Virus record (IMG/VR): IMGVR_UViG_3300037502_003770
Coordinates: 248,001-312,000 of that record
Direction: 5' to 3' (one strand)
Length of the DNA stretch: 64,000 nucleotides
The notes under the pieces are model-generated. The model had not been told where the DNA came from. It worked only from the letters and a program-made list of their open reading frames with translations, and searched no databases. Of this stretch, positions 1-64,000 are shown piece after piece. Made by a program: the position numbers and the translations under genes. Each line of letters begins with the position of its first letter. The stretch's first letter is position 1.

Positions 1-1290
1 AATGATTTTTTTAATAAGAAAAGAAATCTTACTTTAGATTATAAAATATATGGTACATTAAATAATTCAGAAAATTTTCTTTATAATAAAAAAATTAACC
101 CTTCTAGTATAAGTGATTTCTTAAAAGATACTGATTTTTTTTATGATGAAGATAATTTAGAAAATTCAAATTATGATATTTATAATCAATTTAATTATTA
201 TATCGTATATCCAAGTAATTATAAATTGGTAGATTCAGATAATAATTATTTTCAAGTGCAATATAAAAAATTATCAGTTAATAATGATTTTAAAATACTA
301 GATTGTTCATATTCTAATGATATTTACAATGGTAAAATATATAATTATATTATAAATAATGATATTAATATAAAAGATAAATATACTTATTTAGAAAAAT
401 ATGAAAAAGAAATACCATTAACTGATTTATATTTATATATCGAACCAAAAAATTATACTTCTTTTAATGAAAGAGTTTTTAAAAATTATAATACTTATAA
501 TAAAAGTTTTTCAGCTTTAACAACAGGATTTAATAATGTTACATCTATTACAACTACATTACTTAATATAATTAAACCATCAAATTTTAGTATATCAGAA
601 TTTAAAACATTTTATGAGAAAAAATTATTAACATTTTTTAACTTATTTAATTTAGAATTAAATGATATTAATTTTCAAATATTAAAAGAGTTTTTAATAA
701 ATTATATAGATACATCTGATAATAGATTTTTTGATAAGTCATTATTTTATAAAGAAAATGACGTTTTAAATGGAGAAGTTTATTTTTTTAATGAAGATGA
801 TTATAGTTTTTCATTAGTTCAAGAACAATATTATTCAATAAAAAATAAAATACAAGATGATTTAATTAATGAAAATAAATATACAGCTTACACTTATAAT
901 ATAGTAAATAATAAAGTAGAAACTGAATTTGAATTTAAATATAAACCATTTTATCCAATAAATATTAGGAAGTTTTCAAATTATCTTGAAACAATTTATA
1001 TATCAGGAATTAATAATACAATTATACCTGATTATAGTATTAAAAATGAAACATATTATCTATGGAGAGATTTATTGGATATTGGTTTTATTGAACAAGA
1101 TGAAAATGATACTAACGGTGTAGATTACCCTTTTATAAATCAAAAACATTATTTATATAATAATATAAATATACAAGTACTACCTGATTTGTCAGATAGA
1201 AATACAATAATTTTATTTAAAGATTTACTTAGTAATAAAACTATTACAAAAGAAATTAATGAACTTAACATAGGTAATTTTATATGTTAA
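1..1290 (+). CDS. Putative virion structural protein, 5'-truncated by the window edge
   Basis: Frame 1 is open from base 1 into the 226..1290 ORF, so the TTG start at 226 is probably internal. Asn/Tyr-rich, with a C-terminal YLWRDLLDIGF..GVDYPF block, inside a structural-gene run. Confidence 0.55.
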   Translation, partial: NDFFNKKRNLTLDYKIYGTLNNSENFLYNKKINPSSISDFLKDTDFFYDEDNLENSNYDIYNQFNYYIVYPSNYKLVDSDNNYFQVQYKKLSVNNDFKILDCSYSNDIYNGKIYNYIINNDINIKDKYTYLEKYEKEIPLTDLYLYIEPKNYTSFNERVFKNYNTYNKSFSALTTGFNNVTSITTTLLNIIKPSNFSISEFKTFYEKKLLTFFNLFNLELNDINFQILKEFLINYIDTSDNRFFDKSLFYKENDVLNGEVYFFNEDDYSFSLVQEQYYSIKNKIQDDLINENKYTAYTYNIVNNKVETEFEFKYKPFYPINIRKFSNYLETIYISGINNTIIPDYSIKNETYYLWRDLLDIGFIEQDENDTNGVDYPFINQKHYLYNNINIQVLPDLSDRNTIILFKDLLSNKTITKEINELNIGNFIC

Positions 1291-2075
1291 AATTAAAAGA
1301 TAAAAATAAAGTAATTAACTTTACATTAACTAAAAAAAATGAAAAAGTATCTTCTAAAGAAGATTATAATTCTTATATAAATAAAGTTTCAGAAGAAAAT
1401 ATTATATTTCCAAAAGATGAAGAAATTACATTATTTTATCCTGAAGATAATTTTAATATTATACCATTTTATAAAACAAACAATAGTGATTTTTTATCAT
1501 TTAATACATACACTTCAATATTATATAATGAAAATGAATTAAAATATATTAATGATAATTTAAAGACTTCATATTATATTTTTTCAATATATGATAATTA
1601 TGATAGTAATAACCAAAAATTATTAAATCAATTTAAAATTAATGCTGGTGAGAAAGGTACGTATAATATTGTTAATCAACTTATAACTCCTAGATTAAAA
1701 TATTTTAATAATCAAGGTTTAACTAAATCTTTTAATGTTTTACCTATACCAATAGATAAACTGAAAAATAACACTATTTATTTAAAAATAGTGTTTTTTA
1801 ATTCAAAAAATGGTTTGTTTACTTATTTCAATAATAGTAGTCAAATTTTAACAACTGAGGAAAAAAATTATATAACAACAATAATTAATCCTATAAATAA
1901 AACCTATACTTTTAATAGTAACACTATTGAAATTACCCAATCTTCTATTAAAGATAGTTTTATTTATGAAAATAATAAATTAAATACCAATAAGAATACT
2001 TTATCACCATTAAATGATTCTAATGATGATATTTCTTTTGGTATAGATAATATTTTAAAAAAATTCAAAATATGA
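1284..2075 (+). CDS. Hypothetical, probable virion protein
   Basis: 263-aa ORF overlapping the upstream stop; context only. Confidence 0.5.
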   Translation: MLKLKDKNKVINFTLTKKNEKVSSKEDYNSYINKVSEENIIFPKDEEITLFYPEDNFNIIPFYKTNNSDFLSFNTYTSILYNENELKYINDNLKTSYYIFSIYDNYDSNNQKLLNQFKINAGEKGTYNIVNQLITPRLKYFNNQGLTKSFNVLPIPIDKLKNNTIYLKIVFFNSKNGLFTYFNNSSQILTTEEKNYITTIINPINKTYTFNSNTIEITQSSIKDSFIYENNKLNTNKNTLSPLNDSNDDISFGIDNILKKFKI

Positions 2076-2248
2076 TAGAAGCATTAAGTCTATTTTTTTT
2101 ATTTATGTCCATTGTTAAAGTTATAGGGACATTATACTATATAGTTTACTCATTTATAAAGAAAGAACCTATATTCTTTGAAAAAGAAGAAGAAAGGTTA
2201 ATGAACTGGTTTAGTTTTGCTTATATTCTAACATATATATTTTTTTAA
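2072..2248 (+). CDS. Small membrane protein (58 aa, two hydrophobic segments), absent from the ORF track
   Basis: The ATG overlaps the upstream TGA (ATGA). Translates MIEALSLFFLFMSIVKVIGTLYYIVYSFIKKEPIFFEKEEERLMNWFSFAYILTYIFF and fills the gap exactly. Confidence 0.65.
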   Translation: MIEALSLFFLFMSIVKVIGTLYYIVYSFIKKEPIFFEKEEERLMNWFSFAYILTYIFF

Positions 2249-2251
2249 TGT

Positions 2252-2740
2252 ATGGATATAGTAATTATTTTAGAATATCTTGTTTATTATGAATCTAGGT
2301 CTGGGATAAAACAAATGCAAATAAATTTTCGTTTATTTAATAAATATCTCTATGATTATAGATATAATCTTTTAATGATGGATTTTATTAAGGTATATTA
2401 TTCTTGTAATATAAATGAATGGTTTAGAAAGATTATATCTAGTGATGATGAATATTATCTTTTATTAAAAGATATATTAGAAAAAAATATAGAAGTATTT
2501 AATTATTTACCTTATATTACAATATTTAATAACGATAAATTAATATGTAAACTTTTTAAATATAATACAAACCCTTTCAAAGATTTAAAAAAACGTTATA
2601 TAGAACATTTTATAAATAAAAATTCATATTCAAAATTACAATTTTTAAGAAATAAAGAAAGAATTATAAAAATATATAATGAAGGCGATAAATCTATTAA
2701 AGATTATCTACCTGAAAATTTTAAATATATTTTAGATTAA
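2252..2740 (+). CDS. Hypothetical protein; N-terminus loosely resembles the array motif
   Basis: 162 aa, begins MDIVIILEYLVYYE. Confidence 0.55.
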   Translation: MDIVIILEYLVYYESRSGIKQMQINFRLFNKYLYDYRYNLLMMDFIKVYYSCNINEWFRKIISSDDEYYLLLKDILEKNIEVFNYLPYITIFNNDKLICKLFKYNTNPFKDLKKRYIEHFINKNSYSKLQFLRNKERIIKIYNEGDKSIKDYLPENFKYILD

Positions 2741-2742
2741 AA

Positions 2743-2751
2743 ACTATTTAT
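2743..2751 (+). promoter_or_regulatory. Putative late-promoter motif ACTATTTAT
   Basis: About 20 nt upstream of the neck gene. The same motif recurs upstream of about 12 other starts. Confidence 0.6.
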
Positions 2752-2770
2752 ATTTATAAGTTAAATATAA

Positions 2771-3889
2771 ATGGAAATCTTAGATAGGGAAAAATTATTT
2801 AGACAAATTAGAGTTGAATGTATAGCTACGGCTAGACCAGCAGTTAATAAAGATTTAACAGACGATGTTATATTAACTCAAATTGAAATAGCTATGGAAG
2901 ATTACATGGCTTATATACAAAACTGGTTAACATTACAACAATGGTCTTCTTTGTCTAATTTAGATATATCGCAAGCTGACTTAGTTAATGCTTTTACAAC
3001 TAAAACATTAGATTTTGAAAAAGAATTCGCAGCAGCTTTTGGAAAACAAACTGGTATAGGTGTTATAGGTGATTGGGAATTAAAAAAGGATTTTGTAACA
3101 ATATCCGCAAATACTCAAAGTTATTTAATACCAGCTAATAGAGAAATAAATCAAGTTTTATGGGAAACACCGCCACAATTGGCAGGAAATATTATAGACC
3201 CATTTACACCTAATTCTTGGGCAGCAGCCCCTTATGGTTGGAATGTTGGGGGTGTACCAGCATCAGCTTTATTACCTGCATTTTCTTTAATGCTTACTTC
3301 GCAAGATAGGATGCAAAAGAAAAAACTTTTACAAAGTGAATTAACTTATAAAATAAGTCCTGGACCTAACGGTACGAAAAGATTATTTTTATATCCGATG
3401 CCTGGCGGTAGAGATGAAATGACTGGACCTGGTTTTGCATCTTTGAAAAGATTTGAAGGTTCTCAAGTATGGTATTGGTATTATGATACTAATACTTTGG
3501 GTAGAGATAAATGTTTAGAAGAAAATAATGATATTATAATATTACCAACAGATGTACCTTTTAGAATTTTAAAATGGGAAAGATTAAATTCACCTACACA
3601 AAATAAAGTTAGAAGATTAGCTGTATCTTATTGTAAAAAATATGTTGGTATGGTTATGGGTTTATATTCAGGTAAAATATCAGCACCTAATAACGATGAT
3701 TTACAATTAGATTATAATATGTTTATTGAACAATCAGAAAAAGAAAAGGAAAAAATATTTGAAGAACTTAAAGAAGAACTTAAAGAATTAGATTATACTA
3801 ATATAATAAAAAAGAAAGCTGAAATGGCTGACAGTTTAAATACTGTATTAAAATATTCACCACCTCAACAACCATTCTATTTCTTTTAA
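2771..3889 (+). CDS. Neck/head-completion protein, T4 gp13-like
   Basis: N-terminal PAVNKDLTDDVILTQIEIAMEDY and C-terminal KKYVGMVMGLYSG..LQLDY..EKEKIFEEL resemble gp13-type adaptors; preceded by the late motif. Confidence 0.65.
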   Translation: MEILDREKLFRQIRVECIATARPAVNKDLTDDVILTQIEIAMEDYMAYIQNWLTLQQWSSLSNLDISQADLVNAFTTKTLDFEKEFAAAFGKQTGIGVIGDWELKKDFVTISANTQSYLIPANREINQVLWETPPQLAGNIIDPFTPNSWAAAPYGWNVGGVPASALLPAFSLMLTSQDRMQKKKLLQSELTYKISPGPNGTKRLFLYPMPGGRDEMTGPGFASLKRFEGSQVWYWYYDTNTLGRDKCLEENNDIIILPTDVPFRILKWERLNSPTQNKVRRLAVSYCKKYVGMVMGLYSGKISAPNNDDLQLDYNMFIEQSEKEKEKIFEELKEELKELDYTNIIKKKAEMADSLNTVLKYSPPQQPFYFF

Positions 3890-3927
3890 AATAAAAAATC
3901 TACTTTTATTAAGTAGATTTTTTATTT
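3889..3927. terminator. Bidirectional intrinsic terminator between convergent genes
   Basis: Perfect 17-bp inverted repeat AAATAAAAAATCTACTT-ttatt-AAGTAGATTTTTTATTT, with A/T tracts in both arms. Confidence 0.75.
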
Positions 3928-4292
3928 GGTTGCATTTGTTTAATACTTTCTTGAATTTTCTTTCTTAATTCATCATCTAAAACTTCTAATTTCTTATTAT
4001 CCTCATCTATTTCTTTAGAACTTAATTTACCATTGTTAATAGCTGTTACATATTGAATATGTAGTTTCATTAAATCCATCTGAAATTTAAAAAATTGTTC
4101 TAAACTCTTTTGAGCATTGTTTCTAACGGTTTCAAATTGTATAATATCCGAATCATCCACCATCTTATCAATAGCTCTCCTGTAGTCTCTCTGTGCGTTA
4201 TCAATCAACATATCAAGATGTCTATTGATTTCATTAAACCTCTTTTTTAAAGATTCGTCATTAAATTCAATTTCACTCTTTCTTCTTTGCAT
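3909..4292 (-). CDS. Hypothetical helical/coiled-coil protein
   Basis: 127-aa ORF in a tightly packed minus-strand operon. Confidence 0.6.
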   Translation of the reverse strand: MQRRKSEIEFNDESLKKRFNEINRHLDMLIDNAQRDYRRAIDKMVDDSDIIQFETVRNNAQKSLEQFFKFQMDLMKLHIQYVTAINNGKLSSKEIDEDNKKLEVLDDELRKKIQESIKQMQPNKKST

Positions 4293-4297
4293 TTTAT

Positions 4298-4828
4298 TTA
4301 AAATATTATTAAACCTAATAATAATAAAGTTAAAACATTAGTTGTACCTAATATTATTATTCTATTATTTCTAGTTTTTATTTTTTTATCTTTATCTTCT
4401 ATAAGTAGTAATTTTTCATTAATAATTTTATCTTTATTTTGTAAAGATTTATTCATATTAGATATTTCACTATTTTGAACAGTAATTATTTCATGATAGT
4501 TTTCAATTATATCATCTTTTTCTTTTATAACCTCTTTATATTTAGCAATAATTTCCTTATTAACTTTAATAGATTCTTTAAGTTTACTAATTATACTATC
4601 TTTTTTTTCTAACCTTAATAATAAATATTCAGCATTTTTCTTATTAAATAAATTCTCATTTTTTAAAACAGCTAAATCTCTTATTTGTTTAGTATTAAAC
4701 AAAAATATAGTGTCCTTTAAAATAAAAGGTACTTTGCTTTCATATCTAATTTCAGGTTTAATGCTTTGAGATAAACATATAAATGGAATCAATAGAAGCG
4801 TTATTAAGATAATATATATTTTTTTCAT
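4298..4828 (-). CDS. Exported coiled-coil protein with C-terminal TM (spanin-like candidate)
   Basis: Signal peptide MKKIYIILITLLLIPFICLS|Q, long heptad coiled coil, C-terminal hydrophobic anchor. Confidence 0.5.
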   Translation of the reverse strand: MKKIYIILITLLLIPFICLSQSIKPEIRYESKVPFILKDTIFLFNTKQIRDLAVLKNENLFNKKNAEYLLLRLEKKDSIISKLKESIKVNKEIIAKYKEVIKEKDDIIENYHEIITVQNSEISNMNKSLQNKDKIINEKLLLIEDKDKKIKTRNNRIIILGTTNVLTLLLLGLIIF

Positions 4829-5171
4829 TTTTTTCTTTTATATTATTATTGATTTTATTTTCTAATATTTTATCATTATAATTTAAAGTATCAATATCTT
4901 TATTTATTAAAGAATCTTTATATTCTAAAAGAGATATTTTATTATTTAAATAAATAATGTTTTTATCTAAAGAATCTATTACGTTATTTAATGAATCTAT
5001 TTTATAAATATTTTTATCCGTAAAATTATCTTCTACAAATTGTTTATTATTACTAATAATAAAATATAAAACAAAGTATGATAAAACAACTAATGAAATA
5101 TATATTACATTTTTAGGTATTTTATTATATTTGTCCGATAGGGTTTGCATTATTTTCTTCATTCTCTTCAC
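4758..5171 (-). CDS. N-terminal TM plus coiled-coil protein (i-spanin-like candidate)
   Basis: TM VIYISLVVLSYFVLYFII followed by a coiled coil; overlaps the downstream gene by 71 nt. Confidence 0.5.
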   Translation of the reverse strand: MKRMKKIMQTLSDKYNKIPKNVIYISLVVLSYFVLYFIISNNKQFVEDNFTDKNIYKIDSLNNVIDSLDKNIIYLNNKISLLEYKDSLINKDIDTLNYNDKILENKINNNIKEKNEKNIYYLNNASIDSIYMFISKH

Positions 5172-5523
5172 CGTTTAACCATAAATCATAATAAGTATAT
5201 ATTTTTTCTATAACTTCTAATGATTCGTCTGTTAATTTTAAATTATCAGTTGTTAAAGTACAACCATCCATAAAATTATACTTGAATAAAATTTTATTAT
5301 TTGAATCAACTGGAACATAAGCTTCTATAAATTTATTATCTTCCGTTTCTTCATACTTTATAAATTTAATTCTAGTTGAAATAGCTTTTTTAAATTTATC
5401 TTGTATATCTTGTTGTATATCTAAATCAGCAGAGCTAACTTCTTCTTTAAGAAGATTAGTCTTACTTTTAAAATTTCTCATCTTGCTAACTAAATCTTTA
5501 GTTGATAAGTTTCTATCTTTCAT
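5125..5523 (-). CDS. Hypothetical late protein
   Basis: Preceded on the minus strand by the ACTATTTAT motif (5539-5547). Confidence 0.55.
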   Translation of the reverse strand: MKDRNLSTKDLVSKMRNFKSKTNLLKEEVSSADLDIQQDIQDKFKKAISTRIKFIKYEETEDNKFIEAYVPVDSNNKILFKYNFMDGCTLTTDNLKLTDESLEVIEKIYTYYDLWLNGEENEENNANPIGQI

Positions 5524-5538
5524 AATAAAATGTTTTAT

Positions 5539-5564
5539 ATAAATAGTAATTGTGAACTATTTAA
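5539..5564. promoter_or_regulatory. Back-to-back pair of late-promoter motifs
   Basis: ATAAATAGT (minus-strand ACTATTTAT) at 5539-5547 and ACTATTTAA at 5556-5564, between divergent genes. Confidence 0.6.
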
Positions 5565-5583
5565 TAATATATTACATAATATT

Positions 5584-6114
5584 ATGAATAATAAACAGAA
5601 AAAAATAATATCAACACCTACAGACCCATATAGATATTATGGAAATGAAGATTTTGAACATGATTTAGGTTATATTCAAGAATATTATAGTAGAGATGTT
5701 AGTACAAAAATAATACTTTACCAAATAGATACTGTTAAAACAAAAGTTAATCAACTTTATGGTGAAGCTAAAGCATACGATAAAAAAATATTACCACCAA
5801 TAGAATTAACAGCTATGATTGAAATTGGTGATATAAATTCAAAAAATTTAACAAGTACTGGTATTGTAGATGAAACTTATGATAGTTTTAAATTCTCTGT
5901 GTTTATAAATGAACTTAATGAAAAAAATGTTTCTATAAAAAGAGGTGATTTTATATTATATAACGATGGTACAGTATCTAATTTCTTTGAAATAAATAAA
6001 GTATCAAATATATTATCAAAGAACACAATAGGAGGTTTAAAACCATATTTCTTCTCTTGTGAAGCTATACTTCAAACAAATAACGTATTACCTAAAGAAT
6101 TAAAGATTGTTTAA
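5584..6114 (+). CDS. Neck/head-closure protein, T4 gp14-like
   Basis: IILYQID..KTKVNQLYGEA..KRGDFILY pattern. The start is probably Met19 of the called ORF (5584), because the late motif lies within the 5530-5583 extension. Confidence 0.6.
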   Translation: MNNKQKKIISTPTDPYRYYGNEDFEHDLGYIQEYYSRDVSTKIILYQIDTVKTKVNQLYGEAKAYDKKILPPIELTAMIEIGDINSKNLTSTGIVDETYDSFKFSVFINELNEKNVSIKRGDFILYNDGTVSNFFEINKVSNILSKNTIGGLKPYFFSCEAILQTNNVLPKELKIV

Positions 6115-6117
6115 TAA

Positions 6118-6360
6118 TTATAATAATCGATAATAAATAATTTTATAATTATTATTAGTATGTATTTTATTCTTACTATATAGAGTAACCCATTCATAAT
6201 ATATATCTTTTTTACTTCTATTTAAATCAGACTTTAAACAAAGACAAAAATCTACATGATTAAATATATTAGCAGGGTTGTCAGTACCATCCATATTATT
6301 ATCAATAATATATAAACTTTCTCTATAATAAGTTGTATTTATTTGTATTTCTATTTTCAT
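6118..6360 (-). CDS. Small array-family protein
   Basis: MKIEIQINTTYYRE...KIIYYRLL. Confidence 0.7.
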   Translation of the reverse strand: MKIEIQINTTYYRESLYIIDNNMDGTDNPANIFNHVDFCLCLKSDLNRSKKDIYYEWVTLYSKNKIHTNNNYKIIYYRLL

Positions 6361-6365
6361 ATTTT

Positions 6366-6551
6366 TTAGTAATAAGGTTTGTTTAATACATCTTCAAAAC
6401 ATACATGAGCTTCATTAATAAATGGAATGAAAATAGTAAATTGATAGTTTACAACATGTATACTTTTAATAATAACTAATGATTCGATACAACCATTTAA
6501 AAATAAATATTCATAATAAAAATTATTATTAATTCTAATTAATATTTTCAT
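6366..6551 (-). CDS. Small array-family protein
   Basis: MKILIRINNNFYYE...KPYY. Confidence 0.7.
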   Translation of the reverse strand: MKILIRINNNFYYEYLFLNGCIESLVIIKSIHVVNYQFTIFIPFINEAHVCFEDVLNKPYY

Positions 6552-6557
6552 AATTTT

Positions 6558-6758
6558 TTATTTACCATAATCACGATAGTATTTTACTATATTATATTTA
6601 CCAGGAAAAAAACAAAATTTATTTTCAAAATACTGATAAAATAACCAATCAATAAATTTAAGAAACCTACAATTATATCTTATATCAAAAGAAAATTCTA
6701 AAACAGAATAAAGAAATTCACGATATATAATATGTGTTAAAGTAATATTTATATTCAT
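6558..6758 (-). CDS. Small array-family protein
   Basis: MNINITLTHIIYRE...VKYYRDYGK. Confidence 0.7.
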   Translation of the reverse strand: MNINITLTHIIYREFLYSVLEFSFDIRYNCRFLKFIDWLFYQYFENKFCFFPGKYNIVKYYRDYGK

Positions 6759-6764
6759 AATTTT

Positions 6765-6968
6765 TTATTCGTGATAAGAATAATAAGTATTAACAACTAT
6801 TCTATCTTTTAAGGTAGAATTTTTAAATAATAAAATACTATGATATTTGTTTGTTTTGTTATAAAAATGAATTTTTATATATGAACCAATAAATGAATTT
6901 ATAATATCGTTGTCAATATATATTTCTTTATATTCAAGAAAATAATCAATGTAAATAAATATTTCCAT
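6765..6968 (-). CDS. Small array-family protein
   Basis: MEIFIYIDYFLEYKE...NTYYSYHE. Confidence 0.7.
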   Translation of the reverse strand: MEIFIYIDYFLEYKEIYIDNDIINSFIGSYIKIHFYNKTNKYHSILLFKNSTLKDRIVVNTYYSYHE

Positions 6969-6970
6969 AA

Positions 6971-7156
6971 TTAGAAACTATAATATTTATTACGATTTTT
7001 ACTAGGATATTTAATCATATAAGAATAAATTAAAGAAAATTCATTTAAAATTTTATTATCACTTTTTATTTCACATATAATATATGATATATTAGTATAA
7101 TAATAACATTCAAAATATTTTACATGTATATTATATAAATCAATTAATATTCGCAT
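6971..7156 (-). CDS. Small array-family protein
   Basis: MRILIDLYNIHVKYFE...KYYSF. Confidence 0.7.
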   Translation of the reverse strand: MRILIDLYNIHVKYFECYYYTNISYIICEIKSDNKILNEFSLIYSYMIKYPSKNRNKYYSF

Positions 7157-7379
7157 AAATATTATAATATTTACTGTGGTAACGTAAAAATATAAAATAA
7201 CTAAAATAATAGTTATCTGATAGTAAATCAGGGAATTCTAATTCATCTTTAATAAGAAAGAAATCATCTATAGTATTTATTTTTAATAAATTGATAATTA
7301 CTATAATTTGATTATCATTTCCATTAAATAAATTTTCAAAATAAGTTATAATATTTTCTATTTTAATTAATATTTCCAT
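7140..7379 (-). CDS. Small array-family protein
   Basis: MEILIKIENIITYFE...KYYNIYANIN. Confidence 0.7.
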   Translation of the reverse strand: MEILIKIENIITYFENLFNGNDNQIIVIINLLKINTIDDFFLIKDELEFPDLLSDNYYFSYFIFLRYHSKYYNIYANIN

Positions 7380-7382
7380 AGT

Positions 7383-7580
7383 TTAATAAAATTTATACTG
7401 TTCATCATGTAAACTAAAATATATTTTATTATCGTTTTCCCAATTATATATTATATAGTTAATATAATATTCTTTTCTTAGACGAGTTAAAGGATATAAT
7501 ATTAAATTAGAATTAAATAGAAATCCTGTATCAGAGTTCTCCCTATAATAAGAATTATACGTTTCTATTTCTATTTCCAT
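7383..7580 (-). CDS. Small array-family protein (recent duplicate of the next gene)
   Basis: MEIEIETYNSYYRE...IIYNWENDNKIYFSLHDEQYKFY. Confidence 0.75.
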   Translation of the reverse strand: MEIEIETYNSYYRENSDTGFLFNSNLILYPLTRLRKEYYINYIIYNWENDNKIYFSLHDEQYKFY

Positions 7581-7767
7581 AGTTTAATAGTATTTATATT
7601 CTTTATTATGAGTCGAAAAATATATCTTACCATCATTTCTCCAATTATTATATATGATATATTTCTTTAATATTAAAGATAATTTTAAAATAGATTTAAA
7701 TTTATATTCTTTGTCAGAGCTATATTCCTTATAATAAGAATTATACGTTTCTATTTCTATTTCCATA
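7544..7767. repeat. 38-bp perfect direct repeat covering two array gene starts
   Basis: TATAATAAGAATTATACGTTTCTATTTCTATTTCCATA at 7544-7581 and 7730-7767. Confidence 0.9.
7584..7766 (-). CDS. Small array-family protein (recent duplicate of the previous gene)
   Basis: MEIEIETYNSYYKE...IYNNWRNDGKIYFSTHNKEYKYY. Confidence 0.75.
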   Translation of the reverse strand: MEIEIETYNSYYKEYSSDKEYKFKSILKLSLILKKYIIYNNWRNDGKIYFSTHNKEYKYY

Positions 7768-8541
7768 ATTACTAAAATACTGATATATTTCCACTTTTGT
7801 TAAATAAGGACTTGTAATAAATGATTTTCCTTTAGTAAGGTCTTCATTTTCAAATACATCTTTTATATAAGAAAGATTATTTTTATCAAAAACTAAGACT
7901 TTATAAATCATATTATGTTTATCAGGTGTAGTTATTTTACCAACATTGCTTCCACGTCTAATAATAGAAAAATCGTATTCTAAAGAATCATAATTTTTAT
8001 CACGTTTATCAAATAATTTAAATAAATCACTTTTATTAGAAGTATTGCTTTTGTTTAATAAACCGTTCTTTGGTCTAATATAAATATTAAAACAACAATG
8101 AAGTTTTCTACTATCAGAAAAATTTACTATTCCTAAATCAATACTTTCAACTAAATCAAAATCAAATAAAGTATTTGTATTATTTAATTGAGTGATTGGT
8201 AAAATAAAACCTACTACATCAGATATTTTAACTGATTTTTTAAAAAAACTTCTAGCTAAATTATTTCTTTCACCAAAAGGAGGGTTTCCTATAATTAATC
8301 TACCTTTTTGATAATCAATACCTAATTTAAGAAAATCAGCTTTTATAATAGAATCATCTTCAGGTTCAATATCGTAACCAATACAATCAGGTATTAATTT
8401 TAGAAAAGAACCATTTCCAGCAGAAGGTTCTATTACTTGAGAAATTTCAATATTATGTAAATTACATATTTCATATATTTTATTTATACAAAATTGAGCT
8501 GTTTCTTGAGGAGTATAGTACTTGTCGTTTTCTATTTTCAT
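7741..8541 (-). CDS. DNA adenine methyltransferase (gamma-class motif order)
   Basis: YYTP, SAM motif VIEPSAGNGSF, catalytic IIGNPPFG. Confidence 0.85.
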   Translation of the reverse strand: MKIENDKYYTPQETAQFCINKIYEICNLHNIEISQVIEPSAGNGSFLKLIPDCIGYDIEPEDDSIIKADFLKLGIDYQKGRLIIGNPPFGERNNLARSFFKKSVKISDVVGFILPITQLNNTNTLFDFDLVESIDLGIVNFSDSRKLHCCFNIYIRPKNGLLNKSNTSNKSDLFKLFDKRDKNYDSLEYDFSIIRRGSNVGKITTPDKHNMIYKVLVFDKNNLSYIKDVFENEDLTKGKSFITSPYLTKVEIYQYFSNYGNRNRNV

Positions 8542-8747
8542 AATATTTGTGAATTAATGAATCTACTGTATTTTGCAATTTTGTTTATAATAAAATTAAT
8601 ATTTCTATAAAATTTAATATTTGTTTCACTATGATATAATCTATTATATTGAATAAGCATTGTAAATGAAAATCTATAATTTTTAAAGATACTTAAATTA
8701 TCTATTTCAAAATAAGTAAAGTTTTCAGTTTTAATACTTAAAATCAT
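8538..8747 (-). CDS. Small array-family protein
   Basis: MILSIKTENFTYFE. Confidence 0.7.
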   Translation of the reverse strand: MILSIKTENFTYFEIDNLSIFKNYRFSFTMLIQYNRLYHSETNIKFYRNINFIINKIAKYSRFINSQIL

Positions 8748-8998
8748 TTTATTTTATATGAACGAAGTGTTTTTAATATTTCATCATCTATTAATTTAGT
8801 AGTTTCATATGATATGAGTTTTGACATGAAAGTTTCTATATTATTAGTTTCATAATAAAAAGTTTTAGAATCAATATGATTTATACTATTTTCTTCAATA
8901 TAAACAGTATATTCTAAATCTAATTTTATTAAAGTAATACTAATTTCAAAAGAATTTTCTTTATAAGAAAAATTATTTGTTTTGATTAAAATTTTCAT
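8744..8998 (-). CDS. Small array-family protein
   Basis: MKILIKTNNFSYKEN; shares internal KTFYYE with KTTYYE of its neighbour. Confidence 0.7.
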   Translation of the reverse strand: MKILIKTNNFSYKENSFEISITLIKLDLEYTVYIEENSINHIDSKTFYYETNNIETFMSKLISYETTKLIDDEILKTLRSYKIK

Positions 8999-9263
8999 TT
9001 GTTAACATATTTAAATTAAAATTTAAAGGTACTTCACTAATAAATGAAGGTACTTTTATATTTATTGTACATAGGTGAAAATGGCTTTCATAATAAGTTG
9101 TTTTTTTAGAAAAACTAACAACATTATAGTAATAATTATTATCAAAATATAATCTTATTATTAAACTAGGTAAATGAATAAAAGCACCAATATCATAATT
9201 AGAATTTTCATAATCAAAATTTTCTATATAAGAAAAATTATTTATTTTAATTTGTAATTTCAT
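8973..9263 (-). CDS. Small array-family protein
   Basis: MKLQIKINNFSYIEN. Confidence 0.7.
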   Translation of the reverse strand: MKLQIKINNFSYIENFDYENSNYDIGAFIHLPSLIIRLYFDNNYYYNVVSFSKKTTYYESHFHLCTINIKVPSFISEVPLNFNLNMLTNENFNQNK

Positions 9264-9435
9264 GATTTAAATAATATTTATTTTTTCTATTATTATGTAA
9301 TAAAGTATCCTTTTCATAATATAATCTTATATAATCATATTCAGGTAAAAATATAATTCTACAATAAATGTAATAATATTTAAAATCATAATCTTCACTA
9401 TATTCAAAATTTTCTAAAGTAATTAAAATCAACAT
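9247..9435 (-). CDS. Small array-family protein
   Basis: MLILITLENFEYSE...KYYLNHEITN. Confidence 0.7.
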   Translation of the reverse strand: MLILITLENFEYSEDYDFKYYYIYCRIIFLPEYDYIRLYYEKDTLLHNNRKNKYYLNHEITN

Positions 9436-9439
9436 AATT

Positions 9440-9631
9440 CTAAAGTTTATAATATTTTATATTTTGTAAATCAAATATTAGTTTAGATTTAAAAATATTA
9501 TAATAAGATTTATCATCAATAAAATTTAATAAATTTATAGTAAATTTTATAATTGTAGAACTACCATGTACTAGACGTTCACAATAAAATTTATAATTAT
9601 CAAACATTACTCTAATATTAATATTTTCCAT
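9440..9631 (-). CDS. Small array-family protein (start revised to internal Met)
   Basis: Met13 of the called ORF gives MENINIRVMFDNYKFYCE...IKYYKL and reduces the overlap with the ATP-grasp gene. Confidence 0.6.
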   Translation of the reverse strand: MENINIRVMFDNYKFYCERLVHGSSTIIKFTINLLNFIDDKSYYNIFKSKLIFDLQNIKYYKL

Positions 9632-10400
9632 CAATAACTTGTTTAAATCTTTTATAATAGTTTTCAAAAAAATTCATATTATCAAAACCATAAGTACCTG
9701 TACCAAAAATATCATTTATTTCAATTAAAGATGTTTTACCATTTTTAAGTACTGCAAAATCTAATGTATATAATTCAGGAGTTTTATTATAAGTAATATT
9801 ACTAAAATCTTGAATACATTCCATAACTAATTTTTTATCAAGAAAATAATTATTATCATTTAATGTATCACCAAGATATAATTTAACTGATAAAATTTCA
9901 TTCTTATGAATCCATAATCTATATTCTGATAATATATCAATATGTGTTGAATATAAAAACGGTACTGAAGATTCGATATTACTATCAACTAGTAAATTAA
10001 ATTGTCTTTCATTTTCAATAAATGAACCATTAAATAATTTAGTCATGTTTAAAGGTTTTACAAAAATACCTTCATTATGTTCTTTGATTAATTTATCAAA
10101 ACTGTTTATATTTCCAAGAATTAATTTTCTTTCAAAAAACTTCTCATTCATATAAATCATTTGATTTGTTAAAGAATAAGTTTCTTCAATATTATAATAT
10201 TCTTTAAGTTTTTGAAAACAATATTCAACGCTACCAGAAAAAATATCACCTTCTTGAAAGGAAGATTCATCTGTTGTGTATTCAATATTTGTTTTGTTCC
10301 ACCAATTATATTTTTTAATTGAGGAAATTAAATCAAAAGTATGTTGATAGAGCGGTAATCCGTCTTCATCTTTTTGATATATAAGTTTAATATTTTTCAT
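9618..10400 (-). CDS. ATP-grasp domain protein (R2K/DUF4343-like)
   Basis: IFVKP..TKLFNG, SEYRLWI and YTLDFAV....TSLIEIND..G.YG motifs. Confidence 0.8.
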   Translation of the reverse strand: MKNIKLIYQKDEDGLPLYQHTFDLISSIKKYNWWNKTNIEYTTDESSFQEGDIFSGSVEYCFQKLKEYYNIEETYSLTNQMIYMNEKFFERKLILGNINSFDKLIKEHNEGIFVKPLNMTKLFNGSFIENERQFNLLVDSNIESSVPFLYSTHIDILSEYRLWIHKNEILSVKLYLGDTLNDNNYFLDKKLVMECIQDFSNITYNKTPELYTLDFAVLKNGKTSLIEINDIFGTGTYGFDNMNFFENYYKRFKQVIDGKY

Positions 10401-10608
10401 TAAATATATTAGGATTAAGTTTTAGTTGTAAATTAAACAACCTCCACATATCATATTCTTCATAATAATTATATTCGGACCAAATATGTGAAATAGTACC
10501 ATCAGTAAAATAAAAATCTAATTTTAACGGTAAAAATCTACCTTCTAATTTAATTGTAAAATCTATTTCTGAATAAGTGATGTGATTTGTTTTAATTATT
10601 ATATTCAT
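10387..10608 (-). CDS. Small array-family protein
   Basis: MNIIIKTNHITYSE. Confidence 0.7.
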   Translation of the reverse strand: MNIIIKTNHITYSEIDFTIKLEGRFLPLKLDFYFTDGTISHIWSEYNYYEEYDMWRLFNLQLKLNPNIFNEKY

Positions 10609-10883
10609 TAGAAACTGTTTTTATTATAAAAATTACAAGTATGAAAATTTTTAGAACTAAATATTAGTACAATATCATTAAATATATCCATATATATAAA
10701 CATTGTATTATATTTATAAAGAAAATCATTATCTTTAATATTAAATCCTATACAAGTAAGAAATTTACCATACGAAGTACTATAACTTTCAAGATAATTT
10801 ACAGATTCTTCATATAGTATATTATTAATTGTAATTTGTAAAATAATATATCTACCTGTTTTTTTATTAAAAATACCAGCCAT
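10608..10883 (-). CDS. Small array-family protein (motif offset by about 11 aa)
   Basis: MAGIFNKKTGRY-IILQITINNILYEE...CNFYNKNSF. Confidence 0.65.
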   Translation of the reverse strand: MAGIFNKKTGRYIILQITINNILYEESVNYLESYSTSYGKFLTCIGFNIKDNDFLYKYNTMFIYMDIFNDIVLIFSSKNFHTCNFYNKNSF

Positions 10884-10895
10884 AAAAAAATTTTA

Positions 10896-11165
10896 TTAAG
10901 TTAGTTGATTATAGTTGTAGTAATAATTATTTCCGTAATCTAAATAATAGTAAAATTGATTAAATCTAATAATTATATCTAATTCAATATATTCTCTATT
11001 TTTATCAATAGTTTTATTATTAAGATTATAAATATGATTATTATGATAATAATCAGATGGAAAAGTAAATAATTCTTTATAAAAGTCGATTTTATAAAGA
11101 AAGAAATAAGAATCTACTAATTCTTTATATTCAAAAAAATCATTTGCTATATATAAGTTATTCAT
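10896..11165 (-). CDS. Small array-family protein
   Basis: MNNLYIANDFFEYKE...NNYYYNYNQLT. Confidence 0.65.
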   Translation of the reverse strand: MNNLYIANDFFEYKELVDSYFFLYKIDFYKELFTFPSDYYHNNHIYNLNNKTIDKNREYIELDIIIRFNQFYYYLDYGNNYYYNYNQLT

Positions 11166-11382
11166 AATATTTAAATTTTAAAATTTTATAACCAAAAGTA
11201 CTAATATTAAGAATATCATGATTATCTGATATAGTTGAATTATCTATATCAAATGCTAATCTATTTTTATATTGTAAATCATTTACTGATAATAAAATAC
11301 CAGCATGTATAAATCTATTAAAAATTATACCTGTAGTTTCCTTATAAAGAAAGTTATCAGATAGTTTAATTATTATTTCCAT
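11158..11382 (-). CDS. Small array-family protein
   Basis: MEIIIKLSDNFLYKE...FKYYE. Confidence 0.7.
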   Translation of the reverse strand: MEIIIKLSDNFLYKETTGIIFNRFIHAGILLSVNDLQYKNRLAFDIDNSTISDNHDILNISTFGYKILKFKYYE

Positions 11383-11639
11383 AAAAAATCAATTTTATCT
11401 TTAAAAGTAACATATTCAGAATTGTAATAATCATAAGATTTATGCTGTGTAATTAAATAATTATATTCATAAATAAAATTATGTTCATTTAAAATATTAC
11501 AAGTAATACCCTTATCAACACATTCAATAAAATTAAAATTGAAATATTCTTGTACTTCATACTTATTTAAGTAAACAAGATTAAAAGAATCACGTCTTTC
11601 AACATAGTTTATTTTATTTAAATAAAGTTTTATTTCCAT
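11373..11639 (-). CDS. Small array-family protein
   Basis: MEIKLYLNKINYVE. Confidence 0.7.
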   Translation of the reverse strand: MEIKLYLNKINYVERRDSFNLVYLNKYEVQEYFNFNFIECVDKGITCNILNEHNFIYEYNYLITQHKSYDYYNSEYVTFKDKIDFLWK

Positions 11640-11647
11640 AAAATATT

Positions 11648-11836
11648 TTAGTTATAATAATTAAACTTTTCATAATCGAATAAATCAAATTTTATACAAT
11701 TATAAGACCTTGATTTAAATACGAACTTTTCGGTGGTATCAAATGATAATAAGTATATTATTTTGTAATGTAAAAAAATACCAATACTTGAATTTTCAGT
11801 ATAATTGATTTCTAAAAGTTCAATTGAAATTAACAT
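11648..11836 (-). CDS. Small array-family protein
   Basis: MLISIELLEINYTE...FNYYN. Confidence 0.7.
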   Translation of the reverse strand: MLISIELLEINYTENSSIGIFLHYKIIYLLSFDTTEKFVFKSRSYNCIKFDLFDYEKFNYYN

Positions 11837-12081
11837 AATTGATAAAAATTAAATTGAATATCTTTACGACCATCATAATCACCATCTTTAATTACAGAAT
11901 CAATATAAGATTGAATATAATAAGATTGATTAAAACTATTATAATCAAAAACAAAAATATATTCTTCTGTGATAATAGACCTTGATATTTTAAAAGATAA
12001 ATAAAGTCGAGATTCTATTCTATATTTAGAACAACGTTCAATATATTCATAATTATTTGTTTTTATATCTATTTCTAACAT
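11830..12081 (-). CDS. Small array-family protein
   Basis: MLEIDIKTNNYEYIE...FNFYQLC. Confidence 0.7.
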   Translation of the reverse strand: MLEIDIKTNNYEYIERCSKYRIESRLYLSFKISRSIITEEYIFVFDYNSFNQSYYIQSYIDSVIKDGDYDGRKDIQFNFYQLC

Positions 12082-12082
12082 A

Positions 12083-13927
12083 TTACTTTTTATAAATTTC
12101 TTTAAATTTATTAATTACTTCAGCAAGTACACTACTATTAGAATTATCTATATAATCAATATTATCTACAACTTTGTTAATAACTTTAAGTTTATTATTA
12201 ATAATTTCATAAATTGTCTCATCAATTGTTTCACTAAACAAAAATATAAATACATTTGTATGTTCTTTTTGTCCAGACCTATGTATTCTAGCATAACATT
12301 GTTCATTTTCGGCAGGAACATAGCTTTGTGATAACATAAACATATTCTTTGCTTTAGTTAAAGTAATACCTGCGTTACCAGCCCCAACTGTTAATAATAA
12401 ATTTTGTATAGTATTATTATCTCCTTGAAAAATATCAACAATATCTTGTCTTGTATCGGACTTTATATCACCAGTATATAATTCACTATTATTAAGAATG
12501 GTTTTAAGTTCTTTTAATGAAGATTTATAACAATCAAATATTAAAACTTTTTCATTTTCTTCATTTAAACGTTCAATATATTCTACTAAATATTTAGATT
12601 TTAATTTTGATGTATATTGTCTTAATTCGGTTAAGATTGTTAACGGTGTTTTTTGTTTTTCATTTAAAGAAATATTCATATTACCATTTTTATCTTCTTT
12701 ATAATCACTTAAATTATCCCAATTAGCATCTTTAAATCCACTTTCTATTCTTTTATATTCAGCTTCTTCTGAAGGTGTTAATTCTAAATAAATCTTATTT
12801 ATTGTTAAAGGAGGTAATTCTTTAAGAACATCTTCTTTTTTTACACGAAACATTATCTTTGATAATTTTTCATATATCATATCAAATTTAATATTATCAT
12901 TTATTTGTACGTATGTATTAATCTTATTATTAAAGAACATACCACAATATTCAGTATAGAATTTATTTTTACTTTTAAATTCTATCGGTCTTAATAATTT
13001 AAGTAAATTATATAATTCTTGTACTCTATTTGGAACTGGAGTACCTGTTAATAACATAAGATTTGTATTACTTAAAGATTTCTTAAAACTTTTAGTAAAA
13101 TTCTTAAACATTTGTGTTTTAGAATTCTTTAATTTATGTGCTTCATCAAAAATAATACTATCAACATTAGATAAACCTAAACTTGTTATTTTTTTATTAA
13201 CATCAAAATTTCTTGAAAAATACTCATAGTTAGTAATAATATATTTACTTTCTTCTAAAGAATAACAATTTAACTTAGATTTTGAATTTAAAACAAAAGC
13301 TTTTGAATTTGTAAAGTGATGTATTTCTTTAAGCCAATTAAGTTTTAAAGAACTAGGTACTATAACTAAAACTTTTTTACTTTGATTGATTTCTGATGCT
13401 AATATAGCTAATAATGTTTTACCAGTACCTAAATCGGCAGCTATTAAACTATTTTTTAAATGATTAGCAAATAATGCACCTTTTATTTGGTGATTATATG
13501 GTTTCACACCTTCTTTTAAATATTTAGAATAATCAAACTTTTCCGAAACTTCATCTAATGATTGTAAAAACGTATTTAGATTAGAATCTATTGTTGCAAT
13601 AATTTCTTTGTTTTTATCTTCCTTAATTTTTTTTCTCTTATAGAAATCTAATTTTGAAGAAAAAACTTCTTTATCTTCACTATTTACAAAAGAAAAAAAT
13701 ATATCTTTCCTTGATTTATATTCAGATATTAAACAATATAAATTATATCCGTTAAGATGCCAAGTCTTATCAGAAGGGTTATATTTTTTATCATCAAGTT
13801 TTTTTATATTAAAAACAAGCTCTTCATTATAAAATGACTTTAATGAAAAGGTCTTTTTATCCGAAAGGAGAGTTATGTTTACTTTAAAAATTTCAGTTGC
13901 CGTATGTATATTTGTATTTTCAAACAT
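12083..13927 (-). CDS. SNF2-family ATPase/helicase with a HARP-like N-terminus
   Basis: AADLGTGKT (Walker A), FDEAH, LTGTP..N, GITLT, QCYARIHRSGQ; N-terminal KYNPSDKTW. Confidence 0.92.
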   Translation of the reverse strand: MFENTNIHTATEIFKVNITLLSDKKTFSLKSFYNEELVFNIKKLDDKKYNPSDKTWHLNGYNLYCLISEYKSRKDIFFSFVNSEDKEVFSSKLDFYKRKKIKEDKNKEIIATIDSNLNTFLQSLDEVSEKFDYSKYLKEGVKPYNHQIKGALFANHLKNSLIAADLGTGKTLLAILASEINQSKKVLVIVPSSLKLNWLKEIHHFTNSKAFVLNSKSKLNCYSLEESKYIITNYEYFSRNFDVNKKITSLGLSNVDSIIFDEAHKLKNSKTQMFKNFTKSFKKSLSNTNLMLLTGTPVPNRVQELYNLLKLLRPIEFKSKNKFYTEYCGMFFNNKINTYVQINDNIKFDMIYEKLSKIMFRVKKEDVLKELPPLTINKIYLELTPSEEAEYKRIESGFKDANWDNLSDYKEDKNGNMNISLNEKQKTPLTILTELRQYTSKLKSKYLVEYIERLNEENEKVLIFDCYKSSLKELKTILNNSELYTGDIKSDTRQDIVDIFQGDNNTIQNLLLTVGAGNAGITLTKAKNMFMLSQSYVPAENEQCYARIHRSGQKEHTNVFIFLFSETIDETIYEIINNKLKVINKVVDNIDYIDNSNSSVLAEVINKFKEIYKK

Positions 13928-14037
13928 ATAAATATAGATTGTTAATGTGGTATATATTTTTATAATTCTTTTTTGTTAAAAAATTTTAACATTTTAAATA
14001 TTAAGTTTTACTAGCAGTAAATTAAGAAGAAAATAGT

Positions 14038-15033
14038 ATGATTAAGCCGATTAGGGTTAAAAATATTGAAAGAGCGGTTATATATGAACATAGAAGAATA
14101 CTCTATGTTCCGTTACAACTTGCACATACTATTTTAAATACTGGTGTAGCCGAACTAAACATGTTCCGTTGTTATTTAGGTTTATCTTTTTATAGTTCAG
14201 GAAATATTAAATATACTAATGAATTATTAGAAAAAGTAGCCGAAACAACCGCTATGGATAAAAAATCAGTTAGAAATCATATCAAAACTTTATTAGATAA
14301 AAAATATATTGGTTTTAATCCTAAGACCAATACTATTTTTGTTAATGGTTTAGATAAATTAAGAAAAATGTTTAATATTTCTTCAAGAAAAGCATTTCTT
14401 CTTAATATAGAGGATATTTTTGATAAAAACCGATTTAAAGCTCTAATATTTTCTTCTTTTTCAGAAAACACTCTTTCTTTTCAAAAAAGAGTTAAATCTG
14501 AAAAGTTCATTAAAGAACAAATCCTGTCGTCAGCACTGGATTCAAAAAAAGACGTTGAATCTTATATAAAGCATCTTAACCTTTCAAAACCATCTTTAAG
14601 AAAAAGATATATTAAATCAATTTTAAACAGTACAAATGTATTTACCGAAGGGCGAGAACTTATACAGCGTGTTCCTGAAAATCCTAAAAATAAATATGTA
14701 GAAAATGTTGAGAGTTATTTAGGTATATCTTGTTCAATTTATTCAGATAATTTTAAACGTAGTAAATCTTGGGCTTCCAAGATGAAAAAAAAATCTGTTG
14801 ATTATAACTTTACAAGTTATCAACATATGTATAAACCTGTATTTCAAGTATGGGAAAAGAATATTGAATTTACAAGAAAAGCTATTCTTGAATTTGATGA
14901 TGTTAAATTTAATAGATATGCCGTTCATAGAGTAGGAAACAGACTTATGGTTTGTGAACAACTATATGATAGTATTGTTATTAATAAAGAATCTATTAAG
15001 TTAGTTAATAGAAAGCCATTCTCTAAGATATAA
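14038..15033 (+). CDS. Basic winged-HTH DNA-binding protein, possible replication initiator
   Basis: HTH-like LEKVAETTAMDKKSVRNHIKTLLDKKYI and a second HTH-like ISCSIYSDNFKRSKSWASKMKK; followed by a structured 200-bp intergenic region. Confidence 0.5.
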   Translation: MIKPIRVKNIERAVIYEHRRILYVPLQLAHTILNTGVAELNMFRCYLGLSFYSSGNIKYTNELLEKVAETTAMDKKSVRNHIKTLLDKKYIGFNPKTNTIFVNGLDKLRKMFNISSRKAFLLNIEDIFDKNRFKALIFSSFSENTLSFQKRVKSEKFIKEQILSSALDSKKDVESYIKHLNLSKPSLRKRYIKSILNSTNVFTEGRELIQRVPENPKNKYVENVESYLGISCSIYSDNFKRSKSWASKMKKKSVDYNFTSYQHMYKPVFQVWEKNIEFTRKAILEFDDVKFNRYAVHRVGNRLMVCEQLYDSIVINKESIKLVNRKPFSKI

Positions 15034-15233
15034 AACTTTTGGGAAAATACGGAAACCATACTATACAGCGTAGCTGTATATAATATATAGACTGCAAGTC
15101 TAACCGATAGGAAAGAGAAAAAGAATATTTACTAAGAATAGCTGTCTTTTAAGAATAATTATATATATTCTATAGTAGAAATCTATTTATTATAAAATAA
15201 CTATTTATTAAAGAATAGATTATTTATACAGTA
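15034..15233. other. Structured intergenic region, candidate replication origin, with late promoters
   Basis: Hairpins TATACAGC-GTA-GCTGTATA (15062-15080), TAGACT-GCA-AGTCTA (15088-15102) and TTCTA-TAG-TAGAA (15168-15180); AAGAATA four times; CTATTTAT at 15183 and 15201. Confidence 0.45.
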
Positions 15234-17927
15234 ATGGGACTACTAAAGGACAGTACTAAACTTAGAGAACAGCTTTTATCTAAAAATTTATATAATTATA
15301 AAGATGCTTATGATTTATCAAGGGATGAGTTTACTTCTATTCTTAATAAATCTTTAAGTTTAGGTATAGAGTTAAGAAGGAATCTTTTTATTGACACAAT
15401 AGAAAGACTTTCAGATAACACTTCTTTAGTAAACATAGGTTATCAACAATTAGCTAAATCTTTACAAAATAGAATAGCTGATAGGTTTTTATCTAATAAT
15501 TTAGAAGTTACTCCAACAACTATTTCTTTTAAAGGTAAAAGTTCTTTTAAAAGTAAAGATTTTAAAATAACCCCTTATGTTAATCAGAATGTATCTGAAG
15601 TATTTATAAATGAATTTCTAGGATATAATTCTGATGATAATTTACCTAGACTTACTTTAGAAAATGATTTATTTAATAATTTAGGGGATTTTCAAAAAAG
15701 AACGCTTATTAGTAATATTTCTAAGAATAGATTTTATAATCCAATATTTGATTCTTCTATAACAGAAAAACCTAAACAAAAAGAAAACTTTGTTTATTCT
15801 AATAGATATTTATCTCAAGATAATACGACTTACCAAAGTAACATAGAACCTAATTTAAATATAGATATTCAAAAACCTTCTGATACAGTATTACAAGTAT
15901 TAGATAATTATGATATTGAATTTGATATGGGTTTTGGTAACACTAAAAAACCTTATTTAAATAATTTATCTGATGAAGAAAAATATTTATACTATAGTAA
16001 TTTATCTGATGATGATTTAAATAATAAATTTAACATTAAAAGAGGATTATTGTATTATACAAATAAAATTATTACAGATAAAAGTATTGATAATAAAATA
16101 TCTAAAACCTTAGATGCTCTAAATATAGAGTATGGTGTTGATGAAAATACTGGTAATAGAGTATATAGAGGTGCTTCTGAATGTAGGTCTTTTACAATTG
16201 CCGACCAATATGATAGATTTGAAAGATTAATAAGAAGCAATGGTAATGATAATTCAAAAAGCGTATTAAGAGATTCACCTTCACCTAAAATATTTTTTAA
16301 GAATAGTGATTCTTTGGATGAAAAGAAAAGAGTTTCTTTTTCAATAGAAAATCTAGCTGTTAATAAAAAGGGTATTCCTGATTGTGAGATTGGTCCTAAT
16401 GGTGGTAGATTACTTTGGTTTGTTCCTTATGATTTAAAGATTTCGGATAATAATAGTATTAACTGGGAAAGTAAAGATATTGTTGGTAGAATAGAAAAAT
16501 TATATTCTTATACCAATACAGAAAGAAGACTTTCTTTAACATTTAAATTATTAATGGATTTTCCTCCTCAATTTAAAGAGTATTTTGAACAAGATACTAC
16601 TAATTATACTAATTTAGTTTCTTATATACAAGGTTGTTTAAATACAAATAATAATTCAACTCCACAGGTAAATCAAACACAAGTTATAACCACACCTACT
16701 ATTAATCAACCTAAAACTAAAATACCTTCTATTACAGTAAAACCAATAGTTTATTTTGATAATGATATTGATATAATTGATAGTAGTTACGAATTTACAA
16801 ATTTAAATAAAGAATATGATAAAGATATTGATTTATTAGTTGAAAAATTAATAGAAAATATAAATGTTAATAGAAAAAAAATACAGATAAAAATATTGGG
16901 TCAAGCTAGTTCATTATATTTAAGTGATTATAATGCAGCCTTATCATTTAGAAGGTCTAAAGCTATTATGTTAGATATAATAGAAAGATATAATAATTCT
17001 CAATTAGATAAATCAATATTACCAAATATTGTTTTAGAAAACTTTAACCCTAATGAAAGATTTAATTATATTAAAAAAGAAGATGTTTTAAGAGGTGTAA
17101 ATAATTTAATAAATGAATCAAAGGGATATGTTAAATTTTTATTAGGTGGTTTTGGTGAAGAACCTTCTAATAGTACACAGGTAATTCCTGTAGATGCTAC
17201 TGATTTTGAGAAAAATAAAATTATTAACGATATTAAAGCTAAAAAAGAAAGAAATTCAAGAGTTACTGATGTTGAATTTATTGGTGATATAAATATTTCA
17301 GATAATACAACAACTTCAAGTAATATTACTCAAAATACTGATTCTACTGTTACTTTAGGAAATGATAATAATATAAATATAGTTAATATTCCTTGCGATG
17401 ATGATTATTTAGATTTTCAAGCTAGAAATATAACTGATAGAATAAAAAGTTCTTTTGATAATTTTAAATATCTTACACCTATATTTCATTCTCAAACTCC
17501 TTATGATTTTGTTAAAAGATATTTATTTTTACAACAATTAACTAGACCAGGTTCTACTGAGGATAGAATTAATCAAATTGGAGGAAATTCAGTTTTTGGT
17601 AAAATGCCTGTTATTGTAATAAAATTATATGATTTTATTTATTCAAAAGCTATTTGTAATAGTATAAACTTTTCATTTGATGATGCTACATGGGATTTTA
17701 ATCCTGAAGGTATGGGTGCTATTCCAATGAGTTGTACTGTAACAATGGATATGGTTTTAATTGGTGGTCAATCATTATCAGGACCAATTGATAAAATACA
17801 AACAGCAGATGATTTTAATTTCTTATCAACTTCAACTTTTGAAAGTAATTATTATCAATCATATTCTATTGATAAAGCTAAACAACAGGAAATAAATCAG
17901 GAAAAATTAAATCAAAATAAAAAATAA
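15234..17927 (+). CDS. Baseplate/tail-tube-initiator-like protein with an inserted OmpA-like domain
   Basis: PYDLKISDNNSINWESKDIVGRIEKLYSYTNTERRLSLTF and C-terminal PMSCTVTMDM tube-like halves. OmpA-like motifs VYFDND, GQAS, YNAALSFRRS, GFGEEP, RNSRV lie between them. Confidence 0.7.
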   Translation: MGLLKDSTKLREQLLSKNLYNYKDAYDLSRDEFTSILNKSLSLGIELRRNLFIDTIERLSDNTSLVNIGYQQLAKSLQNRIADRFLSNNLEVTPTTISFKGKSSFKSKDFKITPYVNQNVSEVFINEFLGYNSDDNLPRLTLENDLFNNLGDFQKRTLISNISKNRFYNPIFDSSITEKPKQKENFVYSNRYLSQDNTTYQSNIEPNLNIDIQKPSDTVLQVLDNYDIEFDMGFGNTKKPYLNNLSDEEKYLYYSNLSDDDLNNKFNIKRGLLYYTNKIITDKSIDNKISKTLDALNIEYGVDENTGNRVYRGASECRSFTIADQYDRFERLIRSNGNDNSKSVLRDSPSPKIFFKNSDSLDEKKRVSFSIENLAVNKKGIPDCEIGPNGGRLLWFVPYDLKISDNNSINWESKDIVGRIEKLYSYTNTERRLSLTFKLLMDFPPQFKEYFEQDTTNYTNLVSYIQGCLNTNNNSTPQVNQTQVITTPTINQPKTKIPSITVKPIVYFDNDIDIIDSSYEFTNLNKEYDKDIDLLVEKLIENINVNRKKIQIKILGQASSLYLSDYNAALSFRRSKAIMLDIIERYNNSQLDKSILPNIVLENFNPNERFNYIKKEDVLRGVNNLINESKGYVKFLLGGFGEEPSNSTQVIPVDATDFEKNKIINDIKAKKERNSRVTDVEFIGDINISDNTTTSSNITQNTDSTVTLGNDNNINIVNIPCDDDYLDFQARNITDRIKSSFDNFKYLTPIFHSQTPYDFVKRYLFLQQLTRPGSTEDRINQIGGNSVFGKMPVIVIKLYDFIYSKAICNSINFSFDDATWDFNPEGMGAIPMSCTVTMDMVLIGGQSLSGPIDKIQTADDFNFLSTSTFESNYYQSYSIDKAKQQEINQEKLNQNKK

Positions 17928-17928
17928 T

Positions 17929-18228
17929 ATGAGTTTAAATAGATATATAAATATAAGTAAAGAACCTTTAATAGATTTTATTAAAATTCCTGTATTACCA
18001 ACTGATGAATATATACAATATAAAGTAGGTGTTACTGTTTTTGATAATTTATCTTTTGAATATTATGGTAATAGTGAATACTCATATTTAATAAAAAACG
18101 CTAATCCTCAAAAAATATTTGAATTTGATTTTGAAAATGGTGATATAATAAGAATACCTTTACCATTACAGTCAGCTATTGATAGATATAACATTTCTAA
18201 AAATAAACTATATACTTTAAATAATTAA
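17929..18228 (+). CDS. LysM-like baseplate wedge protein (gp53/tail X-like)
   Basis: FDNLSFEYYGNSEYSYLIKNANP...GDIIRIP. Confidence 0.75.
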   Translation: MSLNRYINISKEPLIDFIKIPVLPTDEYIQYKVGVTVFDNLSFEYYGNSEYSYLIKNANPQKIFEFDFENGDIIRIPLPLQSAIDRYNISKNKLYTLNN

Positions 18229-18235
18229 AAATTAT

Positions 18236-21200
18236 ATGGTAAATAAAATACTATCAAATAAATACAATAATGTTTTATTTGTAGACCCTAATGCTGTTGC
18301 TGCTAATGATACTGTAGATATTTATAATATTTCAACAAGTCCTGAAAATATAAGACCTCACTTAGAGTTTTATTGTATTCCTAGAATTGGTAATAATATA
18401 ACACTAGATAAAAATAATAAAGCTATTTTATCTGATAATAATTCTATTAATAATATAAAAGTTAATTTTTTAGGTTTTGATAGTAACACTGGTCATTATA
18501 CAAATAAATATTTAACTGATATATATAATCAAGAAAGAACTGATAATTTTGAAGGTTTTGGTATTACTAATATAAATATTAAAATATCAGCAAATTATGT
18601 CCCTGAAGTAAATATAGAATTTATTGATATTAAAGGTAGAAGTATAAGTGATATTAATTCACCATATAGAAGATTATTTGATGTACCACCTCCTTTATTT
18701 AAATTAATAGTTAAAGGTGGTTATGGTTTATTTACTGAATTTGATTTATATATTACAAAACATGAAATAAGTTCTGATGAATCTCAAAATTTAATTATAA
18801 AAGCTGATTTTATTGGTGATAGATATGGTGTTTTAACCGATGTATTATTAGGTTATTTAAATTCAGTTTATTTCATGGAAAGTAATTCTACTGGAATAGA
18901 TATTAGTTCACAAACAAAAGCTACAAGTTTTTATGAATTTATGTCTAGGTCTAAAGTTCTTTATTCAAATGTAGATAAATTTAAAAAGAATAGCTCTTTA
19001 TTTAAAAAACAAGAAGCTATTCAAGAAAAAATAAACAAAATAAAAGAAGTAGATGATAATATAAAAAATCTATTATCAATAGATGAATTACTTTCTCAAA
19101 TAAAAAGTCTTTATGAAACAAATAGTACTAAATATACTTTAGTAAATAATAATTTAATTTCATCACCTAATATTATTAATATTGGTGATAATGAATTTTC
19201 TATTGAGTTAGATAAAATTTTTGTATCAGATTATATTAAAACAGTAAAAAAACAATTTTCAGATTTATTATTTAATATAAATTCTAGTTTTCCTGAATTT
19301 GGTCTAAATTATAATATTGATGAAGATATTGAAATTCTTACGTTTACAAACCAAAATAATTCTTTAGGTTTAAGATTTACTAAAATAATAGAAAAAAACA
19401 AAAATTATTTATCTACTTTAGAAAAAGAGTTAAAATCAACAAATGAATTATTAGCAAAAGAAGCTGAAGATATAGTATTTCAAACAATTTCATCAAAACC
19501 TACTATTGGTAATATATTTTCTTTTATTCTAAAAGATACTGATAAATTTTTAAAATTATTAAAACAATCAGGAGATGAAGGTGGTAAACGTACTTTACGA
19601 ATAAATAATAATATTAAAACAAGAGGCGGTTATCCTACTGTAATTAATAATAGTGGTAAAGTTATATATCCTGGTATTTTAGATGAGTTTAAAGATTTTC
19701 CTGAAGTAAAATTTGTTGAAAAATATTTAAATGCTTTAATTAATAAAAAACTAACTGATTCTGAAATAGATAGACAATTTATTTCACAAGGTACTAATAC
19801 AACACAAACTGGTAATGAAAGTTATATACCTATTTCTGTTGACGAATCATTTTCAATAAGGAAAAGTTTAGGTGTAGAAAATTATTATTATAATATAAAT
19901 AATGATTTTAGAAAAATATTTACTAATGTATTTTTACGTTATGTAGTTTTAAGGGATAGTATTTATTATAATCAATTTAATAATGAAAATATTTTAACTT
20001 TTTATGCAAAAGCTGAAGCTAGAAACATAGTTTATTCTATGATAGCTAATAAAAAAATGTTAGATATTTTAACAAAAAAAGGTTTTGATACTTTAAATAA
20101 AAGTAATTATTATGAAGATTTAGTTAGAACTATATTTAATAATCAATTACCTGAAGAGATTATTAAAATTAATAAAGGTAAAGAAGAAAAAATACCATTT
20201 GAAATTGGTTTAATTAAAGAAAAAATAGATTATTTATCAACATCTAATAAAGATTATAATTCATTAAAAATAATTAAAGCAGATGAAAATTATACATTTT
20301 CACCTAGTCAAGTTACTATTTCATCAACAAATGATATTATTTCAGAATACATAAATGGTCAGAAAAATTTTATTGATAATATATTAGATTCTTTTGTATT
20401 TGATGATTTAAATAAATTGGAATTTAATCAAAATTTTTTCTTTAATAAAGATAAGAATTATAATAATGAATTAGGTAATTCAAATAGTGATTTTTTAAAT
20501 TTAAAAGATAATAATATATTAACTAAAATTTTTAATTATATAGTTGGTATTGAAACAAAAAATAATTTATATTCGTTTTTTCAAACAGCTACAATAAAAG
20601 AATATAATTTTTCTAAAGATTCAATTGATACTACCAATGGTATATCTATTGATGTATTATTTAATAGTTTATCTTATTCTTCCGATGCTTCTTATTTTCG
20701 TGATTTTATTACCAAAATGACTTTTAAATTATCAACACCATCTTTAGTTGAAATACCATATTTATTCATTTTATATTTTGGTTATATATTAAAAGAAATG
20801 AATAAATCTAATAGTACTTTTATTAATGATATTGGTCGTAGTATTGATTTTCAAGGTTTAAATTCTAATATTGACGAACAGTTTTTTATTGATGAATATA
20901 ATTCTTTTTTAAATAATAGTAACTTATTTGAATATAAAATTTTACCTGAATCAACTGATGAGAATGAAAAATTCTTTTTGGATAATTTTTTAATTAAAAG
21001 ATATATTTTAGTTAAAAATAATAATTGTTTTAGAATATTGAAACAAGAAAGTAAAAGAACTTTTTCTCAAGTAAATGATAATAAAATAAATACTTATTTA
21101 AAACACTTAATAAGTGAAATGCTTAATGTTGCAAAATCTTATTTATCTGATTTAAATAAAGAAGAACAAAAAATTCGTTCCGAAATAAATGATAATGATT

Positions 21201-22846
21201 TAAAAGAACAGGTTTATTATAATTTTAAAACAATATATGAAAGATATTTATATAATAAAGAATATAAACCTTTTGCCGATAATAATGGTATTCCGTTAGA
21301 ACAAAGTTTTCAATTTGTTGATAGAGTATATAAAGATATTTCTCAAGACGTAATATTGACTTATGATAAACTTGTTCAAGATTCAAAAACCGATGATATA
21401 AGTATTTATACATCTATTTCAAATTTATTATCACATAATAATTTTATATTTTTCCCTTTTCAAAATTTTATAGCATCAGGTGATGGTAATTTAGAAGAGT
21501 GGATAAAATGTTTTCAAGTAAGTAATACTAATATAAGAGAAAATCAATCAAAACCTAGTTTTGTTTGTATGTTTACAGGTGGTTATTCTAATTATTTAAA
21601 TATTGATAATAATTCTCCATCATATCCTGATGATGGTGTTAAAATATATAATTTTGATGAAAACAGTAATTATGTTATAAATAATAATTTACCACAAGAT
21701 TTTTTATCTGGTAATACAATATATTGTTTTAGATATAATTATGGTCAACAAAATGAAGCTGTTTTTAATGGTATTAATTTAAGTACAACCCAATTTAATA
21801 ATACTGATGCTTCTTTAAAAATACAAGATTCCGTAATTAATCAACAATATAATTCAAACCCTATTTCTAAAGGACAGAGTTTATTAAATATTTATAGAAA
21901 TTTATCATATACTCTATCTTCAGGTATATATTATGGTAATGTATGTATTCAACCTACACAATATATACAATTAGATAATGTACCTTTATTTAATGGTTTA
22001 TATATGATATATGAAGTTGAACATAAAATGTCTACTAATAATAGATTAGAAACATCTTTTAAGGCTTACCGTATTAATAAATATGTTATTCGTTTAGTAA
22101 CAGATATTGCTTTAGATATATTTGGTATTGATACAGGTGTTAATAGTTCACAAAATGAAATTAATACTACTAATACAAATAATTCTAACGATACACTATT
22201 TTTACAAAGTAAAGTAAAAGAAAATTCAACTCAATTTGTTCAGAAAGCACAAGATATAGCTACTAAATTTAATATTAATCCAGATTGGTTAATGTTAGTT
22301 ATTGATACTGAAACAGGTTTTAATGATAATGTAATTAGAGGTAGAGTAAATAATAATGTTGGTTTAACTCAATTATTACCGATTACAATTCAAGAATTAA
22401 TTAACCAATATAAATTAAATATTTCAGTAGAAACATTAAGAAATAGAATTATAAATGCACCTTATGTAAATATTAATTCAAATGGTTTAGATAAAACTAA
22501 AGGTTTCTTTTATACAGGTAATCATGATAATAATGACCAATTAGATTATTTTTATATGTACTATAATATAGCTTCAATAAAAAACAGAAACATTAAAGAT
22601 ATTTATCCAAGTTTTTATCATATGAAAGCTTTTGGTTTTGAACCTTATGGGGTATATGTCAAATATCTTAAAAGTAATTCTTCTGATTCTGAATTTAGAA
22701 AAGATTCTTTATCTTATAATCCAGAAGTTTTAAAATATAATTCTGATGTTATTGGTAAAGAAGGTATTATTGAAAATATGATTCAATTCTTTAACAATAA
22801 AATGAAAAAAGAGTACAAGTATCCTATCGAAAATCTTGTTTCTTAA
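18236..22846 (+). CDS. Large baseplate hub/tail-tip protein with a C-terminal lytic transglycosylase-like domain
   Basis: N-terminal FGITNINIK..PEVNIEFIDIKG; hub-like GNVCIQPTQY..FNGLYMIYEVEH; C-terminal IATKFNINPDWLMLVIDTETGF..VGLTQ. Confidence 0.7.
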   Translation: MVNKILSNKYNNVLFVDPNAVAANDTVDIYNISTSPENIRPHLEFYCIPRIGNNITLDKNNKAILSDNNSINNIKVNFLGFDSNTGHYTNKYLTDIYNQERTDNFEGFGITNINIKISANYVPEVNIEFIDIKGRSISDINSPYRRLFDVPPPLFKLIVKGGYGLFTEFDLYITKHEISSDESQNLIIKADFIGDRYGVLTDVLLGYLNSVYFMESNSTGIDISSQTKATSFYEFMSRSKVLYSNVDKFKKNSSLFKKQEAIQEKINKIKEVDDNIKNLLSIDELLSQIKSLYETNSTKYTLVNNNLISSPNIINIGDNEFSIELDKIFVSDYIKTVKKQFSDLLFNINSSFPEFGLNYNIDEDIEILTFTNQNNSLGLRFTKIIEKNKNYLSTLEKELKSTNELLAKEAEDIVFQTISSKPTIGNIFSFILKDTDKFLKLLKQSGDEGGKRTLRINNNIKTRGGYPTVINNSGKVIYPGILDEFKDFPEVKFVEKYLNALINKKLTDSEIDRQFISQGTNTTQTGNESYIPISVDESFSIRKSLGVENYYYNINNDFRKIFTNVFLRYVVLRDSIYYNQFNNENILTFYAKAEARNIVYSMIANKKMLDILTKKGFDTLNKSNYYEDLVRTIFNNQLPEEIIKINKGKEEKIPFEIGLIKEKIDYLSTSNKDYNSLKIIKADENYTFSPSQVTISSTNDIISEYINGQKNFIDNILDSFVFDDLNKLEFNQNFFFNKDKNYNNELGNSNSDFLNLKDNNILTKIFNYIVGIETKNNLYSFFQTATIKEYNFSKDSIDTTNGISIDVLFNSLSYSSDASYFRDFITKMTFKLSTPSLVEIPYLFILYFGYILKEMNKSNSTFINDIGRSIDFQGLNSNIDEQFFIDEYNSFLNNSNLFEYKILPESTDENEKFFLDNFLIKRYILVKNNNCFRILKQESKRTFSQVNDNKINTYLKHLISEMLNVAKSYLSDLNKEEQKIRSEINDNDLKEQVYYNFKTIYERYLYNKEYKPFADNNGIPLEQSFQFVDRVYKDISQDVILTYDKLVQDSKTDDISIYTSISNLLSHNNFIFFPFQNFIASGDGNLEEWIKCFQVSNTNIRENQSKPSFVCMFTGGYSNYLNIDNNSPSYPDDGVKIYNFDENSNYVINNNLPQDFLSGNTIYCFRYNYGQQNEAVFNGINLSTTQFNNTDASLKIQDSVINQQYNSNPISKGQSLLNIYRNLSYTLSSGIYYGNVCIQPTQYIQLDNVPLFNGLYMIYEVEHKMSTNNRLETSFKAYRINKYVIRLVTDIALDIFGIDTGVNSSQNEINTTNTNNSNDTLFLQSKVKENSTQFVQKAQDIATKFNINPDWLMLVIDTETGFNDNVIRGRVNNNVGLTQLLPITIQELINQYKLNISVETLRNRIINAPYVNINSNGLDKTKGFFYTGNHDNNDQLDYFYMYYNIASIKNRNIKDIYPSFYHMKAFGFEPYGVYVKYLKSNSSDSEFRKDSLSYNPEVLKYNSDVIGKEGIIENMIQFFNNKMKKEYKYPIENLVS

Positions 22847-22849
22847 TTT

Positions 22850-23458
22850 ATGCCGTTATTTAATTTTCTTATTGAAGATAAAAAGATTATCACAAATCAA
22901 AATAATTCTGAAATATATAATTATTGTTCTTATTCAGATAATATATTTGAAAATGAAGTCAATATTATATATGGTTATGAAAAAGCTAAACAAATTTTAA
23001 ATAAAAAAATAGATGTTTCTACATACAAAATAACTGATAACATATATTGGTTAGCTAAAAAAGATGAAAGTAGTAAATATTTTATTGATGGATTAAATTA
23101 TATTACTGATAATATATATGATATACTAACAAAAAATATTCATATTAAAAAAATAGATATTTCTTTTGAAGAAGATTATTTTAGTAAATTAGATAATATT
23201 ATTAAAGATGAAAGTATTATATATACAAATAATAAAATTGACTATTATCTTTATTTAGATAATATTATTTATATTTTTGATTTAAGGTATTTATATTATT
23301 TTGAAATGAATAAAGAAATATCATTATTATATAATAAACTCAATAAAGGTGTATATGATAAAACTAATGAAAAATATAATATATACAAGAGTTTATTTTA
23401 TAAAGAAAATGATATTTTAAAATATATACCATTCTTTTTGAAAAAGCACTATTTATAA
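22850..23458 (+). CDS. Hypothetical protein
   Basis: 202-aa ORF, packed in the operon. Confidence 0.55.
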   Translation: MPLFNFLIEDKKIITNQNNSEIYNYCSYSDNIFENEVNIIYGYEKAKQILNKKIDVSTYKITDNIYWLAKKDESSKYFIDGLNYITDNIYDILTKNIHIKKIDISFEEDYFSKLDNIIKDESIIYTNNKIDYYLYLDNIIYIFDLRYLYYFEMNKEISLLYNKLNKGVYDKTNEKYNIYKSLFYKENDILKYIPFFLKKHYL

Positions 23459-23468
23459 TAAAAATATT

Positions 23469-23654
23469 ATGGAAAATAATAAAATAACAAATAAAGTAGA
23501 AAAGTTTTTAAATAAAACTTCTAAAGAAGAAACAAAAGAAACTGTTAAAGTTATCAATAATAATGATGGTTTAATTGATTTGAATGAAGTAATAAACAAA
23601 ACAGTTAAGAGTTCAGACGGTAGAACTTTATTACGTGAAGTTACAAATTACTAA
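23469..23654 (+). CDS. Small late protein
   Basis: ACTATTTAT at 23448-23456 upstream; ends DGRTLLREVTNY. Confidence 0.55.
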   Translation: MENNKITNKVEKFLNKTSKEETKETVKVINNNDGLIDLNEVINKTVKSSDGRTLLREVTNY

Positions 23655-23686
23655 AAAATACTATTTATAAATAAATAATATTTATA

Positions 23687-24298
23687 ATGGAATATAAATC
23701 TAAATTTAAACATTTACTTGAATTTAATATTAAAGGTACTAAAGATTTATCTTTAAAAGAAATAGATGGTGATAACAATACGGATTCTACTGGTTTAGAA
23801 TTACCAGATTTAGGTTTAGATGAACCTAATCAAAATAATGAATTACCTTCATTACCACCTACTAATAATGAAACACCTCCTGAAATGGAGAGTAATATTG
23901 ATACAAATGAAAATCCTTTAAGCGGTGATGTTGATGTTTTAGGTTCTATTGCTAAAGTACATGCTCAAAAATTAGATAAAGTTTTAGATTTTATCAATGA
24001 TTTAAATGATAAAATGAAAAATTTAGATAAAACAATTGAAACACAAACTGAAACAATATCCAAACAACAAGAAGAAATAAAAAAATTAAAACCTCCTACT
24101 CCATTAGAAAATTTATATAGAATGGTAGATATAACTGGTGGTAAAACAATAGACCAATATTGGAATAGTTATTCTCAAGATAAAGGTTTAGATAAAAGCT
24201 TTACTCCAGATGAAGAAGGTTTTTATAGTATAGATATTAAAGATATTAATACTAAATCTAGTACATCAGTTAAAGATTCTCTTTTTAATAATAAATAA
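23687..24298 (+). CDS. Acidic/Pro-rich plus coiled-coil late protein (scaffold/head-internal-like)
   Basis: Late motif at 23660-23668; low-complexity D/E/P segment followed by a coiled coil. Confidence 0.55.
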   Translation: MEYKSKFKHLLEFNIKGTKDLSLKEIDGDNNTDSTGLELPDLGLDEPNQNNELPSLPPTNNETPPEMESNIDTNENPLSGDVDVLGSIAKVHAQKLDKVLDFINDLNDKMKNLDKTIETQTETISKQQEEIKKLKPPTPLENLYRMVDITGGKTIDQYWNSYSQDKGLDKSFTPDEEGFYSIDIKDINTKSSTSVKDSLFNNK

Positions 24299-24300
24299 AA

Positions 24301-25698
24301 ATGTCAATTTTTAGAAGTTATATCAATAAACAATCTACATTAATAAACAGTAATGCTAGTACAAACACGACTAATAATTCATTAAATCCTATTATAGAAA
24401 TAGGTTATGGTAATAGTAGTATGAGTTTTACAGGGACAACTGTACCTATAACAGCTACAACTTCTAGTAGATATATTTTTGATATTGATTTAACTCCTTT
24501 AAGAAATAAAATAAATTATTATGAATATAATTCATCTCTTTTTGAAAAACATACTTTAAATTTTACAAATGTTATTTCTTTTAGTAAAGATGAAATAATG
24601 TATGATTTTTTAGAAAATAAAAGAGCAAATGATATTACTTTAGTTTTATATAAACTAAATGAAAGTTTTATACAAGGTAATGGATATGATTATGTTTATA
24701 ATACAAATACTGTAATTAATCAAAATCAATTAAATACAGCTTCTAATTGGATAAAAAGAGATAATACGAATAATTGGACAGAAGAAGGTTCTTTTACTAC
24801 ATTAGACCCATCTGATATTATTGATACACAATATATTGAATATGGTTATGAAGATTTAAATTTTGATGTTACAAACTATATTAATAGTGTTTTATTTAGT
24901 GGAACAACTCATTATGGTTTTGGGATATGTTTATCATCTAGTACTGAAACTTTAAAAAGTGAAAAGTATAATGTAATAACTTTTTATTCAAGAACAACTA
25001 ATACTTTTTATAAACCTTATTTACAAAGTAAATATAATGATTTTGTTTATGAGAACAGGAATAAATTTTATTTAGATAATGTAAACACTTTATGTTTTAG
25101 TACATCTAAACCTTTAAACTCATCTCCTACCGTATCTATTAAAGATTATAATAATCTATCTTTTTCAAGTTTTACACCTATTAAAATAAGTAAGTTTTTA
25201 TATAAAATAGATTTTTCCGTAAGTTCATCATCTTACCCTGATTTAGTTAATTTTTATGATGAATGGTCTTATAATAATAAAACTAGAATACAAGAATTTA
25301 CTCTTTATGATAGTGAATCATTATATGAAATGGATAGTCATATAAATAATTATGAATTATGGTATGGTGTACATGGTATTAAAAACAATCAAACCATTTC
25401 AAATAGTACAGGTACTAAAAGAATAAATTTAAATATTAAACAATTAAAAGATTCAAGAATAACAAACGAACCTGAAATTTTTAATTTACAATATAGAGTT
25501 TACACAACACAAGGTAAGAATGAAATAGAAATCATTCCTTATACAAATATAAATAAAATTGAAAGTAATTATTACTTTGATATAGATTTTTCTTGGTTTA
25601 TACCTCAATTCTATTATTTACAAATAAGAGTTGCCAATAATGATATAGAATATAAAAACAACCAATTAATAAAGTTTAGAATTGTGGAGAATTTTTAA
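24301..25698 (+). CDS. Virion structural protein (beta-rich)
   Basis: 465 aa with SRYIFDID, WTEEG, LNFDVTNYIN, FYSRTTNTFYKPYL blocks; late operon context. Confidence 0.55.
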   Translation: MSIFRSYINKQSTLINSNASTNTTNNSLNPIIEIGYGNSSMSFTGTTVPITATTSSRYIFDIDLTPLRNKINYYEYNSSLFEKHTLNFTNVISFSKDEIMYDFLENKRANDITLVLYKLNESFIQGNGYDYVYNTNTVINQNQLNTASNWIKRDNTNNWTEEGSFTTLDPSDIIDTQYIEYGYEDLNFDVTNYINSVLFSGTTHYGFGICLSSSTETLKSEKYNVITFYSRTTNTFYKPYLQSKYNDFVYENRNKFYLDNVNTLCFSTSKPLNSSPTVSIKDYNNLSFSSFTPIKISKFLYKIDFSVSSSSYPDLVNFYDEWSYNNKTRIQEFTLYDSESLYEMDSHINNYELWYGVHGIKNNQTISNSTGTKRINLNIKQLKDSRITNEPEIFNLQYRVYTTQGKNEIEIIPYTNINKIESNYYFDIDFSWFIPQFYYLQIRVANNDIEYKNNQLIKFRIVENF

Positions 25699-25729
25699 AA
25701 AATATTTTTCTACTATTTATATAAAACTA

Positions 25730-25758
25730 TTAACAATTTTAAACTACAATAGTATATT
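25730..25758 (+). promoter_or_regulatory. Putative early/middle promoter TTAACA-N17-TATATT
   Basis: Heads the replication operon; the same bipartite motif occurs at 8 or more other intergenic sites. Confidence 0.55.
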
Positions 25759-25801
25759 AAACAAATTAAATAATTTTAAACAAACAAAAACATTTTAACT
25801 T

Positions 25802-26632
25802 ATGGGATTTCAATCAAAATCTAATGCCCCACAAAAAAACGTTCATTTTATCCAAATCAAATCTGAACAAGACGAAAACAAAGTAATTACTGGTAAATTT
25901 TTTCAAGTAACAACTAAAGACCCTGAAACTAACGGTTATAAAACCGAACTAATGAAATCAGGTGCTAATCCAAAACCATTTTTCGGTTATCTAATTAGAA
26001 TAGATAGAAAATTAGATGCAACAATTAAGAAAAAAGATGGTACAATTATTTTAGACCCACATTTAGTATTTGTATTTAACGATGGTCCGAAAGACCCGAA
26101 TGAATATCATTTAAAAATGCGTTGGACAACCGATAAAGGTCAAGTAGAAATTAATACTGGTACTTTATTAAATAGTTTAGCTGGTTGTAAGAAGTTTGGT
26201 TATTTTAAACTTTCAATTGTAGAAAGCGAAGATAAAGAAACTAACAAAAAAAGACACAATATCTATCTTAGAAATGATATTAACTTTAAAGGTGATGTAG
26301 CATCTTTCTATCCTCCAAAAGACGGTTCAGAAGATAAAACAAAAACCAGATGGATGTATGACTACAAAGATATTCCAGCTTTTTCTATTAAAGAAAATAT
26401 TAAAGGTAAACTTAGAGATGTAGATAATAAGGAAGAACATCAAGAATTTTATTTAAATTTGATTGATAATCATATTCAACATAAAATTGATAAGTACTTG
26501 GAATCAATATCTGTAACAAAATCTGATGAATTTCCTTTAGATGTAGAAGACTATGAAGAAGATGATATTATTTCAGATGTAGAAGAAACGGAAACAAATG
26601 AAGTTTTAGAAGACGATGATTTACCGTTTTAA
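25802..26632 (+). CDS. Single-stranded DNA-binding protein (putative)
   Basis: Very acidic C-tail ending DDDLPF; directly upstream of the recombinase. Confidence 0.65.
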   Translation: MGFQSKSNAPQKNVHFIQIKSEQDENKVITGKFFQVTTKDPETNGYKTELMKSGANPKPFFGYLIRIDRKLDATIKKKDGTIILDPHLVFVFNDGPKDPNEYHLKMRWTTDKGQVEINTGTLLNSLAGCKKFGYFKLSIVESEDKETNKKRHNIYLRNDINFKGDVASFYPPKDGSEDKTKTRWMYDYKDIPAFSIKENIKGKLRDVDNKEEHQEFYLNLIDNHIQHKIDKYLESISVTKSDEFPLDVEDYEEDDIISDVEETETNEVLEDDDLPF

Positions 26633-26650
26633 TTAATTTTTATTATTAAG

Positions 26651-26689
26651 TTAACAAGCGTTATTGATATTTTCTTTAACGCTTGTTAA
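26651..26689 (+). terminator. 13-bp hairpin between SSB and recombinase (terminator or processing site)
   Basis: TTAACAAGCGTTA-N13-TAACGCTTGTTAA perfect inverted repeat. Confidence 0.55.
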
Positions 26690-26732
26690 TTATATTCATA
26701 TTTTTATCAATATTAAATCCAAATTTATACAC

Positions 26733-27860
26733 ATGTCAAGAATTAAAGAAAAAGAAGAGAAAAAAAGTATTACAAAAAAAGTTTTTTCATTATCAGATTA
26801 TAAAGAAAATAATGATTTAAACGAATCATCAAAAGACAAAGAAATGTCTTTTTATGAATTAAGTCCAGCTTTTAAAGAAGCTACTGGGTTGCCTGGTTTT
26901 GCAAAAGGTTATGTCCATGTTGTAAGGGGGTTTTCAGATACAGGTAAAAGTACAGCAGCATTTGAGGCAGCTGTAGCAGCACAAAAATGTGGTGATATTC
27001 CTGTGATTATGGATATGGAAAACAACTTAGATTGGAAACACTTAGAAAATATGGGTTTTGAGTATACTGAAATTGTTGACCCAGATACAGGTGAAGTAAC
27101 AGGTTATGATGGTAATTTTATTTATGCTGATACATCTTATATTGTAAGACATATTTCTAAAAAAAGAGATAAAGCTGCGACAGAAGCAACAATTGAAGAT
27201 AGTGCCAAGTTTATACATAAACTTTTAGACGACCAAGCATCAGGAAAACTACCATTTAATTTATGTTTTATTTATGATTCAGTTGGTGTACTTAATAGTA
27301 TTCAAACTGTAAAATCATTAGATAATGAAACATCTAATAATAATCAATGGAACGCAGGTGCTTATGAATCATCTTTTAAAAGTATTTTAAATCAATTAAT
27401 TCCAAATTCAAGAAAAGAAATTTCTGAATATATTAATACTTTAATTGTAGTAAATAGAGTTTGGGAGAAAAGTGTAGCTGGAAAACCTGTTATTGAAAAT
27501 AAAGGTGGTAAATCTTTTTATTCAGCTTGTAGAACACTTATTCATTGTGGTGGTGTAATGTCTCATGGTATTAAGAAAATTAATGCTGTTAAGAATGGTA
27601 ATACTGTTTTATTAGGTAATGTTACTAAATTATCAGTTGTTAAAAATCAATTAGGTGGTGGTTACGGAGGTATTTCACTAGAAGGTGATATTATTTCAAC
27701 TCCACATGGTTATATTTCAAATACACCTGAAGCTATTAAAAAATACAAACAAGATTATTTAGAGTATTTTGCTAAATTATTAGGTGATAATGATTTTGAA
27801 TTAAAAGAAGATATTAAATATACAAAAGAATTTTTAGATGAAGAAGGAAGTATTGAGTAG
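26733..27860 (+). CDS. recA: RecA/UvsX-like recombinase
   Basis: Walker A GFSDTGKST, Walker B FIYDSVG, GGKSFYS, VVKNQ. The ATG at 26733 is preferred over the TTG at 26664, which lies inside the hairpin. Confidence 0.85.
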   Translation: MSRIKEKEEKKSITKKVFSLSDYKENNDLNESSKDKEMSFYELSPAFKEATGLPGFAKGYVHVVRGFSDTGKSTAAFEAAVAAQKCGDIPVIMDMENNLDWKHLENMGFEYTEIVDPDTGEVTGYDGNFIYADTSYIVRHISKKRDKAATEATIEDSAKFIHKLLDDQASGKLPFNLCFIYDSVGVLNSIQTVKSLDNETSNNNQWNAGAYESSFKSILNQLIPNSRKEISEYINTLIVVNRVWEKSVAGKPVIENKGGKSFYSACRTLIHCGGVMSHGIKKINAVKNGNTVLLGNVTKLSVVKNQLGGGYGGISLEGDIISTPHGYISNTPEAIKKYKQDYLEYFAKLLGDNDFELKEDIKYTKEFLDEEGSIE

Positions 27861-28977
27861 AACTGTTAAACCAATACCTAAATTAAATACACTACCATTA
27901 ACCAATACTATAACTTTATTAGTTGATGGTAGTTATTTAATTAAAAAATCATTTTTAGGTGCTGATAGTTTAAACAATTCTCAAGGCACACATATTGGTG
28001 CATTATATTCATTTATAATGACAATTAGAAAAATTATAAAAGAAACTAATGCTAATAAATGTGTTGTATTTTTTGATGGTGATAATTCAGGTAAATATAG
28101 ATATACTTTATATGAAGATTATAAAGCTAATAGAACAAGTAAAGATTGGTATAAAAAAATATCTCTTTCAGAAAAAGAAGTTTTAAATGAAGAGATAAAA
28201 CAAAAATCACTTCTTTCCCAAAAAGTAAAAATTCAAAACTATTTAGAAAACTTGTATATTAGACAAATAGAATGTGAATATATAGAATCTGATGATTTAA
28301 TAGCTCAATATTGTAAAAATTATCATAAAGAAGAAAAAATACACATATATACTAATGATAGAGATATGTGCCAATTAATAGAATATGATAATGTATCAAT
28401 TTATTTAGCTAATCAGAAGAAACTTTTTAACAAAGATAATTATTTTTTGTTATTTAAACATTCTTATAAAAATCTTAAATTGATAAAAACTATTTGCGGT
28501 GATTCATCTGATAATATAAAAGGTATTAAAGGTTGTGGTGAAACTGTTTTATTAAAACATTTTCCTGAATTAAACGATAATACTACATACGATTTTTATT
28601 ATATTATAAATAAAGCAAAAGAAATAAATGAAGAAAGAATTAAAAACAAACAAAAACCTTTAGCTTTTTTAGATAATATAGTAGATGGTATTTTTTCAGG
28701 TGATTTAAAAGTAAAATCAGCTATTAATCAATTTAAGATTTATGATGAAATCATTGACTTACTAAACCCAATATTAAACCATGAAGCAATACACGAATTA
28801 AAGATTATATCTGAATATCCATTGGATATTGAAAATAGGACAAGCAAACATTTACTTGAAATGATGAACCAAGATAGTTTTTTTGAAAATTATAAAGGTA
28901 GTCTATCAAGTTTTACCGAACCGTTTCATCCTTTAATTTTAAAGGAAAAACAACTTTATAAAGAAAACAATAATTAA
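27838..28977 (+). CDS. 5'-3' exonuclease/flap endonuclease (T4 RNase H/PolA-N-like)
   Basis: LLVDGS, FFDG, YKANR, ESDDLIA, DRDMCQL, GDSSDNIKGIKGCG. Confidence 0.92.
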   Translation: MKKEVLSRTVKPIPKLNTLPLTNTITLLVDGSYLIKKSFLGADSLNNSQGTHIGALYSFIMTIRKIIKETNANKCVVFFDGDNSGKYRYTLYEDYKANRTSKDWYKKISLSEKEVLNEEIKQKSLLSQKVKIQNYLENLYIRQIECEYIESDDLIAQYCKNYHKEEKIHIYTNDRDMCQLIEYDNVSIYLANQKKLFNKDNYFLLFKHSYKNLKLIKTICGDSSDNIKGIKGCGETVLLKHFPELNDNTTYDFYYIINKAKEINEERIKNKQKPLAFLDNIVDGIFSGDLKVKSAINQFKIYDEIIDLLNPILNHEAIHELKIISEYPLDIENRTSKHLLEMMNQDSFFENYKGSLSSFTEPFHPLILKEKQLYKENNN

Positions 28978-28993
28978 TTAAATTCAAATTTAT

Positions 28994-29530
28994 ATGGAAA
29001 ATAATAAATCAGATTACATTTTTACTTTAAAAATCAATAATCATAATATTTCTCAAAGATGCTTCCCAGCTGATATTTTTAATCATGATGTTAGATATAA
29101 TGTTGATATTAAAGATATTAGTAAAAATTTTATTCACAGATTACAAACTATTCTTAGTAAAAAAACTAATGAATTAACATTTTTTGATACTGAAGTAAAG
29201 GGTCTTTCTAAAAGAAAACCAGATTTTATAGTACCAGAAGATTTAACAGAAGCTTTCAGTTATTCATTATCTTATGATAATAATACAATTATTGAAAGAA
29301 AGTTTACAGTTAAAAACTTTAATATTAAATCAACATATAGTAATGAACTATATGAAGAAATTTTAAATATTACTAGAGATATTTCTGATAAGCTTTTAGC
29401 TGCTGATAAAAAACAACAAATCGAAGAATATTTATTAACAAATTATTATAATTATCAAATTTCTGATATTAGAGTAATGGAACCTTCTAAGAAAAAAGCT
29501 CTTTTACAAAAAGTAAATCATTTAATTTAA
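28994..29530 (+). CDS. Hypothetical protein with an internal duplication
   Basis: FTLKINNHNISQRCF and YSLSYDNNTIIERKF are similar units. Confidence 0.55.
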   Translation: MENNKSDYIFTLKINNHNISQRCFPADIFNHDVRYNVDIKDISKNFIHRLQTILSKKTNELTFFDTEVKGLSKRKPDFIVPEDLTEAFSYSLSYDNNTIIERKFTVKNFNIKSTYSNELYEEILNITRDISDKLLAADKKQQIEEYLLTNYYNYQISDIRVMEPSKKKALLQKVNHLI

Positions 29531-29573
29531 TAAAACTAATTTTAAACAAAACTAAAACATTTTAAACAACTTT

Positions 29574-31928
29574 ATGTCAACAAAGTATCTTAAACTTAAA
29601 GAAAACTATTTTTTAATCAAACAAGAAATAGAAAAAAAAGAAACGGTTTTAAAGAAACCAAATATTAACCATATTATTGTTATTGATTGCTCAGGTTCAA
29701 TGTATTACGAACTTGAGTCAATCAGAAAGCAATTAAAAAATAAATTACCTAACTTAGTAAATATAAACGATACTGTTAGTATAATTTATTTTTCAGGTAA
29801 AAACCAATATGGTATTTTAAAAGAATCTGTAGAGATTAAATCTCCTCAACAATTAACAGATTTAAATAAAGCAATTGATAAATGGTTAGTCCCTATGGGA
29901 TTAACAGGTTTTAAACAACCTTTAGAAGAAGTAAAATCTTTAATAGAAAGAATTAAATCTTCTAAAAATGATGGTTCTTTATTTAGTATGTTGTTTTTAA
30001 CTGATGGATATGATAATCAATGGTCTGAAAAAGAAATATTAAATGTTATTTCTGATTTAGATAGAGATTTATCAAACGCTACTTTTGTAGAATATGGTAA
30101 CTATTGTAATCATAATCTTTTAGTTAAAATGGCTGAAGGCTGTGGTGGTAAATTAATATATTCAGATAATTTTGATGAATATGATATTATTTTTGAGAAA
30201 GAAATTTCTTTAGAAAGTATCTACCCTAAAACATATGTTAAATTATCACATGTTTCTAATAGCGATATTTATTTCTCTTTTGATAATGTTACTAAAAATG
30301 TATTAACATTTACACCAAATCAAAATAATGAAATCGCTATTAATGATAATTTAGAATATATTTGTTATATTTCTAACACTAAACCTGAAAATTCTTCATT
30401 AATTGAAATAGGTGATACTAGAGATGATATAAATTATTCATTTTTATATCTTCTTTCAATGAAAATGAAGAGTAAAGAAATTTATTATCTTTTAGAAAAC
30501 GAACTTAACGATTCTTATTTGTATAATATATACAAAAATTGTATAGGTAAACAAAAGTATAATAGTTTTCAAAATGATATTTTATCATGTTTAAGTGATA
30601 AATCATTAAGATATAGAACTGGTAGAAATTTAGATTTATCAGAATCAAAAGTTTCAGTATTAGATTTAATTTCATTTTTATCTGAGTATCGAATAATTAC
30701 TCATAAAGATTATTTTAAATATAATAAAATTGGTAGAGCTAAAAAATCAGCTTCTTTAGTATTAAATCAAGATGATAAAAATCAAATTTTATCCTTACTT
30801 GAAGATAACTCTAATATAAGTTCTATTGAAAGTTTATTAGAAAGTATCAAAAGTAGTAAACCAAAAGATTTGACTTTTGAATATAAAGAATCTTTATATG
30901 AAAACAACTTTCCTTTTTTGAAAGATATTGTTTATAATACTGATAGAGCTAATTTATCGTTTAGAGTTAAATATGAAGGTCATGTAAATATTAAAGAAAC
31001 GTTGCAAAATACTGATGAGTTCATTAAACTTTCAGAAAATAATGTTCCTTTTGATTTCCCAACTTTTATATATAGAACTTTTACTATTATTAAAGATGGT
31101 ATTTTAAATATTAGTAAATTACCGATATTTGTACCTTCAGATATAGAAAGTGCTAATAAATTGTTTGATTATTTAAATGATAATAAAATTAAATATGAAT
31201 TAGAAGTATTTAATGATGATTTTTTAAATGAATCATGTGTTGTTTTAATAGATTTAAATTCTTTACCAATTATCAAACGTTCAGATATTGCTGATATTAA
31301 AGCAGTTAATACTTTCACTAATTTTGCTAAATTACAAGTATTAAAAGCTAAACAAAAGGTATATAAATACTTTGAAAATGAACACTTCCCTAAAGTAAGT
31401 AAAGGTTTTATTGAATTTTACGGTGAAGAATGTACTAATATTTTAAAGAATTTAGGTTTAACAGAAAGTAATGGTTTTGCACCTAAGACTGTTAATGATG
31501 AAGTTTCTGATGTGTATATTGCAACTGAAATTAAATTATCAGCTAAAGGGTTAAGTTCTTTCCCTAAAGTTACAGATGTTATAACTAAATTCCAATCTGG
31601 AAAGAAAATGACTATTTCTGAAAGTTTAATGTATCCTCCAATTAAAGAATATCAAGATTTAGTTAATAGTGAATATTATTTAAATTCTCCTGATAAAGAT
31701 AAGACTAATATTTTATCTAAATTCTTTAAAGAAAGAACAAAAGAAACTATTAATGAAACTAGATATGTTAACAGTTTAATTGCAAAGGATGTATTTTCTT
31801 TAGTATTATCTCAAACTTGGTTTGAAGAGTTTCAAGAAAATATTGATAATTCAAAAATGAGTATTACTTTAGATAATAATGTTTTTGAAATATCAGCTGC
31901 AATGAAAGAAGTTGAGGTTGCTATATAA
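29574..31928 (+). CDS. von Willebrand factor A domain protein
   Basis: MIDAS motif VIDCSGSM ... T ... FLTDG. Confidence 0.85.
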   Translation: MSTKYLKLKENYFLIKQEIEKKETVLKKPNINHIIVIDCSGSMYYELESIRKQLKNKLPNLVNINDTVSIIYFSGKNQYGILKESVEIKSPQQLTDLNKAIDKWLVPMGLTGFKQPLEEVKSLIERIKSSKNDGSLFSMLFLTDGYDNQWSEKEILNVISDLDRDLSNATFVEYGNYCNHNLLVKMAEGCGGKLIYSDNFDEYDIIFEKEISLESIYPKTYVKLSHVSNSDIYFSFDNVTKNVLTFTPNQNNEIAINDNLEYICYISNTKPENSSLIEIGDTRDDINYSFLYLLSMKMKSKEIYYLLENELNDSYLYNIYKNCIGKQKYNSFQNDILSCLSDKSLRYRTGRNLDLSESKVSVLDLISFLSEYRIITHKDYFKYNKIGRAKKSASLVLNQDDKNQILSLLEDNSNISSIESLLESIKSSKPKDLTFEYKESLYENNFPFLKDIVYNTDRANLSFRVKYEGHVNIKETLQNTDEFIKLSENNVPFDFPTFIYRTFTIIKDGILNISKLPIFVPSDIESANKLFDYLNDNKIKYELEVFNDDFLNESCVVLIDLNSLPIIKRSDIADIKAVNTFTNFAKLQVLKAKQKVYKYFENEHFPKVSKGFIEFYGEECTNILKNLGLTESNGFAPKTVNDEVSDVYIATEIKLSAKGLSSFPKVTDVITKFQSGKKMTISESLMYPPIKEYQDLVNSEYYLNSPDKDKTNILSKFFKERTKETINETRYVNSLIAKDVFSLVLSQTWFEEFQENIDNSKMSITLDNNVFEISAAMKEVEVAI

Positions 31929-32025
31929 TTTAGCAACTTCAAACTTTATATATTAACAATTTTCAACTTGTATTGGTAGTATTTACATATTTATATTACC
32001 AATACTTTTAATCTATATAATAAAA

Positions 32026-33483
32026 ATGTCAAATAATATAGTACTACCACCTTTAACAGAAGAGTTTCAAAGAAAACTTTTATACCATTTATTTTTTAAT
32101 TCCACACATTTTACTAAGGATGTTATTACTGAATTAACTCCTCAACACTTCACTAAAGATTCTCATAAAGTAATTTATTCTTTGATAAAGAATTATTTTG
32201 AAACATATAATGTTTTTCCTAATATTTCTAATATTAAAGAAGAAATCAATACTAATTATGGTAATGAAATAGAAAAAGCTACATACAAAAATGAACTTTT
32301 AAACATCTTTAATTTAAAGAAAGAAAATAATGATGTTAAGTTTATTGAACAAAATCTTGTAAGATTTATTAAAATACAAATGGTTTCTAACTTTCAGGAA
32401 GAATTATCTGAAATGTTACAATCAGGTGATTTAAGTAAAATAGATATTATACAAGATATTTATAAAAAAATATCACATATTGGTGATAAAGAAGATTATG
32501 GTGTCAATGTATTTGATGCTGATAATAAAAATGTATTCTCTACTGTACAAAGAGACCCTATTCCAACAGGATTTAAAAATTTAGATAAAGTAATTACAGG
32601 TTTAGGTAAAGGTAAATTAGGATTGATATTAGCACCTCAAGGTGTTGGTAAAACTACTATTTTAACAGCTATGGCTACCAATGCTTATGAATCTGGTAAA
32701 AAAGTTTTACATGTTATTTTTGATGAAAATGAAGAATCTGAAATTAGAAGGTTAGCCTATGCTAAATGGAGTAAAGTTTCTATTAAAGAATTTTCTAAAC
32801 AAAAAGAATTAATTGAAAAAAGAGTAGATGAATTTAAAAAGAAACATTTTAAAACTATATCTTTAGGGTATTATTGTATTAAAAGGTTTTGTAGTGATGG
32901 TATGACAGTTTCTAAATTAAAAAACTGGATTATTAAACACGAAGAAACTATGGGTATTAAATTTGAAATAATTTTTGTTGATTATTTAGATGAAATTGAA
33001 CCTACTAAAAATAAAACAGGTGATATTTATAATGGACAAGTAGAAGTTGTAAAATCATTCCGTTCAATGTTAGTTGATTTAGATATTCCTGGTTGGAGTG
33101 CTATTCAAGCGAAAAAAGAATCTAATACTAAAGCTGTTTTAGATTTAAATGATGTAGGTGGTTCAGCTTCTCGTATTAAAAAAGCACAACTTATTGTAGG
33201 TATAGCAAGAGATAATGATATGAGAAAACAAGGTACTGCAACTTTTAATATATTAAAATCAAATATATCAGGTTCAGGTCATGTATTCCCTAATTCAACT
33301 TTTGATACTGAAACATTAAATATTGTTTTAAATAAACCTGAAGGCGGTTCTTGGGATATTAACGAAGATGAAGATGAAAGAGTAGACCAATATGTTTCTC
33401 AAGAAGAGAAAAAAGCCCTTTCTTCAAATAATATTGTTAAAGACGATATAGAAGAACTTATTCATGAAATAGATTTTAATTAA
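32026..33483 (+). CDS. dnaB: DnaB/gp41-like replicative helicase
   Basis: IPTGF..LD, APQGVGKT, IFVDYLD, WSAIQ. Confidence 0.88.
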   Translation: MSNNIVLPPLTEEFQRKLLYHLFFNSTHFTKDVITELTPQHFTKDSHKVIYSLIKNYFETYNVFPNISNIKEEINTNYGNEIEKATYKNELLNIFNLKKENNDVKFIEQNLVRFIKIQMVSNFQEELSEMLQSGDLSKIDIIQDIYKKISHIGDKEDYGVNVFDADNKNVFSTVQRDPIPTGFKNLDKVITGLGKGKLGLILAPQGVGKTTILTAMATNAYESGKKVLHVIFDENEESEIRRLAYAKWSKVSIKEFSKQKELIEKRVDEFKKKHFKTISLGYYCIKRFCSDGMTVSKLKNWIIKHEETMGIKFEIIFVDYLDEIEPTKNKTGDIYNGQVEVVKSFRSMLVDLDIPGWSAIQAKKESNTKAVLDLNDVGGSASRIKKAQLIVGIARDNDMRKQGTATFNILKSNISGSGHVFPNSTFDTETLNIVLNKPEGGSWDINEDEDERVDQYVSQEEKKALSSNNIVKDDIEELIHEIDFN

Positions 33484-33493
33484 AAAATAAAAT

Positions 33494-34564
33494 ATGAAAG
33501 ACATAAAATTTGATTTTAACGATATAACATTATTTCCTGATACTTTATCAGAAATAGAATCAAGAAAAGAATGTATATCATTATATAATGATGGTAATTT
33601 ACCAATTATTTCATCACCAATGTATAGTATAATTCCTCATAATATTAACTATACAGACCTCTCTAAGACGTTGGAACTATTCAAACATAATAGTATAGTT
33701 CCAACTATTCCTAGAGGCATTACAGTACCTTTATGTTCAAAATACTTTACTTCTTTTTCATTACAAGAATTTAAAGAAAAGTTTTTATCTAAAAAAATAG
33801 ATAATAACCCACATAAAGATAAACAACCATATAAAGTATTAATTGATATGGCAAATGGTCATATGAAATCTTTATTAGATGCTGTAATTGAATTTAGAAA
33901 ATTATATAATAGAGATGAAATTTTACTTATGGTTGGAAATATTGCAAATCCAAATACATATAGAGAATTATCTCAAGCTGGAGCTGATTATATTAGAATA
34001 GGTATTGGTGGTGGATTTAATTGTTTAACATCTACTCAAACATCAGTACATTATCCTTTAGCTTCTTTAATTATTAGTTGTTACGAACAAAAGAAATTTT
34101 TATTTAATCCAGCTAAAATTGTTGTAGATGGTGGTATTAGAAATTATTCTGATATAATAAAATCCCTTAATTTAGGTGCGGATTATGTTATGTTAGGTAG
34201 TCTAATATCAAAATCATATGATTTACCTAAAGAAAATTATATTAAAATATTTAATAAATATTATAAGATTAATTCTTATTTAAGTAATTATATTTATTCT
34301 AAAACAAAAATTCCTTTATATAGAAAAACAGAAGGAATGTCAAGTAAATCAGTACAAAAACTATGGGGTAAAAAATTAACAACTTCAGAAGGAAATGTTA
34401 CTTATCAAAAAGTAACTCATACAGTAAATAGTTTTGTTAATAATTTAAATGATTATTTAAAATCAGCTATGAGTTATAGTAATTGTAAAACCCTAGAAGA
34501 ATTTATAGGTAATCAAAACTTTATTTTTATTACAGAAAACTCTTTTAAACGAATAAATAAATAA
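33494..34564 (+). CDS. GMP reductase/IMP dehydrogenase family protein
   Basis: FDFNDI, SSPM, IDMANGH, GIGGGFNCLTS (catalytic Cys), VDGGI, GADYVMLG, SEG, LKSAMSY. Confidence 0.88.
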   Translation: MKDIKFDFNDITLFPDTLSEIESRKECISLYNDGNLPIISSPMYSIIPHNINYTDLSKTLELFKHNSIVPTIPRGITVPLCSKYFTSFSLQEFKEKFLSKKIDNNPHKDKQPYKVLIDMANGHMKSLLDAVIEFRKLYNRDEILLMVGNIANPNTYRELSQAGADYIRIGIGGGFNCLTSTQTSVHYPLASLIISCYEQKKFLFNPAKIVVDGGIRNYSDIIKSLNLGADYVMLGSLISKSYDLPKENYIKIFNKYYKINSYLSNYIYSKTKIPLYRKTEGMSSKSVQKLWGKKLTTSEGNVTYQKVTHTVNSFVNNLNDYLKSAMSYSNCKTLEEFIGNQNFIFITENSFKRINK

Positions 34565-34565
34565 T

Positions 34566-34814
34566 ATGTTATATACTGATGGAATACATTTAATTACTGA
34601 TGAAGTATCTATGAATGAATTACATGAATTCGCTGAAAGTATTGGTGTTAAAAGATGTTGGTTTCACAACCCTCGTGGAAAAAATAAACCACACTATGAT
34701 TTAACAAAACCTGAATTAATTGAAAAAGCTATTGAAAATGGAGTAAAATTAGTTTCTTCTAAAGAAATAGTTTTAATATTAAAAGATAGACTATCTAAAA
34801 AAAACTTTAAATAA
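34566..34814 (+). CDS. DUF4031-like protein
   Basis: HLITD...ELHEFAESIGVKRCWFH...PHYDL. Confidence 0.75.
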   Translation: MLYTDGIHLITDEVSMNELHEFAESIGVKRCWFHNPRGKNKPHYDLTKPELIEKAIENGVKLVSSKEIVLILKDRLSKKNFK

Positions 34815-34818
34815 AAAT

Positions 34819-35784
34819 ATGTTAGAAATAAATAAAACACACTTAGATGATTGTTTAAATGTGTTAAAAACAACTGATGAAAATTCAATTGATTCATTAG
34901 TAACAGACCCACCATACGGTATATCATATCAAAATAATGAATGGGACAAATTATTACCTAATAAAGAAATTTGGTCTGAAACTTTAAGGATTTTAAAGCC
35001 AGGTGCTTTTGGTGCTGTATTTTCATCTGTTAGATTAATGCACAGATTAATGGTTGATATTGAAGATAGTGGTTTTATAATAAAAGATGTATTATTTTGG
35101 GCATACCTGAATGGTATGCCCAAAAATAGAGATATATCATTGGATATAGATAAAGAATTAAATATTGAAAGTAACATTATAGGTGAATATAAATACAAAC
35201 AGGGGTATGTTAAAGGTGGTTCTGATACATATAAAGCTGATAGTAAATTAAAAAAAGAAGCTAATTCTGAATTAGGAAAGAAATATAAAGGTTCAGGGTT
35301 AGGATTAAAACCAGCATACGAACCTATAATATTGATACAAAAACCTATTGAGTGTGAGAACGTAGCACAAAATATTATAAAATATAGTACAGGTGTTTTA
35401 AATTTAGAAGAATGTAGAATACCTTATTTAAAAAATGAAAAAAAAGTAGGGCATAATCCTCACGATTTAGGTAGAGTTCCTTCTAATATTATTAGAATAG
35501 ATGAGTTTGAAGATGATTTAGATAAATTCTTTTTAATACCTAAAGTTCGTCAAAAAGCTGATAAGTTTAATAATCACCCAACAATAAAACCTATTGAATT
35601 AATAGGACATTTAGTTAATCTAACAAGTTTTAAAAACCAAACAGTATTAGACCCATTTGCAGGTTCAGGCACAACAGGCGTAGCCTGTATAAATACAAAT
35701 AGAAATTATATTATGATAGAAAAAGAAAAAGAATATTATGATATAATAAATAAAAGAATTGAACAAACTTTAACAAATAAATAA
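34819..35784 (+). CDS. DNA N6-A/N4-C methyltransferase (beta class)
   Basis: VTDPPY, HPTIKP, VLDPFAGSGTT. Confidence 0.92.
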   Translation: MLEINKTHLDDCLNVLKTTDENSIDSLVTDPPYGISYQNNEWDKLLPNKEIWSETLRILKPGAFGAVFSSVRLMHRLMVDIEDSGFIIKDVLFWAYLNGMPKNRDISLDIDKELNIESNIIGEYKYKQGYVKGGSDTYKADSKLKKEANSELGKKYKGSGLGLKPAYEPIILIQKPIECENVAQNIIKYSTGVLNLEECRIPYLKNEKKVGHNPHDLGRVPSNIIRIDEFEDDLDKFFLIPKVRQKADKFNNHPTIKPIELIGHLVNLTSFKNQTVLDPFAGSGTTGVACINTNRNYIMIEKEKEYYDIINKRIEQTLTNK

Positions 35785-35789
35785 TTTTT

Positions 35790-36347
35790 ATGAATAAAAA
35801 TCAATTTTTTCTAGCTGCTTTATTAGAATACCTTAAATTAGGTTATATTTATATTAATGATGAAATTTATATTGGTGATATTAAAGAAGCTAGAAAATCT
35901 CATAAACTTTCTTATAATCTTTTTAAAGAAAATTCTATTATAGAATTAGGTGATTTTATAGAACAATTTTATAAAAAACCTATACATAGATTTGAATTTT
36001 TAAGTAAAAATTCTATTATAGATAAAGATACAAATATTCATTATTATTTTACATTTTCATACGATATGAAAAATAATATCAATACTACAACTCTTAAAGA
36101 ATTAGCTAAAGAAAAGATTTTAGATGATGTTGAAAATGACTTAGATTATGAATATCATAAGTATTTTGATTTTGATTGGTATGTTAAAGACCAACTTAAA
36201 TATTTCGATTATAATGAATTAGATTATAAAGAAATAGAAGTTAAATGGTTTAATATTCTTGGTACAGATGTTTTTATTAGTGAAAATAAAGATGCTTTTC
36301 AAGAAGAAAAATTTATTGTTAGTAAAAATCAACTTAAACTATTTTAA
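35790..36347 (+). CDS. Hypothetical protein
   Basis: 185-aa ORF, operonic. Confidence 0.55.
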   Translation: MNKNQFFLAALLEYLKLGYIYINDEIYIGDIKEARKSHKLSYNLFKENSIIELGDFIEQFYKKPIHRFEFLSKNSIIDKDTNIHYYFTFSYDMKNNINTTTLKELAKEKILDDVENDLDYEYHKYFDFDWYVKDQLKYFDYNELDYKEIEVKWFNILGTDVFISENKDAFQEEKFIVSKNQLKLF

Positions 36348-36400
36348 CAAACAATAAATTTAATAATATTATTAGTAATTTTAAACTAACTAAAATTCTA

Positions 36401-36973
36401 ATGAAAAAACAAACGTTTTTTATAAAACCTACTAAAGAAACAATCCTTTCAGAATTAGATAAGTTCAAACAAGTCTTATCTAATTCTGTTGATAAAAATA
36501 TTTTTAAAATAAATGAAGATTATAGTAAATATGATTTTTCTTCTTTAAAGAAGAATATTACTAAAAAAGTAGATAATTTATTAAAGGATTTTAATAAAAT
36601 TCATATATGTACTAAATTTAATCATGACCAATCTATGTTTATTCATCATAATTGGAAGTTTTTTTCTAATAAGAAAGAATTACTTTCTTTTATAAAAAAT
36701 AATATTATATTAGACTCTAATAATAATGAAATATCTTTTAAGGAATTTTGTAAAAGAAATAACTTAAATTCTAAATTAGAATATACTATTGAGGAAGAAA
36801 ACAATGCTTATAAAATATTTTATAACAATTATGATTTTAATATTATGAATAATACTTATAATAATATAAGTAAAGATATTACAATTGAAGAATTTTATAA
36901 TGAAGAATTTAAAACAAAGTTTCCACATATATCTTTTGATTTCTATTTAGAAGGATTAAGATTTTTAAATTAA
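36401..36973 (+). CDS. Hypothetical protein
   Basis: 190-aa ORF downstream of TTAACA-N17-TATTAT (36344). Confidence 0.55.
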   Translation: MKKQTFFIKPTKETILSELDKFKQVLSNSVDKNIFKINEDYSKYDFSSLKKNITKKVDNLLKDFNKIHICTKFNHDQSMFIHHNWKFFSNKKELLSFIKNNIILDSNNNEISFKEFCKRNNLNSKLEYTIEEENNAYKIFYNNYDFNIMNNTYNNISKDITIEEFYNEEFKTKFPHISFDFYLEGLRFLN

Positions 36974-36980
36974 TTGTATA

Positions 36981-37562
36981 ATGAATACAAGTCCTTATAA
37001 TTTAGGTGATATTACAGCACCAACAAAAAAATATCATATGTTGACTTTTACTGGCAAACATATTAATCCTTTTGAAATTGAACCTGACGATATTGATATT
37101 ATTGATATAGGTCAAGCTTTATCAAAGATTTGTCGTTTTGGTGGTCATATAAAACATTTTTATAGTGTTGCTCAACATAGTATTTATGTTTCACTTTTTT
37201 GTAATCCTGAACATGCTTTATATGGTTTACTACATGATGCAACAGAAGCATATTGTGGTGATGTAATTAGACCAATAAAATATAGAGATGAATTTAAATT
37301 TTATAGAGAAGCTGAAGATATTTTATTCAAAAAAGTATTACTTAAATTTGGTTTAGACCCAAATAAAGAAATTCCTGATGTTTGGAACATTGATAATAGT
37401 ATTCTAATTAATGAAAAGAAAGCTCTTAGCAATACACCTGATTTTGAATGGGATGCTGCTTATAATTTTGAGCCTGTTAATGGTTTAAAAATAACAGAAT
37501 TTCACTCACCAGAAATAGCATTTACTAATTTTATGTCAAGATTTAATGATTTAACAAAATAA
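36981..37562 (+). CDS. HD-domain 5'-deoxynucleotidase (YfdR/YfbR-like)
   Basis: DIDIIDI..ALS..CRFGGH, YSVAQHS, LLHDATEAY.GD. Confidence 0.88.
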   Translation: MNTSPYNLGDITAPTKKYHMLTFTGKHINPFEIEPDDIDIIDIGQALSKICRFGGHIKHFYSVAQHSIYVSLFCNPEHALYGLLHDATEAYCGDVIRPIKYRDEFKFYREAEDILFKKVLLKFGLDPNKEIPDVWNIDNSILINEKKALSNTPDFEWDAAYNFEPVNGLKITEFHSPEIAFTNFMSRFNDLTK

Positions 37563-37567
37563 TTATT

Positions 37568-37792
37568 ATGTATCTTATTGTAAAATATAAAGATAGCGCA
37601 ATACCAATACCAGATACATTAAATTTAAAAAATTATAGAATGACACTACATTATAGTGATGGTAAAAGTGAAAACTTTTTTCCTGATATGAAAAATAATA
37701 TTTGGGAAAGTGAAATAACTGATAAAATTTATAAATCTGGTGAGGGTGTTAATAATGTTGAACAAATATTATTAATTAAAATGAATAAATGA
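37568..37792 (+). CDS. Hypothetical protein
   Basis: 74-aa ORF, translationally coupled to the next gene. Confidence 0.5.
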   Translation: MYLIVKYKDSAIPIPDTLNLKNYRMTLHYSDGKSENFFPDMKNNIWESEITDKIYKSGEGVNNVEQILLIKMNK

Positions 37793-38205
37793 AAAAATTA
37801 GAGATTGAAATTTTTATTGATGATAAAGATGAATTTACATGCTTTCAATATTTAAAACAAATTTCTTTATTTGAAGATAAATTATCTATTAGAAAAACAG
37901 ATATTCCTAATATATATCAATCATTTATTAATGGTGAACATATTTTAGTAATAGAAGTTGATAAACATTTAGATTGTTTTGAATTTGAAATTCATCATCG
38001 TGATTATTATCCTCATACAGACCAATATGAAATATCAGCTTATAATCTTATAACAAATGAAAGTGTTACTATTATTGATAGCTCTGATTTAGAAGATATT
38101 TTAAATATTGATATGAATGATTTAACAATAATAAATGTTTTCGATACTTTAGAAGGATTAGAAATAAAAGATAAAAAATTTTTACTATTAAAATATGAAA
38201 GATAA
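37789..38205 (+). CDS. Hypothetical protein
   Basis: 138-aa ORF, overlaps its neighbours. Confidence 0.55.
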   Translation: MKKLEIEIFIDDKDEFTCFQYLKQISLFEDKLSIRKTDIPNIYQSFINGEHILVIEVDKHLDCFEFEIHHRDYYPHTDQYEISAYNLITNESVTIIDSSDLEDILNIDMNDLTIINVFDTLEGLEIKDKKFLLLKYER

Positions 38206-38803
38206 TAAAATTAAATTTATTGGAATAAGTGGAAAAATTGGTTCAGGTAAAGATACCTCCGCTTTAGAATTAAGAACTATTATTAATAATCATTTTAAAA
38301 ATGAGGTGATTAAACCTGAAATATATATTAGATATTTTGCAGATACTTTAAAAGAAATAACTTCTATTTTATCAGGTGTAGAAATAAACAAACTTTATAC
38401 TCAAGAAGGTAAAAATATTTACGTAGATTCATTTGAAATGACAACAGGTGAGATGTTACAAAAATTAGGTACTGATGTAATGAGAAATCATTTTGATACT
38501 GATGTTTGGATAAAAGCATTATTAAATAATTATTATACATATCCAAAAAATACAATATTTATTTTACCTGATGTAAGGTTTGAAAATGAATATAATCTAG
38601 TAAATGAAAATGGTATTATGATTAGAATTAATGGAGACCCTGCATTAGTTAGAGCAAATTCTAATAGAGATTTAAATCACATATCTGAAACAGCATTGGA
38701 TAACGCTGATTTTGAATATGTTATTAATAATAATGGTACTCTTACTGAATTAAGAGAAAAACTTGAACAAATTTTTTCTGAAATAAAAAGCGATTTAATA
38801 TAA
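38195..38803 (+). CDS. Deoxynucleoside monophosphate kinase
   Basis: GISGKIGSGKDT, FADTLK, LQKLGTD, DVRFENE, HISE. Confidence 0.88.
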   Translation: MKDNKIKFIGISGKIGSGKDTSALELRTIINNHFKNEVIKPEIYIRYFADTLKEITSILSGVEINKLYTQEGKNIYVDSFEMTTGEMLQKLGTDVMRNHFDTDVWIKALLNNYYTYPKNTIFILPDVRFENEYNLVNENGIMIRINGDPALVRANSNRDLNHISETALDNADFEYVINNNGTLTELREKLEQIFSEIKSDLI

Positions 38804-38848
38804 GTTATATAACTTTTAATAAATCAAAAACTTTATAACTAATACAAT

Positions 38849-39028
38849 ATGAAAACAGTAAATATTTTAATTCAAGCAAAAGAAAAATTTGAATCTATCG
38901 AAAAAATTAATGAATATCTTAATAATAATATAGATGAGGTTAATAAGTTTAATGAAACTAAAAAACAAATTAATCTTTTAACCAAAAAATATAAACGTAA
39001 ATTAAAAGAATTAACTGATAAAATTTAA
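38849..39028 (+). CDS. Small basic coiled-coil protein (59 aa), absent from the ORF track
   Basis: MKTVNILIQAKEKFESIEK...KLKELTDKI fills the gap. Confidence 0.5.
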   Translation: MKTVNILIQAKEKFESIEKINEYLNNNIDEVNKFNETKKQINLLTKKYKRKLKELTDKI

Positions 39029-39055
39029 TCTTTTATAAAGAAATATTTAATATTT

Positions 39056-39814
39056 ATGTTAGAAATAAATAAAACATATCTTGGTGATTGTTTAGAAATA
39101 ATGAAAGATATTGATAATAAATCAATAGATTTAATATTATGTGATTTGCCATATGGTACAACGCAATGTAAATGGGATGTGATAGTTCCTTTTGATAAAC
39201 TTTGGCAACAATATGAAAGAATAATAAAAGATAATGGTGCGATTCTTCTTTTCGCCCAAACACCTTTTGATAAAGTTTTAGGTTGTTCAAATTTACCTTT
39301 ACTTAGATATGAGTGGATATATGAAAAGGGAACGGCTACAGGTTCTTTAAATTCTAAAAAGATGCCAATGAAAGCACATGAAAATATTTTAGTATTTTAT
39401 AAAAATCTTCCTACTTATAATCCTCAAAAAACATACAATCATAAACCTGTTAATAGTAATTTTAAAACAGCTGCGGTTTATAATAAATCACCGATTTATG
39501 GTAAAGTAAATAAAGATATTAAAGGTGGAGGCAATACTGATAGGTTACCAAGAAGCGTAATTAAATTTTCAACAGACACTCAAAAGAATAGAAAAAAAGA
39601 ATTTAATTTCCCAACTCAAAAACCTGTCGCTTTATGTGAATATTTAATAAAAACATATTCTAATGAAGGGAATTTAGTTTTGGATAATTGTGCAGGTTCA
39701 GGAACAACTGGTATTGCTGCAATTAATACAAATAGAAATTATATTATGATTGAAAATAATGAAAATCATTTTAATTTAATAAATAAAAGAATCGAAGAAA
39801 CTTTAACAAAATAA
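39056..39814 (+). CDS. DNA N6-A/N4-C methyltransferase (beta class)
   Basis: LCDLPYG, PTQKPVAL, VLDNCAGSGTT. Confidence 0.92.
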   Translation: MLEINKTYLGDCLEIMKDIDNKSIDLILCDLPYGTTQCKWDVIVPFDKLWQQYERIIKDNGAILLFAQTPFDKVLGCSNLPLLRYEWIYEKGTATGSLNSKKMPMKAHENILVFYKNLPTYNPQKTYNHKPVNSNFKTAAVYNKSPIYGKVNKDIKGGGNTDRLPRSVIKFSTDTQKNRKKEFNFPTQKPVALCEYLIKTYSNEGNLVLDNCAGSGTTGIAAINTNRNYIMIENNENHFNLINKRIEETLTK

Positions 39815-39848
39815 AAATAGTTTAATAGTAACAAAAAATTTAAATAAT

Positions 39849-40103
39849 ATGAAAAAAACTACATTAGAAAATTTAATAGAACTTAAAGAAAAACTACCTT
39901 CATTTCATAGTAGACGTAATTTTGTAAAATTACAAGAATTCAATTTATATATTAAATACCATACTTATCAACAGGACCAAAAACTTATTGATGAAAAATA
40001 TAATCAATACCTTGATTGTTTAGAATATTATTTTAATGATGTTTTTAGTTTTTATAATCATAATTATGATAATGAAAAAATTTTTAATAGATACATTTAT
40101 TGA
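39849..40103 (+). CDS. Hypothetical protein
   Basis: 84-aa ORF. Confidence 0.5.
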   Translation: MKKTTLENLIELKEKLPSFHSRRNFVKLQEFNLYIKYHTYQQDQKLIDEKYNQYLDCLEYYFNDVFSFYNHNYDNEKIFNRYIY

Positions 40104-40446
40104 GAATGAAACTTTTTTAGAAGAAAAAAAACATAAAGTAAAAAATGCTATTTCTGAAAAAGTAAAACCTTTAGAAGAAAATTTATCTGATTTAAATAAG
40201 TCTATTACAACAAATCAATCTGATTCAGAAGAAATAAAATCTTTTAAAGAAAAAGTTTCTTCTTTAGAAGAAAGGATTAAAAAATTAGAAAATAAAATTT
40301 CTATAAATGATTATTTAGGACCTAATCGTATTGGCGGTAAACCTTATCTCCCATATCCTTTACCTCAACCAACAATACCATACACACCAGTAACACCGTA
40401 TTATATTATTTGTACTACTAGTACTGGCGAAATCAATAAAAAATAA
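40072..40446 (+). CDS. Coiled-coil protein with a Pro/Tyr-rich tail
   Basis: The MKKFLID start is preferred over 40036; tail PYLPYPLPQPTIPYTPVTPYY. Confidence 0.5.
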   Translation: MKKFLIDTFIENETFLEEKKHKVKNAISEKVKPLEENLSDLNKSITTNQSDSEEIKSFKEKVSSLEERIKKLENKISINDYLGPNRIGGKPYLPYPLPQPTIPYTPVTPYYIICTTSTGEINKK

Positions 40447-40476
40447 AATTAATTTAGAATAAATTTATATATAAAA

Positions 40477-41343
40477 ATGAATAAAATATCAGCAAGAATT
40501 ATTGCAGACTCTTTAAATCCTATTGGTATTAGATTAACAACTATGGTTGTAGTCTTTCCTAGAATGATTTTAAGTGAATTTAATACTCATAGAGTGTTTT
40601 CAAGAAACTCAGCTTCTTCAAGAGCAATTCCATTTAATAAAATGATTAAACTTGTAAATGAAGAACCATTTATCCCTATATCTTTTATGAAAGAACATAA
40701 AGGTATGCAAGGAAATGAATATTTTACTGAAGAAAAAGATATTCAAGAATTAACAAAAAATTGGTTATTAGCTAGAGATAAAGCTGTAGAATCAGCAAAA
40801 ATTTTATCAGAACAAGGATTAACAAAACAATTATGTAATAGAATTCTTGAACCTTTTATGTATCATACTGTAATTGTAACAGCAACAGAATGGAATAATT
40901 TCTTAAATTTAAGAATGGATTCTGGAGCTGAAATACATATACAAGAATTGGCAAGACAAATGTATACAGCTTTACAAGAATCTACACCAAAACAATTACA
41001 AGATAATGAATGGCATATTCCTTTTGGTGAAATGATGGATATTAACAGAATTAATGATACAGCATTAAAAATGTTAAGTACAGAAGAAGAAATGAGATTA
41101 AAAATTGCAACAGCAAGATGTGCAAGAGTATCATATTTGAATTTTGAAGGAAAAGATGATTATACAGCTGATTATATTTTACATGATACTTTAGCTTCAT
41201 CAGGTCATTTTTCTCCTATGGAACATTGTGCTTTAGCAATAGATAGTGATGAATTAATATTAGAAAATGGAAATCTAAGAGGTTTTATACAATATAGAAA
41301 AACCTTTGAAAACGAAAACAGAACTCAAGAGGTAAAAATATAA
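40477..41343 (+). CDS. thyX: Flavin-dependent thymidylate synthase
   Basis: EFNTHRVFSRNSASSRAIP, KQLCNRILEP, ARCARVSY, GHFSPMEH. Confidence 0.88.
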   Translation: MNKISARIIADSLNPIGIRLTTMVVVFPRMILSEFNTHRVFSRNSASSRAIPFNKMIKLVNEEPFIPISFMKEHKGMQGNEYFTEEKDIQELTKNWLLARDKAVESAKILSEQGLTKQLCNRILEPFMYHTVIVTATEWNNFLNLRMDSGAEIHIQELARQMYTALQESTPKQLQDNEWHIPFGEMMDINRINDTALKMLSTEEEMRLKIATARCARVSYLNFEGKDDYTADYILHDTLASSGHFSPMEHCALAIDSDELILENGNLRGFIQYRKTFENENRTQEVKI

Positions 41344-41397
41344 TATTTTTTAACAAAATCATATTTAAAAAAATATATTAAGTCTATTTAAAGGAAC

Positions 41398-41432
41398 AAG
41401 CTTAACTTTGATATTAAATCATTGTTAAGCTT
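41398..41432 (+). promoter_or_regulatory. Stem-loop in the nrdA leader
   Basis: AAGCTTAAC..TGAT-attaa-ATCA..GTTAAGCTT, downstream of both promoter-type motifs (41350, 41384). Confidence 0.45.
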
Positions 41433-41473
41433 TTGTCATCTAAAATAAAAAATATTTATAACAAACAAAACAA

Positions 41474-43759
41474 ATGCAAGTCAAAAAACGAAACGGACAA
41501 CTAGAAGAATTACATTACGAAAAAATTAACAAAGTATTAAATTGGGCTGTTATGGATATATCTGACGTAAATAGTTCAGATGTAGCTATGAACGCTAAAC
41601 TACAATTATATGATGGGATTTCAACAGACTCTATTCATGAGGTATTAATTAATTCAGCTGTAGAATTAATTTCAGAAGAAAATCCAAACTATCAATATGT
41701 TGCTTCTTCATTATTAAATTATCTTATCAGAAAAAGATTATTTAATTCACAAAATGATTTACCTTCATTATATGAATTAGTTAAGAAAAATATTAAACTA
41801 GGTTTTTATAACTCAGAATTTTTAGATTTATATACAGAAGAAGAATTTAATACTATCAACGGTTATATTAAACATGATAGAGATTATCTTTTAACTTATA
41901 GTGGATTACAACAAGTAATAGACAAATATTTAGTAAAGGATAGGTTTAATAATCAAATATTTGAAACACCACAATATATGTGGATATTAATTTCAATGTA
42001 TTTATTTAAACATTATCCAAAAGACAAAAGATTAAAACAAGTTAAATCTTTTTATGATGATATTTCTAAATTAAAATTAAATTTATCTACACCAATATTG
42101 TCAGGCGTTAGAACACCTATGACGCAATTTAGTTCTTGTGTATTAGTTGAAGTAGGTGATAATTTAGATTCTATTTTTGCCTCCGTACAGGCTGTTGGTA
42201 AGTACACAGCAAGAAAAGCTGGTATAGGTCTTCATTTAGGAAACATTCGTGCATTAGGTGATAAAATTAGGAATGGTGAAGTAATTCATACAGGTGTAGT
42301 ACCTTTTGCAAAAGTTTTTGAATCAACTGTTAAATCTTGTCAACAAGCAGGTTTAAGAGGAGGTGGTGCAACTACTTATTTCCCTATTTGGCATAAAGAA
42401 ATTGAAAATATTGTAGTATTAAAAAATAATAGAGGAACAGAAGATAATAGAGTTAGAAAACTTGATTATGGTATACAAATTAATAAATTATTCTACAATA
42501 GGTTAATTAAAAAACAAAATATTACTTTATTTTCTCCTCATGATGTTCCTTCTTTAAAAGAAGCTTTTTATTCAGGAAATAATGAAGTTTTTGAAAAAAT
42601 ATATACTGAATTAGAGAATGACCCATCTATTTCAAAAAAGAGTATTCCTGCAACAGAATTATTTAATTCAATAGCAAAAGAAAGATTGGAAACAGGTCGT
42701 ATTTACATTATGAATGTGGATAATGTAAATAATAATGGTTCTTTTAATGTACAAACTCGTATGTCGAATTTGTGTGCTGAAATCACGTTACCAACAAAAC
42801 CTATCCAACATATTGATGACCCTGATGGTGAAATAGCTTTATGTGTACTTTCAAATATTAATTTAGCACATATTAAAGATTTTACTGATTTAAGAGAACT
42901 ATGTCATAACACAGTAAGAGCTTTAGATAGTATTATAGATATTCAGGATTACCCAATTGAGGCTGCAAAGAAAATGTTAAAAAGAAGAAGTATTGGTGTT
43001 GGTGTAACTAATTTAGCATATTTTTTAGCTAAAAGAAATTTAAAATATGGTTCTGATGAAAGTTTAGTTTTATTAGATGAACTATTTGAACATTTTGCTT
43101 ATTATTTAACAGAAGCTACAGTACAATTAGCAAAAGAATTTGGTAAATGTGAATATTTTGAAGAAAGTAAATATTCTAAAGGTTTATTAAATATTGATAG
43201 ATATAATAAAAAAGTAGATTCTTTAACTCAAAATAGACCACTTTCTTTAGATTGGGATTCTTTAAGAAAAGATGTTTTAACTTACGGTGTAAGAAACTCT
43301 TGCATTTCAGCATTTCCACCAAATGAGTCCAGCTCGTTGGTGTCGAATTCTACTAATGGTATTGAACCTATTAGGTCATTAATTACCGCAAAGAAGTCTA
43401 AGCAAGGCGTTTTAAAAGTTGTCGCTCCTGAAAGTAATAAACTTAAAAACAAATATGAATTAGCTTTTGATATTAGTAATTCAGCAATAAATAAAACAGT
43501 TGCAGTAATACAGAAATATACAGACCAAGCAATATCAGTAAATCATTATTACTCACCAAAGAAATATGATAATGGAAATATTCCTATTTCTGTAATTATA
43601 AAAGATATATTAGAATTTTATAATTATGGTGGAAAATGTTTATATTATGCAAATACTGATAATAATAAAAACTCAGCTGAAAATGAAGTAAATAAAGAAT
43701 TAGAATATATTGTTTCTAATGATGATACTTCTTGCGAAAGTGGTGCTTGTTCACTTTAA
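41474..43759 (+). CDS. nrdA: Ribonucleotide reductase class Ia alpha subunit with ATP cone
   Basis: VKKRNG ATP cone, FSSCVL, SNLCAEI, LCVLS, LYY, C-terminal CESGAC. Confidence 0.97.
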   Translation: MQVKKRNGQLEELHYEKINKVLNWAVMDISDVNSSDVAMNAKLQLYDGISTDSIHEVLINSAVELISEENPNYQYVASSLLNYLIRKRLFNSQNDLPSLYELVKKNIKLGFYNSEFLDLYTEEEFNTINGYIKHDRDYLLTYSGLQQVIDKYLVKDRFNNQIFETPQYMWILISMYLFKHYPKDKRLKQVKSFYDDISKLKLNLSTPILSGVRTPMTQFSSCVLVEVGDNLDSIFASVQAVGKYTARKAGIGLHLGNIRALGDKIRNGEVIHTGVVPFAKVFESTVKSCQQAGLRGGGATTYFPIWHKEIENIVVLKNNRGTEDNRVRKLDYGIQINKLFYNRLIKKQNITLFSPHDVPSLKEAFYSGNNEVFEKIYTELENDPSISKKSIPATELFNSIAKERLETGRIYIMNVDNVNNNGSFNVQTRMSNLCAEITLPTKPIQHIDDPDGEIALCVLSNINLAHIKDFTDLRELCHNTVRALDSIIDIQDYPIEAAKKMLKRRSIGVGVTNLAYFLAKRNLKYGSDESLVLLDELFEHFAYYLTEATVQLAKEFGKCEYFEESKYSKGLLNIDRYNKKVDSLTQNRPLSLDWDSLRKDVLTYGVRNSCISAFPPNESSSLVSNSTNGIEPIRSLITAKKSKQGVLKVVAPESNKLKNKYELAFDISNSAINKTVAVIQKYTDQAISVNHYYSPKKYDNGNIPISVIIKDILEFYNYGGKCLYYANTDNNKNSAENEVNKELEYIVSNDDTSCESGACSL

Positions 43760-43780
43760 ACAATCTTTTTAATAAAACAT

Positions 43781-43822
43781 AAATCAACCATATAATAATA
43801 TTTTGTATGGTTGATTTTTTTT
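43781..43822 (+). terminator. Intrinsic terminator after nrdA
   Basis: AAATCAACCATATAA/TTGTATGGTTGATTT stem followed by a T run. Confidence 0.75.
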
Positions 43823-43879
43823 AACAAAAAGATAAACTTTATATACTATTAAAAAATAAAAACCCTTTATAAAAAAAAT

Positions 43880-44206
43880 ATGTTTACAAAAATAATAAAT
43901 TTCTTTAAAAGAAAACCTAAACAAGAAAATAAACCTACTAAAAAAACTAGTTATACTAGCAGTAGAATGATATCAGAAAGTAATTATTCATCTAATATAG
44001 ATAATACTTATTCAGATATTACAGCGCAACATATCATATTTAATAATATGTTTAATTCTTCAAATGATTCTACTTCTGATTCAAGCGATAATTCATCAAG
44101 TAGTTATATTCCTGATTCTTGGTCTTCTTCTGATAGTTATTCTAGTTCAGATTCTTCATATTCAAGCGATAGTTCAAGTTGTGATTCATCAAGTTCTTCA
44201 GATTAA
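43880..44206 (+). CDS. Ser/Asp-rich low-complexity protein
   Basis: Basic amphipathic N-terminus and an SSDSS-rich tail; own TTAACA-N17-TACTAT promoter at 43821-43849. Confidence 0.6.
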   Translation: MFTKIINFFKRKPKQENKPTKKTSYTSSRMISESNYSSNIDNTYSDITAQHIIFNNMFNSSNDSTSDSSDNSSSSYIPDSWSSSDSYSSSDSSYSSDSSSCDSSSSSD

Positions 44207-44211
44207 TAATT

Positions 44212-44562
44212 ATGATTTTATCATTTCCTTTACATCTTCATAAAAATGATAGGGTTTTACAAGAAATTAAAATTCATACTTATAAATTATATAAAAAGTA
44301 TCAAAATATATTAAGACTAGTTATAAACCATATTTATAAAATAAATAATAGATTTGAGTTACATCTATCTGAAATAGATAAAAAACTTAGATTATCACTA
44401 TTTATAGATAAAGATACTACTTTAAATTACATTCTTGATTTAACTAGTAAAACCTTTAATTATTCTTTATCTAATAAAGAAAATATTATAGTAGAATATA
44501 CTTTCTCTTTAAAAGAGTTTTTTATTCATAGTAAATTATTATCAGAGTACAAAAAAATATAA
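44212..44562 (+). CDS. Hypothetical protein
   Basis: 116-aa ORF. Confidence 0.5.
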   Translation: MILSFPLHLHKNDRVLQEIKIHTYKLYKKYQNILRLVINHIYKINNRFELHLSEIDKKLRLSLFIDKDTTLNYILDLTSKTFNYSLSNKENIIVEYTFSLKEFFIHSKLLSEYKKI

Positions 44563-44568
44563 AAAAAT

Positions 44569-45654
44569 ATGACAAATAATACAATTATTAATTTAAATAA
44601 AAATATTGATTTCTCAAAAGAACCTATTTTCTTTGGTGAAAAATTAAATATACAAAGATACGATAACCCTAAACATGGTGTATTTTTAAAATTTTTTAAT
44701 GAACAGGTTTCAGCTTTTTGGAGACCTGAAGAAGTAACTATATCTAATGATAGGTTAGATTATGAAAAAATGGAAGACTTTGAGAAATTCATTTTTACAA
44801 AAAATCTAGGATATCAAATTCTTTTAGATTCAGTACAAAGTAGGGGTATCCATAATTTACTTGAGAATTGTTCTTCTCCAGAAGTTGAAGTTTTTTGTAA
44901 GAGTTGGGAGTTTTTTGAAACAATACATAGTTATTCATATACATATATTATTCAAAATATTTATCCTAATGCTAAGGAAATATTGGATAATATAATGCTT
45001 GATGAAGAAATCTTAAAAAGAACAACATCTGTTACAAAATATTATGATAGTTTAATTAATAATATTGGCGATGAAAGTTTAGAAGAATTAAAGAAAAAAT
45101 TATATCTTACTTTAGTAAGTATTAATATTTTAGAAGGTATTAGATTTTATATTTCATTTGCTTGTTCTTTTTCTTTTGCTCAAAATAAGAAAATGGAAGG
45201 TAACGCTAAAATTATTTCTTTAATTGCTGGTGATGAAAATAAACATTTAGGTTTTACACAAAAATTAATTAATATATTAAAAACAGAAGAAAGCGAAGGT
45301 TTTGTTGAAATAGCAAAAGAATGTGAACCTTTAGTTGAACAAATGTTTAAAGATGCTGCTGAAGAAGAAATGAGATGGGCTGAATATTTATTTAAAGATG
45401 GTAAACATATGCTTGGTTTAAATAAAGATATTCTTGTTCAGTACATGAAGTTTTTAACAAATCAAAGAATGGCTGCTATTAAAAGTAAACCATGTTTTGA
45501 AAAAACTAAAAATCCTATTACTTGGATGAATCATTGGTTAGACAATAAATCTTTACAAGTAGCACCTCAAGAAACAGAAATTGAATCTTATGTAATATCT
45601 TCAACTAAAAATGATTTAGAAAGTATAGATTTTGATGGTTTTGATTTAGATTAA
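44569..45654 (+). CDS. nrdB: Ribonucleotide reductase class Ia beta subunit
   Basis: FWRPEE, LLDSVQ, ETIHSYSY (radical Tyr), LEGIRFY, DENKH, VAPQETE. Confidence 0.97.
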   Translation: MTNNTIINLNKNIDFSKEPIFFGEKLNIQRYDNPKHGVFLKFFNEQVSAFWRPEEVTISNDRLDYEKMEDFEKFIFTKNLGYQILLDSVQSRGIHNLLENCSSPEVEVFCKSWEFFETIHSYSYTYIIQNIYPNAKEILDNIMLDEEILKRTTSVTKYYDSLINNIGDESLEELKKKLYLTLVSINILEGIRFYISFACSFSFAQNKKMEGNAKIISLIAGDENKHLGFTQKLINILKTEESEGFVEIAKECEPLVEQMFKDAAEEEMRWAEYLFKDGKHMLGLNKDILVQYMKFLTNQRMAAIKSKPCFEKTKNPITWMNHWLDNKSLQVAPQETEIESYVISSTKNDLESIDFDGFDLD

Positions 45655-45656
45655 TA

Positions 45657-45944
45657 ATGGAAATATCAATTAAAACTAATAATATTACTTATTTTGAATC
45701 AAATAATGTTCATAATATTATTAAATGTTATTTTAGTAATCTTTATCTGATTTATGAATTAGAAATTCTTAAAGATAAGGATTACTTTTTAAGAATAAAA
45801 TTTGAAGATTATGATTGTTTCCTTTCTATTAAAAGAAATTTATTAGAATATAGATATATTAGTATTAAAGATTTTAATATATTATCTATTGGTACATACT
45901 TAAAAAATCCTCAGCACACAAAATACGAAAAACTTATTAAATAA
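45657..45944 (+). CDS. Dispersed member of the small array family
   Basis: MEISIKTNNITYFE matches the array consensus very closely. Confidence 0.7.
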   Translation: MEISIKTNNITYFESNNVHNIIKCYFSNLYLIYELEILKDKDYFLRIKFEDYDCFLSIKRNLLEYRYISIKDFNILSIGTYLKNPQHTKYEKLIK

Positions 45945-45949
45945 TTCTT

Positions 45950-46261
45950 ATGAAAGAAATAAAAAATCAAGAAGAAATAATCTCTTTATTAGAAAATAAA
46001 GAATCTTTTATGTTGTATTGTTCAACACAAACTTGCATGCCTTGCAAAATATTAAAACCTGAAATAGAAAGTAATTTATCAGAATTTAATGATAAAATGA
46101 ATTATGTTTCTTTAGAAAACACAGAAGATTTACCAGCAAGATTTAATTTTAAATCTGTTCCTACAATTTTATTTTTTAGAGAAGGTCAATTAGTAAACAA
46201 AGGTACTGGTACTAAAGAATTAACTTTAGATTTTATTAAAAATAATTTACTTACTTTATAA
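45950..46261 (+). CDS. Thioredoxin
   Basis: CMPC active site and SVPT cis-Pro motif; next to nrdB. Confidence 0.85.
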   Translation: MKEIKNQEEIISLLENKESFMLYCSTQTCMPCKILKPEIESNLSEFNDKMNYVSLENTEDLPARFNFKSVPTILFFREGQLVNKGTGTKELTLDFIKNNLLTL

Positions 46262-46512
46262 TGGAAAATTTAGTATTACGATATTTTGAATCTGAAGAAT
46301 TTGTTGGGAATTGGGAACATATAAAACCTTTTAAATATTCTTCAAAAGAAGATTTCTTTTTACATATTATGTATCAACCTATAATTTTAAAAGAATTTAA
46401 TTTATGGGATGAAACAGATTTAACTACATCTGAAAGAATAGAAGAAATACTTGACAATATAGAAGTTTTTACTTTAGAAGAATGGTTTTCACAAAATGAA
46501 ATTAAACTATGA
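46261..46512 (+). CDS. Hypothetical protein
   Basis: 83-aa coupled ORF. Confidence 0.55.
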   Translation: MENLVLRYFESEEFVGNWEHIKPFKYSSKEDFFLHIMYQPIILKEFNLWDETDLTTSERIEEILDNIEVFTLEEWFSQNEIKL

Positions 46513-46880
46513 TAAAAGTGAGGTTTAATTTAGCTAGAGGTAAAAATTATAAAAAATGGAAAATTGATTATGGTAATAATAATGTTACATATCATTCTAT
46601 TGATGAAGTTTTTTTAATTATGAAAAATTGTTTTCTTAAAAATAATACTAAAATAGCTAATAAAATATTTAACGGTGCTAATAAAAATGTTTGTGCTTTT
46701 ATCATATGTGAAAATATCGAAATAATATTAAAAACAGAATCTATCTTAGAAAAAAATGATTTAGAATTAAAATATAATCCTAAAGTAAATCCATATTGGG
46801 TTTTTAATGATGTTAATTATGATAATAAGACTATTAGTGAATTATATACAGTAAGTAACAAAATATATATTAAAAATTAA
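46509..46880 (+). CDS. Hypothetical protein
   Basis: 123 aa; VRFNLARG..WKI and LKYNPKVNPYW blocks. Confidence 0.55.
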   Translation: MIKVRFNLARGKNYKKWKIDYGNNNVTYHSIDEVFLIMKNCFLKNNTKIANKIFNGANKNVCAFIICENIEIILKTESILEKNDLELKYNPKVNPYWVFNDVNYDNKTISELYTVSNKIYIKN

Positions 46881-46926
46881 CATCATATATAAAATAAATA
46901 CTATTTATAAATAAATATTTAATAGA

Positions 46927-47901
46927 ATGGAAAATACTTCCTTTAAAAATAAAAAATTAGTACAGGTTGATAATAATTTAAAAGAATATTTATTAAAAGA
47001 ATTAATAAATACAGGTTTAATTCAAGAAGATTTTAACAAACCAACAGCTTATAAACCTTTACAGGATAAAGTTTCTAAAAATAGTGTTACTTATTTTAAA
47101 AATAAAATAGATAATGATGAACATATTGATGAACCCATTGTAGATATTAATAATAATATTTTAGATGGTCATCACAGAATGAAAGCCTTTAGTTTAGACC
47201 CTTTAATTTCACAAGTTAAAACATTAAAAATAATGTTAAGTGGTGAGGATGCTATTAAACTATTAAATAAAATTAAAGATAGATATGATTTCTTTTCTAA
47301 GGATGTAGAGTTTATTGAATATAATCCTTTTCATACTGAAAGAGAAGAAAGTATTTCACAAGAAGATATCACCAATTATAATACATCTAATTTAGGTATT
47401 GATAATTCACAATTTTATCAAAATTATAAACCTCAAGCACCAGCTGATTTTTTTGGTCAAGGTACAATGGATTCATTTTTTCCTGAAAACGATAATATTT
47501 ATAATCAAGATACCAATCAACAAAATATAACTGACATAAACAATTTAACATCTTCAGATAGTAGTGAAATAATAGATTATGAAAATGATTACACAGTTTA
47601 TTCAATGAAACCTATTGATAAAAATGATAGAACAGGTTTTGTTGTTTCATTGATTAATAATAATCATAAATTTGAATATACTTTATCTTTTGATAATTTA
47701 ATTGAATTTGAAGATATGGCTTATTTAGATTTTTTAAAATATTTTGTTTCATTAAATGATGAGAATAATTTTTATAATAAATTTAAATCAGAAAACCCAA
47801 CAGAAAGTTTAGCTTTACAAAAAACAGTTAATCATATTTGTAAAATAAATAATGTTGACGGTGTGAAAATTGGTGAAAAATTTATTTTTATTGTAAATTA
47901 A
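46927..47901 (+). CDS. ParB/Srx-like domain late protein
   Basis: PIVDINNNILDGHHR; late motif at 46900-46908. Confidence 0.65.
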   Translation: MENTSFKNKKLVQVDNNLKEYLLKELINTGLIQEDFNKPTAYKPLQDKVSKNSVTYFKNKIDNDEHIDEPIVDINNNILDGHHRMKAFSLDPLISQVKTLKIMLSGEDAIKLLNKIKDRYDFFSKDVEFIEYNPFHTEREESISQEDITNYNTSNLGIDNSQFYQNYKPQAPADFFGQGTMDSFFPENDNIYNQDTNQQNITDINNLTSSDSSEIIDYENDYTVYSMKPIDKNDRTGFVVSLINNNHKFEYTLSFDNLIEFEDMAYLDFLKYFVSLNDENNFYNKFKSENPTESLALQKTVNHICKINNVDGVKIGEKFIFIVN

Positions 47902-47984
47902 TTCTAAAATACACTTAATAATTTTAACAATTGTCCAATAGATTATTTACTATTGGACAATTACTTTTTAATATAAATTTAAAT

Positions 47985-49394
47985 ATGAATAAATATAAAA
48001 TTTTAGTATACAATCAAGATACTCATGGTGTTGGATTTTATCGGATGACACAACCAGCTTTACAATTAAATAAAGATTATTCAGATATTTTTGATATTGA
48101 AATAAATCCTTTAGCTGATGTTAATAATGATGATTATATTAAACAATTTTCTATGATATGGTGTCACAGAACAATAGTTGATTATAATAATATGGAATCA
48201 TATATGAAAAAAATGAGGTCTTTTGGAATAAAAGTTGTATTAGATATAGATGATTATTGGTCTGTACCTGAAACCCACTATTTATATCATGACCTTAAAG
48301 CTAGTGGGTTAGCTAAAATGATTATTAATAATATTAAATTAGTTGATGCTGTTACTACAACAAACCCATATTTTGCTTCTTTAATTAGACCTTTTAATAA
48401 AAATGTTTTTGTTATTGAAAATGGTATCGATACTTCATTAGACCAATACAATGAAGAAAAAAATAATTCTAAATTTACTAGAATTGGTTATTTAGGTGGT
48501 TCTTCTCACTATGAAGATTTATCTTTATTAAAAGATGGTTTTGAAATAATGTTAAATGATTCTTCAATTGAAAATAAATATCAATTTAATTTGGTTGGTT
48601 GGGATTTAAGAGGTACAATGACTGAAAATAAAGTTAACGATGAATTATATAGAGAATTTGTTGAAGAAATGCAAAATGTATATAAAATTCAATATACAAG
48701 AGAATTAGCTAATCTTTTAGCTAAAGCTGGACAAGATTTATCAAGAATTAATAATTTTCCACAACCTTTAGTTGAAAAATATAATAATAAACTAGTTACT
48801 AGAACTCAAAGAGCAATTAAACCTACTGAAAGTATTTGGTATAAATATGAAAAAGATATTTTTACTTCAAATTATAAATTAATTAAAGATAAAAATTATT
48901 ATGAATATTTAATGGAATTCAATCTAAATGATAGGTTTGGAAATGAATTAGAAGAACAACCATATGTAAGACATAAAACAGATGGTATTTATGAATTTGC
49001 TAAAAACTATAAACATATTGATGTTGCTTTAGCTCCTTTAAAAGTTACAGGTAAAGTAAAAAATGGTATTTTACTAATGAATGATAATAATAATTTTCAA
49101 TTATGTAAATCTAATTTAAAAATATTAGAATCAGCTTTTTATAAAACACCTATCATTTGTTCAGAAATATCTACTTATACTTATGATAAGGATTTTCAAC
49201 ATGGTAAAAATATTTTATTTGTATCACCTGAAAGACAAGAAAAAGATTGGTATAAGAATATTAAAAGATTAATTAATAATCCTAATGAAAGAATAGACAT
49301 GGGATTACTTGCTTATGAAACAGTAAAAGATAAGTATAATCTAAAAACATTAACTGAAAAAAGAAAAGATATTTATTTATCAATTCTAAAATAA
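47985..49394 (+). CDS. Glycosyltransferase, GT-B fold (GT4-like)
   Basis: GVGFYRM, LDIDDYW, RIGYLGGSSH, DVALAPL, KSNLKILE. The ATG at 47985 is preferred over the TTG inside the hairpin. Confidence 0.85.
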   Translation: MNKYKILVYNQDTHGVGFYRMTQPALQLNKDYSDIFDIEINPLADVNNDDYIKQFSMIWCHRTIVDYNNMESYMKKMRSFGIKVVLDIDDYWSVPETHYLYHDLKASGLAKMIINNIKLVDAVTTTNPYFASLIRPFNKNVFVIENGIDTSLDQYNEEKNNSKFTRIGYLGGSSHYEDLSLLKDGFEIMLNDSSIENKYQFNLVGWDLRGTMTENKVNDELYREFVEEMQNVYKIQYTRELANLLAKAGQDLSRINNFPQPLVEKYNNKLVTRTQRAIKPTESIWYKYEKDIFTSNYKLIKDKNYYEYLMEFNLNDRFGNELEEQPYVRHKTDGIYEFAKNYKHIDVALAPLKVTGKVKNGILLMNDNNNFQLCKSNLKILESAFYKTPIICSEISTYTYDKDFQHGKNILFVSPERQEKDWYKNIKRLINNPNERIDMGLLAYETVKDKYNLKTLTEKRKDIYLSILK

Positions 49395-49413
49395 TAAAAT
49401 ATATTAAATTAAT

Positions 49414-50262
49414 ATGGAAGAAAATAACAATATAGATAGTTTTTTTGATTTATTAAAAAATCTACCTGAAAATATTAAAAATAAACTAGCCTCCACAATA
49501 ATAAGTGGAGGTATAGCTTTAAGTAATGTTGAAAAGAATACTTTAAATGATTCTAATAAAACAGAAATTTCTCAAGCAATGGGTCTTGAACAAGGAAATT
49601 TTTTAGCTGATTTACTTGCAGGTAGAAAAACTAAAGCTTCTCAAGAATATGTTAAGAAATATTATGAAATTTTAAATAGAAGTGTTCTTTTAGAACAAAA
49701 ACATCGTGATATAGAATCTAAAAAAGATGGTTTATATAATAGAATGGCTAATGCTTTTCTTGATGAAGGAAATGTCAATCAATATCAAAAATATAATTTT
49801 AGACAAAACGCTTCTCATGAAGAAAATAAAGAACTTTTAAATGAACAATTTAATAGACAATTATCAAATAATCCAAATTATAAATTCTTATTTAATGTAC
49901 AACCTAAATTAGAAAGTTATTCACCTGATTATAGTAACCCTTCTTTAATAAGTCATAATTATAATGTTATTATAAATAATAATGCTGATATACAATATTT
50001 AAAATTCATCTATGCTTTGATTAATAGTATTTATGTATATGAAAATAAATCAAACAAAAATGATGTTTTAATTGAAATAAAACTTATTTCAGATAATGGA
50101 TTTAATACTTTTGTAAAAAATATTATGACAGTTACAAGTCTTGATATTTTAATTAAATCAATTGTTAATGAAGGCGATAAAGAATATTCTTTTAATATGT
50201 ACTCTCAAGAAAATATTCAATCTGAAAGAAAAATTATTTTAAAAGGTGATGTTATTTTTTAA
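49414..50262 (+). CDS. Hypothetical protein
   Basis: 282-aa ORF. Confidence 0.6.
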   Translation: MEENNNIDSFFDLLKNLPENIKNKLASTIISGGIALSNVEKNTLNDSNKTEISQAMGLEQGNFLADLLAGRKTKASQEYVKKYYEILNRSVLLEQKHRDIESKKDGLYNRMANAFLDEGNVNQYQKYNFRQNASHEENKELLNEQFNRQLSNNPNYKFLFNVQPKLESYSPDYSNPSLISHNYNVIINNNADIQYLKFIYALINSIYVYENKSNKNDVLIEIKLISDNGFNTFVKNIMTVTSLDILIKSIVNEGDKEYSFNMYSQENIQSERKIILKGDVIF

Positions 50263-50301
50263 CAAAATATATTTCTAAAAGTATTATCTATATCAAACAA
50301 G

Positions 50302-50373
50302 ACGATTGTAGTTCAGCAGGTAGAACGAAGGTCAGAAAACCTTGAGTCGACAGTTCAAGTCTGTCCTTTCGTT
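50302..50373 (+). ncRNA. Non-canonical tRNA-like RNA, apparently derived from tRNA-Phe(GAA)
   Basis: Intact D arm GTTC-AGCAGGTA-GAAC and T arm GACAG-TTCAAGT-CTGTC. Anticodon arm AAGGT-CAGAAA-ACCTT has a 6-nt loop with no U33. Two T-T mismatches in the acceptor stem; no CCA. Confidence 0.65.
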
Positions 50374-50392
50374 TGTTTGATATTTTAATTTT

Positions 50393-50465
50393 GGTGTTGT
50401 AGCTCAGTTGGTAGAGCGATTGACTGTTAATCAATTGGTCGTAGGTTCAATCCCTACCATCACCG
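50393..50465 (+). tRNA. tRNA-Asn(GTT)
   Basis: Cloverleaf with ATTGA-CTGTTAA-TCAAT anticodon arm and G73; CCA not encoded. Confidence 0.92.
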
Positions 50466-50496
50466 CTTTATTTTAAAAATATAATCTTTCTTTAAT

Positions 50497-51102
50497 ATGA
50501 ATTATTCTAAACATTTATTTATTTCTATTGGTACTGAAATTAACTTTGATTTTCATTCTATTTCTGATGAATATGAATTAAAATTAGTTAATGATTCTAA
50601 AAATAACAATGAATATGCTAGTTTAGTTTATTTAGGTGAATTTTCTGAATTAAAACAATTTACTTTAGGTTATGTAGATTCAACAACAAATGAATTTAAA
50701 AGTAGTACATTTAAAATAGATGATAAATATACAACAGAAAAAGAATTATTAACGATTTTAGTTAAATGTTTAAAACAATTTTATCAAAAATATCCTGTTT
50801 TAAACGGTTATATGTTATTTGATTATATAACTCCTTTTTTAATAAAAAGATTAATTGTTAATGGTTTTTTATTAAATGAATTACCAGCTCATTTAACAGA
50901 TTATACAAAAAAGCCTTGGGAAAAAATAAACTTTTGTTTATATGATTTCTGGAAGTTTGGTAGTTATAATAAATCTGCAACAATGTATATTCTATGTAAA
51001 CTATTTAATGTTGAATTTGATATACATAATATAAATAGTGAGACCTTTCTAAAAAGTTATTTTTCTTTAATTGAGAAAATCTTTAAGAAGAATACTATTT
51101 AA
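50497..51102 (+). CDS. PolB-type 3'-5' exonuclease-like protein, probably catalytically dead
   Basis: EKELL, PFLIKRLIVNG..LP, KPWE and DFWKFG resemble the stand-alone PolB-exo family, but ExoI reads SIGT rather than DIET. Confidence 0.55.
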   Translation: MNYSKHLFISIGTEINFDFHSISDEYELKLVNDSKNNNEYASLVYLGEFSELKQFTLGYVDSTTNEFKSSTFKIDDKYTTEKELLTILVKCLKQFYQKYPVLNGYMLFDYITPFLIKRLIVNGFLLNELPAHLTDYTKKPWEKINFCLYDFWKFGSYNKSATMYILCKLFNVEFDIHNINSETFLKSYFSLIEKIFKKNTI

Positions 51103-51117
51103 ATAAAATATAAACAA

Positions 51118-51191
51118 CGCAGGGTAGAGCAGTGGTCAGCTCGCAAGGCTCATAACCTTTGAGGTCGTTGGTTCGAATCCAATCCCTGCTA
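51118..51191 (+). tRNA. Initiator-type tRNA-Met(CAT)
   Basis: C1:T72 mismatch, A11-U24 pair (GAGC/GCTC), loop CTCATAA; one extra T at the 3' side of the anticodon stem. Confidence 0.85.
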
Positions 51192-51231
51192 CTAATTTAA
51201 ATTAATTTTACTATTTATATAATATATATTT

Positions 51232-52485
51232 ATGTACTCTATTAAAATAAGACTTTATTTAAATAAAAAACAACAAGAAAAATTAGAATCAATTTTTAAT
51301 TCTTGTCGTTTTATTTATAATAAATGTCTTTCTTATAAAATAGATACATATAATAATGAAAAAAGAATTTTAAGTGAATTTGATTTAGTAAATTATTATG
51401 GGCAAGTTTTAAGAAAAGACCCTAATTATAGTTTTTTATTAAATACAAATTCTAAACTACATAATTCTACAATTCTTCATGTTAATTCATCATTTGTCAA
51501 TTTTATTAAACATAATAAAGGTTTTCCTAAGTTTAAAAGTAAAAGAGAAAAAGAAAAAAGTTGTAAATTTCCTAATAAAGCTATTTCTGTTAACTTTTTA
51601 TCAGAAGGAAAGTATTTAAATTTTATAACTGATTTTAATAGAGTAAGGTTTAGAACTTCAAAAAAATATTTAGAAATATTAAAATCTATTAAAAGAGATG
51701 ATATACAAAACATAACTGTTACTAAGAAAAGAAGTGGTATTTATGAAGCTTCCATTTGTTTAAATAAATCAAAACCAAAGGGAAAAAAGTTAAAAGATAC
51801 CAATTCTATTATAGGAATAGATTTAGGTGTTAAACAACTATTAACCCTTTCTGATAATACCTCCTTTCAAAATAAAAAGTTTTATAAGAAAGAGGATATT
51901 AAATTAAAGAAATTACAAAGAAAGCTTTCTAAAAGTATAAAGTGTTTTAAAGAGAGTAAAAATGAAGATAGTAAGTATTTTGGAAAAAATAAAGGTAAAA
52001 ATTTAGAAAAGAACAGATTAAAAGTAGCAAGACTTAATGAAAAAATAACAAACCAAAAAGATACTTATATTCATGAAATAACTTCTAAAATTATAAACGA
52101 AAACCAAGTTATAATAATGGAAGATTTGAATGTACAAGGAATGTTAAAAAATCATAAACTTGCAAGGTCAATTCAAAATGTCTCTTTTTATGAAATAAAG
52201 AGGCAGTTAGAATATAAATCGTCTTTTTATGGAAGAGAATTAATCCTTGTAGATAGGTTTTTTCCATCAAGTAAGACTTGTTCTTGCTGCGGAAGTAAAA
52301 AGAAAGATTTAAAATTAAGTGACCGAGTATACAAATGTAATAACCCTTCATGCGGAGTAGAAATCGATAGAGATTTAAATGCAGCGATTAATATTCGCAA
52401 CGAAGGAATAAAAATAAAAAATAACCTTCACTTAAATGTGAAGGTTATTAAAAAGAAAAGTAGGGGTCCGTTGCTCCGAACATAA
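51232..52485 (+). CDS. tnpB: TnpB RNA-guided endonuclease (IS200/IS605/IS607 family), no adjacent transposase
   Basis: N-terminal HTH (KIRLY..CRFIYN), GFPKFKSK, RuvC D (GIDLG), E (MEDL), D (DRDLNAAINI), zinc ribbon CSCC...C...C. Confidence 0.93.
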   Translation: MYSIKIRLYLNKKQQEKLESIFNSCRFIYNKCLSYKIDTYNNEKRILSEFDLVNYYGQVLRKDPNYSFLLNTNSKLHNSTILHVNSSFVNFIKHNKGFPKFKSKREKEKSCKFPNKAISVNFLSEGKYLNFITDFNRVRFRTSKKYLEILKSIKRDDIQNITVTKKRSGIYEASICLNKSKPKGKKLKDTNSIIGIDLGVKQLLTLSDNTSFQNKKFYKKEDIKLKKLQRKLSKSIKCFKESKNEDSKYFGKNKGKNLEKNRLKVARLNEKITNQKDTYIHEITSKIINENQVIIMEDLNVQGMLKNHKLARSIQNVSFYEIKRQLEYKSSFYGRELILVDRFFPSSKTCSCCGSKKKDLKLSDRVYKCNNPSCGVEIDRDLNAAINIRNEGIKIKNNLHLNVKVIKKKSRGPLLRT

Positions 52486-52596
52486 CGCTTGCGGACTATC
52501 CACTATCGGGGTTATAATTGCAATATATTATAATTAGATATGATAGGTTGAAACAAGAAAAATATAAAACGATGTCTCTCAGGTAACATTTAATAT
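52420..52596 (+). ncRNA. Putative omega-RNA (reRNA) of TnpB; boundaries uncertain
   Basis: GC-richer structured tract overlapping the tnpB 3' end: 12-bp hairpin at 52420-52449, GTAGGG..CCGAA..ACGCTTGCGGACTATC pairing with GATAGGTTGAAACAAG, inner TTATAAT/ATTATAA stem. Confidence 0.6.
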
Positions 52597-52668
52597 GCTC
52601 GGTTGGTCTAACGGTCATGACGACTCACTTTCTATGAGTAAATAAGAGTTCGATTCTCTTATCGAGTA
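52597..52668 (+). tRNA. tRNA-Glu(TTC) with U37
   Basis: Acceptor GCTCGGT/ATCGAGT, anticodon arm ACTCA-CTTTCTA-TGAGT, T arm AAGAG-TTCGATT-CTCTT. Confidence 0.85.
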
Positions 52669-52679
52669 CAATAAAATAC

Positions 52680-52754
52680 GGAGTATTGGTATAATGGTTA
52701 TTACGCTTCACTGTCTATGAAGTAATACGAGTTCGATTCTCGTATACTCCGCCA
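52680..52754 (+). tRNA. tRNA-Asp(GTC) with U37
   Basis: Acceptor GGAGTAT/ATACTCC, anticodon arm CTTCA-CTGTCTA-TGAAG, G73, encoded CCA. Confidence 0.88.
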
Positions 52755-52773
52755 AATTAAATTAATATATAAT

Positions 52774-52989
52774 ATGACAACAGAACAAGGAAAATTTTTT
52801 ACAGTAAAAGTAAAATACGAAGAAACTACTGAAAAGGGTGGTACAAAATTAAAAACAGAATATAAAATTGTAAGAGCAGATTCTACAACAGAAGCTACCG
52901 AAAAGGTTTATAAATTATTCGATAACACAATGCTTATTTTTGAAGTTACTGATGTAAATTCAATGAAAGCTAATGAATATGTTAACTAA
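52774..52989 (+). CDS. DUF4494-like small protein
   Basis: FFTVKVKYE....G..K..TEYKIVRADSTTEATEKV resembles the N-domain of Bacteroidota DUF4494. Confidence 0.6.
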   Translation: MTTEQGKFFTVKVKYEETTEKGGTKLKTEYKIVRADSTTEATEKVYKLFDNTMLIFEVTDVNSMKANEYVN

Positions 52990-53004
52990 AAATAATTATT
53001 TTTT

Positions 53005-53370
53005 ATGATTTCTATTAATTTAGAAGAAACTAAAAATCAAATAAAAGAACTTTTATTTAAAAAAGGAAATCTTTATTTTGAAAGTAAAGATACTGAAATA
53101 AATAAAACTTTTGATGAAGTATATGATATTAATTTATTTCATAATGGAAGTCAGTTTATTTTAACTTTTTTATATAAAAGTTTTTATATTGATGAAGATA
53201 GATTTTTCTTTTTTAAAACCCTTTCTTCAGATAAAGTATTTTTTAATCAAGATGAAAATCTTGATGATGTTATTAATAAAGCTATTGATAACCTAAATAT
53301 GAATAAAATAAATAAAACAATCTTTAATAAAGAATATAGGTCTTTTTTAAAGAAAATTAAAGAATTATAA
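53005..53370 (+). CDS. Hypothetical protein
   Basis: 121-aa ORF. Confidence 0.55.
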   Translation: MISINLEETKNQIKELLFKKGNLYFESKDTEINKTFDEVYDINLFHNGSQFILTFLYKSFYIDEDRFFFFKTLSSDKVFFNQDENLDDVINKAIDNLNMNKINKTIFNKEYRSFLKKIKEL

Positions 53371-53374
53371 AAAT

Positions 53375-53584
53375 ATGTTTTTAGATGTAAGGGACCAAGA
53401 TTATTTAGATAGTAAAGAAAAAAATTCTATTAAAGAAATCATGACAAGTATTATTAATAGAACTGAAAAAACTTTAGAAGAAAGTAGGAAAATATCTAAT
53501 AAAGTACCAGGATTAAATGAAAATTTAAATGATATTGAAAAAATACTTTTAAAAATAAAAGAAAATTTACAAAAATTAAATTAA
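53375..53584 (+). CDS. Small coiled-coil protein
   Basis: 69-aa ORF. Confidence 0.5.
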   Translation: MFLDVRDQDYLDSKEKNSIKEIMTSIINRTEKTLEESRKISNKVPGLNENLNDIEKILLKIKENLQKLN

Positions 53585-53585
53585 A

Positions 53586-54347
53586 ATGGATAATACAGAA
53601 CAACAAATAGAAGAATCAAAAGTAATAGTTACTTATGATGAAAATGGTTTTGCTACGATTCTTTTAAAAGAATTTAATGATATTAAAAATGTTAATATAC
53701 CATCTTGTACAATTAAAGAAATTAAATTATTATCTAATGCTTTATCTGATACCGATAGTAAATATATTACTAAATTAATATATATTGAAAATAAATTAAA
53801 AGATATAGAAAAAGTAGTTAATAAACTACCAACCAAATCAAATTTTGATACATTATATAATAAAGTATCAAGAATTAATGATTATATTTATGAATTAAAA
53901 AATCCTAAAATAGAAGATAGTGAAGAAACTAAAAAGTTTTTAGCTGAACAAAAGGTTTTAAATGATAAAAAGAAAGAAGAATTATTAAAACAATTACTTG
54001 AAGATGAAATTAATGACAATGAGTATAATACAACAAATTATACAAATAAAAATACTCATAAAGTTCATATTAAAGATAATTGCATTATACATAAACATGA
54101 TTTAGAATATACTAAAGATAATTTTTACAATGAAGCAACCAAGTTTCATGGTGAAGATATATTAAAAACAGTAGTTGATATGGATTATAGTTGGTATAAG
54201 AAAAAGTTTTCTATTATAAAAGAAGTTCCAATTATACATGAATATACTGATAATGCAATTTGTATTTTTTTAAAAGATTATTCTGATTTAAAAGATATTG
54301 AAGAACAAATAAAAGATAAAACAATAAAAGAAATTAAATTAATATAA
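53586..54347 (+). CDS. Coiled-coil protein; C-terminal domain paralogous to the next gene
   Basis: VPIIHEY..NAICIFLKDYSDLKDIEEQIKDKTIKEI. Confidence 0.6.
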   Translation: MDNTEQQIEESKVIVTYDENGFATILLKEFNDIKNVNIPSCTIKEIKLLSNALSDTDSKYITKLIYIENKLKDIEKVVNKLPTKSNFDTLYNKVSRINDYIYELKNPKIEDSEETKKFLAEQKVLNDKKKEELLKQLLEDEINDNEYNTTNYTNKNTHKVHIKDNCIIHKHDLEYTKDNFYNEATKFHGEDILKTVVDMDYSWYKKKFSIIKEVPIIHEYTDNAICIFLKDYSDLKDIEEQIKDKTIKEIKLI

Positions 54348-54350
54348 ATT

Positions 54351-54866
54351 ATGGACATGCAACCTTTCATAGAAAGTACAACAGATAAATTAAATCTTAT
54401 CTTAGAAAAAATTTCTTCTTTAGAAGAAAGAGTAAATAAAACATCTAACTTAGAAAATTTTCCAAAAGAAAATAAACTTACAAGTAAAGAGAATAATTCT
54501 TTAAATTTAAAATTTTTTAAAGATGGTACATTAAATATTGAAACAATTGATTTAATTGATTTGTATTATCAAAAAACGTATATTTCTTTGTATAGTTCAA
54601 GATTTTTAGATAAATTAATTTTTAATGATAAAGATAATTTTTTATTATTTTTAAGTGAAGTTAATTCAGATTTTATAAATAATCCTAGAAAACAAGAAAA
54701 ATTAATTAAACTTGGTTATAATAATATAACTAGTGTACCTATTATTTTTTATCATAAATATTTAGGTAATGAAAAATTAAATATTTATTTAAAACAATAT
54801 TCTGATATTAGTTTAATATCAGAAGAAATAAAAAATAAAGATATAAATGGTATATTTTTATATTAA
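54351..54866 (+). CDS. Paralog of the upstream gene's C-terminal domain
   Basis: VPIIFYHKY..NEKLNIYLKQYSDISLISEEIKNKDINGI. Confidence 0.6.
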   Translation: MDMQPFIESTTDKLNLILEKISSLEERVNKTSNLENFPKENKLTSKENNSLNLKFFKDGTLNIETIDLIDLYYQKTYISLYSSRFLDKLIFNDKDNFLLFLSEVNSDFINNPRKQEKLIKLGYNNITSVPIIFYHKYLGNEKLNIYLKQYSDISLISEEIKNKDINGIFLY

Positions 54867-55261
54867 AATTATGGCAATAACAAATGAAAAATTTGATACT
54901 GATGAAGAATATTATTCTTATATTAAAAATCAACCTTTAACAAAAGAAGATTTTAATACAATTAAAAATTCTATAATTAAAACAGAAACAAATTCTGATT
55001 ATTTAATATCAAAATTAAATAATCTTGAAAATGAATTAAATTATAAAAGAATATCAACATCTATTAGAATAAACGAAAAAGAAGATTAATTTTTAAAATA
55101 AAAAATATGTTTTCAGAAGACTACGCATCCCCACCACAACCTTCAGCTGAAGTGAGATTACTAATTGATATTAGTAAATCTTTAAAAGAAATTCTTGCAA
55201 TATTAAAAGAATCACAAAATTCTAATAATTATCAATATAATTTTAATAATAAAATACGTAA

Positions 55262-56794
55262 ATGATTTCAATAGTAGTATCATCACATCTTTCAGATAAT
55301 GAAGATGAACTTTTTAGAAAACATATTTTATCTACCGTAGGATTAAAACCTTCTATGGTAGATATTCACATCTATAAAAATTACAAACAGTATTCTTTAT
55401 CAGAAATATATAATAAAGGATTAAAAGATTCTATCTTTGATAAAGTTATTTTTTGTCATAATGATATTATTTTTAATACTCAAAACTGGGGGAAAAGATT
55501 GTTATCTAATTTTGAAAATAATCCTAAATATGGTATATTAGGTCTTGCAGGTACAACTGATTTATCAGCTCAATCACAAGGTATGTGGTGGCATCACAGC
55601 GAAAGAATGATAGGTCAAGTATCTCATTCTCATAATGGCAGAACTACTGAAAGTAAATACTCTTCAAATTTTGGTGATACTATTTTAGATGTTGTATGTA
55701 TTGATGGATTATTTATTGCTGTAGATAAAACTAAATTAAAAAAAGGTTTTAATCAAGAGTTTGAAGGGTTTCACTTTTATGATATTTCTTTTTGTTGTGA
55801 TAATTTTTTAGAAGGTGTAAATATTGGTGTTATATTTAATATTAAATTAACACATAAATCTATTGGTATGGTAAATGATGAATGGCATGCTAATAGACAA
55901 AAATTTGTTTTTAATTATTGGAATGAATTATCTGAAAATAAGTTTACTTTAAAACCTGATATTCTTTTCACAAAAGAAGTTAAAGTAAATATAAAGAAAG
56001 CACCAAAGGTTGCAATTATTATACCAAATAAATCTAATAATAAAATATTATTTGATTGTATAAATTCTTTTATTCAAAATAATAAATATACAAACTATAC
56101 TTTCTTTATTGCTGATACTGGTTCTAGTGAAGATGAACTTTCTGAAATTGAATCTTTTCTAAAAGAAAATAGTGTTCAATCAAAATTAATTAAGTACAAT
56201 TATTATAATTACGCAAAGATTAATAATGATGTTGTTAAAAATCATGTTACAGATGAATATGAACTTCTATTGTTCTGCAATAACGATATAAAGCTTCTAA
56301 ATAATGTTTTGGACCAAATGGTTCAAGAATATAATTCAAACCCTCACGTTGGTACTATTGGTGCAAGATTACACTATATCGATAATAGTATTCAACATTC
56401 AGGAATAGAATGTTTTTTAAGTAATAAAAATAAACAAGTATATTTAACCCATCATGGTTTAAGGTCTTATTATAATTATTATAATCAAAATACTAATGTA
56501 ATAGGAAATACTGCTGCATTAATGATGATTAATAAAAAATTATTTAATACATTTAATATGTTTAATGAAGAATATAATGAATGTTTTGAAGATGTTGAAC
56601 TTAATGTAAAATGTATTCTTTCTAAAAGAAGTAATATTTTTTTAAGTAACGCTGTTGCTTATCATTATGAATCTATAACAAGAAATCAAGATTTAAATAA
56701 AATAGAAAGACAAAATCAAGATTATCCAAAAATAATTAATTTTATTTTAACAAATTTTAATAAACTATCTACTTATATAAAACAAGTAAACTAA
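55262..56794 (+). CDS. Two-domain GT2-family glycosyltransferase
   Basis: Domain 1: IFCHNDI, IDGLF, GFHFYD. Domain 2: IIIPN, ADTGS, FCNNDI, FEDVEL, HYES. Confidence 0.88.
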   Translation: MISIVVSSHLSDNEDELFRKHILSTVGLKPSMVDIHIYKNYKQYSLSEIYNKGLKDSIFDKVIFCHNDIIFNTQNWGKRLLSNFENNPKYGILGLAGTTDLSAQSQGMWWHHSERMIGQVSHSHNGRTTESKYSSNFGDTILDVVCIDGLFIAVDKTKLKKGFNQEFEGFHFYDISFCCDNFLEGVNIGVIFNIKLTHKSIGMVNDEWHANRQKFVFNYWNELSENKFTLKPDILFTKEVKVNIKKAPKVAIIIPNKSNNKILFDCINSFIQNNKYTNYTFFIADTGSSEDELSEIESFLKENSVQSKLIKYNYYNYAKINNDVVKNHVTDEYELLLFCNNDIKLLNNVLDQMVQEYNSNPHVGTIGARLHYIDNSIQHSGIECFLSNKNKQVYLTHHGLRSYYNYYNQNTNVIGNTAALMMINKKLFNTFNMFNEEYNECFEDVELNVKCILSKRSNIFLSNAVAYHYESITRNQDLNKIERQNQDYPKIINFILTNFNKLSTYIKQVN

Positions 56795-56800
56795 AATAAT

Positions 56801-56953
56801 ATGGAAGAAAATACTATACCAGAAGAAACATTACCAATGGCAGATTGTATCGATTGCGATGAATGTACATGTGGTAAAAAACCACAAGAAGAAAAAATAA
56901 CAACTACACAAGAAGAATGTTTTTGTGGTAAAGCAAATTGTGATTGTGAATAA
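56801..56953 (+). CDS. Cys-rich metallothionein-like microprotein (50 aa), absent from the ORF track
   Basis: MEENTIPEETLPMADCIDCDECTCGKKPQEEKITTTQEECFCGKANCDCE; its TAA overlaps the next ATG (TAATG). Confidence 0.7.
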   Translation: MEENTIPEETLPMADCIDCDECTCGKKPQEEKITTTQEECFCGKANCDCE

Positions 56954-57726
56954 TGAAGTTAGGTGTTTCTTATAATCTTTTTGATGGTGAAGAACTATTA
57001 GAAAAATCCATTCTCTCAATTCGAGAGAATGTTGATTATATATCAGTTGTTTTTCAGATGGTTTCTAATTTAGGTGATATTTGTAATCCTGAAATTAAAA
57101 ATCAATTAATAGAACTTAAATCTAAAGGTTTAATTAATGATTTTTATTTATATATTCCTGATTTACATAATTCTCCACATTATAATGAAATTACAAAAAG
57201 AAATATTGGTTTAGACTTATCTAAATTAAATAATTGTACTCATCATATGTCAATGGATACTGATGAGTTTTATTTAGATAAAGAATTTAAGTTCTTAAAA
57301 GAAGAAATGATTACTAATGATTATGATTCATCTTGTTGTCAAATGCAAACTTATTATAAAGAACCAATATATCAAATTTTTCCTCCTGAAGAATATTATG
57401 TTTCTTTAATATTTAAAATAAGAGAAGGAATTAATTTTGAATTTAATACTTCTTTTCCAACACTAGTTGACCCAACAAGAAGAATGCTTCCTGAAAATTG
57501 TAGAATTTTTAATAGAGAAGAAATTCAAATGCACCATTTTTCTTATGTTAGAAATGATATTAGAAAGAAATTAAGTAATTCTTCAGCTATTTCTAATATA
57601 AAAAATAATATTGAGACAGTAATTAATCATTTTGAAAATTACATATATCCACAGAAAGCTTTATGGGGTGGTGTAGGTATAACGGAATATGAAATTAATA
57701 AAGTAGAAAATATATTTAATATATGA
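56953..57726 (+). CDS. GT-A fold glycosyltransferase-like protein
   Basis: GEELLEKSILSIRENVDYI, E..KRN.GL, MDTDE (DxD), MHHFSYVR. Confidence 0.7.
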   Translation: MKLGVSYNLFDGEELLEKSILSIRENVDYISVVFQMVSNLGDICNPEIKNQLIELKSKGLINDFYLYIPDLHNSPHYNEITKRNIGLDLSKLNNCTHHMSMDTDEFYLDKEFKFLKEEMITNDYDSSCCQMQTYYKEPIYQIFPPEEYYVSLIFKIREGINFEFNTSFPTLVDPTRRMLPENCRIFNREEIQMHHFSYVRNDIRKKLSNSSAISNIKNNIETVINHFENYIYPQKALWGGVGITEYEINKVENIFNI

Positions 57727-58367
57727 AAATAACAGATTTTTTTGATAAGATTTATTGTATAAATTTAGAACATAGAACTGATAGATGGGAACTTGCTTTA
57801 AAAGAATTTAAAAAAATTGGAATAGAAAACGATGTTTTTAGATTTAATGGTGTTTATAATAAAGAAAATGGTAATTTAGGTTGTACTCACAGTCACTATA
57901 ATGTAATTAAACATGCTAAAGATAATAATTATGAAAGAATTTTAATTTTTGAGGATGATGTTTTATTTTTAGATGAAAATATTTCTTTAATTGAAAATAT
58001 TTTAGAACAATTAAAAAATATTGAGTATGATATTTTTTATTTTGGTGCTACTGTTGACCCAAATGTTGGTTTCTTATATAAAGAAACTGAAAATATAGTC
58101 AGAACAAATTTTGCTTATGCTCTTCAATCATATTCTGTTACAAATAAAGTTTATGACTTCATTTTAAAAAATGCAATAAATTATGAAATAATGGATGTAT
58201 TTTTAAATCAATTTTTAGTTCCTTTAAATAAAGCTTACATATCTAATCCAATGTTAACTATTCAACAATCTAATAATTTTTCAGATATTCAGAAGAATAA
58301 TTCAGATTCTTATGAATGGATGATAGATTTTTTTAATAAAATTAAATTAAAATCAAATATTAACTAA
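57723..58367 (+). CDS. GT25-family glycosyltransferase
   Basis: YCINLEHRTDRW, LGCTHSH, LIFEDD. Confidence 0.85.
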   Translation: MKITDFFDKIYCINLEHRTDRWELALKEFKKIGIENDVFRFNGVYNKENGNLGCTHSHYNVIKHAKDNNYERILIFEDDVLFLDENISLIENILEQLKNIEYDIFYFGATVDPNVGFLYKETENIVRTNFAYALQSYSVTNKVYDFILKNAINYEIMDVFLNQFLVPLNKAYISNPMLTIQQSNNFSDIQKNNSDSYEWMIDFFNKIKLKSNIN

Positions 58368-58369
58368 AA

Positions 58370-59155
58370 ATGACTTCTATAAATTTATGTGGTGGTTTAG
58401 GTAATCAGTTATTTCAGATAGCAACTTGTTATAATCATGCTGTATCAAACAATGGTACAGCTATTTTTGATTTAGATTCATGTTACACACCAAATCAAGG
58501 TAATACTTCTTCTAAATATAAAGATAATATTTTTTCAAGATTAAATATTGGTAAAATTACTAATATAGAAAATACTTATAATGAGATAAATCATTATTAT
58601 AATGAAATTCCTTATAAAGAAAATCAAATTTTAAATGGATATTTTCAATCATATAAATATTTTAATAAAGAAGTAATTAACTATATATTTTTATTTACTG
58701 ATGAATATATTATTAATGATTATATTAAACAGTATGAAAATTATTATTTATGTACAATTCATATAAGACGAGGTGATTATCTTTCATTTAATCATGTACA
58801 TAATACATTAGATATCGAATATTATAAAGAGGCAATTTCTTTAATAAAAAATAATTATTCTGCTGTTAAATTCTTTATTATTAGTGATGATATCTCTTTT
58901 TGTAAAGAACATTTTTTTGAAGAAGAATATATTTATCCAGAATTTAATAATGAAGTGTTAGATTTTTTACTTATAAAAAATAGTCATTTAAATATTAATG
59001 CAAACTCAAGTTTTAGTTTATTTGCTTCTTATTTAAATAATTATAATAATATAAAAATATATCCTTCTAAATGGTTTCAAGATAATACACTAGAATACAA
59101 AGTAGAAGATAAAATAAATTTAGAAAATAAGAATAATATAATTATCACATGTTAA
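58370..59155 (+). CDS. GT11 alpha-1,2-fucosyltransferase-like protein
   Basis: GGLGNQLFQ, GYFQS, HIRRGDY, ISDD, ANSSFS. Confidence 0.9.
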   Translation: MTSINLCGGLGNQLFQIATCYNHAVSNNGTAIFDLDSCYTPNQGNTSSKYKDNIFSRLNIGKITNIENTYNEINHYYNEIPYKENQILNGYFQSYKYFNKEVINYIFLFTDEYIINDYIKQYENYYLCTIHIRRGDYLSFNHVHNTLDIEYYKEAISLIKNNYSAVKFFIISDDISFCKEHFFEEEYIYPEFNNEVLDFLLIKNSHLNINANSSFSLFASYLNNYNNIKIYPSKWFQDNTLEYKVEDKINLENKNNIIITC

Positions 59156-59760
59156 TAGACTTAACTACATTAGTACAAAAATATAATTTAAAAATTAAAG
59201 GAATAATACATGTAGGTTCACATGAATTAGAAGAATTACCTAAATATAAAGAAAATAATGTTGATAATATTATTTGGATAGATGGTAATCCTGACTTAGT
59301 TAATAACGCTAGAAATAATTTTCCTGATGAAAAAATATTTCATTATCTAATATCTGATTCAGATGATAAAGAAGTTACATTTAATATCTCTAATAATGGA
59401 CAATCAAGCTCTATATTAGAGATGGGAACTCATAAGAATTATTATCCTTCAATTCATTACATAGATACAAAAGTATTAAAAACTAATAAATTATCAAGTA
59501 TAATTATTAATGAAAATATAGATATTAATTCATTTAATTTTTTAAACCTTGATATACAAGGGGTTGAATACGAAGCTTTAGTTGGTTTAGAGAAGTATAT
59601 AGATAATATAGATTATATTTATACTGAAGTTAACTTTCAGGAAGTATATATCAATTGTAAAAAAGTTGAAGAAATAGATAATCTACTTAATAATTTTACA
59701 AGAGTCGAAACAGCTGATAGTGGAGCTGGCTGGGGAGATTCTTTCTATATTAGGAAATAA
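59149..59760 (+). CDS. FkbM-family methyltransferase
   Basis: IIHVGSH, QSSSIL, LNLDIQGVEYEAL, YTEV, WGDSFY. Confidence 0.85.
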   Translation: MLIDLTTLVQKYNLKIKGIIHVGSHELEELPKYKENNVDNIIWIDGNPDLVNNARNNFPDEKIFHYLISDSDDKEVTFNISNNGQSSSILEMGTHKNYYPSIHYIDTKVLKTNKLSSIIINENIDINSFNFLNLDIQGVEYEALVGLEKYIDNIDYIYTEVNFQEVYINCKKVEEIDNLLNNFTRVETADSGAGWGDSFYIRK

Positions 59761-59766
59761 AATTTT

Positions 59767-60387
59767 ATGAAAAAAAGAGTTTGTGTTGCCCATTATAATG
59801 AAGACTTAGATTGGTTAAAAAAGATTAATAATGATATAGATATTTTTGTATATCATAAAAAGGATAATAATCTTGATTATAATCAAAAAGTAATTTTAGA
59901 TAAAAATAATTTTGAATTAAGAAATGTTGGTCGAGAATCACATACTTATTTAAAACATATTATTGATAATTATGATAATTTATGCAATATTGAATATTTT
60001 TCACAAGGCTATCCATATGAGTATGATTTTGTAAATATTATCAATAATGATAATGTATCAGAATATAAACAATATAGTAATTATCATTGTACTTTTTTTT
60101 CTAAAAACGGTTATATAACCGAACATATGAAAAACGAGAATTATCCTGATACAATTGATATATGGAATAATTTATTTAATTATCCACCACCAGAATTAAC
60201 AACAATCATACCACATGCTTTTATTAAACTTAATAAAGAAACAATATTAATACATGATAAAAGTGTTTATATTAAATGTTTAGAATATTTTAAAGATAAT
60301 GAAAAAAATAATTTATATGGATGGTCTTTTGAATATTTTTGGGCTTTACTTTTTAATGAACATCATATAATAAAACAAGATGTATAA
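59767..60387 (+). CDS. DUF3431-like protein
   Basis: AHYNEDLDW, NVGRESHTYLKHIIDNYDNL, FSQG.P, FEYFW. Confidence 0.75.
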   Translation: MKKRVCVAHYNEDLDWLKKINNDIDIFVYHKKDNNLDYNQKVILDKNNFELRNVGRESHTYLKHIIDNYDNLCNIEYFSQGYPYEYDFVNIINNDNVSEYKQYSNYHCTFFSKNGYITEHMKNENYPDTIDIWNNLFNYPPPELTTIIPHAFIKLNKETILIHDKSVYIKCLEYFKDNEKNNLYGWSFEYFWALLFNEHHIIKQDV

Positions 60388-61468
60388 CTATATTATAGTA
60401 GGTTCAGGTTTTTTTGGTTCTATTTGTGCTAGAGAATTAACAGACAAAGGTTATAAATGTCTAGTTTTAGAAAAAAGAAATCATATTGGTGGAAATTGTT
60501 TTACTGAAAAAAAAGATAATATTCATATACATACTTACGGTCCACATATTTTTCATACATCTAATGAAAATGTATGGTCTTGGATAAATAAGTATGTTTC
60601 TTTTAACAATTTTACTTTAAGACCAGTTGCTAATTATAAAGGTGAAATATATTCTTTACCTTTTAATATGTTTACATTTTCAAAATTATGGAATATAACT
60701 AAACCCGAAGAAGCATTTGAAATAATTAAAAAACAAAGCCAATATATCGGTGAACCAACTAATTTAGAAGAACAAGCTATTAAATTAGTTGGTTCAGATG
60801 TTTATGAAAAACTAATAAAAGGTTATACAACTAAACAATGGAAAAAAGAACCTAAATACTTACCTAAAGAAATTATTAAAAGATTACCAGTAAGATTTAC
60901 TTATGATAATAATTATTTTAATGATAAATATCAGGGTATTCCTATTGGTGGTTATACACAAATATTTGAAAAACTTTTAGAAGGAATTGAAGTTAGATTA
61001 AATATTGATTTTTTTGAAGATAAACAATATTGGTTAGAAAATACTGAAAAAATCATATATACTGGTCCAATTGATAAATTTTATAATTATAAATTTGGTT
61101 ATTTAGAATATAAAACAACCAGATTTGAAACTTATAGAAAAGAAATTGATAATTATCAAGGTACTGCAATGATGAATTTTACTGATATTGAAACTAATTA
61201 TACTAGAATAATAGAACATAAACATTTTGATTATATCAACAATGATATTACTTGGATAAGCTACGAATACCCTAATGAATATATTCCCAATAAAACTGAA
61301 CCCTATTATCCTGTTAATGATTTAAATAATAATAGTTTATATAATAAATATTTTGAATTAAGTAAAAATGAAAAAAATATTTATTTTGGTGGAAGATTAG
61401 CTGAATATAAATACTATGACATGCACCAAGTTATAGAATCAGCTTTAAACTTTGTTACTAATTTATAA
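60380..61468 (+). CDS. glf: UDP-galactopyranose mutase
   Basis: IVGSGFFG FAD motif, HIGGNC, YGPHIFHT, YQGIP..GYT, TRIIEHKHF, GRLAEYKYYDMH. Confidence 0.95.
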   Translation: MYNYIIVGSGFFGSICARELTDKGYKCLVLEKRNHIGGNCFTEKKDNIHIHTYGPHIFHTSNENVWSWINKYVSFNNFTLRPVANYKGEIYSLPFNMFTFSKLWNITKPEEAFEIIKKQSQYIGEPTNLEEQAIKLVGSDVYEKLIKGYTTKQWKKEPKYLPKEIIKRLPVRFTYDNNYFNDKYQGIPIGGYTQIFEKLLEGIEVRLNIDFFEDKQYWLENTEKIIYTGPIDKFYNYKFGYLEYKTTRFETYRKEIDNYQGTAMMNFTDIETNYTRIIEHKHFDYINNDITWISYEYPNEYIPNKTEPYYPVNDLNNNSLYNKYFELSKNEKNIYFGGRLAEYKYYDMHQVIESALNFVTNL

Positions 61469-61513
61469 GAAAACTCAAATAAAAATACTATTTAATCATA
61501 AAGATTTTCCTTT

Positions 61514-61816
61514 ATGATTTTTTTATATCTAATTAAAAATATTGATAATAGTACATACAAAATAGGTGTTTCTAAAAACCCTTCTCTTAGAATAAAGCAA
61601 CTTCAAACAGGTAACGCTTCTAAATTAGAATTAATTCATAGTTTTAAAACTACTTTTCCTTATAAAATAGAATCTTCTTTACATAGGAAATATTCTTTAC
61701 AAAATATTCATAATGAATGGTTTCAGATGTCTTCAATTGATATAGAAGATTTCTTAAATGAATGTAAAAGATTAGACAAAGTTTTTCATGTCTTAAATGA
61801 AAAAATTACTATTTAA
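61514..61816 (+). CDS. GIY-YIG superfamily nuclease (T5orf172/MUG113-like)
   Basis: LYLI, YKIGVS..P..RIKQLQTGN, IESSLH, EWF. Confidence 0.8.
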   Translation: MIFLYLIKNIDNSTYKIGVSKNPSLRIKQLQTGNASKLELIHSFKTTFPYKIESSLHRKYSLQNIHNEWFQMSSIDIEDFLNECKRLDKVFHVLNEKITI

Positions 61817-61831
61817 TTAAAAATATTTAAA

Positions 61832-63355
61832 GTGGATAGTAATACTAAAGATTTTTTAAAACAACTTAATGAAACAAAATCTTTTAAAAAGAAAATAGAT
61901 TTATGTAATCAAAATTTACAAAAGTTAGGTGTAGGTTCTTCAAGAATTGTGTACGATTTAGGTGATAATAAGGTTTTAAAATTAGCAAAAAATGCTAAAG
62001 GTCTTGCTCAAAATTCAGTAGAATGGGATATGTATAAATATAGTGGTGAGATTGAATTATTAAATATTACATATGAATGTGCTGATGATGATAGTTACGT
62101 TATAGCTGAAAAGGCTAATAAAATTACTAAAAATAAATTTGTACAATTAACACATATTCCTAATATAAAAGATATATATGAATTAAGAGATGTACTAAAT
62201 AATTGTCTTAGAGTATATTTTTATCCAAGAAATTCATATCCTAATTTAACAGATGAACAAGTTGCTTATTACAATGATTTATTAGAAAATAACGATTTTA
62301 TTTCTTCTTTAGTTACTTTAATTAATGATTTTAGAATACAACTTAATGATTTATTAAGACCAGCTAATTTAGGTATAATAAATGAAAATGGAAAAGAAAA
62401 ACTTGTAATAATAGATTATGGTTTTAATGATGATGTGGCTAGGAATAGTTATGGTTATAAAAACGTTGGTATGTATGAAAATTTAAATGAATCAAATATT
62501 GTCTCTGAGGTTTCTCTTTCTTTAATAAATGAAATTCCTAAAGGAAATACATTTCATGATAAATATACTCCTTCTTATTATAATGAATTAAAAAAAGATA
62601 TACAAGCTAATGGAATTAAAGAACCGATTACATTAAAATATTATTATGAAACTAATACTTTAGAATTAGGTGAAGGTCATCATAGACTACAAATAGCAAA
62701 TGAACTTAATTTAAAAACAATACCTGTTCAAATAAAAGTTATATATAAAGGAAAAATAAATACAACTTCTTTAAAATCTTTTGATAAAAATAAAATTTTT
62801 CAAGCACCAATAAAATTAGATATTGAAAAGTATGAGAAAAGAAATTATTTTCCAACATATATAAATCCCTCAGAAATAGGGTTAATACAAAATTTAAACG
62901 AAAATAAATATATGAATACAAATAAACAAAAACTAAGTCAACTGATAGAATCAGTTGTAAAAGAAGAACTAAAAAAAGTTCTTAAAGAACAGCAAGAAGA
63001 ACAATTATCTTCTCAATTAGAAGATGATTTTCTTTCTTTAATAAGTAATTTAAATGAAGAATATGAATCTGAACTTGATTATAAAGATATTGCAGAAGAT
63101 ATTAAAATTATAAAAGAACCTAAACAAATTCTAAATTTTATATCAAAACATATCAAAGGTTCTTATAATTTAATTAAATCTTATATGTCAAAAGGAATGT
63201 CAGTTGCTTTAATTGCAAGTATTTTAGGTGGAACAATTCAATCATGCGCTGTTTCAGGTGGTTGCAAACAAAGAGGAAGTTTTTCTAATTTTCAAAAATC
63301 AAAACCAGGAAAAAAGATGTCTAATAAAAGACATACTAGACCTCAAGGTTGGTAA
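61832..63355 (+). CDS. Protein-kinase-like plus ParB/Srx-like plus C-terminal membrane-helix fusion
   Basis: LGVGSSRIVY..VLKLA..E, DLLRPANLG, IIDYG; then DIQANGIKEPI..GEGHHRL; then VALIASILGGTI and a basic tail. Late motif at 61808-61816. Confidence 0.75.
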   Translation: MDSNTKDFLKQLNETKSFKKKIDLCNQNLQKLGVGSSRIVYDLGDNKVLKLAKNAKGLAQNSVEWDMYKYSGEIELLNITYECADDDSYVIAEKANKITKNKFVQLTHIPNIKDIYELRDVLNNCLRVYFYPRNSYPNLTDEQVAYYNDLLENNDFISSLVTLINDFRIQLNDLLRPANLGIINENGKEKLVIIDYGFNDDVARNSYGYKNVGMYENLNESNIVSEVSLSLINEIPKGNTFHDKYTPSYYNELKKDIQANGIKEPITLKYYYETNTLELGEGHHRLQIANELNLKTIPVQIKVIYKGKINTTSLKSFDKNKIFQAPIKLDIEKYEKRNYFPTYINPSEIGLIQNLNENKYMNTNKQKLSQLIESVVKEELKKVLKEQQEEQLSSQLEDDFLSLISNLNEEYESELDYKDIAEDIKIIKEPKQILNFISKHIKGSYNLIKSYMSKGMSVALIASILGGTIQSCAVSGGCKQRGSFSNFQKSKPGKKMSNKRHTRPQGW

Positions 63356-63418
63356 TTTATTAACAAATTTATTAAAAAATTATAATATAGCTTCTAATAA
63401 ACAGAAGCTATATTTTTT

Positions 63419-63973
63419 ATGAATGAACAAAACGAATCAAACAAACTAAACGAAGAATTTGTAACCATACCAAAATCTTTAGAATTAAAATTTCCATCAG
63501 CTTTACATACTGTTGATATGACATTAATTTATAATCATTTTAATTGGAAAAAATTTAAGTTTGAAACTTATTTTCTTTTATGTAAAAAACATTCTGAATT
63601 AGATAAACCTTATTGGAGGTTTTCAGGTGGTTTTTATGATGTATATAAAGATAAAACTTTAGAAGAAACCGTTATAAGAGAATTTAAAGAAGAAACAGGT
63701 ATTGATATTTCAGGTTGTGAAATTGAATATATTTCTTCTCACTTAATAGATGATGAAAGATATAAAAAATCTCAACATAAAATTGTAACCAGTTTTTATG
63801 GAATTGAATTATATGATAGAGAAATCTTTAATAAAGATTTAACTTTACAAGGTTTCGATGATGTTGCTTTAGTAAAATGGTTTGACTTAAATTCACCAGA
63901 TATTGAAGAAATAATAAATCCAATACATTTAGATTTGTTTAATGATTTAAAAAGTATTTACGCAAGAAGATAA
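63419..63973 (+). CDS. Nudix hydrolase
   Basis: Nudix box GGFYDVYKDKTLEETVIREFKEETG; DD..VKW. Confidence 0.88.
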   Translation: MNEQNESNKLNEEFVTIPKSLELKFPSALHTVDMTLIYNHFNWKKFKFETYFLLCKKHSELDKPYWRFSGGFYDVYKDKTLEETVIREFKEETGIDISGCEIEYISSHLIDDERYKKSQHKIVTSFYGIELYDREIFNKDLTLQGFDDVALVKWFDLNSPDIEEIINPIHLDLFNDLKSIYARR

Positions 63974-64000
63974 TGAATAACGCACAATATAATAACCCAG

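Follow-up and report, generated by a model that had tools for sequence, protein, structure and literature searches.

A strain-variable TnpB/omega-RNA cassette of apparent IS607 descent beside the tRNA genes of a jumbo phage

RESULTS AND DISCUSSION

A tnpB gene lies within a tRNA gene cluster

The GATC-free jumbo phage studied here comes from a subsurface metagenome and has a genome of 312,694 bp (312.7 kb) with 22% GC. The window that we analysed covers 64,000 nt of it (positions 248,001 to 312,000 of IMG/VR record IMGVR_UViG_3300037502_003770) and contains, at a place called site A below, a tnpB gene (copy A, encoding TnpB-A) flanked by tRNA genes. The features of the locus are listed below in window coordinates.

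51095-51102, plus strand: promoter-like motif ACTATTTA, 15 nt 5' of tRNA-Met
51118-51192, plus strand: tRNA-Met(CAT), found by ARAGORN and Rfam; initiator identity uncertain
51197-52591, plus strand: segment differing from the sister strain, comprising the TnpB cassette and 31 nt (BLAST break points 51196 and 52592)
51206-51220, plus strand: promoter-like motif TTTTACTATTTATAT, part of the cassette; also upstream of copies B and D and of TnpB-E
51232-52485, plus strand: tnpB coding sequence (417 aa; D197/E297/D379-381, two CxxC pairs)
52420-52449, plus strand: variable 5' stem-loop of the putative omega-RNA, within the 3' end of the ORF; perfect 12-bp stem
52461-52560, plus strand: conserved putative omega-RNA core, from TAGGGG to GAAACAAGAAA; 98% identical to that of copy B
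52561-52596, plus strand: 36 nt in the guide position, present in copy A only and without a counterpart in copies B and D
52572-52588, plus strand: 17-nt fragment ATGTCTCTCAGGTAACA, with 15 of 17 positions matching the anticodon arm in the tRNA-Asp allele of the sister strain
52597-52669, plus strand: tRNA-Glu(TTC), found by ARAGORN and Rfam; RNase P cut expected at its 5' end
52680-52754, plus strand: tRNA-Asp(GTC), found by ARAGORN and Rfam; allele of the present strain

An earlier note, made from the letters of the window, had described the gene as a solo TnpB between tRNA-fMet and tRNA-Glu. The flanking genes are indeed a tRNA-Met(CAT) and a tRNA-Glu, but the name fMet goes too far, as the tRNA has an initiator-like 1:72 mismatch but only two G-C pairs adjoining the anticodon loop; its identity to the tRNA-Met of the sister strain is only ∼70%. 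Likewise, the gene is solo locally, whereas the genome holds six TnpB genes, among them copy B (genome positions 216501-217736), which has a nearly identical omega-RNA core and a protein 77-79% identical to that of copy A.

Relatives of the locus were sought in several collections. In the phage collection, DNA matches were limited to tRNA-Asn, and an IMG/VR DNA search returned one distant TnpB locus and nothing for the gene upstream. Exact-pattern scans of viral contigs gave no match for the 3' half of tRNA-Met or for the scaffold end. The latter was also missing from the metagenome contigs, although it is present in L006, which indicates that this collection does not cover the samples concerned. 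Four of the five listed sequencing runs contained part of the stretch, the best being a subsurface metagenome; for RNA runs, the count was 0/5.

TnpB-A has the sequence features of an intact RNA-guided nuclease

The protein carries the Pfam domains HTH_OrfB_IS605 (PF12323), OrfB_IS605 (PF01385) and Cas12f1-like_TNB (PF07282), all above their cut-offs, and matches phrog_506 among the PHROGs (E 6e-100). Alignments with solved TnpBs run over nearly its whole length: residues 3-390 with the IS607 TnpB of ISFba1 (PDB 8iaz, E 6e-46), which is the best natural match, and residues 5-394 with ISDra2 TnpB (E 7e-40). The top match among solved structures is an AI-designed nuclease (9yyg, E 1e-51). The RuvC motifs GIDLG (D197), IMEDLN (E297) and IDRDLNAA (D379/D381) align with those of 9yyg and 8iaz, so that the intact D-E-D triad noticed earlier stands, and the zinc ribbon is complete as well, with two CxxC pairs. 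Judged by its domains, its catalytic triad and its full-length homology to solved TnpBs, TnpB-A is a predicted RNA-guided nuclease. Two other identities were considered and rejected. A nuclease-dead TldR is ruled out by the intact triad and C-terminal zinc ribbon, and a homing endonuclease of the Seg/Mob type by the Pfam result, which gives TnpB domains only and no GIY-YIG or HNH; any likeness to these enzymes is functional and positional.

The ORF and every catalytic and zinc residue are intact in copies A, B and D, the last from a related phage, at 76-78% identity. The dN/dS values of copy A against copies B and D are 0.31-0.49; the copies are thus, by this estimate, under purifying selection, but values of 0.3-0.5 mean only moderate constraint.

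The gene overlaps a conserved omega-RNA core

TnpB scaffolds are structured omega-RNAs whose sequence overlaps or follows the 3' end of tnpB, and this is what we found. The end of the core was set by comparing copies A and B, copy D and five outside relatives, an alignment of related TnpB loci of the kind that had been proposed in the earlier note. In every copy the core ends at the position equivalent to 52560, with the sequence GAAACAAGAAA (52550-52560) in copy A, and the flanks diverge immediately afterwards. The element GAAACAAGA, previously singled out as scaffold-like, proved to be the 3' end of this core (it ends at 52558), and its distance of 38 nt from base 1 of tRNA-Glu was confirmed. 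The core is closed by a helix CTTG(N)/(N)CAAG and has 38% GC versus 23% in the coding sequence. Between copies A and B it is 98% identical, the gene 84%. In the consensus fold of eight family members, 8 of the 19 predicted base pairs covary, and copies A, B and D show compensatory changes. The covariance model built for the family (R1) matches only copies A and B within the phage genome. As for the perfect 12-bp hairpin at 52420-52449, it is present, but its length is not conserved: the stem is kept through compensatory changes and has 6 bp in copies B and D.

The nearest outside relatives are IS607-type elements

The earlier observation that no TnpA or serine recombinase lies nearby extends to the whole genome: neither Y1 TnpA (PF01797) nor a serine recombinase (PF00239) gave a match in the 312,694 bp, a further 4% of the genome being unassembled, and control genomes do match PF00239. 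The nearest outside relatives of TnpB-A share 45-48% identity with it. In the four nearest outside elements with a readable upstream gene (L007, L076, L078-L081), a MerR-HTH/resolvase TnpA is encoded immediately or one ORF upstream of tnpB. Moreover, these elements have a right-end tail of 37-47 nt with the terminus AACGG or GACGG, and the sequences of L007 and L076 diverge directly after it. A right end in ..ACGG fits the GG core dinucleotide of IS607, and the outside relatives are, from this gene order and these termini, IS607-type elements. The tail is kept by copy B and missing from copies A and D; in copy A, the core is followed by 36 unrelated nt and not by a tail reaching to the GG core. 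Copy A has, by this comparison, lost its transposase and the canonical right-end tail.

Other kinds of element were discarded. A complete IS607 insertion sequence is ruled out by the missing PF00239 match and right-end tail, and an IS200/IS605 insertion sequence by the missing PF01797 match and by the ∼35 nt between the break point and the ATG, which are filled by the promoter motif. For an IStron, which would have a group I intron around the element, an Rfam scan of 49500-54000 at E values up to 1 gave only the tRNAs and two sub-threshold sRNA hits.

The tnpB genes share a motif and GATC avoidance with the phage

Of all 8-mers in the 60 nt before genes, ACTATTTA shows the strongest enrichment (∼15-fold); it precedes 47 of 433 genes, including those of the portal, major head and tail sheath. 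It stands at most 80 nt upstream of all six TnpB genes, compared with ∼10% of the other genes. Also TnpB-E of the sister strain, an unrelated TnpB, has the same promoter-like motif upstream. The location of ACTATTTAT at 51210-51218, 13 nt before the ATG, was borne out. Its reading as a late motif is backed by the structural genes that it precedes, although lateness itself is deduced from them.

GATC is absent from the genome, where ∼590 occurrences per strand would be expected. The six tnpB genes contain none against 13.8 expected, in agreement with the GATC avoidance seen earlier in copy A, and the outside relatives have 5-7. The link to the phage programme thus holds, through a motif common to structural genes and all six TnpBs and through a GATC-free gene. 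The motif and the GATC avoidance show what is probably a long residence of the TnpB genes in the phage, with an apparently expression-relevant adaptation.

The cassette varies in presence and position between strains

At site A, where the present genome carries the cassette, L008, L009 and L010 have a different content; in L008, the sister strain, tRNA-Tyr, a 59-aa ORF and tRNA-Pro (379 nt) take its place. The genes flanking the site are 96-100% identical in the sister strain, and no other sequences diverge as much between strains as the tRNA genes do. A second place, site D, is occupied by a cassette in L005/L006 and empty in the present genome near 208066-208070, and a third, site E, holds another TnpB in L011 and is empty at 46527-46538 of the window. 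Neither ORF86 of L005 nor ORF59 of L008 has a homologue in the present genome. The TnpB cassette is, from these alleles, strain variable and appears to change place between strains. An observation that sits less easily with the explanation preferred below is that cassettes with neither ends nor a transposase have reached three different sites.

The omega-RNA adjoins tRNA-Glu in copy A

The junction between the omega-RNA flank and tRNA-Glu has the same sequence in an independent assembly (L095). The 31 nt at 52561-52591 have no counterpart in the sister strain. We found no plus-strand terminator-like site between tnpB/omega-RNA and tRNA-Glu, which makes a tnpB/omega-RNA/tRNA co-transcript probable, and neither tRNA-Glu nor tRNA-Asp has a ACTATTTA motif of its own. 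RNase P would in all fairness be expected to cut such a co-transcript at 52596/52597 and to leave a tail of 36 nt. Since the guides of studied TnpBs measure 16-20 nt, this tail is about twice as long as needed, and further trimming would still be required. The earlier proposal that tRNA maturation generates the guide 3' end is therefore reasonable as to the cut, but not as to the size of the product.

In the same 36 nt, the fragment ATGTCTCTCAGGTAACA has a 15/17 match to tRNA-Asp that only 1 of 500 shuffles attains. The matching allele is present in L008 and L096, and the phage's own tRNA-Asp agrees at 12 of 17 positions. Concerning targets, the earlier suggestion that the guide might be directed at host or phage DNA was not borne out: a scan of the genome for the guide-position sequence, allowing up to 3 mismatches in 20 nt, gave no further match, and public collections gave nothing beyond chance. 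Matches to the guide 17-mer (1 among viral contigs, 54 among genomes totalling 596 Gb, with ∼70 expected by chance) extended to 22 nt at most, came from unrelated taxa and were rejected. A 16/17 match (one indel) of the guide start to the TnpB-E gene (L011 4851) was also judged to be chance. Relatives P0012 and P0024 consist of a single locus each and did not help in fixing the guide start. On the left, the flank ends in TAAT in copies A, B and D alike; this was rejected as a TAM, the left boundary being too loose in DNA of 22% GC. Finally, AACGGTCA, common to the right-end terminus of copy B and the D-loop of tRNA-Glu (52607-52614), was considered as a stand-in recombination site and dropped, since tRNA-Glu is the same in the sister strain, where no cassette lies beside it.

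Alternative explanations

In the reading put forward in the earlier note, copy A encodes a domesticated nuclease and the junction is functional in guide biogenesis, RNase P cleavage at the 5' end of tRNA-Glu defining the 3' end of the guide. The junction is real and, as described above, co-transcription and the cut are likely. However, copies B (same genome) and D (related phage) have no tRNA downstream, the sister strains lack the cassette at site A, the tail released by the cut is not guide-sized, and turnover between strains leaves no fixed, conserved position. We consider this explanation very unlikely. The first two points make the tRNA junction incidental, and the place of the cassette beside a tRNA gene looks, in the copies compared, accidental rather than designed. 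A link between tRNA maturation and the making of the guide would be new; as a designed feature it is not supported. Even less probable, by a small step, is that the 17-nt piece programmes TnpB-A against the tRNA-Asp of rivals, or was left behind when an element once homed into a tRNA-Asp anticodon loop. According to this proposal, transposase-less and end-less cassettes would spread and swap under a late promoter, and the fragment in copy A would fit a rival tRNA-Asp better than its own. The fragment is guide-sized, lies in the guide position and matches genes of the class that diverges most between strains. Against this, the match begins 11 nt past the core end and so away from the expected start of a guide, unless the guide boundary lies further downstream; a mismatch falls in the TAM-proximal part; the CCTGAC found 5' of the tRNA-Asp match is unlike the TAAT-ending left flanks; and only two tRNA-Asp alleles were sampled.

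Copy A might also be a decaying remnant, cut off from its transposase, from both ends and from the guide-proximal tail, with a gene that persists because it is young and harmless. The tail is indeed absent from copies A and D, the dN/dS values are relaxed, and the target search for the guide was fruitless. However, all catalytic and zinc residues have been retained while the proteins diverged, which argues for constraint; the omega-RNA core persists, and even the tail-less copy D shows compensatory changes in it; and the motif and GATC avoidance point to adaptation over a long residence. Such a remnant therefore seems unlikely to us. The domestication proposed earlier agrees less well with the data than does a selfish element whose position shifts from strain to strain. 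We regard it as probable that the cassette is a selfish, phage-adapted, homing-type TnpB/omega-RNA element derived from IS607, which came to lie beside the tRNA through the site at which it happened to land.

A model for a homing-type TnpB cassette

As a selfish, homing-type element, the cassette would span 51197-52560 and have IS607 ancestry, its serine-recombinase gene, left end and right-end tail having presumably been lost. At its start stands the promoter-like motif, of presumed late type, that the phage has before its structural genes; the genome has one more copy with this omega-RNA core, and six TnpB genes in all. Late in infection the cassette would be transcribed together with tRNA-Glu and tRNA-Asp, as the missing terminator suggests. 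TnpB would bind the omega-RNA core (about 52415-52560), RNase P would free the tRNAs from the transcript, and exonucleases would trim the tail down to the protected guide. The ribonucleoprotein would then cut the DNA of co-infecting relatives that bears the TAM and a matching sequence, and recombinational repair would bias the inheritance of the cassette and its neighbourhood, as homing or marker exclusion in the manner of the free-standing homing endonucleases of T4-like phages. Contact with the tRNA would be an outcome of the landing place of copy A, not a property of the element.

Homing in mixed infection is inferred by analogy with IS605/IS607 TnpB (bioRxiv 10.1101/2023.11.20.567912), and 'non-restorative homing' into co-infecting phages or plasmids is discussed in PMC13565253. 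Two features limit what copy A could do. The sister allele does not have the 36-nt guide-position sequence beside tRNA-Met or tRNA-Glu, so copy A cannot home there as it is. Moreover, since copy A lacks the tail that complete IS607 relatives have between core and flank, its omega-RNA may be incomplete and inactive.

Comparison with known systems

The IS607 TnpB/omega-RNA systems (CboIStron etc., bioRxiv 10.1101/2023.11.20.567912; ISFba1, PDB 8iaz, PMC11061315) have the same TnpB architecture and D-E-D triad and the same expected role, cutting the vacant site so that recombination restores the element. Their TAMs are TGGG for Cbo and AGGAG for ISFba1. In contrast to these elements, the phage genome has no TnpA, and in copy A a phage promoter motif stands where the left end would be, and no right-end tail follows the core; the ISFba1 omega-RNA is of the RAGATH-18 type, whereas here it overlaps the 3' end of the ORF and has no Rfam match. 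ISDra2 TnpB (IS200/IS605; PDB 8bf8, 8exa, 8h1j) resembles TnpB-A over its full length and in having an omega-RNA that spans the 3' end of the gene and the adjoining downstream sequence, the guide being expected to follow the scaffold directly; however, ISDra2 is mobilised by Y1 TnpA and has hairpin ends, and the phage cassette has neither.

As far as the citing texts describe it, SegB is a free-standing homing endonuclease whose gene lies among the tRNA genes of T4 (Brok-Volchanskaya et al. 2008, cited in PMC13565253; also PMC13096335). It shares with copy A a strain-variable nuclease gene inside a phage tRNA cluster, phage promoters and an expected local bias of inheritance in mixed infections. 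SegB is a protein-guided GIY-YIG enzyme, whereas TnpB-A is a predicted RNA-guided RuvC enzyme for which homing is proposed by analogy. The solo tnpB/TldR genes (PMC13418256; TldRs are nuclease-dead regulators descended from TnpB) are likewise transposase-less TnpB relatives in phages expressed from non-transposon signals; unlike TldR, TnpB-A has an intact triad and C-terminal zinc ribbon, and neither its position nor a target is fixed and conserved.

The junction with tRNA-Glu also recalls the engineered polycistronic tRNA-gRNA arrays, whose guides are released by RNase P/Z, as cleavage at the 5' end of a tRNA would detach any RNA with a guide that immediately precedes it. Here the junction is single and natural, is not conserved among copies and leaves a 36-nt tail.

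TnpB genes are common in phages and most have no neighbouring transposase, so that the gene itself is ordinary. What the locus offers is a natural population sample, in which near-identical jumbo-phage strains differ in the presence, absence and position of a TnpB cassette. Two copies stop precisely where the omega-RNA core does, no transposase was found in the genome, and all six TnpBs carry the structural-gene motif; with this combination of strain-variable cassettes, core-end cut-offs and a common motif, the spread of TnpB between co-infecting phages independently of a transposase ('non-restorative homing') can be tested on real alleles. If the fragment matching tRNA-Asp were functional, it would represent a natural RNA-guided nuclease aimed at the tRNA gene of a rival phage, would link the divergence of tRNA genes between strains to nuclease-driven marker exclusion, and RNase P release of the downstream tRNA would shape the 3' end of the RNA. 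The omega-RNA family is now defined by the model R1.

The tnpB/omega-RNA cassette of the window

The tnpB/omega-RNA cassette of the window (copy A) is arranged as follows:

51095-51102, plus strand, motif ACTATTTA upstream of tRNA-Met
51118-51192, plus strand, tRNA-Met(CAT), 5' flank of copy A
51232-52485, plus strand, tnpB open reading frame of copy A (417 aa)
from 52597, plus strand, tRNA-Glu(TTC), 3' flank of copy A

Copy A belongs to the TnpB family: besides an omega-RNA, it has the Pfam domains HTH_OrfB_IS605, OrfB_IS605 and Cas12f1-like_TNB, and the intact RuvC D-E-D triad reported in an earlier note was found again in GIDLG (D197), IMEDLN (E297) and IDRDLNAA (D379/D381). The protein aligns nearly end to end with the TnpB of the IS607 element ISFba1 (PDB 8iaz, PMC11061315; E 6e-46) and with that of ISDra2 (E 7e-40). 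A TldR was rejected because the triad and both CxxC pairs are intact, and an IStron was rejected because an Rfam search at the locus gave no group I intron. The omega-RNA matches no Rfam family.

Two related copies were compared with copy A: copy B of the same genome (216501-217736; 77-79% protein identity) and copy D of a related phage (P0002 on contigs L005 and L006; 77%). The DNA similarity of A and B begins at the promoter motif and extends as far as GGTTGAAACAAGAAA (52550-52560), beyond which it is lost; that of copy D stops at the same point (52560). Over 52461-52560, A and B are 98% identical; across all of their similar region, most of it gene, the figure is 84%. The 12-bp hairpin at 52420-52449, present as first described, is matched in B and D by a 6-bp stem that differs in sequence yet still pairs, and a second hairpin has paired substitutions in copy D. 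When the three copies were aligned with five outside relatives (L007, L076, L072, L077 and L078) whose proteins are 45-48% identical, RNAalifold returned a nested structure with the closing helix CTTG(N)/(N)CAAG, in which 8 of 19 pairs covary; a covariance model from this alignment had no matches in the phage genome other than copies A and B. Since the copies share one end point and the structure covaries, the scaffold-like GAAACAAGA pointed out in the earlier note is the 3' end of the conserved omega-RNA core. The 38-nt gap between it and tRNA-Glu is as described there, and sequence specific to copy A starts at 52561, 36 nt upstream of tRNA-Glu.

The 3' half of tnpB together with the omega-RNA (window 51996-52560, genome 217260-217811) is 88-99% alike in A and B, and here A is closer to B than to D; the 5' half is 52-87% alike. 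This suggests gene conversion or a shared RNA-protein constraint in one genome. In the minus-strand direction, where a T-run comes after it, the hairpin at 52420-52449 also scores as an intrinsic terminator; no minus-strand gene leads into it.

IS607 ancestry and lost parts

In three outside elements (L007, L076 and L078-L081), a MerR-HTH/resolvase gene (IS607-type TnpA) lies directly or one ORF upstream of tnpB, and no TnpA-type gene was called next to tnpB in L072-L075 and L077. The outside relatives carry an extra 37-47 nt past the CAAGAA block, consisting of a small hairpin and a T-rich stretch and ending in AACGG or GACGG; L007 and L076 diverge only after this end, which fits the GG core dinucleotide of IS607 ends (bioRxiv 10.1101/2023.11.20.567912). 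Copy B retains such a right-end tail (a TATTATA/TATAATA hairpin, then ...TTATAACGG); sought after the core in copies A and D, it was absent in both. On the left of copy A, only ~35 nt separate the strain break point from the ATG, and these are filled by the promoter motif. Neither a Y1 TnpA nor a serine recombinase was found across the whole phage genome. Without TnpA, left end or right-end tail, copy A is a stripped-down tnpB/omega-RNA module, and a complete IS607 or IS605 element was rejected. The earlier description as solo holds locally and fails for the genome, where six genes have the TnpB zinc-ribbon domain, starting at genome positions 22209(+), 62727(-), 142228(+), 195915(-), 216501(+) (copy B) and 299232(+) (copy A). 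That TnpB genes are frequent in phages, huge phages included, is already known (PMC12607003).

Because complete relatives carry a tail between core and flank, the guide of copy A may start at 52561 or its RNA may be incomplete. The 36 nt in guide position (52561-52596) have no counterpart in copy B, copy D or the locus of the sister strain, a near-identical phage, and no second match in the phage genome (up to 3 mismatches over 20 nt). A 17-mer from them had 54 matches in 596 Gb of public genomes, in unrelated taxa and at chance-level frequency. Positions 52572-52588 agree at 15 of 17 bases with the anticodon arm of tRNA-Asp as found in the sister strain, a score reached by only 1 of 500 shuffles, and at 12 of 17 with the phage's own allele. 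This piece may be guide-like, or a scar left by an earlier tRNA gene located here or close by; as it begins 11 nt past the core, we treat it as a lead only.

Integration into the phage programme

The 312,694-bp IMG/VR virus record, of which the window covers bases 248001-312000, is 96% complete (CheckV) and has a GC content of 22.3%; its best match among public runs is a subsurface metagenome. The motif ACTATTTA is the most enriched 8-mer within 60 nt upstream of genes (47 of 433 crude gene calls, ~15-fold over expectation), mostly 10-24 nt 5' of the start codon, and is found ahead of the genes for portal, major head and tail sheath. It stands upstream of all six TnpB genes, against ~10% of other genes, and upstream of an unrelated TnpB of the sister strain (TnpB-E); in copy A the promoter motif occupies 51210-51218, 13 nt before the ATG, as previously noted. 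Copy B is antisense to its neighbours, yet has the motif, which therefore belongs to the cassette. The six tnpB genes contain no GATC (13.8 expected), whereas outside relatives carry 5-7 sites. The proposed tie to the phage programme and the GATC-avoiding codons are thus both borne out. Among copies A, B and D, dN/dS is 0.31-0.49.

The whole genome (G000) shows extreme avoidance of several 4-base palindromes: GATC is absent from its 312.7 kb (~590 expected per strand), as are GGCC and CGCG, and CCGG occurs once. The genome also has three paralogous genes for proteins of 435-437 aa with 85-87% identity (L013, L014 and L015; genome 69747-71057(-), 76259-77566(-) and 86891-88204(-)); 34 nt upstream of each lies the same motif, TTATTTTTACTATTTATAATAA. 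Pfam gave no match for them and PHROG a weak RuvC-like one, and they belong to Atlas cluster PF27229, which is large, mostly viral and neighboured by clusters including TnpB-related ones; the three may represent highly diverged TnpB-like genes. A distance of ~100 nt separates one of them from the other tRNA-Met of the genome (77672-77746). The peptidase M15 gene has its promoter motif within an inverted-repeat loop (genome ~208040-208075, minus strand; L005 6505-6560), with a repeat of 7 bp here and of 13 bp in the related phage, directly after copy D; this arrangement resembles the promoter stem-loop cassettes of T4-type phages.

Strain variation and proposed working

In contigs from other samples (L008, L009 and L011), flanking protein genes are 96-100% identical to the window, and tRNA-Tyr, a 59-aa ORF (ORF59) and tRNA-Pro (379 nt) replace window 51197-52591; L010 and L096 have the same allele type. 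ORF59 and these two tRNAs were not found elsewhere in this phage genome. In L011 (3634-5014), the 413-aa TnpB-E interrupts the site that corresponds to window 46527-46538, within the first codons of a 123-aa gene (46509-46880), giving the downstream gene a new start codon and N-terminus. Copy D in L005/L006 occupies a site uninterrupted in this genome (near 208066-208070), and neither B nor D has a tRNA downstream. An independent assembly (L095) has an identical core/36-nt/tRNA-Glu junction. As the sister-strain alleles differ and B and D lack the tRNA, the TnpB cassettes are strain-variable inserts and the tRNA contact is peculiar to copy A, which speaks against the earlier idea of a tRNA-coupled guide as a designed feature.

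Because no plus-strand terminator-like site was found between cassette and tRNAs, and tRNA-Glu and tRNA-Asp have no ACTATTTA of their own, a single transcript probably carries tnpB, omega-RNA and tRNAs. The RNase P step proposed earlier, a cut at the 5' end of tRNA-Glu (52596/52597), is reasonable, but it would leave a 36-nt tail still to be trimmed. The ribonucleoprotein could then cut TAM-flanked matching DNA of a co-infecting relative, into which recombination would copy the cassette. By analogy, such a selfish role is the best supported: cutting with recombinational copying has been demonstrated in bacteria with the TnpB of IS605/IS607 elements and is under discussion for phages and plasmids that co-infect (PMC13565253), and SegB, a homing endonuclease in the T4 tRNA cluster, offers a parallel. 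Against active homing by copy A stand the sampled cassette-free allele, which has no matching sequence, and the missing right-end tail. The useful parts of the locus are the population picture and a defined RNA family.

The flanking tRNA genes

The tRNA-Met(CAT), earlier called tRNA-fMet, may be an initiator: it has the 1:72 mismatch, but just two G-C pairs beside its anticodon loop. Between this phage and the sister strain, all tRNA genes of the array (window 50301-50466, 51118-51192 and 52597-52754; L008 3773-5239, L096 1-200) share just 49-88% identity, with compensatory stem changes, against 96-100% for the intervening and surrounding protein genes, and are the fastest-changing sequences at the locus. 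At 50301-50374 lies a tRNA-like gene whose anticodon loop has 6 nt (ARAGORN 'tRNA-?(Ser|Phe)(ga)', Rfam tRNA 44.9 bits); it has a counterpart in the sister strain (L008 3773-3847). The D-loop of tRNA-Glu (52607-52614) contains TCTAACGGTCA, which matches the right-end terminus and flank of copy B (TATAACGG|TCA) at 10 of 11 bases; that site is the IS607-type recombination core of this family.
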